A stretch of DNA of 64,000 bases, taken from assembly GCA_013334245.1 (NCBI GenBank), contig JAAXXZ010000004.1, positions 127 to 64,126 on the forward strand. Reading direction: 5' to 3'. Shown one piece after another: positions 1 through 64,000 of the stretch. The notes under the pieces were generated by a model, which ran no database searches, was not told the DNA's origin, and saw only the letters and a program-made list of their open reading frames with translations. The number at the start of each line of letters is the position of its first letter. Position 1 is the first letter of the stretch. The translations under genes and the position numbers were made by a program. This stretch comes from Candidatus Moraniibacteriota bacterium (GTDB lineage Bacteria > Patescibacteriota > Minisyncoccia > Moranbacterales > UBA1568).

Positions 1-2
1 CG

Positions 3-1220
3 GTGGTCCGTATCGTGGATACGCTCCTGAAGCATGCTATCCTGCAATCAGCATCCGATATCCATATCGAACCTTCGGAGAAAGAAGTATTGGTCCGGTA
101 TCGGATCGACGGTGTTTTGCACGATGCGATGAAACTGCCCCGTGACGCGGCGACCGGTATAGTCGCTCGCATAAAGGTGCTGTCGAACCTCAAGCTCGAT
201 GAACATCGGCAGCCGCAGGACGGACGCTTCAAGATCGAGAAGGACGGTTATCGTATCTCGTTCCGGGTGAGTATTCTTCCCGTTTTCGACGGGGAGAAGA
301 TCGTCATGCGACTTCTCGACGAATCATCGAAAGGTCTGACGCTCGAGAAGATGGGGCTCTCCGGACGCGCACTCGAGGCGGCGCATCGGGAGATACGGAA
401 ACCGAATGGTATCATCCTTGTGACCGGTCCGACGGGTTCGGGAAAGACGACGACGCTCTATACCGTCATGGACATCCTGAACACTCCCGAGGTGAACATA
501 TCGACCGTCGAGGATCCGGTCGAATATCGCATGCCCCGGGTGAATCAGACCCAGATAAATCCGAAGGTCGGCATGACGTTCGCGGCCGCGCTCCGGTCGC
601 TGCTCCGTCAGGACCCGGACATCCTCATGGTCGGCGAGATCCGCGATCAGGAAACGTTGGAAATCGCGCTGCATGCGGCGATGACCGGGCACCTTGTCCT
701 TTCGACCCTGCATACGAACAGCGCTGCGGCGACGCTTCCACGTATGCTCGATATGGGCGCCGAACCGTTTCTTATCGCATCCACGACGAATGTCATCATC
801 GCCCAGCGGCTCGTTCGGAAACTTTGTCCGGAATGTCGGAAACCATACCAACTCGATCCGAAGGAGGCGGAATCTTTCGGCAAACATATCGATGTCGGGG
901 AAATCGTCGCGTATCTGAAGTCCGCGGAGGCGGGCGGATCCGCAAGAGGGAAAGCGATGTCTCTCAGTGATTTCACCTTCTATCGTCCTGGCGGATGCGA
1001 ACAGTGCGGTGGAGAGGGGTATCGGGGCCGTGTCGGCATCTACGAAGTGCTCGAGATGGATGCCGATATCCAGAAGCTTGTCGCGCAATCCGGAACGTCC
1101 GAGGAAATCGAGTCGAAAGCCAAACAAAACGGCATGCTTTCCATGTCGATGGACGGATTCGGAAAGGCGGCTGCGGGCATTACGACACTTGAAGAGGTGC
1201 TCCGCGTGACCAAGGAATAA
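3..1220 (+). CDS. Type II/IV secretion-system ATPase, PilB/GspE family (5' end outside window)
   Basis: Walker A GPTGSGKTTT, Asp box and His box (LSTLHTN), and a C-terminal CxxC...CxxC motif typical of GspE/PilB. Confidence 0.85.
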   Translation: MVRIVDTLLKHAILQSASDIHIEPSEKEVLVRYRIDGVLHDAMKLPRDAATGIVARIKVLSNLKLDEHRQPQDGRFKIEKDGYRISFRVSILPVFDGEKIVMRLLDESSKGLTLEKMGLSGRALEAAHREIRKPNGIILVTGPTGSGKTTTLYTVMDILNTPEVNISTVEDPVEYRMPRVNQTQINPKVGMTFAAALRSLLRQDPDILMVGEIRDQETLEIALHAAMTGHLVLSTLHTNSAAATLPRMLDMGAEPFLIASTTNVIIAQRLVRKLCPECRKPYQLDPKEAESFGKHIDVGEIVAYLKSAEAGGSARGKAMSLSDFTFYRPGGCEQCGGEGYRGRVGIYEVLEMDADIQKLVAQSGTSEEIESKAKQNGMLSMSMDGFGKAAAGITTLEEVLRVTKE

Positions 1221-1448
1221 GTTCGGTGGGGTCGAATCATCCGCCGATGGGGTCACATGATTTTCTTCGTGTGGAAAAGATTCAATATTCTTTGCTTATA
1301 TAAGCCAAGAATAGTTTCTTTTTGGGTTTGCCAGGATTTGAAAAACGCGCTATCATGATGAGTGGAAGTGAACGCACCCGGATGCGGGGAATCCGTATCT
1401 CTAAGCAGCTTCCGTGATGGAATACATGGGAGAAAACAGAGGGAACCT

Positions 1449-1835
1449 ATGAAATTCCAGAAACTCCTTTTCGGGGTCCGTTTTTTTACCGTTCTCTCCC
1501 TGACGGCGTGGGTTTCGGTGCTTTTTTTCGTCGATCCGGAGACGTCAGGCCTTCCCGGAGCGGCGATTTTTCTGGGGACGTTATTCTCCGGGCTGTCCGG
1601 GGTCTTTACGCTCATCCTCGTTTCTCTTGCCCGAAGGTTTCTCGGCGAGTCCGGGGCGTCTGCGTCGTTTCATGCGCTGTTTCGTCAGGGATTCATCCTT
1701 TCCGCGTATGTCGTGGCACTGCTCGCATTGTCGAGATTCGGCATACTGGCATGGTGGAACGCACTTCTTGGGCTCGCGACGGCACTGTTGGTGGAGTTTA
1801 CGGCCCGAAGGGTATCGATGCGGGAGGAAGCGTGA
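1449..1835 (+). CDS. Hypothetical multi-pass membrane protein
   Basis: ORF with 4 hydrophobic segments; putative -35/-10 (TTGCCA-17-TATCAT) at about 1329-1357. Confidence 0.4.
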   Translation: MKFQKLLFGVRFFTVLSLTAWVSVLFFVDPETSGLPGAAIFLGTLFSGLSGVFTLILVSLARRFLGESGASASFHALFRQGFILSAYVVALLALSRFGILAWWNALLGLATALLVEFTARRVSMREEA

Positions 1836-1906
1836 TATGACGGTAGTTGCGATGTCCTGGCCGGTTGTTCCGATATGTGAATCTTGAACCTGATATCTTA
1901 CCGATT

Positions 1907-3961
1907 ATGGCAAAGAAAGATACCGAAAAATCAAACTACGGCGCGAAGTCCATTCAGGTCCTCGAAGGACTTGATCCGGTGCGTAAGCGCCCGGGCATGT
2001 ATATCGGCGGCACCTCGACCGAGGGTCTTCACCATCTGATCTGGGAGATCGTGAACAACTCGATCGACGAGGCGATGGCCGGGCACTGTACTGATGTCGT
2101 GGTCAGACTCCTTCCCGATAACGTCGTGGAAGTCGAAGACAATGGGCGAGGCATTCCGGTCGAGATTCATCCGCAGACGAAGAAGTCCACGCTTGAGACG
2201 GTGCTTACCGTGCTGCATGCCGGAGGGAAGTTCGGCGGCGATGGGTACAAGATTTCCGGGGGTCTGCACGGGGTCGGCGTCTCGGTCGTGAACGCGCTCT
2301 CGGAATGGACCCGGGCGACCGTCCGTCGTGACGGAAAATTATGGATGCAGGAATTCAAGCGCGGTATCCCGCAGGGGTCCGTGAAAGCGATCGGCAAGGC
2401 GACCGATACCGGTACGACCATCACGTTCAAGGCGGATTCGGAAATCTTCCCGGAAATCGAGTACGGTTGGGAGAAGATCCTCGAGTATCTGCGGTATCAG
2501 GCATATCTCACGAAAGGCGTCCGTATCCAGGTCGAGGACCTGCGTGAAGCGGACGCGCCGGGAAGCGCCCATCTCGCGAAGCGGTACGGTTTCTATTTCG
2601 ATTCCGGCATCATCTCGTTCGTGAAATTCCTGAACCGTCGCAAGGACGTGAAGAACGAGGTTCCCGTCTATATCGAGAAGACCGTGGACGGCGTCTACGT
2701 CGAGATCTCGCTCCAGTATACCGACAGCTACAAGGAGCATCTTTTCGCGTTCGCGAACAATATCTACAATCCCGAAGGCGGCATGCACGTCACGGGATTC
2801 AAGATGGCGCTGACACGGGTCCTGAACGACTATGCCAAGAAGAACGGCCTCCTGAAGGAGAAGGACGGGGCGATGACATCGGACGATCTGCGCGAGGGGC
2901 TGACGGCGGTCATCTCGGTCAAGCTCGCGAACCCGCAGTTCGAGGGTCAGACGAAGGCGAAACTCGGCAACAACGAGGTGAGGGGCATCGTCTCGTCGGT
3001 GCTTTCGGAAGGGCTGAACGAATATCTCGAGACTCGGCCGGCGGACGCCAAGGCGATCCTTGAAAAATGTCTCCTGACGGTCCGGGCGCGCATCGCCGCA
3101 CGCGCTGCCAAGGACGCGGTCATCCGCAAGGGCGCGCTCGAGGGCATGACGCTTCCGGGCAAACTCGCCGACTGTTCGACCAAGGACACGCAGCGCAGCG
3201 AACTCTACATCGTCGAGGGCGATTCCGCAGGCGGCTCGGCCAAGCAGGGGCGGAACCGCGAGTTCCAGGCCATCCTGCCGCTTCGCGGCAAGCTTGTGAA
3301 CGTGGAAAAGACCACGCTCGACAAGGTCGTGAAATCCGATACCCTGAAGCCGATCATCATCGCCCTTGGTGCGGGTATCGGGGAAACGTTCGATATCTCG
3401 CGGCTCCGGTACGGCAAGATCATCGTCATGGCGGATGCCGACGTCGACGGTTCGCATATCCGGACGCTTTTGCTGACATTCTTCTATCGGTACTACGAGG
3501 AACTGGTCCGCAACGGGAACATCTATATCGCCCAGCCACCGCTCTATCGTCTGCAGAAAGGAAAGACCGTCCGATACGCGTACAATGACGACGAGAAGAT
3601 GCGTATCCTTGAAGAAATCAAGAAAGAAGCCGATCTCCGCGCGGAGAAGAAAGGAAAGGTTGCCGCCGTAAAGAAAGTCGAAGTGGACGAGCCTGGTGAG
3701 GAGACGGACGAGGCGCCTTCGGAGGGTGAAGAGAAGGTCGGGGGCGTTTCGATCCAGCGGTACAAAGGTCTCGGAGAAATGAACCCGGAGCAGCTCTGGG
3801 AGACGACCATGAACCCCGCAAGCCGTCTTATGCTCCAGGTCAAGATAGAAGACGCGGAAGCGGCCGACGAACTGTTCGACATTCTCATGGGGAACGAGGT
3901 CGAGCCGCGTCGCAAGTTCATCCAGACGCATGCGAAGACGGTGAAGAATCTCGATGTCTAG
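1907..3961 (+). CDS. gyrB: DNA gyrase subunit B
   Basis: N-terminus MAKKDTEKSNYGAKSIQVLEGLDPVRKRPGMYIGG, the GHKL ATPase motifs, Toprim EGDSAGG and the PLRGK motif; start moved to ATG 1907. Confidence 0.95.
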   Translation: MAKKDTEKSNYGAKSIQVLEGLDPVRKRPGMYIGGTSTEGLHHLIWEIVNNSIDEAMAGHCTDVVVRLLPDNVVEVEDNGRGIPVEIHPQTKKSTLETVLTVLHAGGKFGGDGYKISGGLHGVGVSVVNALSEWTRATVRRDGKLWMQEFKRGIPQGSVKAIGKATDTGTTITFKADSEIFPEIEYGWEKILEYLRYQAYLTKGVRIQVEDLREADAPGSAHLAKRYGFYFDSGIISFVKFLNRRKDVKNEVPVYIEKTVDGVYVEISLQYTDSYKEHLFAFANNIYNPEGGMHVTGFKMALTRVLNDYAKKNGLLKEKDGAMTSDDLREGLTAVISVKLANPQFEGQTKAKLGNNEVRGIVSSVLSEGLNEYLETRPADAKAILEKCLLTVRARIAARAAKDAVIRKGALEGMTLPGKLADCSTKDTQRSELYIVEGDSAGGSAKQGRNREFQAILPLRGKLVNVEKTTLDKVVKSDTLKPIIIALGAGIGETFDISRLRYGKIIVMADADVDGSHIRTLLLTFFYRYYEELVRNGNIYIAQPPLYRLQKGKTVRYAYNDDEKMRILEEIKKEADLRAEKKGKVAAVKKVEVDEPGEETDEAPSEGEEKVGGVSIQRYKGLGEMNPEQLWETTMNPASRLMLQVKIEDAEAADELFDILMGNEVEPRRKFIQTHAKTVKNLDV

Positions 3962-4063
3962 CGCACGGTTTCCGGCTCTCCGGACGGGATTGACGGCCTG
4001 ACGGAGCCGTGTTATCATCGTGGAACGTTTCCCGGGTTCTTTTTTCGAAGCTTTCCGAAGGCT

Positions 4064-4396
4064 ATGGGACACTCCCTGGAAAACCTGAAGCCGCTTATCC
4101 GCTGCCCGGTCTGCCAGAAGAAGTACGATCCGTCGAAGGTCGTACTCTTGTCGGAGGATGACCGGAAGACGGTGCTTCATATCGCCTGCGAGTCGTGCGG
4201 CATCTCTTCGCTCGTGTTCGTCTCCCTCGGGAAGATGGGCGCGGTCAGCTTCGGAATGCTGACCGATCTCGGGCGCGACGAGGTCCGTTCGTTCTACGGA
4301 GGCGAGCCGGTCTCGGCGGACGATGCGCTTGCCGCGCATAGCTTTCTGAAGGGATTTCGCGGCGGCGCGAAGGAATGTTTCGAGAATAAATGTTGA
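4064..4396 (+). CDS. Hypothetical zinc-ribbon protein
   Basis: CPVC...CESC pairs; candidate promoter TTGACG-17-TATCAT at 3991-4019. Confidence 0.4.
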   Translation: MGHSLENLKPLIRCPVCQKKYDPSKVVLLSEDDRKTVLHIACESCGISSLVFVSLGKMGAVSFGMLTDLGRDEVRSFYGGEPVSADDALAAHSFLKGFRGGAKECFENKC

Positions 4397-4444
4397 TCCG
4401 CGGTTCCGTTACGGATACCATAATCGCTTTATCATACACAGCAT

Positions 4445-5107
4445 ATGTCCGACACGATCACGCTCAAGGCTTCGGTCCGCGAGGCCGGAAAGGGGCTGCA
4501 GACGCTTCGGAAGAGCGGATTCATCCCGGGGTCCGTCCATGGCCACGGCATCGAGCCGACTAACCTTTCCCTGGAGAGCCGGGAATTCACCCGCGCGTTC
4601 AAGGCGGCCGGTGAGAACACGATCATCGCGTTGACTATCGACGGCGCCAAGCCGGTGAACGTGCTCGTGAAGGAGGCACAGATGCACCCGCTCACGAACC
4701 GCTACACGCATGCCGATTTTTTCCAAGTCCGCATGGACGAGGTGATCGAGGCGACCGTGCCGTTCGAATTCGTCGGTGATTCCGCGGCGGTCAGCGAATT
4801 GGGCGGCGTACTTATCAAGGCGTCCGATGAGGTTGACGTGAAGGCGCTCCCGGCCGATCTTCCGCATACGATCCAGATCGATCTGTCCGCGCTCAAGACG
4901 TTCGACGACGTCATCAAGATCGGGGATATCGTACTGCCGAAGGGCGTGACCGTCGACGCCGATGTCGAGACGGTGATCGCGCTCGTGGAGGCTCCGCGAA
5001 CGACGGCTGAAATCGAGGCGCTTGACGAGAAGGTCGATGCCGATGTGACGAAGGTCGAGAAGGCCGGAAAGCCGGCCGAGGAGTCGGCGGAAGAGGCCGC
5101 GAAATAG
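4445..5107 (+). CDS. rplY: 50S ribosomal protein L25 / general stress protein Ctc
   Basis: N-terminal L25 beta-barrel region (TITLKASVRE...GFIPGSVHG...) followed by an acidic Ctc-type C-terminal extension. Confidence 0.8.
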   Translation: MSDTITLKASVREAGKGLQTLRKSGFIPGSVHGHGIEPTNLSLESREFTRAFKAAGENTIIALTIDGAKPVNVLVKEAQMHPLTNRYTHADFFQVRMDEVIEATVPFEFVGDSAAVSELGGVLIKASDEVDVKALPADLPHTIQIDLSALKTFDDVIKIGDIVLPKGVTVDADVETVIALVEAPRTTAEIEALDEKVDADVTKVEKAGKPAEESAEEAAK

Positions 5108-5177
5108 GGATTTCCGCCGGTTTTCTTCCTTGACGGATTCGCGTCGACTCGCTACCATGGTAAGAGCTTGGACGGTC

Positions 5178-5300
5178 GGGAATCCGATTTCCGGCTGGAG
5201 GCTGAAAGCCGGTCACCCCTCCTACGCCGGCCGAGGTGAAAACGGATGAAGCGGGCTTGCCCGCGGATTCCGAGCTCCAACCGGAAATCGGATTCCTGAC
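5178..5300 (+). other. Long inverted-repeat hairpin element (about 22-bp closing stem with GAAA-tetraloop and GC hairpins inside)
   Basis: 5179-5194 GGAATCCGATTTCCGG is the exact reverse complement of 5281-5296; the interior has GGCUGAAAGCC and GCGGGCUUGCCCGC hairpins. Confidence 0.4.
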
Positions 5301-5310
5301 ATACGTTCGG

Positions 5311-5350
5311 AAAAAGAACGCCCCGTATACGCGGGGCGTTCTTTCGTTTT
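5311..5350. terminator. Bidirectional rho-independent terminator
   Basis: AAAAAGAACGCCCCG-tatac-CGGGGCGTTCTTTCGTTTT, with an A-tract and a T-tract flanking a 12-bp GC-rich stem between convergent genes. Confidence 0.6.
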
Positions 5351-5428
5351 CGGCTGAAATCGAAAAGTAATCGATTTCGTGGCTTATCCAAGCGCAATAG
5401 TTTTCACGAAATCGAAAACCAAGAAGTT

Positions 5429-6385
5429 TCAGGACTTGTATCGTGTCGGTGTCACCGAAACGATGCAGGCATTCTTCCTTTTATTGGCAGTGAAGAAATC
5501 GATCCTGAAGCCTATGTTGTTGAACGTTTCGACGATGGTTTCTTCCGCGAACTTCTTGCTGATGGCGAGCAGGATTTCCTCACCCTTTTCGAACTCGACG
5601 CGGTGTCCTGCGATGTTAATCGCCTTATCCGAGTTCATGGTCAGTACCATCTCTATCTGTTTCAGGTTTCTGTTCCACCGGACGGAGTATTCCTCGAAGG
5701 AGCAGTCCATGTCGTATCCCTTCAACGTCGCCGATACGAGATTGAACACCTCTTCCGTCCGATAATATTCGATGAATTTCTGGGAGGCGAGCAGGTTCGA
5801 TATCTGATTCCCGATGATGAGCGTATCGTTCGGAAACATCGAAAGCTTGATATCGGTCAGGATCTTCTCCGTATTCTCGAAATTTCCGAGCGTGTTTCCG
5901 AGCAGGAAGAAATAGTTCTTGGTACGCTTCTCCTTCGTAAGTTTGAGGATCTGTTCCAAAATCTCCCCCTTTTCAAAATCAAACAGCACCTTGATGATCT
6001 GGACGTCCGGAAACCGTTCCGTAAGATTCTTTTCCGCCTCATCCAACATCTTCGGACTGATGTCGACCGGGATATACCTGACCGTCGCCTTCGTTCTGAG
6101 AAACTCGAGAACCGGAATCATCGGGATGCCGTCGCCGCACCCGAAGTCGACGATATTCACCGTGTCGACGTCCGAATCGACTTCGCGCAACATGTACGGA
6201 AGGGATTCCGTTTTCAGGAGGTTTTCCTCGAATTGGATGGAGTGTTCCGATCGGCTTTTTTCGGCGATCTCGATCCATCTCCGGTACCCGTCTCCGACGT
6301 AGGCGAATTTCAACGGCGATACGGCTCGGGAATCGAGCGCGGAAAGGAGTTCGAGTTCCTGGTTTTCATTGAGATAACCCCGCAT
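5429..6385 (-). CDS. SAM-dependent methyltransferase, EgtD-like (Methyltransf_33-type)
   Basis: DFGCGDG SAM motif and FLLGNTLGNF motif; GC about 47%, clearly below the flanking 60%. Confidence 0.55.
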   Translation of the reverse strand: MRGYLNENQELELLSALDSRAVSPLKFAYVGDGYRRWIEIAEKSRSEHSIQFEENLLKTESLPYMLREVDSDVDTVNIVDFGCGDGIPMIPVLEFLRTKATVRYIPVDISPKMLDEAEKNLTERFPDVQIIKVLFDFEKGEILEQILKLTKEKRTKNYFFLLGNTLGNFENTEKILTDIKLSMFPNDTLIIGNQISNLLASQKFIEYYRTEEVFNLVSATLKGYDMDCSFEEYSVRWNRNLKQIEMVLTMNSDKAINIAGHRVEFEKGEEILLAISKKFAEETIVETFNNIGFRIDFFTANKRKNACIVSVTPTRYKS

Positions 6386-6432
6386 ATTCGTTGTCGATAA
6401 GAAAAGAGTTACTGGTCACCCTACCGCGTTCA

Positions 6433-8913
6433 TTATTTCGTGTCGACATGAACGGTTCCGGTCGAAGTCCCGCCGGAGACGGCGACGGTCGATCCGTTAC
6501 CGGAGAGGGCGCAGGCGGTCGCGGAGGCGAACGCTTCGTTGAAGAGTTGGGAGACGAGCGTACCGGTTCCGCTTACGATGAGTATGCGCTTCGCCGGAGC
6601 GTCGAGCACGACAAGCCTGTCGGAGACATCGGAGTTCGCACAGACCGAGGTGATGGAGAACGGGGTGGCGGGCTGCTGAAGGGAAAAGTCGCTCACGGGG
6701 TTTCCCCGGAAGAACGCCGTCAGGGCGGATCCGGCTCCGTAGATATTCTCGCTGACCGCGATGCGGTTGGTGTCGACGGGCATCGTGGATTTCGTCCACT
6801 GGATACCCTCGCCGAATCCGCCGTCTGCGCGCGGGAAGCGATATATCCGTCCGGTTCCTTCCTCAAGGAAATAGAGATATGTCAGGAAGTCGCCCATGGC
6901 TGCCGCCTTGAATCCGGACGGGAACGGGATGGAGTTTTTCACGAACGTCCTGTTTCCCGGCGCGAAGGAATACAGATCGCCGCCGTCGGTCAGGAGGAAG
7001 ATGAGCCCAAGATCTTCCATGCCTCCGGCCAGGCGGACCGCATCCGAAGTCGGTAACGCGGCCGTCGTATTTTTCGCCGTATCGAACACCCCGTTTCTCG
7101 TCACGAGAAACAGCGAGTCGCCGAGATAGACCGGTGAGACGATATCGTGATCCGCCATCGGCAACGCGGCGACCGATGTAAGCGAGGCATTCGTTTCCTC
7201 GGACGGCGGGAACGGAGTGACGACGGGCGTTTCCACGACGACGACCGGTGCCGGCTCAGGCTTCTTTTCCGGCGCGTTTTTCCAGATGACGATTCCGAGC
7301 CCGGTCACGAGAAATGCGGCAATCGTGGCGAGGATGATCTGCTGTTTCTGCGGAAGGGAAAGGAACCGGTCCCATGCGGCTTTGCCGAGCACGGCCGTCC
7401 GTTTCGCCCCCCAGATCGTCAGTCGTTTCGTGAATCGATAGGCGTTCTTGGATGCGGGAACCGCATATCGTACGGTAAGTTCCCTTGTCGTCTTCGCTGC
7501 CTGTGAAAGGAATGATGCGGTCGCGACGGCCGCCTCACTCGCGCGTTTCATGAATGTCGATTCCGGTCGGGGAACGGGGAATGTCGACGTGTTCCGCGGC
7601 GTTTCTTTTCGGAGTAGTGCCGCGAGCCGGGCTTCCTTTTCGGCTCGATCCGACGGTTTGGTCGCGCTCCGGACTGTCGAGGTCGTCATGGCCGCGGCTT
7701 CCGTTCTCGGTCTTTCCGGACGTCGTTCAACCGGTTTCGGTTCGGTGCATCGTTCCGGCGCGATGTTCACGATGGGCGCCGCGGATTCTTTTTCCGGTCG
7801 GGAAGCGGACTTGTTCTGACGGTTTTCCATGGAAGCGGACGCGGCTTCGGATAAAGAACCGAATGCCGCTTCGCTTCTTTTCCGCGTCTTTCGGACGGAA
7901 TGGGTGACCGAATTCCGGACGGAACGGACGGTATCCTCGATCATCCATCTGAACTTGGTCACTATCGGATGCTCGTCGGCGTTTTCAAGAGCCTCGCCCT
8001 GGATGCGGATTTCGTGGGTCGGGGGTGCGTCGCGGTCCGGCTCGGCCGCGATGTCGGCTTCGGGGTCATGCGATTCGAGGATGGACTTCGTCCGTTCCGC
8101 CGCCGCTTCGCGGAATGTCTTTTCACTCCAGGCGTTCACCGGTTCGGTTTTCGTCGGTCGCTTCTTCGGACGCTTCGTCTCCGATCCGGATACGCCCGTT
8201 TTTTTCACTCCGTCGACGTCGAGTATGATCGCGCCTCCGACGCGAAGCTCGTTGACCATCGCGGTTTCCAGGAATCGCGTGAATTTTTTTTCCGGAAGGA
8301 GACGATTGGCGTTTCGTTCCAGGTCCCGCGCCGAGAAAAGGCCGAACAGTTCCGGTGTCGAGAGCAGGACACAGTCGCCCGGCATCAGCCGGCCACTCGA
8401 AATCTCCAAGAACGTTTTCAACGGATGTTCCCCTGCTTCCTCCGAAGCGAGTCCGTCCCCGATGTCCGAGATCGTCGCTTCCCGAAAAAGAAAGACACCG
8501 CCGTTTCCGGTCGCGGAGAAATGGATGTTCCTTTTTTCCACCACCGCGATGGCTCCGTGCAGGCTTCCCATCCAGTCCGTCTGCCCGTTCTTCACCAGTT
8601 CGGACAGGGCAAGGTTGATGCGGTGAAGGGTCGATTCGAAACTTTCGATGGCTCCGCGACGCGGGTTGGCATAATATTCCTTCTTCGCGACGGATGCGAT
8701 GACGTTCACGGTGTATGCGGAGGATTCGGAGCGATCGAATACGGAAAAAACCCCGACAAGCGTTCCCAGGTGTTCTTGGGTGACGTTTTCGGGGCGAAAG
8801 GCGAAAGTCTTTATGTACGGTTCGACGGCGCGACTTCTGGCGACGGGAATCTCGGTCGCATGCACCGCGATATCCGGGAGCGGTTCGACGGCCCCAGGTT
8901 TTTTCTCTGTCAT
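6433..8913 (-). CDS. Membrane-anchored hypothetical protein (cytoplasmic N-domain, Lys/Arg/Glu-rich linker, one TM, large extracytoplasmic C-domain)
   Basis: TM segment IILATIAAFLVTGLGIVIW. The N-domain shows weak SpoIIE/PP2C-like motifs (PGDCVLLSTPELFG). The C-terminus is Ser/Thr/Gly-rich. Confidence 0.45.
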   Translation of the reverse strand: MTEKKPGAVEPLPDIAVHATEIPVARSRAVEPYIKTFAFRPENVTQEHLGTLVGVFSVFDRSESSAYTVNVIASVAKKEYYANPRRGAIESFESTLHRINLALSELVKNGQTDWMGSLHGAIAVVEKRNIHFSATGNGGVFLFREATISDIGDGLASEEAGEHPLKTFLEISSGRLMPGDCVLLSTPELFGLFSARDLERNANRLLPEKKFTRFLETAMVNELRVGGAIILDVDGVKKTGVSGSETKRPKKRPTKTEPVNAWSEKTFREAAAERTKSILESHDPEADIAAEPDRDAPPTHEIRIQGEALENADEHPIVTKFRWMIEDTVRSVRNSVTHSVRKTRKRSEAAFGSLSEAASASMENRQNKSASRPEKESAAPIVNIAPERCTEPKPVERRPERPRTEAAAMTTSTVRSATKPSDRAEKEARLAALLRKETPRNTSTFPVPRPESTFMKRASEAAVATASFLSQAAKTTRELTVRYAVPASKNAYRFTKRLTIWGAKRTAVLGKAAWDRFLSLPQKQQIILATIAAFLVTGLGIVIWKNAPEKKPEPAPVVVVETPVVTPFPPSEETNASLTSVAALPMADHDIVSPVYLGDSLFLVTRNGVFDTAKNTTAALPTSDAVRLAGGMEDLGLIFLLTDGGDLYSFAPGNRTFVKNSIPFPSGFKAAAMGDFLTYLYFLEEGTGRIYRFPRADGGFGEGIQWTKSTMPVDTNRIAVSENIYGAGSALTAFFRGNPVSDFSLQQPATPFSITSVCANSDVSDRLVVLDAPAKRILIVSGTGTLVSQLFNEAFASATACALSGNGSTVAVSGGTSTGTVHVDTK

Positions 8914-9119
8914 ATGGTCGGCTTCATTATAGCACAATCTTCCTCTGATACGTCCGTTCCCGTGACATCCGTTCGGACCGTTTACCTCATGTTTCGGTCC
9001 GGTTCCCGTTCATTCCATCCAACCCGGTGTCGGGTCGGGCTTCGGGACCGTTTTGACTTCCGGTCCGCTCTCGGGTACAGTGGAGAGAGGAGGGGAGAGT
9101 TCGTCCATTTTCCGATACT

Positions 9120-9725
9120 ATGTCTTTTTCCCTGTTCGAATCCCTGTTCGGTTCAAGAGTCCGCGCCCGTCTTATCCGCCTCTTCGTACTGAATCCGGAA
9201 GGCGAGTACACGACTACCGACATTGCCGCGAAGACGCTCCTCCCTAAAGCCGAGGTTTTCCACGAAGTGCTCCGTCTCCAGAAGATGGGATTTCTTCGGA
9301 CGGTCCCGCGCCGGAAGGTGAAGACATATCAGATGCGGCCGGATTTTTCGTTTTTCCCGGAACTTCAGAGTCTCGTGCTGAAATCCAATGTCGGTGTTTC
9401 CCACCGGATGTTCCAGAAACTGCAGACGGCCGGAGAGGTAAAACTCATACTCATCAGCGGATTGTTCCTGAACCATCCGAAGAGCAAGGCGGACATGCTG
9501 CTCGTCATCAACAACGCCCACAGGCTCCGTCTGAAGGCCGCGATGGAAAAACTCGAGGCGGAAATCGGCCGTGAGATCCGGTTCGTCCTCATGGACACCG
9601 ACGAGCTTCATTACCGACTCAACATGCTGGACCGGTTCCTGATCGAGTTCCTCGAAGGTCCGTACCAGGAGGTTCAGAACCGCGTGCCGGAGATCAAGCG
9701 CTTCATAGCCGGGCTGAAGAAGTAA
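9120..9725 (+). CDS. Hypothetical protein
   Basis: 201-aa ORF with a compositionally normal codon pattern; no motif recognised. Confidence 0.4.
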   Translation: MSFSLFESLFGSRVRARLIRLFVLNPEGEYTTTDIAAKTLLPKAEVFHEVLRLQKMGFLRTVPRRKVKTYQMRPDFSFFPELQSLVLKSNVGVSHRMFQKLQTAGEVKLILISGLFLNHPKSKADMLLVINNAHRLRLKAAMEKLEAEIGREIRFVLMDTDELHYRLNMLDRFLIEFLEGPYQEVQNRVPEIKRFIAGLKK

Positions 9726-9772
9726 ACGGCCTCGGCGGTCTTCGTTCCGACATGAGATAACGGCTCGTTCTT

Positions 9773-10882
9773 ATGTCTCCAATCGTTCTTATCGTGATCG
9801 TACTCGTCCTGGTCGCCGTGGCGGCCGTTTTCGTCATATCGTCTTCCAAGGAATCCCGCCGTCAGACCGCGGAAGACCGGAAATTCATGCTCGACCGGAT
9901 GGAAACGCTCGACCGTCGGTTGAGCCAGGAGATGCATCAGTTTTCCACGTCGGTATCGGGGCAGATCGGGACGCTGAATACGGCGCTCGACCGTCGGCTC
10001 GGCGAGAATACGGAACGGCTCGATTCCCGTCTCGACGGCGCGGCACGATCGTTCGCCGAGGTCCGTGCGGCGCTTGCCGAAGTGCGCGCCTCGAACAAAC
10101 AGATTCTCGAAGTGGGCAAGGAAGTCTCTTCGCTTCAGGAAATCCTACGCGCACCGAAGATGCGCGGCGGTTTCGGCGAGCTCATGCTTGGCAACCTGCT
10201 CTCGCAGATGCTTCCCAAGGAACACTTCGATCTCCAATACGGTTTCAAGAGCGGGGAGGCGGTGGATGCGGTCATCCGGCTCAAGGGCGGACTTATCAGC
10301 GTGGACTCCAAGTTCCCACTCGAGAATTTCAAGCGCATGATCGAGGCGAAAGGGGACGACGAGCGTCGTATCGCCAGGAGGCAATTCGTTTCCGACGTAA
10401 AAAAACACGCCGATTCCATCGCATCGAAATACATACTCCCGGAAGAGGGGACACTCGGGTTCGCGCTCATGTACATTCCCGCCGAAAACGTGTACTACGA
10501 GATCATCATCAAGGACGAGGACGGGACCGGATTGTCCGAATATTTCTTCGGGAAGCGGGTGATTCCCGTATCGCCGAATTCGTTCTATTCGTATCTCCAG
10601 ACGATCGCCATCGGGCTGCAGGGGATGCAGATCGAGAAGCGGGCGAAGGAGATCCTGGGACAGCTCGGCAAACTTTCGGTCGAGCATGGGAAGTTCCTCC
10701 GGGAATTCGAGGTGCTTGGCGGCCATATCGGGAGCGCGCACAAGAAATACGATGACGCGGAAAAGCGGCTCGGCAAGGTGGCCGATCAGCTCGAGCGGGT
10801 CCAAACATCGTCGGTCATCGTCGCGGAGGGAGACGAGCTGCTTCCTGCCGAGGTCGAATCCCTATCCGAACCGAACCTATGA
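9773..10882 (+). CDS. rmuC: DNA recombination protein RmuC
   Basis: N-terminal TM, a long coiled coil, and a C-terminal RmuC nuclease-like block ([13 protein letters not shown]). Confidence 0.8.
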
Positions 10883-11331
10883 ATCCGATGCCGTTCCAAA
10901 GAAAAAAGGAGTATGCCGACGTTGCCCATTCCGCGAAGACGGTGGAAAACGGCGTTACGGAAGAGATTCCGGACGCGGACGAGGGAGCGACATTTTTCGG
11001 GAATCCGCTGGTCCGTTCGCTGATTGCCGCCTCGTCGGCCATCATCCTGTTCTCGTTCGCGGCGATCTACCTCTTCGTCATCCGCGGGGCGAGCGGTACG
11101 ATCGTGCTCCACTTCAACGTGTACTTCGGCGTCGATATCGTCGGGAACCCGTGGCAGGCGCTCCTTATTCCCGCCATGTCGCTCCTGTTCCTTCTTCTGA
11201 ATATCGGTCTCGCGTACCGGTTCTACGTCGTGCGCGAGCGTGTTGCGGCGCATATCCTCCTGTTCGCGGCGTTCCTCTCCGCACTTTCCGCCGGAGTGGT
11301 CACCGCGGCCCTCTCGTTCATCAATTCCTGA
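10879..11331 (+). CDS. Hypothetical membrane protein
   Basis: 4 TM segments; start overlaps the rmuC stop (ATGA). Confidence 0.4.
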
Positions 11332-11343
11332 CCGAAAAGCGAC

Positions 11344-13065
11344 ATGAGCAGTCCGATCACTACGGAATCAGAATATGGGGCGTTCCGTTTCCCTGATCCC
11401 CGCGACCCCGATCCCAGGAAACATCGCATCCAGCGGGCACTCGAGATCATTCCGGGGTCGCTGTCGTGGACGGTCGTTTCGGGCATCCTGCTCGCGTCAT
11501 GGCTCGCTCCGATCGCGGCGGCGGTCTTCGTCATCCTTTACGATATCTACTGGCTGTTCCTGACAGCGTACGTGACCCTTTTTTCCACGCTGTCATACCG
11601 GGATCTCCGCAGGGGGATGCGGACCAACTGGTGGGAACGGCTGGTACGTTCGCATGAAGTGGAACGGTACCGGACCGAGCTTATCGATCGCGGTGAATAT
11701 CTGAGGCGGATGTTGCGCGAGGAACGGATGACCCTGCGACAGCGAAGGCTTGTCCGACGGGAGAGGAGGGAAGTCCTTCGTCATGTCCGCGAGCTAACGG
11801 AACTCTCCGCCCGCAAGGACGAGATCATGGACCATCGGGAGATCATCCACGCGGTGCTCCTTCCTACGGCGGGCGAGGATGCGGATATCATCGAGCCGGC
11901 CATCCGCTCCATCGCCGAGTCGACGTTTCCGAAATCGCAGATCATCGTCATTCTCGCGACGGAAGAGCGCGAACCGGAATCGACCCGGTTGCCGAAGGTC
12001 GAGACGCTCCGAAAGAAGTTCGACGGCGTGTTCAGGGATTTCATCGTGACGACGCACGAAGTCGCGGAAGGGGAACTCAAGTGCAAGGCGTCGAACGCGG
12101 CATACGCCGCGAAGAAGCTCCGCACGTATCTCGACGAGCACGGCATCCCGTACGATCGGGTCATATTCTCGAACTTCGATTGCGATACCGTGGCGCATCC
12201 GGAATACTTCTCCGCACTCGCGTATTCCTATGTCACCGATCCGGACCGGCTCCGCCGGGCGTACCAGCCGTTGCCGATGTATCATAACAATCTGTGGGAC
12301 ACGAACGCGTTCGTGCGCGTCACGGTCACGGGATCGTCGTTCTGGCACATGTATCAGGGGACACGGCGCGAGATGGTCACCTTCTCGTCACACTCCGAAC
12401 CGTTCGATACGCTCGTGCGTGTCGGATATTGGCCCGTCAACATGATTTCGGAGGATTCCGTCATCTATTGGAAGGCGTTCTCGTATTTTCACGGAGACTA
12501 CAAGGTGAAACTTATCCCGCTTCCCGTGTCGCTCGATGCGGTCCTCGCGGATACGTACGTGAAGACCCTTGGAAACGCCTACAAGCAGAACCGACGGTGG
12601 GCATACGGCATCGAGAATTTCCCGGTCATGATGCGCGCGTTCTGGCCGGACAAGAAGATGCCTTTCTTCCACAAACTCCGGGTCACCGAGGAAATCCTCG
12701 AGGGGCACCTGTCGTGGGCGACCGCTCCGCTGATCCTCTCGTTCCTCGGATGGCTGCCGCTCTTTCTCGGCGGGACGGCGTTCAATGAGAGCGTCCTTGC
12801 CCATAATCTGCCGGTCGTCACGCGGACGCTCATGACGCTTTCCATGGGAGGATTGGTCACGCTCGTCTTCCTCTCGTTCCTGATGCTTCCGAAACGTCCG
12901 AAGCGATACGGCCGCTGGCGGACCGTGTTCATGTTCGCGCAGTGGTTCCTGGCACCGTTCGTGGCGCTTCTTATGGCGACTCCGGCGCTCGACGCTCAGA
13001 CACGTATCCTGACGAAGAACTATTTCGGCGAATTCTGGGTCACCGCGAAGGTGAGACGGAAGTGA
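11344..13065 (+). CDS. Family-2-like membrane glycosyltransferase (cellulose-synthase-like architecture)
   Basis: N-terminal TM, a cytoplasmic domain with an FDCD (DxD) motif, and C-terminal TM bundle. Confidence 0.55.
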   Translation: MSSPITTESEYGAFRFPDPRDPDPRKHRIQRALEIIPGSLSWTVVSGILLASWLAPIAAAVFVILYDIYWLFLTAYVTLFSTLSYRDLRRGMRTNWWERLVRSHEVERYRTELIDRGEYLRRMLREERMTLRQRRLVRRERREVLRHVRELTELSARKDEIMDHREIIHAVLLPTAGEDADIIEPAIRSIAESTFPKSQIIVILATEEREPESTRLPKVETLRKKFDGVFRDFIVTTHEVAEGELKCKASNAAYAAKKLRTYLDEHGIPYDRVIFSNFDCDTVAHPEYFSALAYSYVTDPDRLRRAYQPLPMYHNNLWDTNAFVRVTVTGSSFWHMYQGTRREMVTFSSHSEPFDTLVRVGYWPVNMISEDSVIYWKAFSYFHGDYKVKLIPLPVSLDAVLADTYVKTLGNAYKQNRRWAYGIENFPVMMRAFWPDKKMPFFHKLRVTEEILEGHLSWATAPLILSFLGWLPLFLGGTAFNESVLAHNLPVVTRTLMTLSMGGLVTLVFLSFLMLPKRPKRYGRWRTVFMFAQWFLAPFVALLMATPALDAQTRILTKNYFGEFWVTAKVRRK

Positions 13066-13101
13066 TTCGGGGTTCGGCCTCCACGAAATCGCGAAACACG
13101 T

Positions 13102-14118
13102 ATGTCCGAGCAATTTCTCTTTCCGTTTCTGATCGCCTTTATTCTGTCTGTCCTGCTGCTGTCGGTCGTTCCTGCGCTTTCGAGGCGTTTCGCCGGCGAG
13201 AGGAACGAGCGTGACCGGACGCACAAGACGATGCCGCGGCTCGGCGGTGTGGCGCTCATCGCCGCGTTTCTTGTCGCCGTTCTTTTGAATGCGGACCTCG
13301 CGTCTTCCGGACCACTGTTCGGTTTGGTGGCGGGTTCCTGTCTTATTCTTCTTATCGGTACCTTGGATGACGTTTTTCCTCTCTCTTGGGAGCCGCAGCT
13401 CCTGTTCCAGGTCGTGCTTGCCGGCATCATTTTTTTCTCCGGTATGCGGGCATGGGTCCTGACGAACCCCTTCGGAAGCTCCTGGTTTCTTCATCCCGAA
13501 ACGTCTCTATTTCCGAGTCTTTTCGTCGGTATCCTTTTTACGCTGCTCATCGTCAATGCGATGAATTGGGTCGACGGCGTGGATGGTCTCCTGGGAGGGG
13601 TTTCTTTTTCGGCATTTGTCACGCTCTTTTTCGTCAGTCTCCGGCCCGAGGTGGGTCAGCCGACGATCGCCATCCTGGCGTCCATATTCGCCGGACTCTC
13701 ACTCGGCTTTCTCATATATAATGTTCCTCCGGCACGATTATTGGCTGGAACGTCCGGGTCCTATTTTCTCGGGTTCGGCGTAACCGCTCTCGCTCTTTTT
13801 TCCGGAGCGAAAATAGCCACAACTCTGTTGGTACTTTCGGTTCCCGTTCTGGATGCTTGTTTCGTGATCGTTGCCCGTATCCGGGCTGGGTATTCTCCGT
13901 TTCGCGGTGGGGATGAGCGGCACCTGCATGACCGGCTTCGGAACGCCGGATGGTCCGATCGGGCCATCATGATGTTTTTCACGCTCATTTCCGTCCTTTC
14001 GGGCGTCGCAGCGCTCGTTTTGCCGGCCACGGGGAAAGCGTTCTTTCTCCTCGCACTCGTGGCGGGATTCGTATTCCTCGTGTCCGGTCTCGGAAACGTG
14101 ACAAAAAAGGAGATATGA
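13102..14118 (+). CDS. MraY/WecA-family polyprenol-phosphate sugar-1-phosphate transferase
   Basis: Hallmark NAMNWVDGVDGL motif; about 10 TM segments. Confidence 0.8.
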   Translation: MSEQFLFPFLIAFILSVLLLSVVPALSRRFAGERNERDRTHKTMPRLGGVALIAAFLVAVLLNADLASSGPLFGLVAGSCLILLIGTLDDVFPLSWEPQLLFQVVLAGIIFFSGMRAWVLTNPFGSSWFLHPETSLFPSLFVGILFTLLIVNAMNWVDGVDGLLGGVSFSAFVTLFFVSLRPEVGQPTIAILASIFAGLSLGFLIYNVPPARLLAGTSGSYFLGFGVTALALFSGAKIATTLLVLSVPVLDACFVIVARIRAGYSPFRGGDERHLHDRLRNAGWSDRAIMMFFTLISVLSGVAALVLPATGKAFFLLALVAGFVFLVSGLGNVTKKEI

Positions 14119-14603
14119 TACAGATCGATCAAAAGGCACTCCGTCTCTACGCGCTTGTCATGCTACCGGTCGCGATCGCCGCGGCGTGGTTCGTGTTCCG
14201 ATCGGACCGCACATCGACGGCGGGGATGGTCCGCGTTCCGACCGGAAAAGTGAGCGTGATGGTCAATGGCCGTGAGTTTTCGGCCGAGGTCGCGGACACG
14301 CCGTCATCGCGGGAACTCGGACTCGGTGGTCGCGACTCGCTCTGTGCTTCGTGCGCGATGCTATTCCGATTCGATACGCCCGGGAACTATGGCTTCTGGA
14401 TGAAAGGGATGCGTTTCCCGCTGGACCTCGTCTGGATCCGCGAGGGGATAGTCGTCCATGTGGAGCAAAACGTCTCTGCGGACTCGATCCGGACCATGTA
14501 TCCCGGCACGGATGCGACCGAAGTGCTCGAGACGAACGCTGACGCGTTGTCCGGTGTCCTTGTCGGGGATCGCATCGAAGTAGGCGCCGCTTCCGAACGG
14601 TAG
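14115..14603 (+). CDS. DUF192-family protein
   Basis: Signal/TM N-terminus; FPLDLVWI motif typical of DUF192; start trimmed to ATG 14115 after the MraY-like stop. Confidence 0.5.
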   Translation: MIQIDQKALRLYALVMLPVAIAAAWFVFRSDRTSTAGMVRVPTGKVSVMVNGREFSAEVADTPSSRELGLGGRDSLCASCAMLFRFDTPGNYGFWMKGMRFPLDLVWIREGIVVHVEQNVSADSIRTMYPGTDATEVLETNADALSGVLVGDRIEVGAASER

Positions 14604-14715
14604 AAAAACCGTCTGGAAGATGACGTATGAACGCCAAAAACAGACGACGACCCGGTCAGTCGCGGTCGTCGTTCTATGACGGCTCAGGGTGTTCGGATTC
14701 CGAGCCGCGACGCGG

Positions 14716-16233
14716 TCACTTCTTTTCCTTCTCTTTCTCCTCTTCTTCCCGTATGGTCCGGCGGATCTTGGACTTGGCGGTCGAGGTCTTCACGAAGCGG
14801 AGCCAGTCCGCGTTCGGCTTCTTTCGGTCCTTGGCAACGAGGATCTCGACGACCTGACCGTTCTTTATGACGGAATCGAGCGAGGACATCTTGCCGTCGA
14901 TCTTCGCCCCGACGGCGTGCTCGCCGACCTCGGTATGGATCGCGTAGGCGAAGTCGATCGGAGTCGCCTCTTCGGGAAGCTCGATGATGTCGCCCTTCGG
15001 GGTGAAGGCGAAGATATGATTTTTGAAGAATTCGATCTTGAGTCCGGAAAGAAATTCCGCGTCGTCGCGACCGACCTCCTTCTGCCATTCCTTGAGCTGC
15101 GCGACCCATGCGACTTCCTTGGGTTTTGCGGCGGGCGTCGGTTTTCTCCCGAAGACGAACGAACGCCATCCGCCGCGTTCCTTCTCGGTATAGACCCAGT
15201 GCGCGGCGATGCCGTATTCCGCCTCGTCGTGCATTTTCGGCGTCCGTATCTGAAGTTCGAAGATCCTTCCCTCGGGGCCGAAAACGGTGGTGTGGAGCGA
15301 CTGGTACCCGTTCGGTTTCGGAAGCGAGATGTAATCCTTGATGCGGCCGACGAGCGGTCGGTACCGTTTGTGGATGGCGCCGAGCGTCTCGTAGCAGTCG
15401 ACGATTTCGGGAACGATGATCCGTACGGCGACGAGGTCGTACACCCGGCCAATTTCCATGTCGTGTTTTTGCAGCTTCCGGAAGAGACGGTAGAGGTGTT
15501 TGGTCCGTCCGTCGATGTCGACGATCTTGATGCCGTCGCCGCCGAGTTCCTTGCGGAGCAGTTTTATGACGCGCTCGAGATAGGTTTTTCCTTCCCGCAC
15601 GTAGGTCTCCTCGATCTGCCGCATTTCCTCGTAGTGTTCCGGGTCGAGATACTTGAAGGAAAGGTCCTCGAGTTCGCCCTTGATCTCGCTGATACCGAGA
15701 CGGTTCGCGATTTGGGCATAGATTTCCATCGTTTCTCGGGCGATCCGCTGCTGTTTTTCCGGCGGAAGGGCGTCGAGCGTGCGCATGTTGTGGAGCCGGT
15801 CGGCCAGCTTAATGATGACGACGCGGATATCGGCGGCCATCGCGAGGAACATTTTCCGAAGATTCTCCAGGAAGTATTCCTCGTGCGAACCGCGGAGCTT
15901 GATCCGACCGAGCTTGGTGATGCCGTCTACGAGCGATTCGACTTCCGAACCGAACCGCTTCCCGACCTCGGCAAGGGTGTGTTCCGTGTCTTCTGGGACG
16001 TCGTGCAACAGGCCGGCGGCGAGGGTTTCCTTGTCCATGCCGATTTCGGCGAGGATTTTCGTGACCGCGATCGAGTGCGTCACGTAGGGCTCGCCGGATT
16101 TCCGGTTCTGCCCCTCATGCGCTTTCAGGGCGAATGCGAATGCGTCCTCGATGAACCGCCGTTCCTCGGCCGAGAACGGGCGACGGGATGATTTGAGGAT
16201 ATCGTCGAGGGTGGCGATGTCAGGATTGCTCAT
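14716..16233 (-). CDS. (p)ppGpp synthetase/hydrolase, RelA/SpoT family (short, lacks C-terminal regulatory domains)
   Basis: HD hydrolase domain (HDVPED) plus the RelA/SpoT nucleotidyltransferase domain (GRIKDYIS...YQSLHTTV). Confidence 0.85.
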   Translation of the reverse strand: MSNPDIATLDDILKSSRRPFSAEERRFIEDAFAFALKAHEGQNRKSGEPYVTHSIAVTKILAEIGMDKETLAAGLLHDVPEDTEHTLAEVGKRFGSEVESLVDGITKLGRIKLRGSHEEYFLENLRKMFLAMAADIRVVIIKLADRLHNMRTLDALPPEKQQRIARETMEIYAQIANRLGISEIKGELEDLSFKYLDPEHYEEMRQIEETYVREGKTYLERVIKLLRKELGGDGIKIVDIDGRTKHLYRLFRKLQKHDMEIGRVYDLVAVRIIVPEIVDCYETLGAIHKRYRPLVGRIKDYISLPKPNGYQSLHTTVFGPEGRIFELQIRTPKMHDEAEYGIAAHWVYTEKERGGWRSFVFGRKPTPAAKPKEVAWVAQLKEWQKEVGRDDAEFLSGLKIEFFKNHIFAFTPKGDIIELPEEATPIDFAYAIHTEVGEHAVGAKIDGKMSSLDSVIKNGQVVEILVAKDRKKPNADWLRFVKTSTAKSKIRRTIREEEEKEKEKK

Positions 16234-16380
16234 AGAAGCGTTGATTCGGGGTCTGCCTTCCCATTTAATGCCCAAAGAGGTTTTTGGGCAAGTTTCGGTA
16301 TTTTATGGCCGTTTCCACTTGATTTATTTCCGGAAGAAGAGTATCATCCTCGATTATGTTCAGTATTAACCGAACGGCAT

Positions 16381-17799
16381 ATGCAGATGACGAAGAAGAC
16401 GAAAATCGTGGCGACCATCGGCCCCGTCACGACCAGCGAGGCCATGCTGACGAAGCTCGTGAAGTCGGGACTCAACGTGATGCGACTCAACTTCTCGCAC
16501 GGTGATTTCGCCGAGCATCAGGAGAAGGTCGATAATCTTCGAAAAGTCACGGAGAAGCTTGGGACGCCCGTCGCGATCCTGCAGGACCTGTCGGGGCCCA
16601 AGATCCGCATCGGCGAATTCTACAAGGAGCGCGTGATACTGAAGGAGGGGGACGAGTTCGTCCTCACCACGGAGAAGTGTATCGGCGACGAGCATCGGGC
16701 GTCCATCAACTATCCGAAACTCCCGCAGGAGATAAAGCCGGGTGCGTTCATCATGGTGGACGACGGCAAGAAGAAACTCGAGGTGCTCTCGATCAAGGGA
16801 AACGAGATCAAGACGAAGATCATTGTCGGTGGCGAGACGAAGGGGCGCCGCGGCGTGAACCTGCCGGGTACCGACCTCTCCATAAGCTCGCTTACCGCGA
16901 AGGACCGGAAGGATATCGAGTTCGGCGTGAGGAACCAGGTGGACTTCGTGGCGCTCTCGTTCGTGCGGCGTGCGGGTGACGTTCATGAGCTTCGCCGGAT
17001 CCTCGAAAAGAAGGGTCTTCCGGCGCAGATCATCGTGAAGATCGAGACGACACAGGCGATCGACAATCTCGAGGAGATCATCCGGGCGACCGACGCGGTC
17101 ATGGTGGCGCGCGGCGACCTCGCGGTGGAAGTGCCGATGGAACAGGTACCACTTCTCCAGAAGCGGATGGTGCAGATGGCGCGCGAGCTCGGCAAACCGG
17201 TCATCGTCGCGACGCAGATGCTCGAATCCATGATCAATGCCCCGGTGCCGACGCGTGCCGAGGTGAACGATATCGCGAACGCGATCCTCGACGGGGCCGA
17301 TGCCGTAATGCTTTCCGAGGAGACCACGCTTGGGAAGTTCCCGCTCGAGGCGGTTTCCACGATGGCGAAGATCGCCGCGGAAGTGGAGGAGGCGCCGTAT
17401 ACCCGTCCGGTCATCAACGGCGACGAGCTCGGCCTCGATTCGATCGCGGAATCCGTCTCCGAGGCGGTGGAGTCGGTCGCGTACTCTGTAGATGCGGCGG
17501 CGATCGTCGCGTTGTCCGAGTCCGGATTCACCATGCGGGCCATTTCCCGCTATCGTCCCGATCAGCCGATCATCGTTCTGACGCCGAACGAGCGGACGGT
17601 TCGCCGCGCCTGTCTTTCGTACGGGTGCTACGGATACCATGTGGATTCCTTCAAGGAGATCGCACAGGCGGTCGCCGAGGCGTCTTCTCTTCTCAAGAAG
17701 GAGAAAGTCGCGAAGAAGGGTGACCGGTTCGTCGTTTGTGGCGGCGCTCCGCTCGGCAAGGGCGGTGAGACGAACTTCCTCATGGTGAGGACGGCGTAA
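16381..17799 (+). CDS. pyk: Pyruvate kinase
   Basis: KIVATIGP, MVARGDLAVE and full PK barrel/C-domain; upstream TTGATT-17-TATCAT at about 16318-16346. Confidence 0.9.
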   Translation: MQMTKKTKIVATIGPVTTSEAMLTKLVKSGLNVMRLNFSHGDFAEHQEKVDNLRKVTEKLGTPVAILQDLSGPKIRIGEFYKERVILKEGDEFVLTTEKCIGDEHRASINYPKLPQEIKPGAFIMVDDGKKKLEVLSIKGNEIKTKIIVGGETKGRRGVNLPGTDLSISSLTAKDRKDIEFGVRNQVDFVALSFVRRAGDVHELRRILEKKGLPAQIIVKIETTQAIDNLEEIIRATDAVMVARGDLAVEVPMEQVPLLQKRMVQMARELGKPVIVATQMLESMINAPVPTRAEVNDIANAILDGADAVMLSEETTLGKFPLEAVSTMAKIAAEVEEAPYTRPVINGDELGLDSIAESVSEAVESVAYSVDAAAIVALSESGFTMRAISRYRPDQPIIVLTPNERTVRRACLSYGCYGYHVDSFKEIAQAVAEASSLLKKEKVAKKGDRFVVCGGAPLGKGGETNFLMVRTA

Positions 17800-17837
17800 A
17801 CGCGGAGTCATAAGTCGAAAACCTGAAAGCCGAACAG

Positions 17838-17864
17838 AAAGACGCCCCATAGGGGGCGTCTTTT
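17838..17864 (+). terminator. Rho-independent terminator after pyk
   Basis: AAAGACGCCCCATAGGGGGCGTCTTTT. Confidence 0.55.
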
Positions 17865-17997
17865 CGAATCCTTCGATTTTTCTGAGCCGTGTTTTTAGAT
17901 GAAATCGATAAAATATAACATAAACGGCTTATAATAGACATTATATTCGGATGAAATGTGATTCGTGAATTCGAAAAAACATGTCACGTCCGTCAGA

Positions 17998-18026
17998 TTG
18001 ACAGATACAGTTTCTCATGCTATAAT
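17998..18026 (+). promoter_or_regulatory. Consensus sigma70-type promoter (TTGACA-17-TATAAT)
   Basis: Perfect hexamers with a 17-nt spacer in an AT-rich intergenic region, about 50 nt upstream of small ORF 18077. Confidence 0.45.
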
Positions 18027-18076
18027 ATAAGTAGAGAATTTGTTCAATTTAAAAGAATCCAAGAAGGGGGGGTCAC

Positions 18077-18295
18077 GTGGACATATGGACAGAGGCAATC
18101 GACCTCATAGTGGCACATCCGTTTTATTCCGTAGCGGCGTTCATTTTCGCGCTGTGCTGCATAGGAAGCGGCACCAGGATCTTGCGGAGCGTTGTGTTCG
18201 TGGCGGGACTCGCTATCGTCTATGTCGCCGCCCGGCACTTCCTTGCGGAAGTCGACGCCGTATTCGCACCTGTTCGTGAGGTGCTTGCGAGGTAG
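18077..18295 (+). CDS. Small hydrophobic protein (72 aa, 2 TM)
   Basis: Own consensus promoter upstream and a terminator hairpin (AGAGAGCG...GCTCTCTTTTTT) at 18301-18336. Confidence 0.4.
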   Translation: MDIWTEAIDLIVAHPFYSVAAFIFALCCIGSGTRILRSVVFVAGLAIVYVAARHFLAEVDAVFAPVREVLAR

Positions 18296-18363
18296 TAACG
18301 GAAAAGAGAGCGTCTGAACCCAGTGCTCTCTTTTTTGATTTTCGGATATATTTTGGGGAAGCG

Positions 18364-20517
18364 TCATTTCAGCTTGTGCGGGTTGTGGTTCGGACAGGTC
18401 TTGTCCGAACAGCGGTCGGGGATGGTCTTGGTTCCCTGCATCATGAGCGCGCCGCACGTCGGGCAGAGGCTTCCTGTCGGCTTGGCCTTGATGGCGTTCT
18501 TGCAGTCGGGGTAGTTGGAGCAGGAATAGAACGTGCCGAAGCGGCCGCGTTTCTCGACCATCTCTCCCTTGCCGCACTTCGGGCATTTCACGCCGGTGCC
18601 GCTTTGTTGTCCCGCATCCTTCTTGATGTATTTGCACTTCGGATATTTCGAACAGGAAACGAACTTGCCGTAGCGTCCCTCGCGCTCCACGAGCGGACTT
18701 CCGCAATCCGGGCACGGTTCGCCGGTCTCCTTCGGTCCCTCGATCTCGCGGCCTTCCATGGTGAGCGCGCCGGTGCAGTCCGGGAATTTCGAACAGGAGA
18801 GGAACTTCCCGGATCGGCCGAGCTTGATGACCATGGATGATCCGCATTTCGGACATTTATGTGTCTCGTCGGCTTCGCCGAGGTTCGTCGCCTTGCCGGT
18901 GGCTTTGTCTTTCGCCTTCACTTCCTTGCTGAACGGACCGTAGAAATCCGACAGGGTTTTCACGTACTCGCGCTTCCCGTCGGCGATCTCGTCGAGCTCG
19001 TTTTCCATTTCCGCGGTCAGCGTGTCGGAAACGACGTCCGGAAAGTGCTCGGAAAGGAATCCGTCCACGACTTCTCCGGTCTCGGTCGCCTTGAGGGACC
19101 GACCTTCCTTTTCGACATACTGGCGGTCAAGCAGCGTCTTGATGATGGACGCGTAGGTGGACGGGCGTCCGAGTCCGCGCTTTTCGAGTTCCTTCACGAG
19201 TCCGGCTTCGGAATAGCGCTTCGGCGGTTCGGTCTCCTTTTTTTCGTCCCGGATGTCACGAAGCGTGAGCGGTTTGCCTGGAACAAGCTTCGGAAGCTCG
19301 ATGTCGTCCTTTCTCGCGTCGGGATCCGCCTCCAACCAGCCCGCGGTCGTGAGGCGGGATCCGGTGACCGAGAAATCCGGAAGTGCGCGGTCGGTCGTAT
19401 TCGCGGAAACCTTGGTACGCAGTAGTTCGGCTGGAATCATCTGCGAGGCGAGGGTGCGGGTGCGGATCAGTCGATACAGCCTCAGCTGGTCGTCCGGAAG
19501 CTTCGGGAGCTTGCCGAAGGATGTGGGTCGGATCGCCTCGTGCGCTTCCTGGGCATTCTTGGACTTGGTCTTGAAGCGGCGTATCTGGACGGCCCGTTCG
19601 CCGTATGCGGATTTCACCGCGGCCGCGGCGTGTCCGATCGCTTCCTCGGAAAGGGAAACGCTATCGGTACGCATGTAGGTGATGTGTCCCGCCTCGTAGA
19701 GCCGCTGCGCGAGGCGCATGGTGTTGCTCGGCGAGAAGCCGAGACGCGAGCTCGCCGTCTGTTGCAGGGTCGAGGTAGTGAAGGGCGGCAGGGGATTCCG
19801 GACGACCTCGGTTTCTTTTACTTCGACGACCTCCCATTTCTTGGAACGGGCAAGGGAGAGGATTTCCTCGGTTCGTTTTTCCTCTCGGGGTTCTTCCGAA
19901 CAGAGCAGTTCGAGCACGTCCTTCTTTCCCGTTTCGAACGTTCCGGAAAGCCTCCAGAAGGTTTCGGGGATGAACGCGGCTATTTCCCGCTCCCGCTCGG
20001 CGATGATGTGCAGCGCCGGGGATTGGACCCTGCCGGCCGAAAGCCCGTATCGGACCTTCTTCCAAATAAGTCCCGAAAGGTCATAGCCGACAAGCCGGTC
20101 CAGGACGCGGCGTGCTTCCTGCGCGCGACGAAGGTTCTCGTCGAGCTCCCGTGGTTCCTTGAGCGCGGCGCGGATACCGTTCTCCGTGATCTCGTGAAAC
20201 AGGACGCGCTTCGGCTTCTTCAGGTCGCATGCTTCCACGAGGTGCCAGGCAATGGCTTCACCCTCGCGGTCGGGGTCGGTGGCGAGCAGGATTTCCGAAT
20301 TCCGTTTCGCGAGACTCTTTATGCTGCTGATGATCTTTTCCTTCCCGGGAATCGTCTGATATTTCGCGACGAAACCGCCCGCGATATCGATGGCGTTCTT
20401 GTTCGACTTCGGCAGATCACGCACGTGTCCGACCGAAGCGACGACGGTATAGTCTTTGCCAAGATACTTTCCGATGGTCTTGGCTTTCGAAGGGGACTCG
20501 ACGATGAGGAGGGGCAT
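18364..20517 (-). CDS. topA: DNA topoisomerase I
   Basis: MPLLIVESPSKAKTI Toprim start, active-site region, C-terminal run of CxxC zinc ribbons. Confidence 0.95.
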   Translation of the reverse strand: MPLLIVESPSKAKTIGKYLGKDYTVVASVGHVRDLPKSNKNAIDIAGGFVAKYQTIPGKEKIISSIKSLAKRNSEILLATDPDREGEAIAWHLVEACDLKKPKRVLFHEITENGIRAALKEPRELDENLRRAQEARRVLDRLVGYDLSGLIWKKVRYGLSAGRVQSPALHIIAEREREIAAFIPETFWRLSGTFETGKKDVLELLCSEEPREEKRTEEILSLARSKKWEVVEVKETEVVRNPLPPFTTSTLQQTASSRLGFSPSNTMRLAQRLYEAGHITYMRTDSVSLSEEAIGHAAAAVKSAYGERAVQIRRFKTKSKNAQEAHEAIRPTSFGKLPKLPDDQLRLYRLIRTRTLASQMIPAELLRTKVSANTTDRALPDFSVTGSRLTTAGWLEADPDARKDDIELPKLVPGKPLTLRDIRDEKKETEPPKRYSEAGLVKELEKRGLGRPSTYASIIKTLLDRQYVEKEGRSLKATETGEVVDGFLSEHFPDVVSDTLTAEMENELDEIADGKREYVKTLSDFYGPFSKEVKAKDKATGKATNLGEADETHKCPKCGSSMVIKLGRSGKFLSCSKFPDCTGALTMEGREIEGPKETGEPCPDCGSPLVEREGRYGKFVSCSKYPKCKYIKKDAGQQSGTGVKCPKCGKGEMVEKRGRFGTFYSCSNYPDCKNAIKAKPTGSLCPTCGALMMQGTKTIPDRCSDKTCPNHNPHKLK

Positions 20518-20520
20518 GAT

Positions 20521-20640
20521 TCACGAACTTATAACTTACAACTGACAACTTACAACAATCCCATCCCCATGACAAATCATGATCAGAATCCGGTGTGAGT
20601 TGTGAGTTATTAGTTGATGGTTGTTAGTTAGCTTCGGATG
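20521..20640. repeat. AT-rich imperfect palindromic repeat element built from GTTGT(A/G)AGTT / AACTTACAAC units
   Basis: AACTTACAACTGACAACTTACAAC is followed by its approximate reverse complement GTGAGTTGTGAGTT...; it is one of three similar loci. Confidence 0.5.
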
Positions 20641-21734
20641 TAGTTCATCCCGCCGATGTTTTTCGCGAGTCCTTTTATCTCGAGCATCGTAAGGGCTGAG
20701 CCGGCTTCGCTTGTTCCAAGATGCGATGATTTGATGATTTCGTCAACATGAGCCGCTTCGTGCGTGAGCAGCGAAAGGATTTTTTCTTCCGACGGGGAGA
20801 GGTTTTTCGGTGTCGGTTTCGTGGCCGTTCCGGTGTCCGGTATCGGAGCGTCCTGATTCCCGCGGAGCGGGAGTTCCTCAAGTATGTCCCCGATGCCTCG
20901 CACGAGTTTCGCCCCGTCACGGATCAGGCGGTGCGTACCTGTCGAAGCGGGGGAGAATATGGATCCGGGCACGGCAAACACCTCGCGGCCGCATTCGAGC
21001 GCGTGGGTCGCCGTGATGAGCGAGCCGCTCTTCTCGGTTGCCTCCACGACGACCACGCCCAGGGAGAGCGCGGCTATGATCCGGTTACGGGCCGGAAAGG
21101 TACCGCGACCTGCCGCGGTGCCTGGCGGGTACTCCGAAATGAGGCATCCCGATTCCATGATCCGTTTCGCGAGGGGAAGGTGATCCTTGGGATGGATGGA
21201 TGCGTCATCGAGACCGTTGCCGAGGACAGCGATCGTCTTGTCGTCCGCCCGGAGCGTGGCGCCGTGCGCGACCGAGTCTATGCCGTATGCGAGGCCGGAC
21301 ACGACGACGATTCCGGCTCGCGACAGATCCTCGGCGATACGTTCGGCGGCCTGACGGCCGTACGCGGTGTGGTTGCGCGAACCGACGATGGATACCATGG
21401 GAACGTTCCAATCGTCGAAAGACCCGCGTACATAGAGGAGTGATATCGGGAACGGCGCCTCGCGGAGAAGCGTTGGGAATGTCTTGTCCGTCGACGGAAG
21501 GATGCGGATGTCATCGCGATCAAGAATCGGCCGTTCCCGTTCGGGATTGATCGTGTTTCGTCCCGCGATTATCGCGTCCAGCGTGTCTCGGCTCATCCCG
21601 GTCCGCTCCAAGGTCGAGGCATCCGCGTGCCATGCCTCCTCCCCGGATTCGAACGCCGCCATGAGCGAGCGGAGCCGGGTCTGTCCGATGCCGGGGATTT
21701 TCCGAAAACAGTGCCAATAGATCGAATCTTCCAT
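20628..21734 (-). CDS. dprA: DNA processing protein DprA
   Basis: Rossmann-like DprA core (GLAYGIDSVAHGATL, GSLITA) plus a C-terminal winged-helix region. Confidence 0.85.
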   Translation of the reverse strand: MEDSIYWHCFRKIPGIGQTRLRSLMAAFESGEEAWHADASTLERTGMSRDTLDAIIAGRNTINPERERPILDRDDIRILPSTDKTFPTLLREAPFPISLLYVRGSFDDWNVPMVSIVGSRNHTAYGRQAAERIAEDLSRAGIVVVSGLAYGIDSVAHGATLRADDKTIAVLGNGLDDASIHPKDHLPLAKRIMESGCLISEYPPGTAAGRGTFPARNRIIAALSLGVVVVEATEKSGSLITATHALECGREVFAVPGSIFSPASTGTHRLIRDGAKLVRGIGDILEELPLRGNQDAPIPDTGTATKPTPKNLSPSEEKILSLLTHEAAHVDEIIKSSHLGTSEAGSALTMLEIKGLAKNIGGMNYIRS

Positions 21735-21740
21735 TTTCTG

Positions 21741-21840
21741 TAACTTACAACTTACCACTGATAACTTACAACAGGAGTCAGAAAAAGTTCCCCTTTTCTC
21801 GTTGTTGGTTGTGAGTCGTCAGTTGTCAGTTCTAATAATA
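21741..21840. repeat. Second copy of the GTTGTAAGTT-unit palindromic element
   Basis: AACTTACAACTTACCACTGATAACTTACAAC ... GGTTGTGAGTCGTCAGTTGTCAGTT. Confidence 0.5.
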
Positions 21841-21879
21841 GACAAAACCTTTCCATTGGGCTAGGATATCTGGGAATAT

Positions 21880-21955
21880 GGGCCGTTAGCTCAGTTGGTT
21901 AGAGCGCCGCATTTGCAATGCGGAGGTCGCCGGTTCGAATCCGGCACGGTCCACC
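21880..21955 (+). tRNA. tRNA-Ala (TGC)
   Basis: Cloverleaf readable by eye: G3-U70 pair, anticodon loop TTTGCAA, T-loop GGTTCGAATCC, encoded CCA. Confidence 0.85.
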
Positions 21956-21979
21956 ACAATCCATCGGGAGTTGTGTCCC

Positions 21980-22040
21980 GGAGGTCGCCGGCCCGTCTCG
22001 CCGTTCGCGAACGGCAGGGTTCGAATCCGGCACGGTCCAC
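21980..22040 (+). other. Duplicated partial tRNA-Ala 3' segment (T-arm/acceptor copy with a 26-nt insertion)
   Basis: GGAGGTCGCCGG...GGTTCGAATCCGGCACGGTCCAC repeats the 3' part of the adjacent tRNA. Confidence 0.45.
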
Positions 22041-22052
22041 ATTGATCATCCG

Positions 22053-22695
22053 TATGGATATCGAAGAAATTCATTCCACAGTAGAGTGGGCGAAAGGCCT
22101 GACGGGCGGTGACGTTTCAGTTTCGAAGGAAAAGTATGGCGATCAGAGCTCGGTGCTCAGGCTGAATCTTTTGACGGATACCTTTTTCCTGAAAATCGGC
22201 AAGGGATTGGCGATGGAACGTGACCGGCTCGAATGGCTGGGGAAAAAAGTCTCCGTCCCGAGGGTGATTGGCTACACGGAAATCGACGGTAATGAGGCCT
22301 TGTTGCTGTCGGCAATCGAAGGAAAAAATCTCGCGGAACTGAAGAAGGAATGGCGAGCTGAAAAAGTGGTTGACGCTTTGGTTTTGTCGCTCAAGCGATT
22401 TCATTCTGTCGACGTGAAGGATTTCCCGTTCGGTGGCGCAGGAAAAGTGCTCGTGCACGGAGACGCCTGCCTTCCTAACTTCATTTTTAACGGAGATGAA
22501 CTTTCCGGTTATGTCGATGTGGGAGGTACGGCAGTCGATGACGTAGAGGCCGATTTTTCGGCGGCTATCTGGAGCTTGCACTATAATCTCGGTCCGGGAT
22601 ACGGGGCGATGTTCTTGAAACGGTATGGAATAGGGAATGTCGCGGACGAGTACGTGGAAATACTGAGGTTGCGTTACGAAGATAAGCAGGATTAG
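22053..22695 (+). CDS. Aminoglycoside 3'-phosphotransferase-like kinase (APH(3') family, short form)
   Basis: VHGDACLPNFIF...SGYVDVGGTAVDD closely matches the APH(3') catalytic/activation segment (HGDACLPN...SGFID.GRLGVAD). Confidence 0.65.
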
Positions 22696-22733
22696 TGGGA
22701 ACTCATATGATAGCGGATGTTGAGACGAGAAAA

Positions 22734-23360
22734 ATGAACGCAAAGGAGGCGCTCCGGCGGCTGCGGAAAGCGTACAAGGTGACGGGACCGTTCGTGGAAT
22801 GGTCGAACCCGCTCGAGTTGGTCGTGGGGACGGCGCTTTCGGCGCAGTGTACCGATGAGCGGGTGAACATGGTCACGCTGGAGCTGTTCAGGAAATACAA
22901 GACGGCGCATGACTATGCCGATGCCGACCAGTCGACCCTTGAAAAGGAAATCTACTCGACCGGCTTCTTCCGCAACAAGGCGAAGAATCTTCGCGGAATG
23001 GGAAGGGTGCTGGTCGAACGTTTCGGCGGCGAAGTTCCGGATACGCTCGAGGAGCTTCTCGCTCTCCCCGGAATCTCGAACAAGACTGCCTATATCGTGC
23101 TTGCCAAGGCGTTCGGGAAGATGGAGGGACTCGCGGTCGATACGCACGTGTTCCGACTGGCGCCACGGCTTGGCTGGAGTAACGCGAAGACGCCGGAAAA
23201 GATGTCGCGGGAATTGGGCGAGCTCTTCCCGAGGGAGGACTATCTCGACGTGAACGAATACCTCATCACACATGGTCGTGCGGTCTGTTCGCCTCGGAGT
23301 CCGAAGTGCGGCGAATGCGTCCTCTCGGATATCTGTCCTTCGTCGGGGACATTCGCCTAG
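22734..23360 (+). CDS. nth: Endonuclease III (DNA glycosylase/AP lyase)
   Basis: HhH-GPD fold (LPGISNKTAYIVL), FeS cluster CSPRSPKCGECVLSDIC; N-terminus aligns with E. coli Nth. Confidence 0.9.
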   Translation: MNAKEALRRLRKAYKVTGPFVEWSNPLELVVGTALSAQCTDERVNMVTLELFRKYKTAHDYADADQSTLEKEIYSTGFFRNKAKNLRGMGRVLVERFGGEVPDTLEELLALPGISNKTAYIVLAKAFGKMEGLAVDTHVFRLAPRLGWSNAKTPEKMSRELGELFPREDYLDVNEYLITHGRAVCSPRSPKCGECVLSDICPSSGTFA

Positions 23361-23449
23361 CGGATGTGGTATACTCCCGGTAATGAATCGGACATCTCCG
23401 CCGTTTCGCGTCGTTGGTCGTCCGTCATATAAACCGTGTCCTGCGGACT

Positions 23450-26110
23450 ATGTTGTTTCTCGTCTTCGTGGTCGGTCTCATCGGATTCAAGGTTCTTTTG
23501 TCGAGAGTGCAGGTGCTTGAGCGTAAGGTGACGGAATTGGAACATTCGGCTCCGATAGGGAGTCGGGAGACGGCGCGTCCCGTTCCCGTGCAATCGGTTC
23601 CGAATGCTATGCCAGCGTCATCCGGGGGCGCGCCGGTGACACTTGCACGGACCGCGGCACAAGAAACGATCGCACCGGCAGCTTCGATGTCGCAACCGAA
23701 AAAGTCGGAACCCGTTTCGATTCCCGAATCGGCAGGTTTCATGAAGACGACGTTGAACCGAATGGAGTCCGGCTCTTCCGAAAAGGGAACTCTCGAATCG
23801 AATATCGGAGGAAAACTTTTCACAGGCATCGGAGCCATCGCGGTCCTATTGGGAGTCGGATTCTTTTTCCGTTACGCGATCGAGGTCGGAATCATAACTG
23901 AGCCGGTCCGCGTCCTGCTCGGTATCCTTGCCGGCGTGGCGCTTCTCGTCGTCGGTCAGGTGCTGATGGGGAAATATGCCCGCTACTCCCAGATCTTGAC
24001 CGGCACGGGAATCGGCATGCTCTATCTTTCGCTTTACTTCGGATACGCGTCGTACGACCTCCTGTCTCAGGCGTTCGCGTTCGTACTCATGATCCTCGTG
24101 ACGGTCGTCGGTATCGCCCTTGCGCTCCGTCACGACTCGGTCTATCTCGCCCTCTTCGCGCAGATAGGCGGATTCCTTACCCCGTTGCTCGTGTCGGACG
24201 GTGGAAGCGCGACGCATCAGCTGTTCCTCTATATGCTGCTGCTTGACGCCGGCATGGTCGTGGTTGCCTGGAAGAAGCTGTGGATGCCGCTCACGTTGGT
24301 GAGTTTCATCGGAACGGCGCTTTTGTACTCCATGTGGTTTTCCAATTCTTTCGGTCCTTCACAAGCGGGGGTCGCTTCCATATACGCGTCGTTGTTCTTC
24401 ATTTTCTTCTTCGCGGTATCCGTGCTCCGTCAGACGCGGCATCACGAGCCTTCGGAAGCCAAGGAGGCGATACTCGTGCTTTTAAACGCGGGATATTTCC
24501 TTTTCATCGGTCTGGCGATACTCGAGCAGGTCCGCCCGGAACTCCGCGGAACATTCGCGTTCATCTTCGCCGCGTTGCACGGAATCGCCGCCTTCATGTT
24601 CCGCGAATACGGTGAGCGATTCAGGATGTTCACCAAGTTTCTCGCAAGCATCTCGGTCGTCACGTTGGCCATCGGTATCCCGATCCAGTTCGATCGGATG
24701 TACGTGACCATCGGTTGGGCGGCCCAGGGCGCCGTGCTGGCGTATCTCGGTTTCGCTCTCCGTTCGCGTCTCTTGCGCTCGTTCTCGCTGATCGCGTTCC
24801 TTCTGGTCTTCCTTCGTCTCCTTTCCGTCGATACGTTCGGCATCGCGGCCTCGGAGCCGTGGCTGAACGGCCGGATGATCAGCCTCCTGTTTTCCGTGAT
24901 TGCCTACGGCGTGGCGATATTCTTTTTCCATAAAGGGAAGGGAGACGCTTCTCCCGAGGAGTCGTCGTCGGTTTCCTTCCTGCTTCTCACCGGCCTTTTC
25001 ATGACTTTCGTTACCGGAAGCGCGCAGTCGTTCGGATATCATCCCGCCTGGGTGACGATCCTGTTCTGGTCGGTACTCGCGTTCGGTTCGGCGGTCGTTT
25101 CCTTCGGATTGAAGAACCGCGTCGGTCGCGTCTTCTCGCTTGTCCTGACCATGGCAATCCTCCTCGGGACGGTTTCATGGAGCGGACTTTTGTCGGCTTC
25201 GGTATCGGTCGGATTTCCGGGAAGCAGGATATTGGCGGCCGCGTTCGGACTGATCGTGATGGCGGGCATATTCTTCCTGTATCGTACTTCCGAAGGGGAG
25301 GATCGTCCGGAGGAACGGGACATAGCGACGACATTGCTGCTTCTTGAGGCATATCTGCTTACTGTATGGGTCGGGAGCGCCGAAATCGACCGTGTCGGTC
25401 CGTCATTCTGGATTCCCTTGTTCGCGGCCGCCGCATCGACGTTCGCCGGATGGATCTCATCGCGGTTCCGCGAATCGGCCGTACTCGGGGTGAACTATGC
25501 CGGTCTCATGATTTCGGGAATCGCGGCGATATTCATGAATCACGACGCCGCGGTCGCTTTTTCCGGCATGCCTATCCTCAATGCCCGAGTTCTCGTATTT
25601 CTCGTGGTGATCTTGTCCATGCTCCTGTTCCGGCAACTGTTGCGGCGGGAAGGAAAGAATACGCGGGTGTGGTCGGTTCCCGCCCGGAAGGCGCTTTCCT
25701 TCTTCCTGCACGCGCTCGGTTTTTTCCTCATGAATGTCGAGATATACGATGCCTTGTCTCCGACGTTGAGGCCGGTTTCCGGAGCTAAAACCGATTCGGT
25801 TCGACACGCGCAAAGCATGCGCAACGCGGCCCTGTCCGTGGCGTGGTCCGCGTACGCTATCGCGACCCTCGCATACGGGATCGTCAGGAAAAGCTCCGCA
25901 CATCGGCTGGCGGCAATGTTCCTGTTCGGTGCCGCGATATTGAAGGTATTTCTCTATGATGCGGCCGGTCTGGATACGTTCTACCGCTTCGTATCCTATT
26001 TTTCGCTCGGCGTCCTCTTGCTGCTTGCCGGGTATGCCTATAACCGGTACCGGGACCGAATCTCCGAATTTGTCCGCGATACCGGTAGTAGCGACGTGCT
26101 TAAAGGCTGA
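23450..26110 (+). CDS. Large polytopic membrane protein (DUF2339-like)
   Basis: More than 20 predicted TM segments after a coiled-coil N-terminal region. Confidence 0.5.
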   Translation: MLFLVFVVGLIGFKVLLSRVQVLERKVTELEHSAPIGSRETARPVPVQSVPNAMPASSGGAPVTLARTAAQETIAPAASMSQPKKSEPVSIPESAGFMKTTLNRMESGSSEKGTLESNIGGKLFTGIGAIAVLLGVGFFFRYAIEVGIITEPVRVLLGILAGVALLVVGQVLMGKYARYSQILTGTGIGMLYLSLYFGYASYDLLSQAFAFVLMILVTVVGIALALRHDSVYLALFAQIGGFLTPLLVSDGGSATHQLFLYMLLLDAGMVVVAWKKLWMPLTLVSFIGTALLYSMWFSNSFGPSQAGVASIYASLFFIFFFAVSVLRQTRHHEPSEAKEAILVLLNAGYFLFIGLAILEQVRPELRGTFAFIFAALHGIAAFMFREYGERFRMFTKFLASISVVTLAIGIPIQFDRMYVTIGWAAQGAVLAYLGFALRSRLLRSFSLIAFLLVFLRLLSVDTFGIAASEPWLNGRMISLLFSVIAYGVAIFFFHKGKGDASPEESSSVSFLLLTGLFMTFVTGSAQSFGYHPAWVTILFWSVLAFGSAVVSFGLKNRVGRVFSLVLTMAILLGTVSWSGLLSASVSVGFPGSRILAAAFGLIVMAGIFFLYRTSEGEDRPEERDIATTLLLLEAYLLTVWVGSAEIDRVGPSFWIPLFAAAASTFAGWISSRFRESAVLGVNYAGLMISGIAAIFMNHDAAVAFSGMPILNARVLVFLVVILSMLLFRQLLRREGKNTRVWSVPARKALSFFLHALGFFLMNVEIYDALSPTLRPVSGAKTDSVRHAQSMRNAALSVAWSAYAIATLAYGIVRKSSAHRLAAMFLFGAAILKVFLYDAAGLDTFYRFVSYFSLGVLLLLAGYAYNRYRDRISEFVRDTGSSDVLKG

Positions 26111-26200
26111 TACGGTACTTGATTCTTTTTTCGGCTCATGGTATCCTGTCGGGGACCTCTTCGGAGGCGTTGCTCCTGTCCAGTTTGAGCCGATTCTTTC

Positions 26201-26277
26201 GGGCGATTAGCTCAGTTGGTTAGAGCGCGTCACTGATAATGACGAGGTCCCAAGTTCGAATCTTGGATCGCCCACAC
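26201..26277 (+). tRNA. tRNA-Ile (GAT)
   Basis: Anticodon arm CGTCA-CTGATAA-TGACG and the canonical D and T arms. Confidence 0.85.
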
Positions 26278-26376
26278 TGCCGCCGACAGGCGGTAAGCAC
26301 CAAGCACCAAATAACAAGGACCAAAAGATCAGTCTATGTTTGGTATTTGGAGTTTGGAACGCGAAAGCGTTAGATA

Positions 26377-26448
26377 GCGGGGTAGAGCAGTCTGGCAGCT
26401 CGTCTGGCTCATAACCAGGAGGTCGTGGGTTCGAATCCCACCCCCGCA
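26377..26448 (+). tRNA. tRNA with CAT anticodon (elongator Met or Ile2)
   Basis: GCGGGGT acceptor, anticodon loop CTCATAA, G1-C72 pair so not an initiator. Confidence 0.8.
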
Positions 26449-26692
26449 ACAAGGAATGAAATGACGCAGTGAAGGGGAGCGAGTGAACTGCTTCACTCGC
26501 GAGTGGGATGAGAACGGATTTCCCCTGAAAGGGAAATCAGTGGCTCGAAGAGGAATCCCACCCCCGCAACAAGGAATGAAATGACGCAGTGAAGGGGAGC
26601 GAGTGAACTGCTTCACTCGCGAGTGGGATGAGAACGGATTTCCCCTGAAAGGGAAATCAGTGGCTCGAAGAGGAATCCTACCCCCGCAACCA
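26449..26692. repeat. Two perfect 122-bp tandem units, each ending in a copy of the tRNA-CAT 3' end, plus a third degenerate 3'-end copy
   Basis: 26461-26520 is identical to 26581-26640; each unit has two 8-bp hairpins (CGAGTGAA/TTCACTCG and GATTTCCC/GGGAAATC) and ends GAATCCCACCCCCGCAAC. Confidence 0.75.
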
Positions 26693-26815
26693 CGAAAAAC
26701 ATGCTATGCATGTCTCGTGGCACGGCGGAATCGTCAAGATGTTTTGTAGCGGAAATCTTTTTGAATTTCGTGGCCACGTGGCGAGCGAAACGAGTTTTGC
26801 GTGGCAAAAGACGAT

Positions 26816-27093
26816 ATGGCGTATTTTGTCTACGTTCTTGAGAGCTATGGTGACGGAAGTCTGTATATCGGATATACGGAGAACCTGAAGCGGCGATATG
26901 CCGAGCATCTTTCCGGGAAAGGAGGAAGACGACCCGAAGGAAGGACGATTGGAAGTTGATATATTTTGAAGGTTATTCCGATAAGTCCGATGCTCTCGGA
27001 AGGGAGAAATTTCTCAAGAGCGGTTCCGGAAGAAGATACCTGAAGAAACAATTGTCCCATTTTTTTTACGCTGGGAGATCGAAATCCCGATAA
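26816..27093 (+). pseudogene. GIY-YIG (YhbQ-like) nuclease gene disrupted by a frameshift near 26935
   Basis: N-terminal half YVLESYGDGSLYIGYTENLKRRYAEHLSGKGGRRP is in one frame; C-terminal half WKLIYFEGYSDKSDALGREKFLK is in another. Confidence 0.4.
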
Positions 27094-28967
27094 TGCGGAA
27101 AGTTGAAGAACGATGTATGTCTGGTCAGACGAATGATAAAAAGACGAAACTCCCGGCGAAGCGGATCTTCGCCTGGTATTGGAAGGTGTTGCGAACATAT
27201 CGACACGTGTTTTTTTTCGCGGTCGTCTTTTACGGGTTCGCGGCCGTTTCGGGGAGCGTCATTCCGCCGATCATCTACAAGGGTCTGACGGATGCGTTGT
27301 CTGGAACCGGTACCTTGACGATTTTCGGACATGCCGGGGCATGGGCCTGGGTCACCGCGCTCGGTTTCAACTACCTGTCGACCTATATATTGTTCAGGAT
27401 CGGAGATATCTTCTATTTCCGTCCGTATAGTCGGGCGGCGAAGGATCTCATCGACTTCACTTTCGATCGTATCGAATCACGCTCGCATGGATTCTTCGCC
27501 GATCATTTCTCCGGAAGTCTCGTATCGCAGGCGAGGCGGTATGTCGATGCGTTTGGATCCCTGTCGGATACGATCATCTACAATATCTGGATGCCGATCG
27601 TAAACCTTGTCGGAAGCCTGATCGGCCTGTTCATCTTCTCTCCTCCTCTGGCGGCGCTCTTCCTGACCAGCATGGCCATCATACTGCTGCTTCCGCTTCC
27701 GCTTCTCCGCAAGAGGATGTCGTTCGACGCGCTCGAAAGCGAGGAGGATTCGAAGGTGACCGGACGGCTGGCCGATGTCATCACGAATATCCTGACGGTG
27801 AAGATGTTCGCTTCCGGATCTGGCGAACGGAAGTCGTTCCGGGAGTTCACCGATCGCCAGGAGCATTCCCGGGGCAGGGCGGCTCGCGCGCTTCTGCATA
27901 TGATCATGTTGCAGAACGGCCTCGTCCTCGTCTTTCAGTTCGTGGGAATGGCCGTGTCGGTATGGCTCTGGTCGCGCGGGACGATCACGGTCGGAACGGT
28001 CATTCTCATGCAGGCCTATCTGATGGGCGTTTTCAGCATCGCGAACCAGTTCAACCGGTCCGTCTCCGAGATACTCCGATCGCTTGCGCGCGCGTCCGAG
28101 ATGGTGGAAATCTTCGAGTTGCCTCAGGACTTGACCGATCCGGAGCATCCCGAGACGTGCCGGATTTCCCGCGGTTCCATCGAGTTTCGTGATCTGTCGT
28201 TCCGGTATGCCGGCGGGAACGTCGTCTTTTCCCGCTTTTCGTTCGCGGTCCGCGCCGGGGAGAAGGTCGGACTCGTCGGACCTTCCGGCGGCGGAAAGTC
28301 GACGATTACGAAGCTCCTGCTCCGTTTCGCGGATCCTCAGGAGGGGGCGGTGCATATCGACGGACAGGATATCAGGAATATCCGTCAGGACGATCTCCGG
28401 AACGCCATCGCCTATGTCCCGCAGGATCCGCTCCTGTTTCATCGATCGCTGCGAGAGAACATCGCCTACGGCGATCCGAGCGCGACGGAAGCGGAAATTC
28501 TTTCCGCATCGAAGCGGGCTCATGCGCACGAATTCATCTCCAAACTGCACGAAGGATACGGTACGTTGGTCGGCGAACGCGGCGTAAAACTTTCCGGCGG
28601 CCAACGTCAGCGGATCGCCATCGCCCGAGCCATTCTCAAGAACGCTCCAATTCTCATTCTCGACGAGGCGACAAGCGCCTTGGATTCCGAGAGCGAGCAT
28701 GCGATTCAGGAAGCGCTTGCCGAGCTGATGAAAGGAAAGACGGCCATCGTCATCGCGCACCGGCTGAGTACCATCCGTCGGATGGATCGGATCGTCGTCT
28801 TGGGCGAGAACGGAACCGTCGAGGAAGAAGGTACGCACGAGGATCTGCTTGCCCGAAACGGTCACTACGCGGCACTCTGGGCCCGACAAACGGGGGGATT
28901 CATTGATGCCGATCCGGACGAGACCGATCCGCAGGACCATCCGATCCGCGACGTGCTTGATGTCTGA
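27093..28967 (+). CDS. ABC exporter, fused permease/ATPase (MsbA/multidrug type)
   Basis: 6-TM domain followed by Walker A GPSGGGKST, signature LSGGQRQR and Walker B ILILDEATSALD. Confidence 0.85.
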   Translation: MRKVEERCMSGQTNDKKTKLPAKRIFAWYWKVLRTYRHVFFFAVVFYGFAAVSGSVIPPIIYKGLTDALSGTGTLTIFGHAGAWAWVTALGFNYLSTYILFRIGDIFYFRPYSRAAKDLIDFTFDRIESRSHGFFADHFSGSLVSQARRYVDAFGSLSDTIIYNIWMPIVNLVGSLIGLFIFSPPLAALFLTSMAIILLLPLPLLRKRMSFDALESEEDSKVTGRLADVITNILTVKMFASGSGERKSFREFTDRQEHSRGRAARALLHMIMLQNGLVLVFQFVGMAVSVWLWSRGTITVGTVILMQAYLMGVFSIANQFNRSVSEILRSLARASEMVEIFELPQDLTDPEHPETCRISRGSIEFRDLSFRYAGGNVVFSRFSFAVRAGEKVGLVGPSGGGKSTITKLLLRFADPQEGAVHIDGQDIRNIRQDDLRNAIAYVPQDPLLFHRSLRENIAYGDPSATEAEILSASKRAHAHEFISKLHEGYGTLVGERGVKLSGGQRQRIAIARAILKNAPILILDEATSALDSESEHAIQEALAELMKGKTAIVIAHRLSTIRRMDRIVVLGENGTVEEEGTHEDLLARNGHYAALWARQTGGFIDADPDETDPQDHPIRDVLDV

Positions 28968-29139
28968 AGATGACGTTTTTCCTCGTATCGTTCCATTATT
29001 GAGGGCCGCCCGGATGGGCGGCCTTCGTTTTTACCCCTTGACATTTTCAGAAAAAGGACTATAATATGCGGTTTTATCGAACAGGGGCGTTTATGTGCGC
29101 CCGTGTCCGAAAAACGCCTAATCAGTGATACGAAGCAGT

Positions 29140-29640
29140 ATGAAGCGGGTGAATCTGTCGGTAGCCGCTCTCGCCGCGGTCGGCTTGCTTATGGCCGCAT
29201 CGGCGTCCGCGTGCGAAACCCCGAGGCCGATCGTGTGTGCGCCGGGAACCGTGCAAGATCACGGGATATGTCAGCCGAAGCCGGAGAATCCGGTCTGCGG
29301 GAATGGCAAGGTTGAACGCGGGGAGGCCTGCGACGACGGGAACACGAACGATAACGACTCGTGCACAAACAAGTGCGAGAAACAGATCGTGAAGGAAGTT
29401 CCGGTCGAGACGGTCGTGACCAAGGAGGTTCCGGTCATTACGACTGTGACCAATACGGTCGAGAAAGTCGTGTACAAGTACAAGCATCATCATGATAAGG
29501 ATCATGACAAGAAGGACAAGAAAAAGTCCTCGGTGAAGGATGTCCTTCCGGCGACCGGTCTGCCGGCAGTAGCCGTCGCGGGAGTCGCGCTGTCCGCTGC
29601 GGGCGTTTCCGTCGCGAGCAGAAAGTTGCGCAGGAAGTAA
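29140..29640 (+). CDS. LPXTG-type cell-wall-anchored protein with a Myxococcus-type cysteine-rich repeat
   Basis: Signal peptide; CGNGKVERGEACDDGNTNDNDSCTNKC; His/Lys-rich stalk; LPATG followed by a hydrophobic stretch and a KLRRK tail. Confidence 0.65.
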   Translation: MKRVNLSVAALAAVGLLMAASASACETPRPIVCAPGTVQDHGICQPKPENPVCGNGKVERGEACDDGNTNDNDSCTNKCEKQIVKEVPVETVVTKEVPVITTVTNTVEKVVYKYKHHHDKDHDKKDKKKSSVKDVLPATGLPAVAVAGVALSAAGVSVASRKLRRK

Positions 29641-29642
29641 CG

Positions 29643-30830
29643 ATGTTCGGGAAGTCGGCGTCTTCGGACGCCTTCTCCCTTTCGCCCTGTTGTATGGCAA
29701 GGAGGCGGAAGGGAGAACGGCATATGAGGGAACAGGAAATATTCATCAAGAGGGGACTGAACTTTTCCGGTCGTGAGAATCGGTTTGTTCCGCCTGTGGT
29801 CGAAAGCGTTTCCGTATGGCGACGCTTCGTTCCATATGTCGTTTTCATCGCCGCGTTCTCTGTGATATTTTTCGCGGTGAATGCGGACTTTGCGGCTTTC
29901 GAGAATATCGCCGCCCGTTTTCGGGGTGAGACTGTGGCGAAGGAGACGCTCGCTCCGGATTGGCTTGCCAGGTATTCCATCGTCTTGAACGGTCGCATCC
30001 GTAAGGATGACGATGCCGACCATGACGGCCTCGGATTCCTTGAGGAGCAAACTGCCGGAACGAATCCGTACGATGCCGATACCGATCACGACGGTACATC
30101 GGATAAAGACGAGCTGAATCGCGGCACCGATCCTCTTGGGTCGGGCGATCTTGATACGGACAGGGATGGCATGCCGGATCCGTGGGAAATGGCCAATGGG
30201 ACGGATCCCAAGAGGGCTGATGTGGACGTGGACTTGGACGGAGACGGGCTTCCGAATATCGGCGAATACGCGTACGGTACTGATCCGAAGCGTGCCGATA
30301 CCGACGGTGACGGATTCGGTGACGCGCAGGAAATCGGGAACGGATACGATCCGGACGCAGCCGGCGATTTTAAACCGTCCGTCACGGTGCTCGTGGAGCG
30401 GATCGGCGTCGCCGCGCCGATGATCTGGGCCGGTTCCGAAGACCAGAAATCGATGCTTCGCGACCTGGAGAACGGAGTCATCCGTTATCCAGAGTCGGGG
30501 ATTCCCGGCCAATCCGGCAATGTGATTATCGCGGGGCATAGCAGCAACTATGCCTGGGCGAAGGGGGACTACAATTCCGTATTCCGACGTCTGGGGGAAC
30601 TCGGTCCCGGCGATTCGATCGTGCTTCGTATGCGTCAGGCGAACGGGAAGACGTTCGATTACGCGTACAGGCTGACCGAAAAGCGCGTGACCGTGCCTGA
30701 CGACCCGTGGATATTCGAGGACAGCGGCGGGGACGAGGTGACCTTGAGTACCTGTTGGCCGCTCGGTACCGCCTTCAAGCGGCTTATCGTCCGTGGCGAG
30801 CTCGTCTCGGATGGTCCTGCGACCTCCTAA
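29643..30830 (+). CDS. Sortase with an N-terminal acidic thrombospondin-type-3-like calcium-binding repeat region
   Basis: Catalytic TLSTCWP (TLxTC) with upstream His (IIAGHSSN) and downstream Arg; repeated DxDxDGxxD segments N-terminal to the fold. Confidence 0.75.
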   Translation: MFGKSASSDAFSLSPCCMARRRKGERHMREQEIFIKRGLNFSGRENRFVPPVVESVSVWRRFVPYVVFIAAFSVIFFAVNADFAAFENIAARFRGETVAKETLAPDWLARYSIVLNGRIRKDDDADHDGLGFLEEQTAGTNPYDADTDHDGTSDKDELNRGTDPLGSGDLDTDRDGMPDPWEMANGTDPKRADVDVDLDGDGLPNIGEYAYGTDPKRADTDGDGFGDAQEIGNGYDPDAAGDFKPSVTVLVERIGVAAPMIWAGSEDQKSMLRDLENGVIRYPESGIPGQSGNVIIAGHSSNYAWAKGDYNSVFRRLGELGPGDSIVLRMRQANGKTFDYAYRLTEKRVTVPDDPWIFEDSGGDEVTLSTCWPLGTAFKRLIVRGELVSDGPATS

Positions 30831-30931
30831 TGGCCGGGCACCATCCGATGTTTGACGGGGCGTGGAAAATCGGGTATCGTTCAGAGGAATCCGGTTTCGA
30901 GTGAATCGGAGCGGTTCCCTGTCCCACGTAT

Positions 30932-31005
30932 GCCAGGGTAGCTCAGTTGGTTAGAGCACGGGACTCATAAGCCCGGGGTCGAGAGTTCGAATCTCTCCCC
31001 TGGTA
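30932..31005 (+). tRNA. tRNA with CAT anticodon (Met/Ile2), second copy type
   Basis: GCCAGGGTAGCTCAGTTGGTTAGAGC..CTCATAA..GGTTCGAATC; one mismatched pair at the base of the anticodon stem. Confidence 0.7.
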
Positions 31006-31058
31006 CCAAGTCGGCATGGGACGGCTCTCGTTCGGGTTCGGTTCGGACAATATGCGTT

Positions 31059-31132
31059 GGATCGGTAGCTCAGTTGGTTAGAGCGCCGCCCTGTCACGGC
31101 GGAGGTCGCGAGTTCGAGTCTCGTCCGGTCCG
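31059..31132 (+). tRNA. tRNA-Asp (GTC)
   Basis: Anticodon arm CCGCC-CTGTCAC-GGCGG. Confidence 0.85.
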
Positions 31133-31226
31133 CAGAAAAAACAGCCCCTACGCGGGCTGTTTTCGTTTCTGATCGGATCCGGCATGGTATAATCCGGTCG
31201 TAATAACCGGTGCAATACCAGGTCAT

Positions 31227-31610
31227 ATGTCCGATACGCAACTGTTCCAACTGCTCGGGCTCGCGATGTTTCCGATCGGAGTAGGGATGTTGGCGCATCC
31301 CGATGTGCTCAAGAAGATATTCAAGAACCTGGAGCATGATCCCGCGGCCGTCTATCTGAGCGGATTCGTGAGTCTTTTCCTCGGGTACGCGTTGGTCGCG
31401 TTTCATAACACATGGCAGTTCGACCGGTCCCTCATCATTACGCTCGTCGGATGGTCGGCGCTCATCAAAGGACTGTCGCTTCTCCTGTTTCCGACTTCGC
31501 TTTTCGGCGCGACCCGGAAATTCACCGACAGCGATCGATATCGGAAATGCTTTCCCTGGTATCCGATCCTGTTCGGGCTCGTCCTCCTGTATTTCGGATT
31601 CTTCGCATAG
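31227..31610 (+). CDS. Hypothetical membrane protein
   Basis: 4 hydrophobic helices. Confidence 0.4.
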   Translation: MSDTQLFQLLGLAMFPIGVGMLAHPDVLKKIFKNLEHDPAAVYLSGFVSLFLGYALVAFHNTWQFDRSLIITLVGWSALIKGLSLLLFPTSLFGATRKFTDSDRYRKCFPWYPILFGLVLLYFGFFA

Positions 31611-31612
31611 AT

Positions 31613-32155
31613 ATGCCGAACTATTGCTGTACGACCCTTTTCGCCGAACACGTGACGCTGAAGCCCGTCTCTTCCGCGTACGAAACGGAACTGTTCCGGG
31701 AACTGACCGCCGAGGTGGCCAGGTATCTTGTCTTCCAGCCGACGGGCGATATCGATGACACGCGGGATTTCATCGCCCGCTCCCGGATGGAAATGGATCA
31801 GGGTACGGCGATCAAGATGGTCATTCTCGATCGGGTCAGCGGAGCGTTTCTGGGGTATATCAATCTGAGATCCGTCGACACGCGGGAACCGGGCGTCGGC
31901 ATATGGATCGCGAAGCCCCACCAGGGAAAGGGCGTCGGAAAACAGGCACTGCGGGCGATGATGACATGGGCGGACCAGAACCTGTCATATGATTTTCTCC
32001 GATATCCGGTTGCAGCCGAAAATATTCTGAGTCGGCGGCTGGCGGAGTCGCTCGGCGGCGTTGTCGCGGGTACGGGAACGTTTCGGAATACGAACGGCGA
32101 AGAGCTGGAAGAGGTCGAATATCGGATCCCGAAAGGCCCGGTTGATCGACTTTGA
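31613..32155 (+). CDS. GNAT-family N-acetyltransferase (RimJ/RimL-like)
   Basis: Acetyl-CoA-binding motif QGKGVGKQALRAMM; start set at ATG 31613 after the upstream stop. Confidence 0.7.
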   Translation: MPNYCCTTLFAEHVTLKPVSSAYETELFRELTAEVARYLVFQPTGDIDDTRDFIARSRMEMDQGTAIKMVILDRVSGAFLGYINLRSVDTREPGVGIWIAKPHQGKGVGKQALRAMMTWADQNLSYDFLRYPVAAENILSRRLAESLGGVVAGTGTFRNTNGEELEEVEYRIPKGPVDRL

Positions 32156-32235
32156 AGACGACCGGCATATCGCGGAATTTCGTCGATGTCCGACGCTTGA
32201 CGCCGGAATCGCGTTTTTATATACTCTAGGGGAGT

Positions 32236-32547
32236 ATGAAAACGGGAACACGGGCGAAGGAAAAACCGAACAGGAAATCCGGCGCGGAAACGGGCCGGGT
32301 CTTGTTGGATTCCGAATCGCGTGACTGCCTGCTTCGCCGTCTCTCGCGCATCGAGGGGCAGTTCCGGGGCATCCGGAAGATGGTTGGAGAGGGGAGGGAG
32401 TGTCTTGATGTCATACAGCAGATTACCGCGGTTCGTGAGGCGATTTCGATGCTCGGCATCGAGCTTCTCAAGGACGATTTCGTCTGTCATCGTACAGGGA
32501 AAAATATCGACGAGAAGTTTCTGAAAACGCTGTTCAAGATGCGGTAG
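32236..32547 (+). CDS. CsoR/RcnR/FrmR-family metal- or stress-sensing repressor
   Basis: RLSRIEGQFRGIRKMV helix and conserved Cys/His positions (C...H...C pattern). Confidence 0.65.
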   Translation: MKTGTRAKEKPNRKSGAETGRVLLDSESRDCLLRRLSRIEGQFRGIRKMVGEGRECLDVIQQITAVREAISMLGIELLKDDFVCHRTGKNIDEKFLKTLFKMR

Positions 32548-32657
32548 TCGTCGGGTCGGATGACGGTTGTGCGATTGGGGTGTATACTACATGATACGAA
32601 TAATGTAAAAGGGGTTCGTAATTCGGACGGTTCCGAGGGGCGTCTCCTGAAAAAAGT

Positions 32658-32990
32658 ATGAGCCAGGCACTGAGTCTGACGGAGGTGACATTCGAGGCGG
32701 AAGTCTTGAAGAGCGATATTCCGGTCCTCGTTGATTTCTGGGCCCCGTGGTGCGGGCCGTGCCGCATGATGGCACCGGTGCTCGACGAACTTGCCGAGTC
32801 GATGGCAGGCAAAGTTAAGATTGCCAAGCTCGACGTGGACGATCCGGCACATCGTGAGCTCGCCATGAAATATAAGATTCAGAGCATCCCGGCCATGAAA
32901 CTCTTCAAGGGCGGCGAAGTGGTGAAGGAGTTCGTCGGCTTCCGTCCGAAAGACGTCCTGGAAGTCGAGCTCGGTAAGGAGATCCAGTAG
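32658..32990 (+). CDS. trxA: Thioredoxin
   Basis: WAPWCGPC active site. Confidence 0.9.
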   Translation: MSQALSLTEVTFEAEVLKSDIPVLVDFWAPWCGPCRMMAPVLDELAESMAGKVKIAKLDVDDPAHRELAMKYKIQSIPAMKLFKGGEVVKEFVGFRPKDVLEVELGKEIQ

Positions 32991-33011
32991 GCCGTTATCC
33001 CCGATATCGCC

Positions 33012-33941
33012 ATGAATACGGACAAGACATACCCGCTCGCCATCATCGGGGCCGGGCCGGCGGGTCTGTCGGCTTCCATCTACGCTTCCCGCTACGGAGT
33101 CGATCACATCGTGATCGGTCATCTTCCTGGCGGACAGATTTCCGAGACGCACGAGATAGACAATTATCCGGGCGTCGATGCTGCGGGCGGGTTCGAGTTT
33201 GCCGAGTCGCTGGTGGCGCATGCGCGAAAGTACGGTGCCCCCATCGAGAACAGGATGGTGAAAAATATCCGGAAAGAGGATGGCGGGTTCGTCGTGACCC
33301 TCGATGGGGGAGCGTCCGTCCGAAGCCGGATGATCCTTCTGGCGACCGGTACAAAGCGCCGGGTACTCGGGCTGGATCGCGAGGGCGAGTTTCTCGGCCG
33401 CGGCGTTTCCTATTGCGCGACCTGCGACGGATTTTTCTATCGTGATCGGATCGTGACCGTGATCGGAGGAAACAACAGCGCCGCCGGCGCCGCCGCGTAT
33501 CTTTCCGGAATCGCTTCCAAGGTCCATATCGTGTACCGCGGCAAGGAGCTCCGCGCGGAAGAGCATATCCTCAAATCGCTCCGGAACGATCCGAAGGTGA
33601 GGATCATCCTGGAGACGAACGTCGTTTCGCTCGTGGGCGATGACGCGCTTACGGCCGTGAAACTCGACCGACCGTACGAGGGATCGGACACGCTTCCGAC
33701 GGACGGACTGTTCATAGAGATCGGTTCCGATCCGAATGCCGATTTCGCGCGCGACCTCGGGGTCGCGACGGACGAGAACGGATATGTGCATGTCGGATCG
33801 GACATGTCGACCTCGGTTCCCGGCGTTTTTGCCGCCGGTGACATTACCGACGGGTCGGACAAGTTCCGTCAGGTGGTTACCGCCGCCGCGGAAGGCGCTA
33901 TCGCCGCGCGGAGTATTCACGCCGCGCTCGCGAAGGAATAA
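33012..33941 (+). CDS. trxB: Thioredoxin-disulfide reductase
   Basis: FAD GxGxxG (IIGAGPAG), redox CATCDG, NADPH site GGNNSAAGAAAY. Confidence 0.9.
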   Translation: MNTDKTYPLAIIGAGPAGLSASIYASRYGVDHIVIGHLPGGQISETHEIDNYPGVDAAGGFEFAESLVAHARKYGAPIENRMVKNIRKEDGGFVVTLDGGASVRSRMILLATGTKRRVLGLDREGEFLGRGVSYCATCDGFFYRDRIVTVIGGNNSAAGAAAYLSGIASKVHIVYRGKELRAEEHILKSLRNDPKVRIILETNVVSLVGDDALTAVKLDRPYEGSDTLPTDGLFIEIGSDPNADFARDLGVATDENGYVHVGSDMSTSVPGVFAAGDITDGSDKFRQVVTAAAEGAIAARSIHAALAKE

Positions 33942-34116
33942 TATCGGAAACACTTGTGAAGCACGCGCAAAAGGACCGTCATCGGTCCTTTTATTGAACA
34001 CGCATCGTTATCGGCATCATCGCTACGGTGATGTGGCGCACGAATCGTTATGGGTAGTACGTATTTTGAGGCTTTCCTCGAAATGGGCTAAAATGGGGTA
34101 TACCTATTAGACGAAA

Positions 34117-35007
34117 ATGATGAGGAAAGAACGAACCAAGCAGAAGAAAGACCGGCAAAAATCGATTGGCGGCGTAAGGGTCGGTTTGGCGCTTTCGGGT
34201 GGGTCGGCTGTCGGAATCGCCCACGTCGGCGCGGTACGCGCGCTCCGTGAAGCGGATGTCGTCATCGGTTCCGTCGCCGGCACCAGCGCGGGAGCGGTCG
34301 TCGCCGCCTGCGTCGCGTTCGGAATTCCCGAGGAACGGATGATCGAGGCATCGAGGCGGCTCAGCTGGTCGAATATCTCCGACTTCGGATACTCCAAGCT
34401 CGGGTTGAACTCTAATAAACCGGTCGGGAAGTTGATCGAGGAGCTGATCGGTGACGTTTCGATAGAGGATGCCCCGATACCGCTTGCCATTGTCGCGACG
34501 GATATCGACACCGGCGAGAAGGTCGTGTTCCGGAAGGGGAATCTTGCCGAAGCGGTTATGGCGAGTACCTGCATCCCGGGATTCTTCGTGCCGGTCGAGA
34601 TCGGCGGGCGCCGGCTCGTCGACGGCGGGATCGTCGAGAACCTGCCTCTTCCGTCTTTGTCACAGTCGCGTGTCGATGTCCGGATCGGTATCGATCTCGG
34701 GTACTGGCGCACGATCCACACGGCGAAGAATGTCCTCGACGTCGTCACGAACTCCTATGCGATCCTGGTTCGGAACCAGAGTGGCGGCTCTCCTATAGCG
34801 TTCGACGAAGGCATTGTTATCCGGCCCCATCTCGAGGGCTTTACCATATCCGATTTCAAGCGCATGGACGAACTTATCGATATCGGTTTCCGGGCGACGC
34901 GCGCGCGGATTCCCGCCGTGCGCCGACGCATAGTCGCGAAGCGGCTTTCTCCGGTCAGGTTCTTCCGTCGGCTTCGGAAGGTGTTCCGGTTCAAGGGGGG
35001 CGTATGA
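34117..35007 (+). CDS. Patatin-like phospholipase
   Basis: Gly-rich loop GGSAVGIAHVG, nucleophile GTSAG, catalytic DGG. Confidence 0.75.
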   Translation: MMRKERTKQKKDRQKSIGGVRVGLALSGGSAVGIAHVGAVRALREADVVIGSVAGTSAGAVVAACVAFGIPEERMIEASRRLSWSNISDFGYSKLGLNSNKPVGKLIEELIGDVSIEDAPIPLAIVATDIDTGEKVVFRKGNLAEAVMASTCIPGFFVPVEIGGRRLVDGGIVENLPLPSLSQSRVDVRIGIDLGYWRTIHTAKNVLDVVTNSYAILVRNQSGGSPIAFDEGIVIRPHLEGFTISDFKRMDELIDIGFRATRARIPAVRRRIVAKRLSPVRFFRRLRKVFRFKGGV

Positions 35008-36290
35008 TGAAGCGCGTGAAGACCGTCGGTCGCGACGCGTTCTCGTCGCTTCAGGTCCGAAATTTCCGACTCTATTTCATCGGGCAGGGGCTTTCGGTTT
35101 CCGGGACCTTCATGCAGGCCGTCGCTTTGCCGTGGCTGGTTCTCCGTATGACCGGGTCCGGAACGGCACTCGGGGTCGTCTCGGCGCTTCAATTTCTCCC
35201 CATACTCTTGTTCGCTCCGCTCGGCGGCGCGATTGCCGATCGGTTCCCAAAGAGAAATCTGATCATTTTCACGCAGTGCGTTTTCGGTATCCTGGCGTTG
35301 ACGCTTGGCGTTCTCGTGCTGACCGATCTCGTACGTCTCTGGATGGTCTATGGCATCGCGTTCTGTCTCGGACTCTTCGCCGCGCTCGATAGTCCCACCC
35401 GCCATACGTTCATCTCGGAACTCGTCGGCGAGAAAGGACTGAAAAACGCCATCACGCTCAATTCGGGCATCATGAACGCGGCGCGTATCGTCGGTCCGAC
35501 GATCGCGGGCATCCTCATCGCGGAAGTCGGCATCGCGTCGTGTTTCATCCTGAACGGGCTGTCGTATGTCGTCGTCATCGTGATGCTATTCCTCATGCGA
35601 AAGGAAGAGCTTGCCGTTGCCGAGCGGGAGTCCGGGAAATCGCGGTACTTCGACGGGCTCCGATACATATTTTCGAAACCGGATCTTCGGTTGATTTTCA
35701 TCATGGTCGCGGTCATCGGCACCCTTGCCTATGAGTTTCAGGTCAGCCTTCCCTTATTGGCAAAAATCACCTTCGGTGGCGATGCGAGGAGTTATGCGGC
35801 GCTCTCTTCCGCGTTCGGCCTCGGTGCGGTCATCGGAGGCCTGCTTTTTGCCGGAAAAAAACACGTCGACCGTATCGGCCTCGTCCGGCTTGCCGCTCTC
35901 TTAGGGGTCTCCTTATTGTTGGTATCGGTATCTCCGAATCACGCGACGGCCGTCGTCGTGATGGTCGCGGCCGGTATCTTTTCCATCGGTTTCACGTCCG
36001 CCGGCAATACGATGATGCAGCTCGGAAGTACGCCGGGTATGCGGGGACGGGTGATGGCGTTCTGGTCGATGGCGATGATGGGATCGACGGCAATCGGCGG
36101 TCCGATCATCGGATGGATAGGGGAGCATGTCGGACCGCGGTACGGTCTTGGTCTCGGCGGATTGGTGACCGTTCTTGCGGCGTCCTACGGATATCTGACC
36201 ATCCTCCGGCCCCGTCTCGGACGGATGTTCCCGTTTGAACGCGTGCCGGAAGCGGTGACTGACGAACCGGATGATCCGAAACGCGTATGA
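35004..36290 (+). CDS. MFS transporter
   Basis: 12 TM; MFS motif A-like GGAIADRFPKR; ATGA overlap with the patatin stop. Confidence 0.75.
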   Translation: MMKRVKTVGRDAFSSLQVRNFRLYFIGQGLSVSGTFMQAVALPWLVLRMTGSGTALGVVSALQFLPILLFAPLGGAIADRFPKRNLIIFTQCVFGILALTLGVLVLTDLVRLWMVYGIAFCLGLFAALDSPTRHTFISELVGEKGLKNAITLNSGIMNAARIVGPTIAGILIAEVGIASCFILNGLSYVVVIVMLFLMRKEELAVAERESGKSRYFDGLRYIFSKPDLRLIFIMVAVIGTLAYEFQVSLPLLAKITFGGDARSYAALSSAFGLGAVIGGLLFAGKKHVDRIGLVRLAALLGVSLLLVSVSPNHATAVVVMVAAGIFSIGFTSAGNTMMQLGSTPGMRGRVMAFWSMAMMGSTAIGGPIIGWIGEHVGPRYGLGLGGLVTVLAASYGYLTILRPRLGRMFPFERVPEAVTDEPDDPKRV

Positions 36291-37252
36291 ACGGTACCGA
36301 CATCGCGTCGATAGTCGCCTCGTACGGGATCGTTTTCGGGAAACTTCGCGAGGATATCCCGCTCTTTGGCAGTCCCGAGCGGACGGAATATCGTGTAGCA
36401 TTCGAGGACACGGAAGCGAGACCATATATTTTCGAGGAAGTCGCGGAAGCGAGACTCGTAAAAAAAAGAGCCATTGCGCGGACGCTCTCGGCGCTGGCTT
36501 CAGCGGATCCGTCGCTTCCCGCCGTTCCGTATCTGCATCTCTCCGACTCCTCGCATATCCTTGAACGTGATGGGCGATTCTTCCAGGTCGTGCCGTATAT
36601 CGAAGGCGTCGCGCTCGATCGCGAGTGCTATCTTGGGGACGACTGGCGCGGGGTCGTGGCGGCGGAGTTCCTGATAGCCATGCGACGCGCGTCGGCTTCG
36701 CTTCGTCCGGACGAGATGGGTCCGATACCGGGGCTATTTCTTCTTCGAGAATATGTCGCCGAACTCGTCGGGAAAATCAGACGGAACGAACCCGCCCTCC
36801 TTTTGGGAATCGGCCCGGTACTCTCACATCTCGAGTCGGATTTCTTCCCATCGGAGCATTCCGTTCCGACCGCGTTCTGTCACGGGGACTATCACCCGGT
36901 AAACGTCATCTGGAGCGAACACGGCGTGGCGGGCGTAATCGATTGGGAATTCGCCGGGATGAAGGCCGGGCTCTACGACGCGGCGAACATGGTCGGATGC
37001 CTTGGTATGGAGGATCCGGACGCGTTGAAGGGCGGGATGGCGCTTTCATTTCTGCGGATGCTCCGGGAATCGGATGTGTTTTCCGGGGACGATTGGAATG
37101 GGTTTCCCGACCTGCTGCTCGCGACGCGGTTCGCGTGGCTTTCGGAATGGCTCCGGTTCAAGGAACGCGGACTGATCGAGCTTGAGGCGGAATACATGAA
37201 TCTCATCCTTGAAAACCGGGATTTTCTGACGCGTATCTGGAACATCGCGTGA
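36287..37252 (+). CDS. APH-family phosphotransferase (aminoglycoside/homoserine-kinase-II type kinase fold)
   Basis: Catalytic loop FCHGDYHPVNVIW and the IDWEFAG Mg-binding motif; ATGA overlap with the MFS stop. Confidence 0.6.
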   Translation: MNGTDIASIVASYGIVFGKLREDIPLFGSPERTEYRVAFEDTEARPYIFEEVAEARLVKKRAIARTLSALASADPSLPAVPYLHLSDSSHILERDGRFFQVVPYIEGVALDRECYLGDDWRGVVAAEFLIAMRRASASLRPDEMGPIPGLFLLREYVAELVGKIRRNEPALLLGIGPVLSHLESDFFPSEHSVPTAFCHGDYHPVNVIWSEHGVAGVIDWEFAGMKAGLYDAANMVGCLGMEDPDALKGGMALSFLRMLRESDVFSGDDWNGFPDLLLATRFAWLSEWLRFKERGLIELEAEYMNLILENRDFLTRIWNIA

Positions 37253-37342
37253 TATCCGCTCGGTGGACAAGCCTGGCCCGTAAAGGGTATCATTCGATGG
37301 GATACGGTCGATTTCAGGCGTCATATATTTGAGTAAAAACAC

Positions 37343-37720
37343 ATGAGCAAAAGAATAGTCAAAAAAATAGCGAATACGCATATCGGCGGTTTCATGCAGT
37401 TCGTCCGCGAGCAGGGCGTCGTCGGATTGGCGACCGGTTTCCTCCTTGGCGGTGCGGTGTCCAAGGTCGTCACCGCCCTGGTGACGGATATCATCAATCC
37501 GGTGATCAGCATCGTGTTCGGCTCGGCAGAGGGCTTCAAGCTGGCCGCGATACAGGTGGGCGATTCGAAGATCATGTGGGGGGATTTCGTGAGCGTGCTG
37601 ATCGACTTCCTGATCGTCGCGGCAGTCGTCTATTTCGGGTTCAAGGGACTCGGACTCGAGAAGCTGGATAAGAAGAAGGAAAAGCCGGAAGAAAAGCCGA
37701 AAGAAGCGGCGAAGAAGTGA
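37343..37720 (+). CDS. mscL: Large-conductance mechanosensitive channel
   Basis: FREQGVVGLATGFLLGGA..., two TM and a C-terminal charged helix. Confidence 0.85.
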   Translation: MSKRIVKKIANTHIGGFMQFVREQGVVGLATGFLLGGAVSKVVTALVTDIINPVISIVFGSAEGFKLAAIQVGDSKIMWGDFVSVLIDFLIVAAVVYFGFKGLGLEKLDKKKEKPEEKPKEAAKK

Positions 37721-37860
37721 TATTTCCGCGAGACGCGCATATGCCGCTCCGGTCGTTTCCGGAGCGGTTTCCGCTTGATAACCCCCGGAAACGGTGTTAC
37801 CATGGGTCTGTTTCCGAATTGCGGTCGTGGCGGGTCTCAGGACCGTGCTTGTGGGGGGGC

Positions 37861-37912
37861 ATGGATGTGGTTGGTTGTTGTCAGTTGTTCGTTGTCGGTT
37901 GTAAGTTCAGAC
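37861..37912. repeat. GTTGTCAGTT / GTTGTAAGTT repeat-unit block upstream of the tRNA-Ser fragment
   Basis: GGTTGGTTGTTGTCAGTTGTTCGTTGTCGGTTGTAAGTT. Confidence 0.45.
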
Positions 37913-37916
37913 AAAG

Positions 37917-37980
37917 GAGAGATGGCCGAGCGGCTGCCAGCTAGATGCCGGCCACCCTTTGGGTGAAAGGTGGCTCGCTA
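37917..37980 (+). other. Truncated duplicate of the tRNA-Ser 5' end (21 nt identical to the start of the downstream tRNA-Ser, then diverges; no matching 3' acceptor strand)
   Basis: GGAGAGATGGCCGAGCGGCTG at 37917 and at 38044; no TCTCTCC acceptor complement follows the first copy. Confidence 0.45.
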
Positions 37981-37984
37981 TTAA

Positions 37985-38040
37985 CGAATAGTTGTTCGTC
38001 GTTCGTCGTTCGTGGTAAGTTGTCAGTTATTAGTTAAATA
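37985..38040. repeat. Third GTTGTxAGTT-unit repeat block
   Basis: AGTTGTTCGTCGTTCGTCGTTCGTGGTAAGTTGTCAGTTATTAGTTAA. Confidence 0.45.
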
Positions 38041-38043
38041 TTC

Positions 38044-38130
38044 GGAGAGATGGCCGAGCGGCTGAAGGCACCACACTGCTAACGTGGCATGGGGTAACAC
38101 CCATCGAGGGTTCGAATCCCTCTCTCTCCG
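38044..38130 (+). tRNA. tRNA-Ser (GCT), class II with a long variable arm
   Basis: GGAGAGA acceptor, anticodon loop CTGCTAA, long variable arm, T-loop GGTTCGAATCC. Confidence 0.85.
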
Positions 38131-38365
38131 CACAGAGGGACAAGCGACTCCGAGAGGGTCGCTTTTCCTTTTCCTTGCGGCGCTTTCGGCGGTTCGAAGG
38201 TGCCGTTTCCGGCACGGAGGGATGTTGCGTCTTTTGCGGGACTGTTTTTTCTTGCGTTACGGTATCGGCAGGAATCGTCTATTCTTATGGCATGATAACT
38301 GCTAAAATGAAATCAAAGGAAAACAAGAGCATTCGGAATACGTTATAGTACCTGAAAGGAAACAT

Positions 38366-39079
38366 ATGAAAACGATTATGCAAAACCGATCCTTTTTGTC
38401 CGGAATCCGTTTCGTGGCTTTCGCGTCCGCCGTTTTGGCGTTCACGCCGACGCCGTTTTCCAGTCACGCATCCGCAGCAACCACATGCTCTCCAACGGTT
38501 ACGGTTACGGATACCGGGAAAACGTCCGTCAAACTCAAGGTCGCCTGTAGCAATCTCGTCAGTACGAAAGTAAGCGTGCGGTTATTGGCTACCAATGAGG
38601 AAACCGACAAGGATTCAAAAAAAACGGTTACGGCGAAGCTTGGAAAAAAAGGGACGGTTACCATTAAGCTCTCGGGACTTGATTCGGCCACGGGCTATTC
38701 CTTCAAGGCGAAAGTGAAAAAGAACGGAGGTGCGTACGGGGCCTATTCCGATGTGGTCGAGGCGACGACCGAAGGGGCTGATTACGATGTATCGATCGAC
38801 AAGATTAGTAGCATTACCGAGAGCTCTGCGAAACTCCGCATCACGTGCGAGGATCTCGAAGATGAGGATGTGACGTTGATGGTCGCATACAAGAAAAAGA
38901 CGTCCTGGTCGACGAAGACGTATACGCTGACTTTGGACGGCGACGGCGAAGGGGTGGTCACGGTCGACGGACTCAAGTCGGATACGACATACAGCTTCAA
39001 GACGCGAATTAAGAAGGACGACGATTCGATATATTCCCAGTATTCGGAAGAGAAGTCAGCGACGACCGACGAAGATTGA
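38366..39079 (+). CDS. Secreted protein with fibronectin-type-III-like repeats
   Basis: Signal peptide; two repeated about 100-aa beta-sandwich-like modules (TV..T..SVKLKV.C / SAKLRITCEDL); GC about 50%. Confidence 0.5.
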   Translation: MKTIMQNRSFLSGIRFVAFASAVLAFTPTPFSSHASAATTCSPTVTVTDTGKTSVKLKVACSNLVSTKVSVRLLATNEETDKDSKKTVTAKLGKKGTVTIKLSGLDSATGYSFKAKVKKNGGAYGAYSDVVEATTEGADYDVSIDKISSITESSAKLRITCEDLEDEDVTLMVAYKKKTSWSTKTYTLTLDGDGEGVVTVDGLKSDTTYSFKTRIKKDDDSIYSQYSEEKSATTDED

Positions 39080-39101
39080 GGTACTCATTAAACAAACGCA
39101 T

Positions 39102-39452
39102 ATGACCGCTTCGCCCAGATGGCTCTCGTTCGCTGCCGCAGGCATCGTCATAACGGCACTCATTATCGGCGGATGGTATGTCGTATTCAGAGATACCGAT
39201 ACGGTGAAAACCGGCTCAGTCGGCAAGGAGCGGTTTTCGGAAACGACTTCGGAAACAACTCCCTCATCCGCTGTTTCCTCCGAGTCGGAACCGCAGGAGA
39301 AGGAGCTCCCGGCGAAAAGTACCGGTGTGCTCGTCGGTGCGACGGCAAGCCATGATGAGTCCGACGATTTTTCCCGAGGAACACAGGAGGACGATGATGA
39401 GATCGATACCGATGACAGTATCTCCGTCGATGTGGAGACCGAGGAAGAATAG
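39102..39452 (+). CDS. Small membrane-anchored acidic protein
   Basis: One TM followed by a Ser/Glu/Asp-rich tail. Confidence 0.35.
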   Translation: MTASPRWLSFAAAGIVITALIIGGWYVVFRDTDTVKTGSVGKERFSETTSETTPSSAVSSESEPQEKELPAKSTGVLVGATASHDESDDFSRGTQEDDDEIDTDDSISVDVETEEE

Positions 39453-39676
39453 CGGATAGGACTTTTTCGTGGTTCCTGACGACGATACCGAGCCTCTTTT
39501 TCTCAGGATAAGAAGGGGTCGGTATCGTTATAAATGGCGGGTCCGGAGAGGGTGTCAGAAAATTTTTTTCTTGTCGCCGAGAGGCGATAGCACGACGCGC
39601 CTGCCCGTAAACGGGTTGGCGTTTTTCAAAAACCCCTAAATTCTTAGTAATCCTTGCCTTTTCGCCCCAGAGGGGT

Positions 39677-42445
39677 ATGGTGGAGGTGTTAGTATCAGTA
39701 AAAAGGTACCTGATCCCTTTTCTGCTAAGCAATATGGCCACTGTATTGGACAAAATTGAAGTAATAAACGAAAAGATCAATAAGAATATTAGCATTCTTG
39801 GAAGTAGTCAGAGAGGTCTTGCATCTCAGGATATTCTTAAAAGCCTGCGTGATTTAATCGAGCATACTGCTGTTTTGATTCATGTGGGAAGTGAAGCAGA
39901 ATTCAACCGTGTTACAAAAGATGCGGGTATGTCCCACATCAAACAAGATCCAGGTAGGTATAGTTTTTTGTACAGATTTCACGACAGAATACAGCTAGCC
40001 TTGTCTCACTATGAGCCAAATGAGAGTGACGCGGAAATGCTTATGCTGGGCTACATGCACGACTTGTTTCTAGTAAAAAAATTTTACATTGAAAACTACA
40101 AACATAGCCTATTGCAGGAGTTGCGGAATTATCCGCTAAACCTTGATCCTGGTTTGTCGGAATACTACAAGGCGGTAATTGAAAAACTAAATAATGGTGA
40201 ATATGAAAAAGAGGCAGATAGAGCTGATTTTTACATTGATAGAGTAAAGCCTTTAATTATTGATGACGAACTGTATTACGAAGTAACCTTTCGTCCTGCG
40301 ACAAACAATTTTGCAAAGTTCAATAAAACAGTTGCCTTTACAAGGCAGAGAATTACAACAAATTACGCCCTCCGACTTAGATTGGCACGTACCCAAATAA
40401 ATGTATTTGACACTAAATCGCGCGCTTTGATTATTTTGGATTACGAAATATCGATACGACCTTGTGAGATACAACACCTTGGGATGATATTTGATCGAGG
40501 CTTTACATTCAATAGCAGAGACAAAGAGTACCAGAATTTAATGAGCGCTCTTAAGGTGAGTCAACTTACACTTTTGGAAATAGCCATTTTGTCCGAGGAG
40601 AGGTATGAAAAGTTTAAGCAGTATATAAGTGCTGGTACGAGTTCTGTAAACATCAAAAATGTCATTGAAAAATGTCGACAGGTAATTTTGAATAACAACG
40701 ACGGTGCAAATATACTCAGGTATCTCCTTACCAACCTAAACAATGTTGTATTAAAGAAACAACTCTTTCAAGAACCATGCGGTATTCTTTCCAATCTATA
40801 CTTGAAAAATAGTTGCAAAGTATTCGATACCATGCCTTTTTGCTCATCGTTGAAGGAACACAATCCAACGAAACTTTCATTAATCAATTGCATATCTCCA
40901 GAGGGCAGGCATCATGAATTTTTGGCAAGGCGCGTGAATCAAAACACAAGAACTCGGAAAATTCTCTATACTCCGTTAGATGAAGTTGAAAAAGTTTATG
41001 CTGTAGACAAGGAGATTGAGACCTTCAATTCAAAAGTGTGGTGGGGACATAAACCTAAGCGATTACTAAGAAAATACTCTAAATATATATACGAGCATGG
41101 TGCAGAGAGTGATTGTTACGAAATATATACCAAATTATTAAGTTTTACCGATTCTTGTATTAAAGACTATCAAACACTTATTGATTTGTGGCTTGATCAG
41201 CAAGTTGAAAATGTAATTGATTCAGAGCAGAAGAAACAGGCGCTACGGCAGCTCTTTGCTAAATCTAGCGTAGCTCTGATTTATGGATCAGCAGGTACAG
41301 GTAAAACAAAGATGATCGAATATATCGACAGTGTTTTTCTTGGCGAAAAGAAAGTTTTTTTATCCAACACATGGGCATCAGTGAATAACCTTAGACATAG
41401 AATTGGTGAAAGCGACAGACGTTTTTTTTCGACAGTTTCTTCCTACTTATGCCACATAGATCATTACGATGAGGCGGAAATACTTTTTATAGATGAGTGT
41501 AGTACGGTGTGTAATGACGATCTGCTGAAAGTATTAAAACATAAGAAGTTTAAGAAAATTGTGCTAGTTGGTGATGTGTACCAAATTGAAGCAATAGATT
41601 TTGGAAATTGGTTTTATCTCTGTAAGAATTTATTGCCCGAGCATTGTATTTTTGAACTAGATGACACACATCGAACTAAGAAAGAAGATCTGAAATTATA
41701 CTGGTCAGCTGTTCGGAATGCTGTTTATGAGGTTCGTGAAATTGCATCCAGAGGACAATTCTCTCAGCCAATCGACCAATTTATAAAAAGTTACAAAGAT
41801 AGCGAAGATCAAATTGTACTGTGTTTAAATTATGATGGATTGTACGGAATTAACAATTTAAACAAATTACTACAAGAAAAAAACCCAAATGAGGGAATAG
41901 ATTGGGGAAGTGTTCATACATATAAAGCTGGAGATCCGATTATTTTCACTGAGACATCGAAATATGCTCCTGTTTTGTACAACAATCTAAAAGGACGTAT
42001 AACAAAAATTACTGCTAGTAGTGACGAAATACAATTTGAAATAATAATTGATTATTCGCCCAACCCGTTTGATGCGCAGAGTCGCGGTATTAAATTTTTA
42101 GAAAATCTTCCAGAGGGAAAGTCCAAGATAGGTTTATCCGTCAGCAAACTAGAGAATGTCGATGAAGATTTAGATGATTCTGACAGATTAGTTCCATTCC
42201 AAGTATCCTATGCCACGTCTATTCATAAGGCTCAGGGTTTAGAGTATAAAACTGTAAAGCTTGTTTTTGTTGATGAAGTTCAAGATATGGTTACTCATAG
42301 CATCTTTTACACAGCTATAACCAGAGCAAAGGAAAGGTTAGAGATATATTGGTCGCCTGAAACTGCAAGCAAGGTATATGAGCGCATTAAATCAAATTTA
42401 AACAAAAAAGATGCGTGCATTTTTAAAAGCAAATTTAAGCTATAG
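39677..42445 (+). CDS. 922-aa protein: about 500-aa N-terminal domain of unknown function fused to a C-terminal RecD/Dda-like SF1 helicase core
   Basis: Walker A GSAGTGKT, Walker B ILFIDECS, motif III VLVGDVYQ, motif V/VI SYATSIHKAQGLEYKTV; about 35% GC versus a 60% backbone; alternative start ATG 39743. Confidence 0.7.
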   Translation: MVEVLVSVKRYLIPFLLSNMATVLDKIEVINEKINKNISILGSSQRGLASQDILKSLRDLIEHTAVLIHVGSEAEFNRVTKDAGMSHIKQDPGRYSFLYRFHDRIQLALSHYEPNESDAEMLMLGYMHDLFLVKKFYIENYKHSLLQELRNYPLNLDPGLSEYYKAVIEKLNNGEYEKEADRADFYIDRVKPLIIDDELYYEVTFRPATNNFAKFNKTVAFTRQRITTNYALRLRLARTQINVFDTKSRALIILDYEISIRPCEIQHLGMIFDRGFTFNSRDKEYQNLMSALKVSQLTLLEIAILSEERYEKFKQYISAGTSSVNIKNVIEKCRQVILNNNDGANILRYLLTNLNNVVLKKQLFQEPCGILSNLYLKNSCKVFDTMPFCSSLKEHNPTKLSLINCISPEGRHHEFLARRVNQNTRTRKILYTPLDEVEKVYAVDKEIETFNSKVWWGHKPKRLLRKYSKYIYEHGAESDCYEIYTKLLSFTDSCIKDYQTLIDLWLDQQVENVIDSEQKKQALRQLFAKSSVALIYGSAGTGKTKMIEYIDSVFLGEKKVFLSNTWASVNNLRHRIGESDRRFFSTVSSYLCHIDHYDEAEILFIDECSTVCNDDLLKVLKHKKFKKIVLVGDVYQIEAIDFGNWFYLCKNLLPEHCIFELDDTHRTKKEDLKLYWSAVRNAVYEVREIASRGQFSQPIDQFIKSYKDSEDQIVLCLNYDGLYGINNLNKLLQEKNPNEGIDWGSVHTYKAGDPIIFTETSKYAPVLYNNLKGRITKITASSDEIQFEIIIDYSPNPFDAQSRGIKFLENLPEGKSKIGLSVSKLENVDEDLDDSDRLVPFQVSYATSIHKAQGLEYKTVKLVFVDEVQDMVTHSIFYTAITRAKERLEIYWSPETASKVYERIKSNLNKKDACIFKSKFKL

Positions 42446-42530
42446 TAGAAACTTACGACATTAACATGAGTTACACAAAATCATTTTAAAAAATTGCACC
42501 AACAGCTTTTTAAAAATGAAGCGGAGAGTC

Positions 42531-42555
42531 AGAAAAGGGGTCAGGCACTTTTTTA
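42531..42555 (+). other. 24-nt motif GAAAAGGGGTCAGGCACTTTTTTA, 85 bp downstream of the helicase-like gene (copy A)
   Basis: 22 of 24 positions identical to 61014-61037 (copy B) downstream of the OLD-family gene. Confidence 0.5.
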
Positions 42556-42830
42556 TTCTCATCATTGATCTAATCAATTGAAATAATTTTCCAATGAGTT
42601 GTTGAGGCGATGCGGATGCGTTTTCCCTCAACCCAGCCCTTTCCCAACGGGAGAGGAGGTACAAGGTCGGTTTTCTGATATTGGGGCAAAGATTCCCGTT
42701 TCCACGGGAATGACAAAAACTGAATCGGATTCGAGAGTCGGAATATTGGAAGATGTGGTGTCGAATTGCCGAATTACCGATCTGTTATTATTCCGGTAGA
42801 TTGATTTCGATATCCTGAAATGAAAACGTT

Positions 42831-43445
42831 ATGGATCTCGATGACATCATACGACGCATGCGGTCCTCACACGGCATTCTCTATATCCTGTGCGGTCTTC
42901 CGTATTCCGGAAAGACGTATGCGGCTCGGAAGATCCTCGATGCCGTCCCGTGCGTGTACGTGAGCGTGGACGATATCCTGGAAGCGCTCGGGTATGACTG
43001 GAACGCGGGAAAACTGCCCGACGAAAAGGGATGGGAATCGGTCATGGATATCTCGTATCGACGGACCCGTGAAGCCCTCTGGGATTCCAAGAACGTGCTG
43101 TACGATTCGACGAATCACACGAAAATCAGTCGTGACGAGCTGCGGAAGGTCGCGGACGATGCGGGTGCCGGTTCGCGGGTGGTGTTTGTCGATGCGCCGG
43201 CCGGGGTTGTGAGGCGACGCTGGGAGGAAAACAAGACCAGCAGGAAACGATTCGTTTTAAGCGAAGAGCTTCTAGACATGACCATCGACGCTTTGGAAGT
43301 TCCCGGATCGGACGAAGATCCATGGATCGTGGCTCGATGGTATGATCCGTATCCAGGGGGCGGGGACCGTGCGTGGGGCGGAATGTACCCCATGTTTTTC
43401 TCCGCTTTCGTAAACGGTGGCTTTATAGTAAGCTTGACGCAGTGA
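42831..43445 (+). CDS. P-loop kinase-like protein (AAA_33 / zeta-toxin-like fold)
   Basis: P-loop GLPYSGKTY and a Walker-B-like VVFVDAP. Confidence 0.5.
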   Translation: MDLDDIIRRMRSSHGILYILCGLPYSGKTYAARKILDAVPCVYVSVDDILEALGYDWNAGKLPDEKGWESVMDISYRRTREALWDSKNVLYDSTNHTKISRDELRKVADDAGAGSRVVFVDAPAGVVRRRWEENKTSRKRFVLSEELLDMTIDALEVPGSDEDPWIVARWYDPYPGGGDRAWGGMYPMFFSAFVNGGFIVSLTQ

Positions 43446-43461
43446 ACGAACCCTTCCGCTT

Positions 43462-44850
43462 ATGACCGACAAGTCGATAAATCATCCCGAAAAGAAAGGG
43501 AACGGCATCCTCCGGGGGTTGAGCAAGACCGAGCACATCGCGCTCAATATCTTCAAAACCATGCTGAGCCGGAAGCGGTTCAACCGGTTTCTGCATATCC
43601 TGGGACCCGGACTGGTGACCGGTGCCGCCGACGACGACCCATCCGGAATTGCGACCTATTCGCAGGCGGGTGCAGGGAACGGACTCGGGCTCCTGTGGGC
43701 GTTCCCGCTCATGTATCCGTTTCTCCTGGCCGTGCAGGAAAGCTGCTCCCGTATCGGGGCCATCACCGGCAAGGGCCTTGCGGCAGTCATCAAGGAGCAT
43801 TACGGACGGCCGCTCCTGGTCATGTCGGTCGGATTGGTGGTCGTCGCGAATACGGTCAATATCGGTGCGGATCTCGGCGCGATGGCCGCGACAACGCAAC
43901 TCTTCGTAAATATCCCGTTCGCGCTCCTGGCGATCTTCTATGCCGTCGTCATCGTCTTGCTGGTCATTTTCGTCAGTTACAAGCAGTATGCGAAACTGTT
44001 GAAGTGGCTCGCCTTGGCATTGTTTTCCTATCCTATCGCGGCATTCATGGTCGGACAGGACTGGATGGACGTGTTCCGGAACACGTTCACCCTGACCCCG
44101 AGAATTGATTTCGAAACCATGTACCTGTTCGTGGGCATGCTTGGGACGACCATTTCTCCCTATCTCTTCTTCTGGGACACGTCGGAAGTCGTCGAAGAGG
44201 AGATCGCGAATCACAACCGTTCCAAGATCGGCGAGGACCCGAAGCGAACCAAGCGGTTTCTGCACAACCTTCGCGTCGACAATTTCGTCGGTATGACGCT
44301 CGCGAGCGTGACCGCGTGGTTCATCGTGATCGCCTGCGCGTCCACCCTGCATGCGGGCGGCATTACGGAAATCAACACGGCCGCGGACGCCGCACAGGCG
44401 CTCGAACCGCTGGTCCGGAATTTCCCGAACTCCGGCTTCGTGGCGAAGCTCATCTTTTCCGTCGGTATCATCGGCCTCGGGCTTCTGGCCGTGCCGGTGC
44501 TTGCCGGTTCGTCCTCGTATGCGATTAGCGAGGCGTGCGGGCTGAAGGAAGGCCTGTATCGGAAGTTCCGGAAGGCGAAGGGTTTCTATATGATCATCAT
44601 CATCGCGACGGTCGTCGGACTGGCGATGAACTTCATCGGACTCGATCCGATCAAGGCGCTCGTCTTCACCGCCGTATTCAACGGTGTCGCCGCGGTGCCG
44701 CTCCTTTTCATGATCGCCAAGGTCGGCAACAACGCGGACATCATGGGCGAATACAAAAACGGCCGCGTCTCGAACGTGTTCGTCCGGCTTGCCTTCGCCA
44801 TCATGACGCTCGCGACGCTGGTCCTGTTCTACTCGTTTTTCCGAGCGTAA
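43462..44850 (+). CDS. mntH: NRAMP-family divalent metal transporter
   Basis: 11-12 TM; DDDPSGIATYSQAGA at the position of the DPGN metal-binding motif. Confidence 0.75.
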   Translation: MTDKSINHPEKKGNGILRGLSKTEHIALNIFKTMLSRKRFNRFLHILGPGLVTGAADDDPSGIATYSQAGAGNGLGLLWAFPLMYPFLLAVQESCSRIGAITGKGLAAVIKEHYGRPLLVMSVGLVVVANTVNIGADLGAMAATTQLFVNIPFALLAIFYAVVIVLLVIFVSYKQYAKLLKWLALALFSYPIAAFMVGQDWMDVFRNTFTLTPRIDFETMYLFVGMLGTTISPYLFFWDTSEVVEEEIANHNRSKIGEDPKRTKRFLHNLRVDNFVGMTLASVTAWFIVIACASTLHAGGITEINTAADAAQALEPLVRNFPNSGFVAKLIFSVGIIGLGLLAVPVLAGSSSYAISEACGLKEGLYRKFRKAKGFYMIIIIATVVGLAMNFIGLDPIKALVFTAVFNGVAAVPLLFMIAKVGNNADIMGEYKNGRVSNVFVRLAFAIMTLATLVLFYSFFRA

Positions 44851-45021
44851 TAAGCACTTCGAATTGGGATAATGCCCTTTGGTTTTTTCTTTCGATATGA
44901 TTACGTCAGAATGGATAAGTGGGGTCTGCTGTCTGTCATGAAAAAATGGTTTTTGCTTTCTTGTCTCCCGAAGACGGTATATACTAGGGTAGATTTCCGA
45001 TTGACTGTGCCGTTCCTGCGT

Positions 45022-48000
45022 ATGAAGATAAACCGAGTCGTCTTAGTTCCGATTTTACTGGGTGGGTTGTTCATGTTTTCGTGCTCCGCTTCGGCGGCAA
45101 CGTTATGGGAAGACACCTTCGATCGCGCCGATGGTGCGGTGGGGAACGGGTGGGTCGGAACGGGTGACACCACAGCCGAAATTTCCAGCAACGCTCTTCA
45201 TAGGACCTCTTCCGACGGGTATACTATCTATTATAATCCAGCCGGTGGCACGCTTCCGGCAGATTATTATATTACGGTTACATTGCCGAATTCTCAAATC
45301 AGGAGTCATTTTTGGGGGATTATTGGAAGATATCTTCCGCCGGGTTCAGGCATGGGAAGCGGTAATAAGATTTTTTGGACCGATCAAGGCTTTATGTCAT
45401 CGGGTGTCGGAAATGCCGAGTATGAGAACAATTTTTCTTTGACGATGACAGGCGGATATCCGGAAAGCTGGTCGCTTGATCAGGATCATTCCGTGACTCT
45501 CCATTATCAGGATTCGAGGGTCACGGCCTATCTCGATGGGGAAGAATTGGGCTATTTTACAGACACAACGAATGATCAGGTCGGAACTGGAGTCGGGTTT
45601 GTTGGTGACAATGGAACCTTCCGTGATATTCGCGTGACTGATGATCTTCCAAAATATCTCCCGTTTGGGTCGGATGCGGTGGACCCGATCGTTTCAAATA
45701 TCTTCTCGACGACCACGGAGTCCGACGCGACAATTGTGTGGAATACGGATGAATTGACCCAGGTGACGATCGAATATGGCCTTACCGACGCATATGGAAG
45801 TTCCGTTTCCACCGAGGCCTGGACAACCAATCACTTGATGACGGTTAGCGGGCTCTCTGCTGGAACGACTTATCACTACCGCATCGTCTCGAACGATTTC
45901 GCCGGTAACGTAGCCGAGTCCTCAGACTATATATTATCAACGATAGCTTCCGGAGACGTGTATTGGACTGATGATTTTCATCGGGAATATGGTGCCGTGG
46001 AAAACGGATGGGTCGGTGTCAATTCGGCGGTTGGCCTCATTTCAAATGATATCTTGGAACGAACCGACGAATATCAATACCGGATTCTTTATAACCCAGC
46101 TGGTGGAGCTTTGCCGCAAAATTATTATCTGACGATGTTCGTTCCGCAGTCGACACTGGATGGAACTTTTTGGGGACTTATTGGCCGGTATTTTTCACCC
46201 GGTTCTGGTATGGGTACCGGAAACAAGGTGTTTTGGATGGATGGTGGAATTCAGTCGGCCGGAGTAGGAAATGCCGAGTTTGAGAATAATTTTTCTTTGA
46301 CGGTTACGGGGGGATATCCGGAAAGCTGGTCGCAAGATCGTGTGCATATGGTGACACTTGGCTATAATGGAAACACCGTTACCGTTTATCTTGACGGAGA
46401 AGAGCTCGGATATTTCACGGATACGACGAACAATCAGACTGGCACGGGAATCGGATTGGTCGGAGATGGCGGTGGTGACTTTTTTGTGCTCGGGACGAAA
46501 GTGACGCAAGCACTACCGGTTTTTTTGGCAGCCGGAGCAGAGCCGGACACAAATCCACCCACATTGTCACTGATAAGTGTCAATCCTGCCGAAACGACCG
46601 CCGCCGTTTCTTGGACGACAGATGAAGAAGCCAATTCATTTGTCGAATATGGATTGACGGACACATATGGGAACACCGCTTCTTCGGTTTCAATGACGAT
46701 GTCACATACTCTCGCACTTTCCGGGCTCACGGCTGGGACGACCTATCATTATCGTGTCGCTTCGACCGACGCTTCCAGCAATACGGCAACTTCAGAAGAT
46801 GCGACGTTTACGACCGATCCAGAAGGATCTACTCCGGAGGAAGTGGTGTTTCACACAACGGGTGCGACATTTTCCCCGATTTTGACAGTTGCGGACGGAG
46901 CCGTGATTGAATGGACTTTTCACGACGGGACTACGTCTAATTCAGCCTCGCCAACCAAAGCTTATGGGAGTACGGGAAACAGGGAAAACCGTTTGACGGT
47001 GACTCCGTGGAGTGCGCTGACCGAGGTGAATATCGGGTATGACGGAGGGGACGATGGGACGTTGCCAAATCCACACCTAGTACAACAAAATGTTACTGCG
47101 GTGGATGGTATGGAATATATGGCGCCGTATCTTCGCGTCTGGGCTTCATCGCAGAACCCCATAGCATCGCTTGATTTTTCCGATTTCATCTCCCTACGCA
47201 CCATTGAGTGTTTTCTCTGTCAGCAGATGACCTCAGTTGATCTTTCAAACACTCCATCGCTTGTCCGTGCGAATTTCGAGGATAATAACTTGCAGAGTCT
47301 CAATCTCTCGGAAAGTCCGGCTCTTGAGGATCTTCGCGGAGCGAACAATGGATATACGGAAATTGTCTGGGGGGATACCGGAGATAATGTGTGGCATATT
47401 TGCACGAGAGATAATCCTCAATTGAATGTAAATTTTCCTGATATGTCCCGATATCCACTTCTTGAGGAACTGTGGATCTGGAACGATAATCAAACTGGAA
47501 CGCTTGCTCCGACATCGTCCGCTCTCCGCTCGGTTCAGGCATTTGACAATCACTATACGGCAGCAGATTTTTCTGGGTTGTTTCCGTCCGGCCGGGCCGC
47601 CGAGGTGAATGTAAGCGGGAATGATCTGACGCATCTTGATGTTTCCGATAATCCTGGGCTTATGTGGCTTTATGCACAGGACAACGATCTTGATCAGGCG
47701 ACGGTTGATGCCGTACTCCACGATCTTGCAACGGTGCCAAACGGTCATAATTCCGGAGTGCTTGATTTGACTGGAAATGCGGAGCCATCGTTTTCAGGGC
47801 TTGATGACGTCTCCATTCTTGAAGCTCGAGGGTGGACGGTATCCGTGGACGGTGACGGTGTCCCCAGCGAGCCTATCGACATCTTGTACCTCAATACGTC
47901 TGCTGGATCTACGAGTGCGATTGTTTTTTGGAATACTACCAGGGAAGGGACATCGGTTATTGAGTATGGGACCGATACTCATTTTGGGTCGACTGTTTCT

Positions 48001-49647
48001 TCCGATGTAATGACTACATCGCACCATATTCTGTTGGAAAATTTACTTCCAGATACCTCGTATGTCTTCCGTGTGACGTCCGAAGATAGTGAAGGAGGCA
48101 TATTCAGTATATCAGAGAGTACTTTCCGAACGAGAGCCACGGGAGTGACCTATTGGGAAGACGACTTTCATCGGGCAGACGGATCCGTTTCGAACGGGTG
48201 GGTTTCGGTGAACGGCGCGGTGGGCGAGATCGAAAGCGAGTCACTGCTCCGCTCCGATCAGGATGACTATCGTATTTTGTATCATCAGACGGACGGGGAT
48301 TTGCCTGCGGACTATTTTGTCACCATGACGATACCGAATTTGACCGCCGGCCGTAGCTTTTGGGGACTGGTCGGACGGTATCTGCCACCGGGTGCGGATA
48401 ACGGGACCGGTACGCAGGTGTTTTGGGGCGATCAGGGTCGCGATGTGTTGAACCCGGGCAATCCGTATTGGGATAGCGTCTTGCCGATTACGGTGACGGG
48501 TGGGATTCCGGAAACATGGAACGAAAATCGTGTACATGCGGTCACGCTCGGATATGCCGGCGATGCGGTGACGATTTACCTTGACGGCGAGGCGTATGGA
48601 ACGCTCCAGAATAACACGAATATACAGACAGGGACCGGTATCGGTATCGTCGGTGACGGCCGCGGAACGGCATTCGGCGTGCTTGATGTTCGTGTGACGG
48701 ATTTTCTTCCGGATTATTCGGAACAGGTCGGCGACGAAGCTCCAGAGGTGACTTCTTTTGTCCTTCCTGAGACGTCTAATTCTTTGGTCGTTCCGATTTC
48801 CCTATTTACCGCAACGGACGATATCGGCATCACAGGATACCTGATTACGGAATCGCCGGACAATCCCGCATACGATGATCCGATGTGGAGCGTGTCGGTT
48901 CCTACCATGTTCAATTTTTCAACTGAGGGGGAGAAGACCCTTTATGCGTGGGTGAAGGACGGGTCGGGGTCGATATCGTCTTCTCTGAGCGAAACGGTTA
49001 TCGTGCGGATCGTTGATTCCGTGGCAGATGACGATACGGAAGATGACGGTGAAGAACGCGAGGAAGCGCCCGATGACTTCGAGATATCGAACGTGAAATA
49101 CGGGGTAATTGGTTCGGATAGCGTTCGGATATCGTTTTTGACGAGTAATGAGACGCGGGCGACTATCCGATATGGGACGGAATCGAACCGGTTACATCGG
49201 AAGCGAACCGAAGATCGGAAAGGGAAGCGACACACTGTTATCTTGCGAGATCTTGTCCCTGGAAAACGGTATTTCTTTCGGGTTTCCGCCGAAGACGATT
49301 ATGACCAGGATGATCGGAGCAGGATTCATTCCGTTGAACTCCCATCGCTTTCGAAAGCAGCGCCAGTCGTTTCATCCGCAGTTTCGGTGGGAAAGCCTGT
49401 GAAGATTCCGGTTTCAGTTCCGGGCGACACCCCGGTTTTTCCCGATGTTTTGCCTGAATCCGCGCCGCAGGACCTTGATAGCGAAACGCATAATACAGAG
49501 GATGTTGGTTCGGAAAGTAAAGGAATGGAGTTGACCGATAGAAATGAAAATACGGTGTCATCGTCGCCGGACGATTTGATCCCATCCACCTCGAGTGGAG
49601 CCTCGTCATTTGTCTGGTGGAACCCTTTCACCTGGTTTAAAAAATAA
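45022..49647 (+). CDS. Giant secreted surface protein with three LamG/ConA-like lectin modules alternating with FN3 domains and an LRR-like segment
   Basis: Signal peptide; three copies of W.DDFHR.DG.V.NGWVG...FWGL.GRY..PG...G.G...FW.D.G; FN3 blocks (YHYRV); LRR-like LSNTPSL..NLSESPALEDL; GC about 48%. Confidence 0.6.
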   Translation: MKINRVVLVPILLGGLFMFSCSASAATLWEDTFDRADGAVGNGWVGTGDTTAEISSNALHRTSSDGYTIYYNPAGGTLPADYYITVTLPNSQIRSHFWGIIGRYLPPGSGMGSGNKIFWTDQGFMSSGVGNAEYENNFSLTMTGGYPESWSLDQDHSVTLHYQDSRVTAYLDGEELGYFTDTTNDQVGTGVGFVGDNGTFRDIRVTDDLPKYLPFGSDAVDPIVSNIFSTTTESDATIVWNTDELTQVTIEYGLTDAYGSSVSTEAWTTNHLMTVSGLSAGTTYHYRIVSNDFAGNVAESSDYILSTIASGDVYWTDDFHREYGAVENGWVGVNSAVGLISNDILERTDEYQYRILYNPAGGALPQNYYLTMFVPQSTLDGTFWGLIGRYFSPGSGMGTGNKVFWMDGGIQSAGVGNAEFENNFSLTVTGGYPESWSQDRVHMVTLGYNGNTVTVYLDGEELGYFTDTTNNQTGTGIGLVGDGGGDFFVLGTKVTQALPVFLAAGAEPDTNPPTLSLISVNPAETTAAVSWTTDEEANSFVEYGLTDTYGNTASSVSMTMSHTLALSGLTAGTTYHYRVASTDASSNTATSEDATFTTDPEGSTPEEVVFHTTGATFSPILTVADGAVIEWTFHDGTTSNSASPTKAYGSTGNRENRLTVTPWSALTEVNIGYDGGDDGTLPNPHLVQQNVTAVDGMEYMAPYLRVWASSQNPIASLDFSDFISLRTIECFLCQQMTSVDLSNTPSLVRANFEDNNLQSLNLSESPALEDLRGANNGYTEIVWGDTGDNVWHICTRDNPQLNVNFPDMSRYPLLEELWIWNDNQTGTLAPTSSALRSVQAFDNHYTAADFSGLFPSGRAAEVNVSGNDLTHLDVSDNPGLMWLYAQDNDLDQATVDAVLHDLATVPNGHNSGVLDLTGNAEPSFSGLDDVSILEARGWTVSVDGDGVPSEPIDILYLNTSAGSTSAIVFWNTTREGTSVIEYGTDTHFGSTVSSDVMTTSHHILLENLLPDTSYVFRVTSEDSEGGIFSISESTFRTRATGVTYWEDDFHRADGSVSNGWVSVNGAVGEIESESLLRSDQDDYRILYHQTDGDLPADYFVTMTIPNLTAGRSFWGLVGRYLPPGADNGTGTQVFWGDQGRDVLNPGNPYWDSVLPITVTGGIPETWNENRVHAVTLGYAGDAVTIYLDGEAYGTLQNNTNIQTGTGIGIVGDGRGTAFGVLDVRVTDFLPDYSEQVGDEAPEVTSFVLPETSNSLVVPISLFTATDDIGITGYLITESPDNPAYDDPMWSVSVPTMFNFSTEGEKTLYAWVKDGSGSISSSLSETVIVRIVDSVADDDTEDDGEEREEAPDDFEISNVKYGVIGSDSVRISFLTSNETRATIRYGTESNRLHRKRTEDRKGKRHTVILRDLVPGKRYFFRVSAEDDYDQDDRSRIHSVELPSLSKAAPVVSSAVSVGKPVKIPVSVPGDTPVFPDVLPESAPQDLDSETHNTEDVGSESKGMELTDRNENTVSSSPDDLIPSTSSGASSFVWWNPFTWFKK
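45098..48690 (+). repeat. Three copies of an about 530-bp coding repeat (LamG-like module) at about 45098, 45960 and 48150
   Basis: About 75% nucleotide identity between modules 1 and 2, readable directly from the sequence. Confidence 0.5.
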
Positions 49648-49697
49648 GGGGAATACGTATGCTGACGATTTTATAGATGATATGTTTTAAATTCGCT

Positions 49698-50240
49698 ATG
49701 AAAACCGAATTCGAAGCCCGGATACTGGAGATCAATGTGGATGCGATCGTGGAGAAACTCGAATCGCTGGGGGCCGAGAAGGTCGCGGAGCGGAAACTGC
49801 GGCGACTCGTCTACGACCTCGAGCCCGGAAACGAGACGTCGTGGATCCGTCTGCGGACGGACGGGACCAAGTCGACCCTGACCGTGAAGGAACACCAAGT
49901 GGAAGGGATCGATGGCATGAAGGAACTGGAGGTCGTCGTGGACGACTTCGATATGGCGAACCTGTTCCTTTCGAAGATCGGCCGGGAGCCGAGGTGGTAC
50001 CAGGAAAACCGTCGGACGAGCTATGTTCTCGACGGTACCGAGATCGAAATCGATTCGTGGCCGCTCATTCCGACGTATCTTGAGATAGAGGGGCGGTCGG
50101 TCGGCGAGGTGGAAGCGATGATCGGGCGACTCGGTTTCTCGCTTGCCGACATGACCACACTCTGTACGAAGGACATCTATTCGAAATACGGCATCGACCT
50201 GCACTCGATCGCGGATCTGCGGTTCGAACAAAACGTTTGA
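49698..50240 (+). CDS. CYTH-domain protein (CyaB/thiamine-triphosphatase-like triphosphate tunnel enzyme), paralogue 1
   Basis: N-terminal E.E.R/K block (EFEARIL) and an eight-strand pattern with acidic clusters. Confidence 0.6.
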   Translation: MKTEFEARILEINVDAIVEKLESLGAEKVAERKLRRLVYDLEPGNETSWIRLRTDGTKSTLTVKEHQVEGIDGMKELEVVVDDFDMANLFLSKIGREPRWYQENRRTSYVLDGTEIEIDSWPLIPTYLEIEGRSVGEVEAMIGRLGFSLADMTTLCTKDIYSKYGIDLHSIADLRFEQNV

Positions 50241-50243
50241 CGT

Positions 50244-50870
50244 ATGATACGAGCGGTCATCTTCGATGTGGACGGGGTGCTGTTGGATTCTTTCGAGGGG
50301 AATCTGAAGTTTTTCGGAGACCTGCTGGAGCACGCGGGATATCCTGCGCCGACGCGGGAGGAATACGCCACGATGATGCATCTTTCCATGTGGGACGTCA
50401 TAAAGGAACGGACCGGTCTGACGGATGACGGGAGGATCCGCGAGATATACGACATCGGGAAGCGGCGTGAGATTCCGTACCCGCTCGACCTTCTGAATGT
50501 GCCGGACGATATCGGTCCGGTGATCGGTGCCTTGGATGAACGATACCTGCTCGGTGTCGTCACGAGCCGTGTCCGGTCGAGCGTTTTCGAGGCGCCGAAA
50601 CTGGTCGAATTGGAAGGGTATTTCAGGACAACGGTCTCGTACGAGGATACGGACGAGCATAAGCCCGCTCCGGAATCGCTCTTGCTCGCGGCAAAGCTCC
50701 TCGGGGTGGCGCCGGGTGAGTCGGTCTATGTCGGGGATACCGAAAGCGACGTGATTGCGGCGCGGGCAGCGGGAATGAAGATCGTACTCTACTCGAAAAC
50801 GGACCGGTTCGGGGCGGACGCATATGCCCGGACCCTTTCCGATATACCAGCTTTGATCGAGTGCTGGTAG
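50244..50870 (+). CDS. HAD-superfamily hydrolase (beta-phosphoglucomutase-like subfamily)
   Basis: Motif I VIFDVDGVLLDS, motif II VTS, motif IV VGDTESD. Confidence 0.75.
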   Translation: MIRAVIFDVDGVLLDSFEGNLKFFGDLLEHAGYPAPTREEYATMMHLSMWDVIKERTGLTDDGRIREIYDIGKRREIPYPLDLLNVPDDIGPVIGALDERYLLGVVTSRVRSSVFEAPKLVELEGYFRTTVSYEDTDEHKPAPESLLLAAKLLGVAPGESVYVGDTESDVIAARAAGMKIVLYSKTDRFGADAYARTLSDIPALIECW

Positions 50871-50996
50871 ATGGGGGGTGAAAGAAACCTATCGGGGAAA
50901 TCGTAACACCCATATGATGCCTGCCGTTTCGGTTTGGCGTTGGTGGTGAAAATCCGCCATTAATTCGAAAAAGCCTGTACGCAGGAAAAAAAGCGT

Positions 50997-51707
50997 ATGA
51001 ATACGAAGAAGATATCCGTCGGTATTATTGCGGCGACCCTGACGCTGTCGGCGCCGCTCGTTGCCGTACATGCTTTTTCTCGCGGTGCCGGTATGGGACA
51101 GGGGAATGATCGTGGAGCTGATCGCGGCGCGATGCGAGGCGGATTACCGTTCCGGACATCGGACGAAGCGGTGTCTGCCTGTTCGGGAAAGAGCAAGGAC
51201 GATTCGTGCTCGTTTACTACCACCATGCCCGGGAACAGCGACCAGTCGGTGACGCTCGACGGGACCTGCCAGAATGTGCGGAAGAGTGAGACCGATAGTA
51301 CGGAGACGCTTTCGTGCCTGCCGGAGAAAAAGGGTGTGCGTGATTTCCGCGGAGAGCAAAACGGTGCCGAGCTGACCCGTTTGCAGAAGGCGGAACAGCT
51401 GAAGACGCGAAAGAGCAGGGAGGTCGCCCAGATCGAAACCCGCATCGGGAAACTGATTGATTTTCTCGGGTCGAAGAACGTCGATACGACTGCCCTCGAG
51501 AGTGAACTTTCGACCCTGAAGGCGAAGGGCCAGACACTTCTGGACAAGACGGACGCGTATGTGACGCTCCAGAAGAACAATGGAAGCGATGCCGATGTCG
51601 CCACTGCGCTTGAGGCGGTGAAAGCGGCCGGCAAGGACATGTGGACCTACTTCCATGATACGCTCCGTCCGGATATCAAGAAGGCCATCGACGGACTTCA
51701 CGACTAG
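50997..51707 (+). CDS. Secreted hypothetical protein
   Basis: Signal peptide and coiled-coil-rich sequence. Confidence 0.4.
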   Translation: MNTKKISVGIIAATLTLSAPLVAVHAFSRGAGMGQGNDRGADRGAMRGGLPFRTSDEAVSACSGKSKDDSCSFTTTMPGNSDQSVTLDGTCQNVRKSETDSTETLSCLPEKKGVRDFRGEQNGAELTRLQKAEQLKTRKSREVAQIETRIGKLIDFLGSKNVDTTALESELSTLKAKGQTLLDKTDAYVTLQKNNGSDADVATALEAVKAAGKDMWTYFHDTLRPDIKKAIDGLHD

Positions 51708-51749
51708 CGCGACAAAAGTCCGACATATCACCATTTTGTGTAATTCCGT

Positions 51750-52070
51750 ATGAAATTGGAAAAGAAACAGATCGTCATCCTTTCAGTCGGTACGGTTGCC
51801 GTACTGGCATTGGTCGGAGGAGCATGGCTCTTGGTATCTTCCCGGCCGAATACGGTCGCGAAGCTGAACCGGACTGCTGCCGAAAATTCCGCCGGTTTTC
51901 CCGGTGATAGGGGAGCGGGTGATGCCACGGACTCCGCCGACGCGGTACAGGATCCGGTCGCTGCGGCTCTGGACGCTCCGGTTACGGATGTCAAAACCAA
52001 GGCCGAGGCGACGAAGGCGATGGGAGATCTCGACACGCTCGTCGATTCCGCCGGTAACGATACGGAGTAG
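51750..52070 (+). CDS. Small membrane-anchored acidic protein
   Basis: N-terminal TM followed by an Asp/Ala-rich tail. Confidence 0.3.
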   Translation: MKLEKKQIVILSVGTVAVLALVGGAWLLVSSRPNTVAKLNRTAAENSAGFPGDRGAGDATDSADAVQDPVAAALDAPVTDVKTKAEATKAMGDLDTLVDSAGNDTE

Positions 52071-52305
52071 GGACGGGTTTCGAAGGCGGCCCGGACATGA
52101 TCCGGGCCGTTTTTGTTTCGCAAATACCCTTGATAATCTTTCTGTTCCGTGGTATCGTTTAATATGCGCAACCGGGACAGGCCGTTTTCGGCCCGGTCAT
52201 ATGGTTGAACTTTCCGCCATTTGAAAATGACCGAGGGTTTCGGTTTTCTTCCGTACCCGATGCGGATCCCTGCGAATCTACCGACGTATGTGCTTTCTTA
52301 ATGAG

Positions 52306-53394
52306 ATGCGTATGAGGAAATTGCGGATCGCCCTGTTGGCACCGGTCGAAGAACGGGTGCCCCCGCCGAAATACGGTGGGACGGAAGTCGTGGTCTATAA
52401 CCTCGCGCAGCACCTGACCCGGATGGGTCACGAGGTGGTATTGTTCGCCACGGGCGATTCCGTGACCGATGCCACGCTCGTCCCGATATTTCCTGAGCCC
52501 ATCCGGACATTGCCGATATCGCGCAATCCGAAAGTCCGGCAGGTGCTGACGATCACGGGCATCGGACGGATGCTCGGATACCTGTCGCAATACGAGTTCG
52601 ACGTGGTGCATAATCATATCGGGTGGCTGTTTCTGCCGTTCGTGCAGACACTGCGCATGCCGGTCGTGACGACCCTGCATGGGTCGCTCGGCAATCCTGA
52701 CGAATCCGAAATCTACCGGTTGTTCGCGGGGGAGAACTATATAAGTATCAGCGACAAGCAACGGGAGTCGGGGCCGTCGGGGATGAACTATATCGCGAAC
52801 ATCTATAACGGGATAGAGATCCCGAGTTTCACGTTCGTTCCGGAACCGGGCCGCTACCTCGCCTTTCTCGCGCGAATCTCCAACGAGAAGGGAGCGCTTG
52901 AAGCCATACGGATCGCCAAAGCGTCGGGAGAGAGGCTCGTCATGGCGGGTAAGGTCGATCCGGCTGACGCGACCTATTTCGAGGAGCAGATCAAGCCGCT
53001 CATCGACGGCGAACAGATAAGATTCATCGGTGAGATCGGACACAAGGACAAAGTGAAGCTGCTTGGGCACGCGAAAGCGATTCTGTGTCCGATCCAGTGG
53101 GACGAACCGTTCGGTCTGTATTTCATCGAGGCGATGGCGTGTGGTACGCCGGTCATCGCGAACCGGCGAGGATCGGTTCCCGAGGTGATTGTCGACGGGG
53201 TGACCGGATACATCGTCGACTCCGTCGACGAAGCTATCGCCCGGGTCGCGGATATCGGTGATATCGACCGCCTGGCGTGTCGCCGGCACGTGGAAGAACA
53301 TTTTTCCGCCGAGGCCATGGCTGCCGGGTATGTCGCCGCCTACGAGGCAGTTCTGGATTGTCGTCACGAGACCGCGTGTTCCGTAATGTTCTGA
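52306..53394 (+). CDS. Family-1 glycosyltransferase (GT4-like, retaining)
   Basis: N-terminal G-rich substrate domain and C-terminal EPFGLYFIEAMACGTPVIA (E-X7-E region). Confidence 0.75.
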   Translation: MRMRKLRIALLAPVEERVPPPKYGGTEVVVYNLAQHLTRMGHEVVLFATGDSVTDATLVPIFPEPIRTLPISRNPKVRQVLTITGIGRMLGYLSQYEFDVVHNHIGWLFLPFVQTLRMPVVTTLHGSLGNPDESEIYRLFAGENYISISDKQRESGPSGMNYIANIYNGIEIPSFTFVPEPGRYLAFLARISNEKGALEAIRIAKASGERLVMAGKVDPADATYFEEQIKPLIDGEQIRFIGEIGHKDKVKLLGHAKAILCPIQWDEPFGLYFIEAMACGTPVIANRRGSVPEVIVDGVTGYIVDSVDEAIARVADIGDIDRLACRRHVEEHFSAEAMAAGYVAAYEAVLDCRHETACSVMF

Positions 53395-53398
53395 TCGG

Positions 53399-53413
53399 CC
53401 CGCTTTACAATAG
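53399..53413 (+). promoter_or_regulatory. CCGCTTTACAATAG motif copy 1 (upstream of rubrerythrin)
   Basis: One of four copies in 5 kb; contains TTTACA / TACAAT promoter-like hexamers. Confidence 0.4.
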
Positions 53414-53466
53414 GCGGTTCTTGCGGGAAAATTGTCGATGGGCGAAGTAATTTTGTTGAAAAGCAT

Positions 53467-53967
53467 ATGGCATCTCATGAAGACCTGATGGCGGCGTTCG
53501 CGGGCGAAAGCCAGGCGAACCGTAAGTACCTCGCGTTCGCGAAGAAGGCGGAAGCCGAAGGCTATCCGGCCGTGGCGAAGCTTTTCCGTGCGGCGGCCGA
53601 GGCCGAGACGGTACACGCGCACGCGCATCTTGCCGCGGCCGGCGGCGTGCAGGATACCGCCGCGAATCTCGAGGCGGCGATTGCAGGGGAACAGTACGAG
53701 TTCACGGATATGTATCCGGGGTTCATCGCGACTGCCGAGGCGGAGGGGAACGTGGCGGCACTCAAGTCTTTCAGGAACGCCGATGCGGTCGAGCACGAGC
53801 ACTACGAGCTCTATCGACAGGCACTCGAGGCAATCAAGGCCGGGCACGATATCGAGGACCTTGCGATCTACGTCTGTCCTGTCTGCGGGCATACCGAGGT
53901 CGGCGTCCGGTCGGAGAAGTGTCCGATTTGCGGCGTCCCGGGAAGCACGTTCATCGAGGTGAAGTAA
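53467..53967 (+). CDS. Rubrerythrin
   Basis: Di-iron four-helix E..H motifs and a C-terminal rubredoxin-like CPVCG...CPICG domain. Confidence 0.85.
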   Translation: MASHEDLMAAFAGESQANRKYLAFAKKAEAEGYPAVAKLFRAAAEAETVHAHAHLAAAGGVQDTAANLEAAIAGEQYEFTDMYPGFIATAEAEGNVAALKSFRNADAVEHEHYELYRQALEAIKAGHDIEDLAIYVCPVCGHTEVGVRSEKCPICGVPGSTFIEVK

Positions 53968-53995
53968 TCTCGCAGATTTCTTTGGAAAAGCGAAA

Positions 53996-54026
53996 AGCCA
54001 TGAAGGTGCGCCTTCATGGCTTTCGT
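53996..54026 (+). terminator. Rho-independent terminator after rubrerythrin
   Basis: AGCCATGAAGG-tgcg-CCTTCATGGCT followed by TTTCG. Confidence 0.6.
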
Positions 54027-54340
54027 GATTGCTGGGATAGTTTTGGGTCACTTGTTTCCGGGAAGTCGCACGCTTTTGTACTGCACGTTTCGCACATACT
54101 TCGATCCGGAACAGAGGATATGGTGGAGAAGGACTATGAGTCCTACTCCGAACAGGGTCCATTTTTTCATGATCAGAGATGGTTGCGTTAAAGAAAAGAG
54201 GGACAATCAGGCGAAAGAGAGGATATCACGCTCTGCAGATGTGTCAAAGATTTCGACGTATGAGGTAAGGAGATGATCGGCTCATATATGCGTGCGCTTC
54301 TTTTTCGGCCGGAACGGACATCCCGCTCGGGATACCGCTG

Positions 54341-54354
54341 TTCGCTTTACAATA
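54341..54354 (+). promoter_or_regulatory. CGCTTTACAATAG motif copy 2
   Basis: Directly upstream of a GGGGAGAGG RBS and the small ORF at 54373. Confidence 0.4.
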
Positions 54355-54372
54355 GTGTCCGGGGAGAGGAAA

Positions 54373-54480
54373 ATGAAGCAGGAAATCATGGCGGAAATTC
54401 ATGGCTATACGCCCGCTACATGTTGCCGATGCCATCACAGGAGTGACGCGAGCGGACGGCCGTCCATTCGCGTCACCTGA
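54373..54480 (+). CDS. Possible 35-aa Cys/His-rich peptide (MKQEIMAEIHGYTPATCCRCHHRSDASGRPSIRVT)
   Basis: Strong SD 5 nt upstream and motif copy 2 upstream; the 3' end is encoded inside the 34-bp palindrome, so it may be a non-coding leader instead. Confidence 0.25.
   Translation: MKQEIMAEIHGYTPATCCRCHHRSDASGRPSIRVT
54443..54476. promoter_or_regulatory. 34-bp nested palindrome GTGACGCGAGCGGACGGCCGTCCATTCGCGTCAC, candidate operator, copy 1
   Basis: 9-bp outer arms GTGACGCGA/TCGCGTCAC and inner GGACGG/CCGTCC arms; 25 bp upstream of the PaaX-like gene start. Confidence 0.45.
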
Positions 54481-54502
54481 TTGAATGATAATGGAGGGAA
54501 AT

Positions 54503-55081
54503 ATGAAACGACTGGGACCGGTGCAGGAAAAGACGCTTCTCATCCTTCTTGGTGTCATCGCGCTTGGGGGTTCGCGCACGATCGTGCGGCAGGCCAGGCT
54601 GGTTTCGGAGCTCCGAAAGGAATGGAAAAAGATCGACCGGAGGAGCGTCGCGCGTTCGCTGAGGCGCCTTTCCGAGGAGAAGCTCATTTCCGAGAAGGTC
54701 TTGCCGGATGAGACCGTCCATTTCGCGCTCACCTCGGAAGGGCGTCGGAAAGCGAGTTTTCTGAACCTGTTCGGTTCGGCCATCACATTCAGGAAGCCGA
54801 AAAAATGGGATGGAAAATGGCGGGTTGTCGCGTTCGATATTCCCGAGAAGAGCCGGTCATTCCGCCGCATCTTGCGCGAGCATCTTCATGAAGCGGAATT
54901 CTATCAGTTGCAGCAAAGCGTGTTCGTATCGCCATATCCTTTCGAGGAGCCGTTTGCGAAGCTCGTGCGGCTGTATGATGCCGAGCCGTACGTCAGGATC
55001 ATGACGGTTTCCTGGATGGATGACGAACTGAAATTGAGGCGCATATTTTTCGGACGTCGCAGGAATCCTTCGAAAGGGTGA
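54503..55081 (+). CDS. PaaX-like winged-helix transcriptional regulator
   Basis: C-terminal block KWDGKWRVVAFDIPEKSRSFRRILREHL...QQSVFVSPYP matches the PaaX C-domain pattern; SD GGAGGG upstream. Confidence 0.55.
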   Translation: MKRLGPVQEKTLLILLGVIALGGSRTIVRQARLVSELRKEWKKIDRRSVARSLRRLSEEKLISEKVLPDETVHFALTSEGRRKASFLNLFGSAITFRKPKKWDGKWRVVAFDIPEKSRSFRRILREHLHEAEFYQLQQSVFVSPYPFEEPFAKLVRLYDAEPYVRIMTVSWMDDELKLRRIFFGRRRNPSKG

Positions 55082-55111
55082 CGTGAGCGGACGGTCGTCA
55101 TTTCGCGCCAC
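55078..55111. promoter_or_regulatory. 34-bp palindrome copy 2 (GTGACGTGAGCGGACGGTCGTCATTTCGCGCCAC), overlapping the regulator stop codon
   Basis: 28 of 34 positions identical to copy 1. Confidence 0.4.
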
Positions 55112-55147
55112 ACTTTTGAGAAGAGTGTGATTTTTCGAATACGGATA

Positions 55148-55162
55148 CCCGCTTTACAATAG
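55148..55162 (+). promoter_or_regulatory. CCCGCTTTACAATAG motif copy 3 with G-rich leader GGGGAGTAGAAAGGGGGTGAAAGGGG
   Basis: Shares the motif and an extended leader with copy 4. Confidence 0.4.
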
Positions 55163-55200
55163 GGTAATTGGGGAGTAGAAAGGGGGTGAAAGGGGTGGGG

Positions 55201-55390
55201 ATGAAGGCATCCGATCTCGTTTTGGGTTAGGGCTGCTCATCGAGGTCGAGCGATTGTCGGACGCAGAAAACGACGAAGCGGTCCAGGAAGACCTGAAAGC
55301 CTTTCTCCTGTCACTCGGCATCGGCAAAATGGACATCGTCACCAAGGGCTACGATACGCTTTTGTATGAGGCGGGAAAATTCGCTTGTTA
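55201..55390 (+). pseudogene. Internally deleted duplicate of the CYTH gene: promoter, leader and first codons fused to the last about 160 bp
   Basis: 55233-55390 is about 90% identical at nucleotide level to 58969-59124; the reading frame is closed after 9 codons (MKASDLVLG*). Confidence 0.6.
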
Positions 55391-55451
55391 AAGGAGTTGG
55401 AGGGGAGGAAAACAGGGGTGTAGGTCTATCGTGATGCTTTCTTCATTGACT

Positions 55452-57839
55452 ATGAAATACGTCAGCTCCCTTTGGAATATCGAGAAAGAAGATAGCGCTA
55501 TCGCTGGAGGAAAAGGCGCTTCGCTTGGTGAGATGATTCGGGCGGGCTTCCCTGTCCCGCCAGGATTTGTCGTTCTTTCAAGTGCTTTTGACGTTTTCTT
55601 GAAGGGGACGGGCTTGAATGCCAAGGTGGAATTGATACTGGAGTCAGTTATTCCCGAAGACACAGGGACAATCGAAAAAGCTTCTGAAAACATCCGATCG
55701 ATTATCCTTGCGGCGGCGATGCCAAGGGAAATTGAAGAGGAAATCAGGAAATCATTCAATGAACTCGGTTCGGAATATGTCGCTGTCAGGTCTTCGGCTA
55801 CCGCCGAGGATTCTGCTGTAGCGGCATGGGCAGGACAGCTCGAAAGCTTTCTTAATACCAATTCGGAAGACTTGCCGAAAAACGTGAAGAGTTGTTGGGC
55901 TTCGCTCTTTACGCCGCGCGCCATAACATATCGGCTCGAAAAAGGATTGGGTTCGCAAAGCATATCAGTCGCTGTCGTCGTTCAGGAAATGGTGGAGAGT
56001 GATACGTCAGGTATTGCCTTTTCCGTCCATCCCGTAACACATGACGTCGACCGTATGTTTATCGAAGCGGGGTACGGGCTTGGTGAAGCGATCGTGTCGG
56101 GGCAGGTTACCCCGGACAGTTATGAGGTGAGAAAAGATCCGATGGAAATAGTGGATAAGAATATTCAATCACCAGCGCGTGGATTATATCGGTCTGATCG
56201 CGGAGGAAACGAATGGCACGATGTGCCTGCGGAGCGGAAGGGGAAGGCGGTTTTGTCGGACGCTGAAATCATAAAGCTGTCGGATATTGTTGTCGGCATA
56301 GAGGGACACTATGGGTTCCCATGCGATATCGAGTGGGCAATCGCAGACGGGCGGCTGTATGTTGTCCAAAGTCGACCGATAACGACACTTGCTGAAAAGC
56401 TCGTGACCGTAGAAAAATTGTTGCTCATGTACAAGGAAGTCAATGTCTGTGGATTGACGATGTCCGTGAACGTCTCGGGTTGGATAGACGAATGGCTGAG
56501 TCGGACCTGCCGCGTAGGCAGTTTCGGGTCGATGGCTTGCCGGTTCCGCGGATATGAGATGGATTTCTATGTGGATAAGGGTCAGTACGAAAAAGCGCAT
56601 TTCGAAATAGTGCGACAGATCGAGGCTGGCACGTATCCCATCGAGTTTTCGACCGAGCGCTCGATGGCGTTGGGTGATCGGATCCTATCGATTGTCCGTT
56701 CGGGTCGTTCGGTATGGGAGGCTATGGACCCTGGGAAAGTCTGCGAAATATTCTCTGAAGTATTCGATTGTAGTCGGAAGCTTTGTTCTTATGGATACAT
56801 TGCCCCCTTATCCGATTTCCCGTACACCTTCATTTCTTCCCGGATGCAGGAGATACTCGAGGCGCGTCACGCTTCGGATGCGGCTGGTCTGAAAATCTTT
56901 TTGAGTACCCCGGAGGCTAGGCGCCCGATGATGCTTGCAAACGAAGAGATGTTTCGGATTATCGCCGAGCAAGGGGACCTCGGATCGTGGCTACAGCGGT
57001 GGTTTTGGATCGATTTCGGTCACATCGGTGCGGTGCTGACCGACGCGTCGGTTCGTGAGAAGTACAAGTTATTATTTGACGATCCCAAACGCGCGACGAC
57101 AGAGCTGCAAAATATCTCTGCAGAATACGGTTCTTTGGAGGAGAAACAGGAAAAAAATATTGGAGAGCTCGGGTTTTCAGATGAAGAGAGACGGATTTTT
57201 CGATATGCACGGGAGATCACGTTTCTGAAGGGGTATCGTGCCGATGTGCTTTCGGCGGCAAACGCATTTTTTGACGCGGTTTTCGAAATCTATTCGAAAA
57301 GACTCGGTATCGGGAAAGACGTTTTCAGGTTTGCGACAAAAGAGGAAGTGGTTGCGCTCATATCGGGAAGCGATATCAATGTCGCGGAAATCCTTGAAAG
57401 GAAAGACTATTCCATTTGGCTTTATACGGACAACGCCTCTGGAATCTTGATACATACCGGCGAACAGGCACGACAGTTTGAAGCAGATCATCTGGCGGAA
57501 GAGCATGTCGTTCATGAGGGAAAAGTTATAAAAGGAAATGTCGCGTACCCCGGTATCGTTGAAGGTACTGTTCGGATTGTGAACTCTCTGGAGGACCTTA
57601 AGAAGATGAATCGCGGAGAAATCCTGGTATCGACGCAGACCACACCGGAACTGCTTCCCGCGATGAGCAAGGCGGCCGCCTTTATTGCCGATGTTGGGGG
57701 GATTATTTCCCATGCCGCCATCGTCGCGAGAGAGATGAAGAAGCCTTGTATCATTGGGACCGAAATCGCATCCAAGGTCCTCAGGGATGGCGATCGGGTT
57801 CGTGTCGATGCCAACTCCGGGGTGATAGAGATAATATGA
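55452..57839 (+). CDS. PEP-utilising enzyme with N-terminal PEP-synthase-type ATP-grasp domain and C-terminal phospho-His swivel domain, with no PEP/pyruvate TIM-barrel domain (rifampin-phosphotransferase-like architecture)
   Basis: N-terminal GGKGASLGEM and ATP-grasp motifs; C-terminal GGIISHAAIVAREMKKPCIIGT mobile domain at the very end of the protein. Confidence 0.7.
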   Translation: MKYVSSLWNIEKEDSAIAGGKGASLGEMIRAGFPVPPGFVVLSSAFDVFLKGTGLNAKVELILESVIPEDTGTIEKASENIRSIILAAAMPREIEEEIRKSFNELGSEYVAVRSSATAEDSAVAAWAGQLESFLNTNSEDLPKNVKSCWASLFTPRAITYRLEKGLGSQSISVAVVVQEMVESDTSGIAFSVHPVTHDVDRMFIEAGYGLGEAIVSGQVTPDSYEVRKDPMEIVDKNIQSPARGLYRSDRGGNEWHDVPAERKGKAVLSDAEIIKLSDIVVGIEGHYGFPCDIEWAIADGRLYVVQSRPITTLAEKLVTVEKLLLMYKEVNVCGLTMSVNVSGWIDEWLSRTCRVGSFGSMACRFRGYEMDFYVDKGQYEKAHFEIVRQIEAGTYPIEFSTERSMALGDRILSIVRSGRSVWEAMDPGKVCEIFSEVFDCSRKLCSYGYIAPLSDFPYTFISSRMQEILEARHASDAAGLKIFLSTPEARRPMMLANEEMFRIIAEQGDLGSWLQRWFWIDFGHIGAVLTDASVREKYKLLFDDPKRATTELQNISAEYGSLEEKQEKNIGELGFSDEERRIFRYAREITFLKGYRADVLSAANAFFDAVFEIYSKRLGIGKDVFRFATKEEVVALISGSDINVAEILERKDYSIWLYTDNASGILIHTGEQARQFEADHLAEEHVVHEGKVIKGNVAYPGIVEGTVRIVNSLEDLKKMNRGEILVSTQTTPELLPAMSKAAAFIADVGGIISHAAIVAREMKKPCIIGTEIASKVLRDGDRVRVDANSGVIEII

Positions 57840-58474
57840 CCACGTTCCCTATGAGACTTATACTTGGCTCGGATATGAGCTTTCTTCTGAAATACGGGTA
57901 CGACCTGACCGGAATTTCGAAGGCGGATATGCGGATCGGGTATGTGACGACAGGGATAAAGGGAGTGCGCACGAAGGAATTTTTCGAGAACGTGGAACGA
58001 CAGATCGTGGAGATCGGATACGATTTCGAGAAGTTCGATATTGAAGGAAAAAGCGTGGAAGAAATGAGGTCGTTCTTCGCGGACAAGAACGTGATCCATA
58101 TCGAAGGCGGTAATACGTTCTATCTATTGAAAGCCATCCGGGAAACCGGTTTCGCCCCAGTGCTTGATGAGCTCCTCAAAGAGGGGAAAGTCTATATCGG
58201 TACGAGTGCGGGATCCTATATAATGTGCCCGTCGATCGAAGTGGCGGATTGGGACGAAACCGGAAAAAGCCGGTTCGGAATGACCGACTTCACCGCTCTC
58301 GGGTATGTCCCATTCGTTCTGAAAGTGCATTACAAGGATGAGAAGGAAGAAACCGTGAGGGAAAAGATGAAGACTGTGCACCATCCGCTCCGATTACTTC
58401 GTGACGGGCAAGGCATCCTCGTCGACAACGGCGTCGAAACCTTCGTCGGTGACGGAGAAGAAACGGTGTTATAG
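57835..58474 (+). CDS. Peptidase E (S51 family)
   Basis: GTSAGS nucleophile region and IHIEGGNTFYLL; ATGA overlap with the preceding stop codon. Confidence 0.75.
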
Positions 58475-58484
58475 GTGAATTATA

Positions 58485-58499
58485 TCCGCTTTACAACGG
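58485..58499 (+). promoter_or_regulatory. TCCGCTTTACAACGG motif copy 4 with the same G-rich leader as copy 3
   Basis: Upstream of the CYTH gene at 58549. Confidence 0.4.
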
Positions 58500-58548
58500 C
58501 GTGTTTGGGGAGTAGAAAGGGGGTGAAAGGGATGGATATTCCGTTCCG

Positions 58549-59124
58549 ATGGTGGGGTATGTCATTAGTACCGAAATGAAGGAAATCGAGGTCAAAGCAC
58601 GGATACGCGATATCGACACGCTGACCGGAGTGCTTGCCGCCAAGGGGTTCGTATTCGGCGAACCCGCGGTCCAAAACGACGTGATATTCCTGCCGGCCGG
58701 GATCGAGTTCCCGGAAATCACCAAAGGGGTGCCGGTCGTGCGTGTGCGGAACGCGGACGGCGTTTTTACCCTGACACTCAAGATGCGCGTCATCGCCGGG
58801 AAGGAACTCATAAAGCTGGAGAAGGAAGTGAATGTGAGCGACGACAAGACGGCCATCGAGATCGTCTCGCTCATGGGATTTCACGAGGTGATACGAGTCG
58901 GCAAGAAACGGATGGAATGCGAACACGACGGCGTGACCGTCTGTATCGACGATGTGACCGGACTCGGGGCGTTCATCGAGGTCGAGCGATTGTCGGACGC
59001 AGAAAACGGCGAAGCGGTCCAGGAAGACCTGAAAGCCTTCCTCCTGTCGCTTGGCATCGGCACAGACGACATCATCACCAAAGGCTACGACACGCTTTTG
59101 TATGAGAAGAAGAAACCGTGTTAA
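58549..59124 (+). CDS. CYTH-domain protein (CyaB-like), paralogue 2
   Basis: MKEIEVKARI E.E.K motif; intact parent of the 55201-55390 fragment; a short 15-codon uORF in another frame starts at 58533. Confidence 0.65.
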   Translation: MVGYVISTEMKEIEVKARIRDIDTLTGVLAAKGFVFGEPAVQNDVIFLPAGIEFPEITKGVPVVRVRNADGVFTLTLKMRVIAGKELIKLEKEVNVSDDKTAIEIVSLMGFHEVIRVGKKRMECEHDGVTVCIDDVTGLGAFIEVERLSDAENGEAVQEDLKAFLLSLGIGTDDIITKGYDTLLYEKKKPC

Positions 59125-59179
59125 AACGCGATTGGAAGAGTATGAATGAATATAATCCATAATACAGTTTCATGAGTCT

Positions 59180-60946
59180 ATGCGATATATAAAGTTTCTG
59201 ATTCGTAATTATAAAGGAATAAAGTCATTAGAGTTGGATTTAGATTTATTCCCCGATCATAAAATCTATACACTAGTTGGTCTAAATGAATCGGGGAAAA
59301 CAACCATACTTGAAGCAATAAATGATTTTGAATTTGATGTCTCAGTTAATAAGCGGCATCTGTTAATACCGAAGAGTTCGGCGGGAGGTTTTACTGGAGA
59401 TATCGCAATAAAAGCAACGCTTCAATTTTCTGAAGATGATAAAGGGAGAATAATTGCCTTCATTCGGTCGAGGATTAAGGTAAGTGAAGTGTTTGTCTCT
59501 GAAACTTTAATCATAGAACGAAAATATAGTTTTAAAAACTCTACGCCGTATGAGTCTAAAAGAACATACGAAAAATATGTAAAAATAAAAAAGACTGCAA
59601 AAGGAAAGCCAGTTGATTTGGATGAAAGTATATCCAAAGAACTGTGGAGTTTTATTAAGGAAACGATGTTTCCTGAGATAATCTTTTATCGTGATTTCCT
59701 TTCTAAATTTCCGGAGAAGATTTACTTAGATGCAGAAGATCCTAAAGATAAGAACTATCTATCAATTATTGAAGATATTCTTACTGCTATAAATCCTGAT
59801 TATAACGTTCAAAATAGTCTCTTAGACAGACTGGACGATTCAACTGATGCTGCAAAAAAACAAGCGCTTGAAGCAGTCGAGAATGACATGGGCGCGAAGA
59901 TTTCTAAAGTAGTGTTTGACGCATGGAACAAGATACTAAACGTAAGTAAGAAAGAAATTGTTGTTAAGGCAGAATATGATGCCGAGAAGGGAAGATATTA
60001 TCTTCGATTGAGCGTAAAAGATGGTCATCAAACTTACGCCGTTGCTGAGCGGAGTCTAGGATTTCGATGGTTTTTCACTTTTCTTTTATACACAGAATTT
60101 CGAAAGGAAAGGATAAAAACTTCAGGAGAAATCTTGTTTATTTTGGATGAGCCAGCATCAAATCTTCATCAGACTGCGCAACAAAGCTTACTTGAAACAT
60201 TTCGTACAATAACAAGCAAATCACGACTAATATATACAACACATAGTCATCATTTGGTGAATCCAGAATGGTTAAGTTCCGCATATATTATTCGAAACAA
60301 AGGTCTTAAGTATAATGAGAGTGATGATTATAATCTAACGAAGACGGAAATTGAAGCATTTAAGTACAAGCAATTTGTTTCAAAATACCCGACCGAAACC
60401 TCGTATTTTCAGCCGATTTTGGATGTGTTGGATTATAAGCCAGGCTTACTTGAGCTGATTCCCAATATCGTAATAACAGAAGGAAAATTCGACTATTTTA
60501 CCTTTAGATATTTTAAAGAGATAGTTTTCTCGGACTTGACTGATGGCTATAGATTTTATCCTGGAATGGGCGCTTCAAGCTTAGACCTACCTATTTCCTT
60601 ATATGAATCATGGGGTAAAGGATATTTGGTTTTACTTGATTCGGATAAGGAGGGCCGTGATCAAAAGGAGCGTTATATTAAAGATATAAGCGATACTCAG
60701 CATATCTATACTCTTGAGGATTGTTTTTCAGATTTAAAAAATTCAACGACTGAAAAAGTATTTACTGAAACGGAAAAAATTGAAATCTCTAAGGAGTTTA
60801 ACAGTGAGCTTACTGAATATAATAAAAACGCTTTTAATACGGGAATTCAGATTCTGTTAATGCAAAAACGTATTCCTGACTATTTAACTGATGAAACAAA
60901 GAAAAAGATGAGGAAGATTATCGAATTTATCAACGGTAAAATATAA
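59180..60946 (+). CDS. OLD-family nuclease (N-terminal ABC-type ATPase plus C-terminal Toprim)
   Basis: Walker A GLNESGKTT, Walker B ILFILDEPASNLH, H-loop TTHSHH; Toprim Glu (ITEGKFD) and DxD (LLDSDKEG); about 33% GC. Confidence 0.7.
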   Translation: MRYIKFLIRNYKGIKSLELDLDLFPDHKIYTLVGLNESGKTTILEAINDFEFDVSVNKRHLLIPKSSAGGFTGDIAIKATLQFSEDDKGRIIAFIRSRIKVSEVFVSETLIIERKYSFKNSTPYESKRTYEKYVKIKKTAKGKPVDLDESISKELWSFIKETMFPEIIFYRDFLSKFPEKIYLDAEDPKDKNYLSIIEDILTAINPDYNVQNSLLDRLDDSTDAAKKQALEAVENDMGAKISKVVFDAWNKILNVSKKEIVVKAEYDAEKGRYYLRLSVKDGHQTYAVAERSLGFRWFFTFLLYTEFRKERIKTSGEILFILDEPASNLHQTAQQSLLETFRTITSKSRLIYTTHSHHLVNPEWLSSAYIIRNKGLKYNESDDYNLTKTEIEAFKYKQFVSKYPTETSYFQPILDVLDYKPGLLELIPNIVITEGKFDYFTFRYFKEIVFSDLTDGYRFYPGMGASSLDLPISLYESWGKGYLVLLDSDKEGRDQKERYIKDISDTQHIYTLEDCFSDLKNSTTEKVFTETEKIEISKEFNSELTEYNKNAFNTGIQILLMQKRIPDYLTDETKKKMRKIIEFINGKI

Positions 60947-61013
60947 TTTGGACATTCAGATAATGGTCTATATTCAATATTTCGAATAAATTCCCCCTAC
61001 TTGTCGCGTATCC

Positions 61014-61037
61014 GAAAAGGGGTCAAGTACTTTTTTA
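61014..61037 (+). other. 24-nt motif GAAAAGGGGTCAAGTACTTTTTTA (copy B), 68 bp downstream of the OLD gene
   Basis: Matches copy A at 42531-42555 at 22 of 24 positions. Confidence 0.5.
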
Positions 61038-61140
61038 ACGTCTTCTCGACAGACCATCGGAAATATGCCGGATATTAAGATGTGAAAAATGCAGGCGATG
61101 ATTGATAAATATTTCTATAATTAAATTGTAATTAAAAAGT

Positions 61141-61773
61141 ATGTCATATTGCTCGATGTGTGGAACCAAGGCAAATGATGGCGCAATCTTTTGTTCTAAG
61201 TGTGGATCGAATTTGCAAAAGGGCCAACCCTCTGATCTTGAGGTAAAAGAAATTCGGTCAGAAAGTAATATCAGTTTTTTTTCCATATCAAACAAGCGTC
61301 TTGCTCTGTTTTCTGTTATCACGTTCGGCCTATACGAGATATTTTGGTTTTATAAAAATTGGAGTGCAGTAAAAATGGCCGAAGGCAAGAAGATCGCACC
61401 ATTCTGGAGAGCTATATTTGCTGTATTTTTCTGTCACTCACTTTTTAAGAAAGTTCTTGAATCAGCTAAAAGTCATTCATATACCAAATCGTATTCTCCT
61501 GGTTGGCTAGCTGCAGGGTATATTATTATTCTTTTTATTAATAATGCTTTGAGTAAAGCAGAATCTACTGATATAAGTACTCTTTTGTTGTTACTGTTTT
61601 CTTTGATTTCATTTTTGCCTTTGTTGCCAGTCCAAAATGCGATTAACTATAATAATGAACAATTAAAGGGTGCGATGCCGTTGAAACATGGTTTCTCTGG
61701 TGGGGAAGTTACAATTATAGTAGTGGGTATCATTTGGTTTTTTCTGGTACTCGTTGGTACGTTCTCGGCGTGA
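61141..61773 (+). CDS. Zinc-ribbon-anchored membrane protein (DUF4234-like)
   Basis: N-terminal CSMCG...CSKCG ribbon, GLYEIFWFYKNW motif, 4 TM; AT-rich like the OLD gene. Confidence 0.5.
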   Translation: MSYCSMCGTKANDGAIFCSKCGSNLQKGQPSDLEVKEIRSESNISFFSISNKRLALFSVITFGLYEIFWFYKNWSAVKMAEGKKIAPFWRAIFAVFFCHSLFKKVLESAKSHSYTKSYSPGWLAAGYIIILFINNALSKAESTDISTLLLLLFSLISFLPLLPVQNAINYNNEQLKGAMPLKHGFSGGEVTIIVVGIIWFFLVLVGTFSA

Positions 61774-62081
61774 TCGGAAAAGATTAAGGTTCCTTTTTAG
61801 CCTCCCTCTCGCCATACCGCCGGAAACATCTCAGGTGCACGGAAGAGGGGATTCGAATGCAGACGGAAGGGAAGGAATGTGCGATACTATCGATATGACA
61901 CAGGACGAGACATACGAGCGGATACTGGAAGCAGCGAGGAACGATTCCAAAGTCCTCGGTTTTGTGCTGACCGGAGGAGGTTGGAAATTTATCTGACTCA
62001 ATGATGCATAGACGATCGCCGTCACGGATGACAGTATGAGAATCTTGGAGACGTGAATGAATAAAGTGTTTCTGAACCGTT

Positions 62082-62741
62082 ATGAATAACAACGACTATC
62101 GCAACAGGATCGTGGAGTCATACCTGCCGGAATCGTACCGGGTCTGGTTTGAAGAAGAGGCGAAATACCTCGCCGCTCATGTTGCCCGTTCGGCCGTCGT
62201 GCTCGATGTCGGCTCCGGGGACGGCCGTACCATAAATGATCTGCTGCCGGTCACGAAGAATATAACGGGTATCGATCACGACACTGCCGCTATCGAGCGG
62301 GCCAAGGAACGGTTCAAGGATTTCCCATCGGTGCATGTTGAAACTGCGGACGCGACGAAGATTCCGTTTGAAGATGGGCGATTCGATTTTGTCACGTGCA
62401 TGGGGGTGCTCATGAACCTTGGGGAACACAGGACGGAGGCGCTTCGGGAAATGAAACGGGTAGTGAAGGATGGCGGAAAGATCATTTTGGATTCCTTTTC
62501 GGAACGATCGTTAATGGAGCGTCTGAAAGCGTATGAGGCTGCCGGTGTCCCGGTGAAACGAATCGAGGGCGGAGCGGTGTTTTTCGACGAGAGTATCGGT
62601 GATAATATTTCGGAGCAGTTTACCGAAGGAGAATTGAGAAATATTTTTGATCGGGAGGGATTGATCATCGAAGATATGTATGATGGTGGAATCGTATACA
62701 TATTTACCGTTTCGAAGAAAAATACCAGTCTCATACAATAA
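62082..62741 (+). CDS. Class-I SAM-dependent methyltransferase
   Basis: Motif I VLDVGSGDGRT, motif post-I GIDHD, motif II FDFVTCMGVL. Confidence 0.75.
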   Translation: MNNNDYRNRIVESYLPESYRVWFEEEAKYLAAHVARSAVVLDVGSGDGRTINDLLPVTKNITGIDHDTAAIERAKERFKDFPSVHVETADATKIPFEDGRFDFVTCMGVLMNLGEHRTEALREMKRVVKDGGKIILDSFSERSLMERLKAYEAAGVPVKRIEGGAVFFDESIGDNISEQFTEGELRNIFDREGLIIEDMYDGGIVYIFTVSKKNTSLIQ

Positions 62742-62759
62742 TCCGTTAGCCGTAATCGT

Positions 62760-62924
62760 ATGGAAAGGATAAAGGTGGAGCAGCACGGGTTCACGGCGTT
62801 CTCGTGGTGCGCCGGGTGGCTGTTCACACTCGGGTTTTTGCACCTCACTTTTTGGAAGGGGGTGCTGGCGATCGCGCTGTGGCCGTACTTCATCGGCCTC
62901 GCGGTGAGTGCCTTGGCGAAGTAG
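62760..62924 (+). CDS. Possible 54-aa two-TM peptide
   Basis: Short ORF between the methyltransferase and the CDPS-like gene; two hydrophobic helices. Confidence 0.25.
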   Translation: MERIKVEQHGFTAFSWCAGWLFTLGFLHLTFWKGVLAIALWPYFIGLAVSALAK

Positions 62925-62985
62925 CTGGACTTGCATATCTTTTCGGGATGGTCGATGATTGAGTCATCGCATTATTGTTGTACGT

Positions 62986-64000
62986 ATGGAAGGAAACCAG
63001 GCTGGTACATACCACATCATCGGGATGAGTCCCGGAAATAGCTATTTTAAGGATCAGGAGATTTCGTATCTTCTGAAAACGGTTGTTGGGAAGTTCGGGA
63101 AAGTCGGAATACTGATAGCGGATATACCGGCGGTTTCGACCTATGTCGCGCTTGGATATCCGGAGAACCGCGCGCGTCGCGACAAGGCTATTCCCAAGGG
63201 AAATGCTCTAAAAAACCGTGTCCGAAAGGTCATGGAAGAGCTTGGATATTCGGAAGAAATCGTCAGAATCTTCGACTGGGAGCACGAAGTCGAGGGGAAC
63301 GCGGAGTATCGGGAGTCGTATCGGAAAATCAAGGAACTGTATGAAGGGAACGAATCGTTCCATGAATCTGCCGCATCTACGACGCGGGTGGTTCTCGATG
63401 GTTCGCGCAAGAATATTCCAGACATGGAAGCCGCGACGGAGACAGCCGTTCATTATCTTCTTTCCGAGTTGGCGTTTCTGGAGTTTGCCGTTTCGTATCT
63501 CGGAGCGGATCAAATCGTATATGTCTATCATAAGAACTGGAGGGTTTTCGAGGACTATATTTCAGGTACATTTGATAATATCTTCCGGCCATATTTGGAT
63601 TTCCTGCTTTTGGAAAATCCGTATGAGACCTTCAACCCGATATGGGGTCTTGAGGATGAGGAAAACGGATACGAGGATGCTTTGGATCGCGTCGAGAAGA
63701 GCGGAGTATTGCGGGTCGGTTTTTTTGAGTATCCTACGGCTTTGGAACGCGACGAGAATAGCGGGACCTTTTCCGGAATCTTCCATGATGTTATCTCACA
63801 CATCGCGATGAAACACGGGTGGAACCTGAAGTGGGTCGAGGAAACCGGCTACGGGGTGATCCTCGATGGCCTGAATGCGGACCGCTTTGACGTATTCGGC
63901 AGTACGGTCTGGCCGACGGATGAGCGGGATGCCGAGTTTTCGGTTTCGCTCTATGGCAGCCCGGTATATTCCTGGGTCAGAGAAGGATTCGGAAAGGGCG
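62986..64000 (+). CDS. Cyclodipeptide synthase (AlbC-like) domain fused in frame to an SBP_bac_3-like periplasmic-binding domain (3' end outside window)
   Basis: IIGMSPGNSYF matches the AlbC catalytic-Ser region IGISAGNSYF; YLLSE matches the AlbC Y178/E182 pair; from about 63690 the sequence GVLRVGFFEYP...FDVFGSTVWPTDERDAEFSVSLYGSPVY is PBP-type-2-like; the ORF is not in the supplied track because it runs off the window end. Confidence 0.6.
   Translation, partial: MEGNQAGTYHIIGMSPGNSYFKDQEISYLLKTVVGKFGKVGILIADIPAVSTYVALGYPENRARRDKAIPKGNALKNRVRKVMEELGYSEEIVRIFDWEHEVEGNAEYRESYRKIKELYEGNESFHESAASTTRVVLDGSRKNIPDMEAATETAVHYLLSELAFLEFAVSYLGADQIVYVYHKNWRVFEDYISGTFDNIFRPYLDFLLLENPYETFNPIWGLEDEENGYEDALDRVEKSGVLRVGFFEYPTALERDENSGTFSGIFHDVISHIAMKHGWNLKWVEETGYGVILDGLNADRFDVFGSTVWPTDERDAEFSVSLYGSPVYSWVREGFGKG

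What the first reader, a model, noticed from the sequence alone, without database searches (positions are those of the whole stretch)
62082..64000. Cyclodipeptide-synthase domain fused to a periplasmic-binding-protein-like domain, beside a SAM methyltransferase
The frame starting at ATG 62986 has no stop before the window end (more than 338 codons). Its first about 230 residues carry the cyclodipeptide synthase signatures: G-x-S-P-G-N-S-Y-F around the catalytic serine, matching AlbC 'IGISAGNSYFS', and a Y-x-x-x-E pair in 'HYLLSELAF' matching AlbC Y178/E182. The following about 110 or more residues resemble a type-2 solute-binding (SBP_bac_3) fold. CDPSs are normally standalone proteins of about 230-300 aa that hijack aminoacyl-tRNAs and are paired with tailoring enzymes. 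A CDPS covalently joined to a ligand-binding PBP domain is an unusual architecture. The neighbouring class-I methyltransferase (62082-62741) and a 54-aa two-TM peptide (62760-62924) fit a small diketopiperazine biosynthetic locus. The locus sits next to the AT-rich OLD island, so it may be part of the same accessory region.
Basis: partly seen in the sequence, partly recalled or inferred. Interest (0 to 1): 0.8.

Follow-up and report, generated by a model that had tools for sequence, protein, structure and literature searches.

The report
Cyclodipeptide synthase fused to solute-binding domain
The last gene in the window really encodes a tRNA-dependent cyclodipeptide synthase joined in one chain to an amino-acid-binding-type domain, but this fusion is a widespread, already catalogued and still unstudied protein family of ultra-small (CPR) bacteria, and the neighbouring methyltransferase is not its conserved partner.

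Summary
The frame from ATG 62986 runs open to base 64000 (338 codons). It matches the cyclodipeptide synthase (CDPS) models (Pfam 2.3e-29, TIGR04539 9.6e-36) and then SBP_bac_3 (6.9e-8, above Pfam's cut-off). All CDPS catalytic and NYH-subfamily residues are present.

The fusion is not an artefact. More than 100 protein clusters of about 470 aa share it. About 40 species-level genomes carry it, mostly Patescibacteria, plus Obscuribacterales and Bdellovibrionota.

The architecture is already on record. Gondry et al. [quoted passage not shown] I found no functional study.

The biosynthetic-cluster reading is not supported:
- The methyltransferase is missing from the nearest relative and from all 68 other loci.
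- No neighbour is conserved.
- The gene has host-like GC (50%), unlike the AT-rich island (32-39%).

Most likely it is a self-contained cytoplasmic enzyme that makes a still unknown cyclodipeptide. The binding domain keeps its carboxylate-clamp Arg and an amine-binding Glu, so it probably senses or supplies an amino-acid-like ligand. That role is inferred, not shown.

The parts
62986..64000 (+). CDPS-SBP fusion gene. The window holds the first 338 of about 470 codons before it ends.
   Evidence: The frame is open to the window end. It is 91% identical over 338 aa to P0001 (470 aa). Pfam finds CDPS plus SBP_bac_3.
63001..63609 (+). CDPS catalytic domain, NYH subfamily. It carries the catalytic Ser15 (63028-63030), Asn18, Tyr157, Glu161, Tyr181 and His182, and a basic helix alpha4 (R62, R64, R65, K67, K76, R78, K81).
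63610..63678 (+). Conserved interdomain segment (LLLENPYETFNPIWGLEDEE...). The standalone relatives lack it.
   Evidence: E210, N211, P212 and E214 are invariant. Standalone CDPS relatives end at about residue 210. This is the least confident block of the model (pLDDT 71-78), yet pTM is 0.87.
63679..64000 (+). First lobe of the amino-acid-type solute-binding domain. It includes EETGY289G, W309 and the carboxylate-clamp R314. The rest of the domain lies beyond the window.
   Evidence: PF00497 6.9e-8. The C-terminal-domain profile matches AncCDT-1 at 5.9e-22. Foldseek TM 0.82-0.87 to ligand-bound amino-acid SBPs. R314, W309 and Y289 are invariant in 50/50.
62760..62924 (+). 54-aa hydrophobic small ORF, probably a real small membrane protein. 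No link to the synthase is shown.
   Evidence: It is conserved in L001, with 13 synonymous and 6 non-synonymous codon differences. It is absent from all other loci (phmmer) and matches no family.
62082..62741 (+). Class I SAM-dependent methyltransferase. It is a strain-specific neighbour, not a conserved partner.
   Evidence: Methyltransf_11 1.3e-22. It is absent from L001, where similarity to the window begins at 62739. Only three weak, generic methyltransferase hits occur in the 68 other loci.
61804..61978 (+). Remnant 5' end of a nucleotidyltransferase-like gene. It marks the left edge of the segment replaced by the methyltransferase.
   Evidence: 85% nucleotide identity to L001 3444-3619, the start of an intact 278-aa NTP_transf_2-like gene. 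In the window the frame stops at 61996.

Best explanation
The gene encodes a cytoplasmic two-domain protein of about 470 aa. SHOWN at sequence and model level: the N-terminal 210 residues are a complete NYH-type cyclodipeptide synthase. The C-terminal 240 residues are a complete two-lobed amino-acid-type solute-binding fold with no signal peptide and no membrane segment. It therefore sits in the cytoplasm, next to an enzyme that needs aminoacyl-tRNA. INFERRED from the established CDPS mechanism: the first aminoacyl-tRNA docks on the basic helix alpha4, and its amino acid is transferred to Ser15. A second aminoacyl-tRNA gives a dipeptidyl-enzyme, and Tyr181 helps it cyclise to a 2,5-diketopiperazine. 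The product is unknown. The pocket signatures (P1 IGLAWFLY, P2 TVVGKWR) match no characterised CDPS, but P1 is nearly constant across the family, so one conserved product is likely. INFERRED for the binding domain: it keeps the carboxylate-clamp Arg314 and the acidic residue at the alpha-ammonium position (Glu398 in the homologue). It also keeps invariant Tyr289, Trp309, Asp356 and Glu285/286. It therefore most likely still closes on a small amino-acid-like, probably cationic, ligand and couples that binding to the synthase. This would tie diketopiperazine output to amino-acid supply. The protein works as a single-gene unit, and the adjacent methyltransferase and 54-aa ORF are not part of it.
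Against: No experiment exists for any member. The role of the binding domain (sensor, substrate holder, product holder or scaffold) is not discriminated by any result here. I could not inspect model coordinates, so I do not know whether the binding cleft faces the CDPS active site. The ligand assignment rests on two or three aligned residues at 17-23% identity to solved proteins. Half of the binding domain, including Glu398 and Asp356, lies outside the window and is read from a 91%-identical homologue. A few standalone CDPS sequences (L043, L066) nest inside the fused clade, so the synthase can evidently work, or at least persist, without the domain.
Confidence: 0.5

Rival explanations
1. The binding domain handles the product rather than sensing a metabolite. 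It would capture the newly made diketopiperazine for hand-off to an exporter or for sequestration, or it would act as a tailoring catalyst, as cyclohexadienyl dehydratase evolved from an SBP.
For: Known CDPS fusions carry tailoring domains (P450, methyltransferase; Gondry 2018). The best solved sequence relatives of the domain belong to the AncCDT/cyclohexadienyl dehydratase lineage. The pocket has many invariant acidic residues (E285, E286, E354, D356). In L001 a DedA/VTT protein and an ABC-exporter-type membrane protein follow the gene.
Against: The position of the dehydratase general acid Glu173 is Leu, Ile or Thr in 50/50 members, so it is not a CDT-type enzyme. An Arg and acid pair suited to a free alpha-carboxylate and alpha-ammonium is an odd fit for an uncharged diketopiperazine ring. 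No exporter is conserved nearby.
Confidence: 0.2
2. Non-canonical chemistry. The binding domain would hold a free amino acid or amine as acceptor for the aminoacyl-Ser15 (or dipeptidyl) intermediate. The protein would then be an aminoacyl-tRNA-dependent ligase making a linear or aminoacylated product, not a plain diketopiperazine.
For: The amino-acid-binding residues are retained in a cytoplasmic domain tightly coupled to the synthase (pTM 0.87). The interdomain segment is strongly conserved. The pocket signature is unassigned.
Against: All residues needed for the normal two-tRNA ping-pong and cyclisation, including Tyr181 and the P2 pocket core T-x-V-G-K-W, are invariant. Closely related standalone CDPSs lack the domain. 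No geometric evidence shows that the cleft reaches the active site.
Confidence: 0.12
3. The domain is a ligand-free scaffold for oligomerisation, extra tRNA contacts or stability, and has lost binding.
For: SBP folds are reused as structural modules. The fused and standalone forms coexist.
Against: The pocket-lining residues (R314, W309, Y289, D356, E398) are among the most conserved positions of the whole protein across phyla. That pattern is expected for a maintained binding site, not for a scaffold.
Confidence: 0.08
4. The methyltransferase, the 54-aa membrane peptide and the CDPS-SBP gene would form a three-gene diketopiperazine cluster that makes a methylated cyclodipeptide, possibly as part of the AT-rich accessory island.
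For: The three genes lie on one strand with gaps of 18 and 61 bp. Methyltransferases are known CDPS tailoring enzymes, from established knowledge and Gondry 2018.
Against: The methyltransferase is absent from the nearest relative. There the breakpoint lies at its stop codon, and a truncated nucleotidyltransferase remnant marks a replacement. No orthologue lies near the gene in 68 other loci. GC is 50% against 32-39% for the island. The methyltransferase is a generic UbiE/Methyltransf_11 type.
Confidence: 0.05

Closest known systems
[quoted passage not shown] 2018 (PMC5816076, supplementary sheet 'NYH CDPSs')
   Same: Same family and architecture. OGY85379.1 is my hit P0034 (59% identity, 479 aa, CDPS + SBP_bac_3). 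Its pocket signatures VGLAWFLY/TAVGKWT compare with IGLAWFLY/TVVGKWR here.
   Different: Nothing structural. Those entries carry no activity, product or role for the extra domain, and the label 'ABC transporter domain' hides that it is a cytoplasmic binding-protein fold.
YvmC (cyclo-Leu-Leu synthase, PDB 3oqh) and BtCDPS (6ztu), standalone NYH CDPSs
   Different: They are about 23% identical, single-domain, and sit in clusters with a P450 (established knowledge for yvmC-cypX). The specificity pockets differ, so cyclo-Leu-Leu cannot be assumed.
CDPS fused to tailoring domains (for example NYH CDPS 71 with a C-terminal P450; methyltransferase fusions), Gondry et al. 2018
   Same: An N-terminal CDPS of about 240 aa is joined to a C-terminal second domain, and the isolated CDPS part was active.
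   Different: There the partner is a recognisable tailoring enzyme. Here it is a binding-protein fold with no known catalytic residues.
AncCDT-1, LAO and ArgBP cationic amino-acid-binding proteins, and cyclohexadienyl dehydratase (PaCDT)
   Same: Same two-lobed fold (TM 0.82-0.87). The carboxylate-clamp Arg and the acidic alpha-ammonium residue are conserved.
   Different: Those proteins are secreted or periplasmic and serve ABC transporters or aromatic amino-acid synthesis. This domain is internal to a cytoplasmic protein and lacks the dehydratase general acid Glu173. Identity is 17-23%.
ParcuCDPS (Parcubacteria RAAC4_OD1_1, cyclo-His-Pro / cyclo-His-Glu)
   Same: It is the only characterised CDPS from a CPR bacterium.
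   Different: It belongs to the XYP subfamily, is single-domain, and has pockets GAYAWELY/FEWKYTR. It is not detected by sequence search with this protein.

Membership tests
Cyclodipeptide synthase (PF16715 / TIGR04539) | Profile match above the curated cut-off | tested here: met
   PF16715 scores 103.1 bits against a cut-off of 27. TIGR04539 scores 123.4 bits against 45.
Cyclodipeptide synthase (PF16715 / TIGR04539) | Catalytic Ser (AlbC S37) in G-x-S, plus Y178, E182 and Y202 | tested here: met
   S15, Y157, E161 and Y181 are in register with AlbC, YvmC and BtCDPS and invariant in 50/50 family members.
Cyclodipeptide synthase (PF16715 / TIGR04539) | Rossmann-type fold of solved CDPSs | tested here: met
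Cyclodipeptide synthase (PF16715 / TIGR04539) | Basic patch on helix alpha4 for the first aminoacyl-tRNA | tested here: met
   R62, R64, R65, K67, K76, R78 and K81 lie on predicted helix 60-86 and are conserved in the family. The feature is defined in PMC4066775.
Cyclodipeptide synthase (PF16715 / TIGR04539) | Forms a cyclodipeptide from two aminoacyl-tRNAs | not testable with these tools
   This needs expression and LC-MS. No member of this subfamily has a reported activity.
NYH subfamily of CDPS | N40, Y202 and H203 (AlbC numbering) | tested here: met
   N18, Y181 and H182 are invariant in 50/50. Gondry 2018 lists family members on the NYH sheet.
SBP_bac_3 / type-II amino-acid solute-binding proteins | Profile match and two-lobed fold | tested here: met
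SBP_bac_3 / type-II amino-acid solute-binding proteins | Arg clamp for the ligand alpha-carboxylate and an acidic residue for the alpha-ammonium | tested here: met
   R314 (inside the window) aligns with the TPER Arg of AncCDT-1. E398 (homologue only) aligns with Asp170. They are conserved in 50/50 and 48/50.
SBP_bac_3 / type-II amino-acid solute-binding proteins | Export signal, extracytoplasmic location and a partner ABC permease/ATPase | tested here: not met
   The domain follows a cytoplasmic enzyme with no signal peptide or membrane segment between them. No ABC genes are conserved nearby. It has the fold of the family but is not a transport receptor.
Cyclohexadienyl dehydratase (SBP-derived enzyme) | Desolvated general acid Glu173, three residues after Asp170 | tested here: not met
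   The equivalent position is Leu (37), Ile (7) or Thr (6) of 50. The feature is defined in bioRxiv 10.1101/157495.
CDPS biosynthetic gene cluster with a tailoring methyltransferase | Conserved co-location of the synthase with the tailoring gene | tested here: not met
   The methyltransferase is absent from nearest relative L001 and from 68 other loci. The best real neighbour cluster occurs in only 7 of 71 loci.

The most novel reading that the evidence does not exclude
The cytoplasmic binding domain is not a passive appendage. It would gate or feed the synthase with a free, probably basic, amino acid. The protein would then either make a product other than a plain diketopiperazine (aminoacyl transfer to a bound acceptor) or act as a one-protein sensor and synthase. 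In the second case it would turn the amino-acid status of an episymbiotic or predatory cell into a diffusible cyclodipeptide signal. The taxa that carry it (CPR bacteria, Obscuribacterales/Melainabacteria, Bdellovibrionota, with standalone forms in DPANN archaea) are mostly host-dependent or predatory lineages, so the product could be a host-interaction molecule.
Probability: 0.12. Interest if true: 0.8.

Novelty: new member of a known kind. Interest (0 to 1): 0.42.

Why it matters
CPR bacteria have tiny genomes with almost no secondary metabolism. A protein kept at 45-65% identity across several of their classes is therefore probably doing something useful. CDPSs divert charged tRNAs from translation, which is costly for cells that cannot make their own amino acids. 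A built-in amino-acid-binding domain would be a direct way to control that drain. SBP_bac_3 domains are almost always outside the cytoplasm, so a cytoplasmic one welded to a tRNA-dependent enzyme is an unusual reuse of the fold. The family is large and sequence-defined, expresses as one gene and has a confident model. The product and the ligand could therefore be found with routine experiments. For this window specifically, the result is more modest. It is one more member of that catalogued family, and the proposed three-gene cluster does not hold.

Tried and rejected
1. Assembly or frameshift artefact joining two genes. Rejected: the same junction occurs in more than 100 clusters and about 40 species genomes.
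2. Conserved gene cluster. I called ORFs in 71 loci and clustered them twice. The greedy non-overlapping call picked some antisense ORFs, so I repeated it with all ORFs of at least 45 aa. After removing alternative-frame ORFs inside the gene itself, the best neighbour families occur in 7 or fewer of 71 loci and are generic (TrmB regulator, two-component system, UDG).
3. Targeted searches for the methyltransferase, 54-aa peptide, ABC exporter, DedA, racemase, MFS, CYTH and PaaX-like genes. None is widespread. A PaaX-like regulator directly precedes the gene only in L005 and L002/L007.
4. In genomes with the standalone CDPS, a separate SBP gene next door (Rosetta-stone test). None was found within 8 kb.
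5. Cyclohexadienyl-dehydratase-like catalysis. Rejected because the general acid is missing.
6. Product prediction from the pocket signatures. The signature matches no characterised group in the Gondry 2018 tables that I could read (seven sheets were cut off), so no product is assigned.
7. Literature. The terms 'cyclodipeptide synthase' with solute-binding, substrate-binding, Parcubacteria or 'fused to' found no study of this fusion. One search was too loose and returned nothing useful.
8. Interdomain geometry. The tools return no coordinates or PAE, so I could not determine whether the cleft faces the active site.
9. Nearest non-fused relatives of the binding domain. They are secreted orphan SBPs of unknown ligand, so they gave no ligand clue.
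Full report
WHAT IS IN THE SEQUENCE. The frame that starts at ATG 62986 has no stop before base 64000, giving 338 codons. It also reports SBP_bac_3 (PF00497) at E 6.9e-8 over residues 257-321. Both are above their curated cut-offs. NCBIfam TIGR04539 'tRNA-dependent cyclodipeptide synthase' scores 9.6e-36. Upstream on the same strand lie a class I SAM methyltransferase (62082-62741, Methyltransf_11 1.3e-22) and a 54-aa hydrophobic ORF (62760-62924) that matches no family.

THE CDPS DOMAIN IS COMPLETE.
- Against solved structures, the N-terminal part matches YvmC (1.9e-13), BtCDPS (4e-12), Rv2275 and AlbC.
- The AlbC alignment runs query 5-182 to chain 27-203. This places S15 on the catalytic S37, N18 on N40, Y157 and E161 on Y178 and E182, and Y181-H182 on Y202-H203.
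- The protein is therefore an NYH-subfamily CDPS.
- All six residues are invariant in 50 of 50 family members.
- Helix 60-86 carries R62, R64, R65, K67, K76, R78 and K81, and these are conserved in the family. This corresponds to the basic helix-alpha4 patch that binds the first aminoacyl-tRNA in AlbC (PMC4066775).
- With the pocket positions defined by Gondry et al. 2018, the window protein reads P1 IGLAWFLY and P2 TVVGKWR.
- P1 is nearly constant in the family ([IV]G[LMF]AWF[LM]Y). P2 has a fixed core T-x-V-G-K-W-x.
- No characterised CDPS in the tables I could read has this signature, so the product is unknown. It is probably the same across the family.

THE FUSION IS REAL AND WIDESPREAD.
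- A search of 5.8 billion proteins returned 414 hits. Nearly all of the best 120 are 450-490 aa and carry both Pfam domains.
- P0001 is 91% identical over all 338 residues and is 470 aa long, so the window lacks about 132 C-terminal residues.
- A scan of one genome per species found 68 loci. About 40 encode the fused form. They come from several Patescibacteria lineages (Uhr-, Kerfeld-, Nomura-, Moranii- and Berkelbacteria, and Paceibacterota), Obscuribacterales/Melainabacteria, Bdellovibrionota and a few proteobacterial MAGs.
- Peribacteria and Absconditabacterales copies appear split, probably because UGA is read as a stop in my translation.
- About 22 loci encode a standalone CDPS of about 210 aa from the same clade, in CPR bacteria and DPANN archaea.
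- A rough neighbour-joining tree of the CDPS domains, without support values, puts the archaeal standalone forms at the base. CPR standalone forms come next and the fused forms are nested within, with two standalone sequences (L043, L066) inside the fused clade. This fits one or a few fusion events followed by transfer and occasional loss.
- Decayed copies exist (L064 has an internal deletion, and L044 has a broken second domain).

THE BINDING DOMAIN.
- A profile of the C-terminal domain matches AncCDT-1 best (5.9e-22). AncCDT-1 is the reconstructed cationic-amino-acid binder ancestral to cyclohexadienyl dehydratase. Other polar amino-acid binders follow. Reconstructed ancestors are consensus-like, so that rank may be inflated.
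- In that alignment, the family's W-P-T-P-E-R314 lies on the T-I-T-P-E-R of AncCDT-1. Glu398 lies on Asp170, which the CDT paper names as part of the inherited alpha-amino-acid-binding motif.
- R314, W309, Y289, D356, E285 and E286 are invariant, and E398 is present in 48 of 50.
- The dehydratase general acid Glu173 is replaced by Leu, Ile or Thr in all 50, so a CDT-type activity is excluded.
- There is no signal peptide or membrane segment. The domain must be cytoplasmic, because the CDPS needs charged tRNA. That location is unusual for SBP_bac_3.
- An exhaustive profile search of 1.84 billion representatives shows that the nearest non-fused relatives are proteins of 275-300 aa with signal or lipoprotein leaders. 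They share the same EE-G-[YW]-G, W-P-T-x-E-R and D-G-D-I motifs (E 1e-57 to 1e-38). Two of them sit away from any ABC transporter genes. The domain therefore descends from a genuine, still uncharacterised binding-protein lineage and has kept its pocket.

THE NEIGHBOURHOOD DOES NOT SUPPORT A CLUSTER.
- In the nearest relative (L001), nucleotide similarity (88%) begins at window 62739, the methyltransferase stop codon, and covers the 54-aa ORF and the CDPS-SBP gene.
- A second block (window 61804-61978) matches the 5' end of an intact 278-aa nucleotidyltransferase-like gene in L001. That gene is truncated in the window. The methyltransferase therefore occupies a replaced segment and is strain-specific.
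- Across 71 loci, no real neighbour family occurs in more than 7, and those families are generic regulators or repair genes.
- The methyltransferase and the peptide have no orthologues near the gene elsewhere.
- The 54-aa ORF is probably a real gene. It shows 13 synonymous against 6 non-synonymous codon differences with L001, similar to 76 against 31 for the CDPS gene. It is seen only in that close relative.
- GC is 49-52% across the three genes, like the genome background (50-57%). The OLD-ATPase island at 59.0-61.5 kb is 32-39%, and L001 has no such island.

LITERATURE.
- Gondry et al. [quoted passage not shown] - OGY85379.1 is my hit P0034.
- Searches for functional work on this fusion found nothing, including a 2026 review of aminoacyl-tRNA-dependent enzymes.
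- The characterised CPR enzyme ParcuCDPS is an unrelated XYP-type, single-domain CDPS.

INTERPRETATION. The two-domain identity, the catalytic completeness, the conservation and the lack of partners are shown. The canonical ping-pong synthesis of a cyclodipeptide is inferred from the CDPS family. The inference I rate most likely (about 0.5) is that the binding domain closes on an amino-acid-like, probably cationic, ligand and couples this to synthase activity. As a weak parallel, the DPANN standalone CDPSs always sit beside a double Lrp/AsnC-type regulator, a family known to respond to amino acids.

VERDICT. This is a correct and careful observation of a real fusion. It is a new member (91% identical to a deposited protein) of a family that is already annotated and was noted in print in 2018. 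The cluster and island parts of the interpretation fail. The family itself remains uncharacterised and is a reasonable experimental target. Interest is moderate.

Noticed in passing
window 55145-55370 and 58482-59106: There are two direct repeats: 141 nt at 90% identity (55230-55370 / 58966-59106) and 54 nt at 87% (55145-55198 / 58482-58535). The first duplicates the 3' end of the CYTH-like gene (58549-59124) as a fragment ORF at 55254-55391. The repeats bracket the PEP-utilising-enzyme-like 802-aa ORF (55431-57839) and a 242-aa ORF. This suggests a segmental insertion or duplication.
   Followed up: partly
window 59000-61800: An AT-rich island (GC 32-39% against 50-57% around it) carries an OLD/AAA_15-type ATPase (59180-60946) and a zinc-ribbon plus DUF4234 membrane protein (61141-61773). 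It is absent from the nearest relative's contig L001.
   Followed up: partly
window 61754-61996; L001 3440-4276: An 80-aa ORF in the window is the truncated start of a nucleotidyltransferase-like gene that is intact (278 aa) in L001. It marks the point where the methyltransferase segment replaced older content.
   Followed up: yes
window 54485-55081; L005 36-686; L007 5578-6171: A PaaX-like regulator gene directly precedes the CDPS-SBP gene in two other lineages (Uhrbacteria L005, and L002/L007). In the window it lies 7.9 kb upstream, separated by the repeat-bracketed segment, the AT-rich island and the methyltransferase. The ancestral order may have been regulator then synthase.
   Followed up: partly
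L058-L063 (DPANN archaeal loci), about 1 kb upstream of the standalone CDPS: All six archaeal standalone CDPS genes lie next to a divergently oriented 345-aa protein with two Lrp/AsnC-type HTH modules and an AsnC ligand-binding domain.
   Followed up: partly
L064 7977-8552; L044 8001-8765: Some copies of the fusion are decayed. A Kerfeldbacteria copy has an internal deletion joining residues 9-83 to 334-469. A Falkowbacteria copy has an ORF that ends near residue 204, although similarity continues to residue 271 in another frame.
   Followed up: no
P0134-P0270 (protein hits); loci L071-L073: A large family of secreted or lipoprotein SBP_bac_3 proteins of 275-300 aa shares the fused domain's pocket motifs. 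In the two contexts examined they are 'orphans' with no ABC permease or ATPase nearby. Many end in a conserved P-Y-x-[VL]-P tail that is absent from the fused domain.
   Followed up: partly
L001 6695-9312: In the nearest relative, the CDPS-SBP gene is followed by a DedA/VTT-domain membrane protein and an ABC-exporter-type membrane protein. The same genes may lie just beyond the window end.
   Followed up: no
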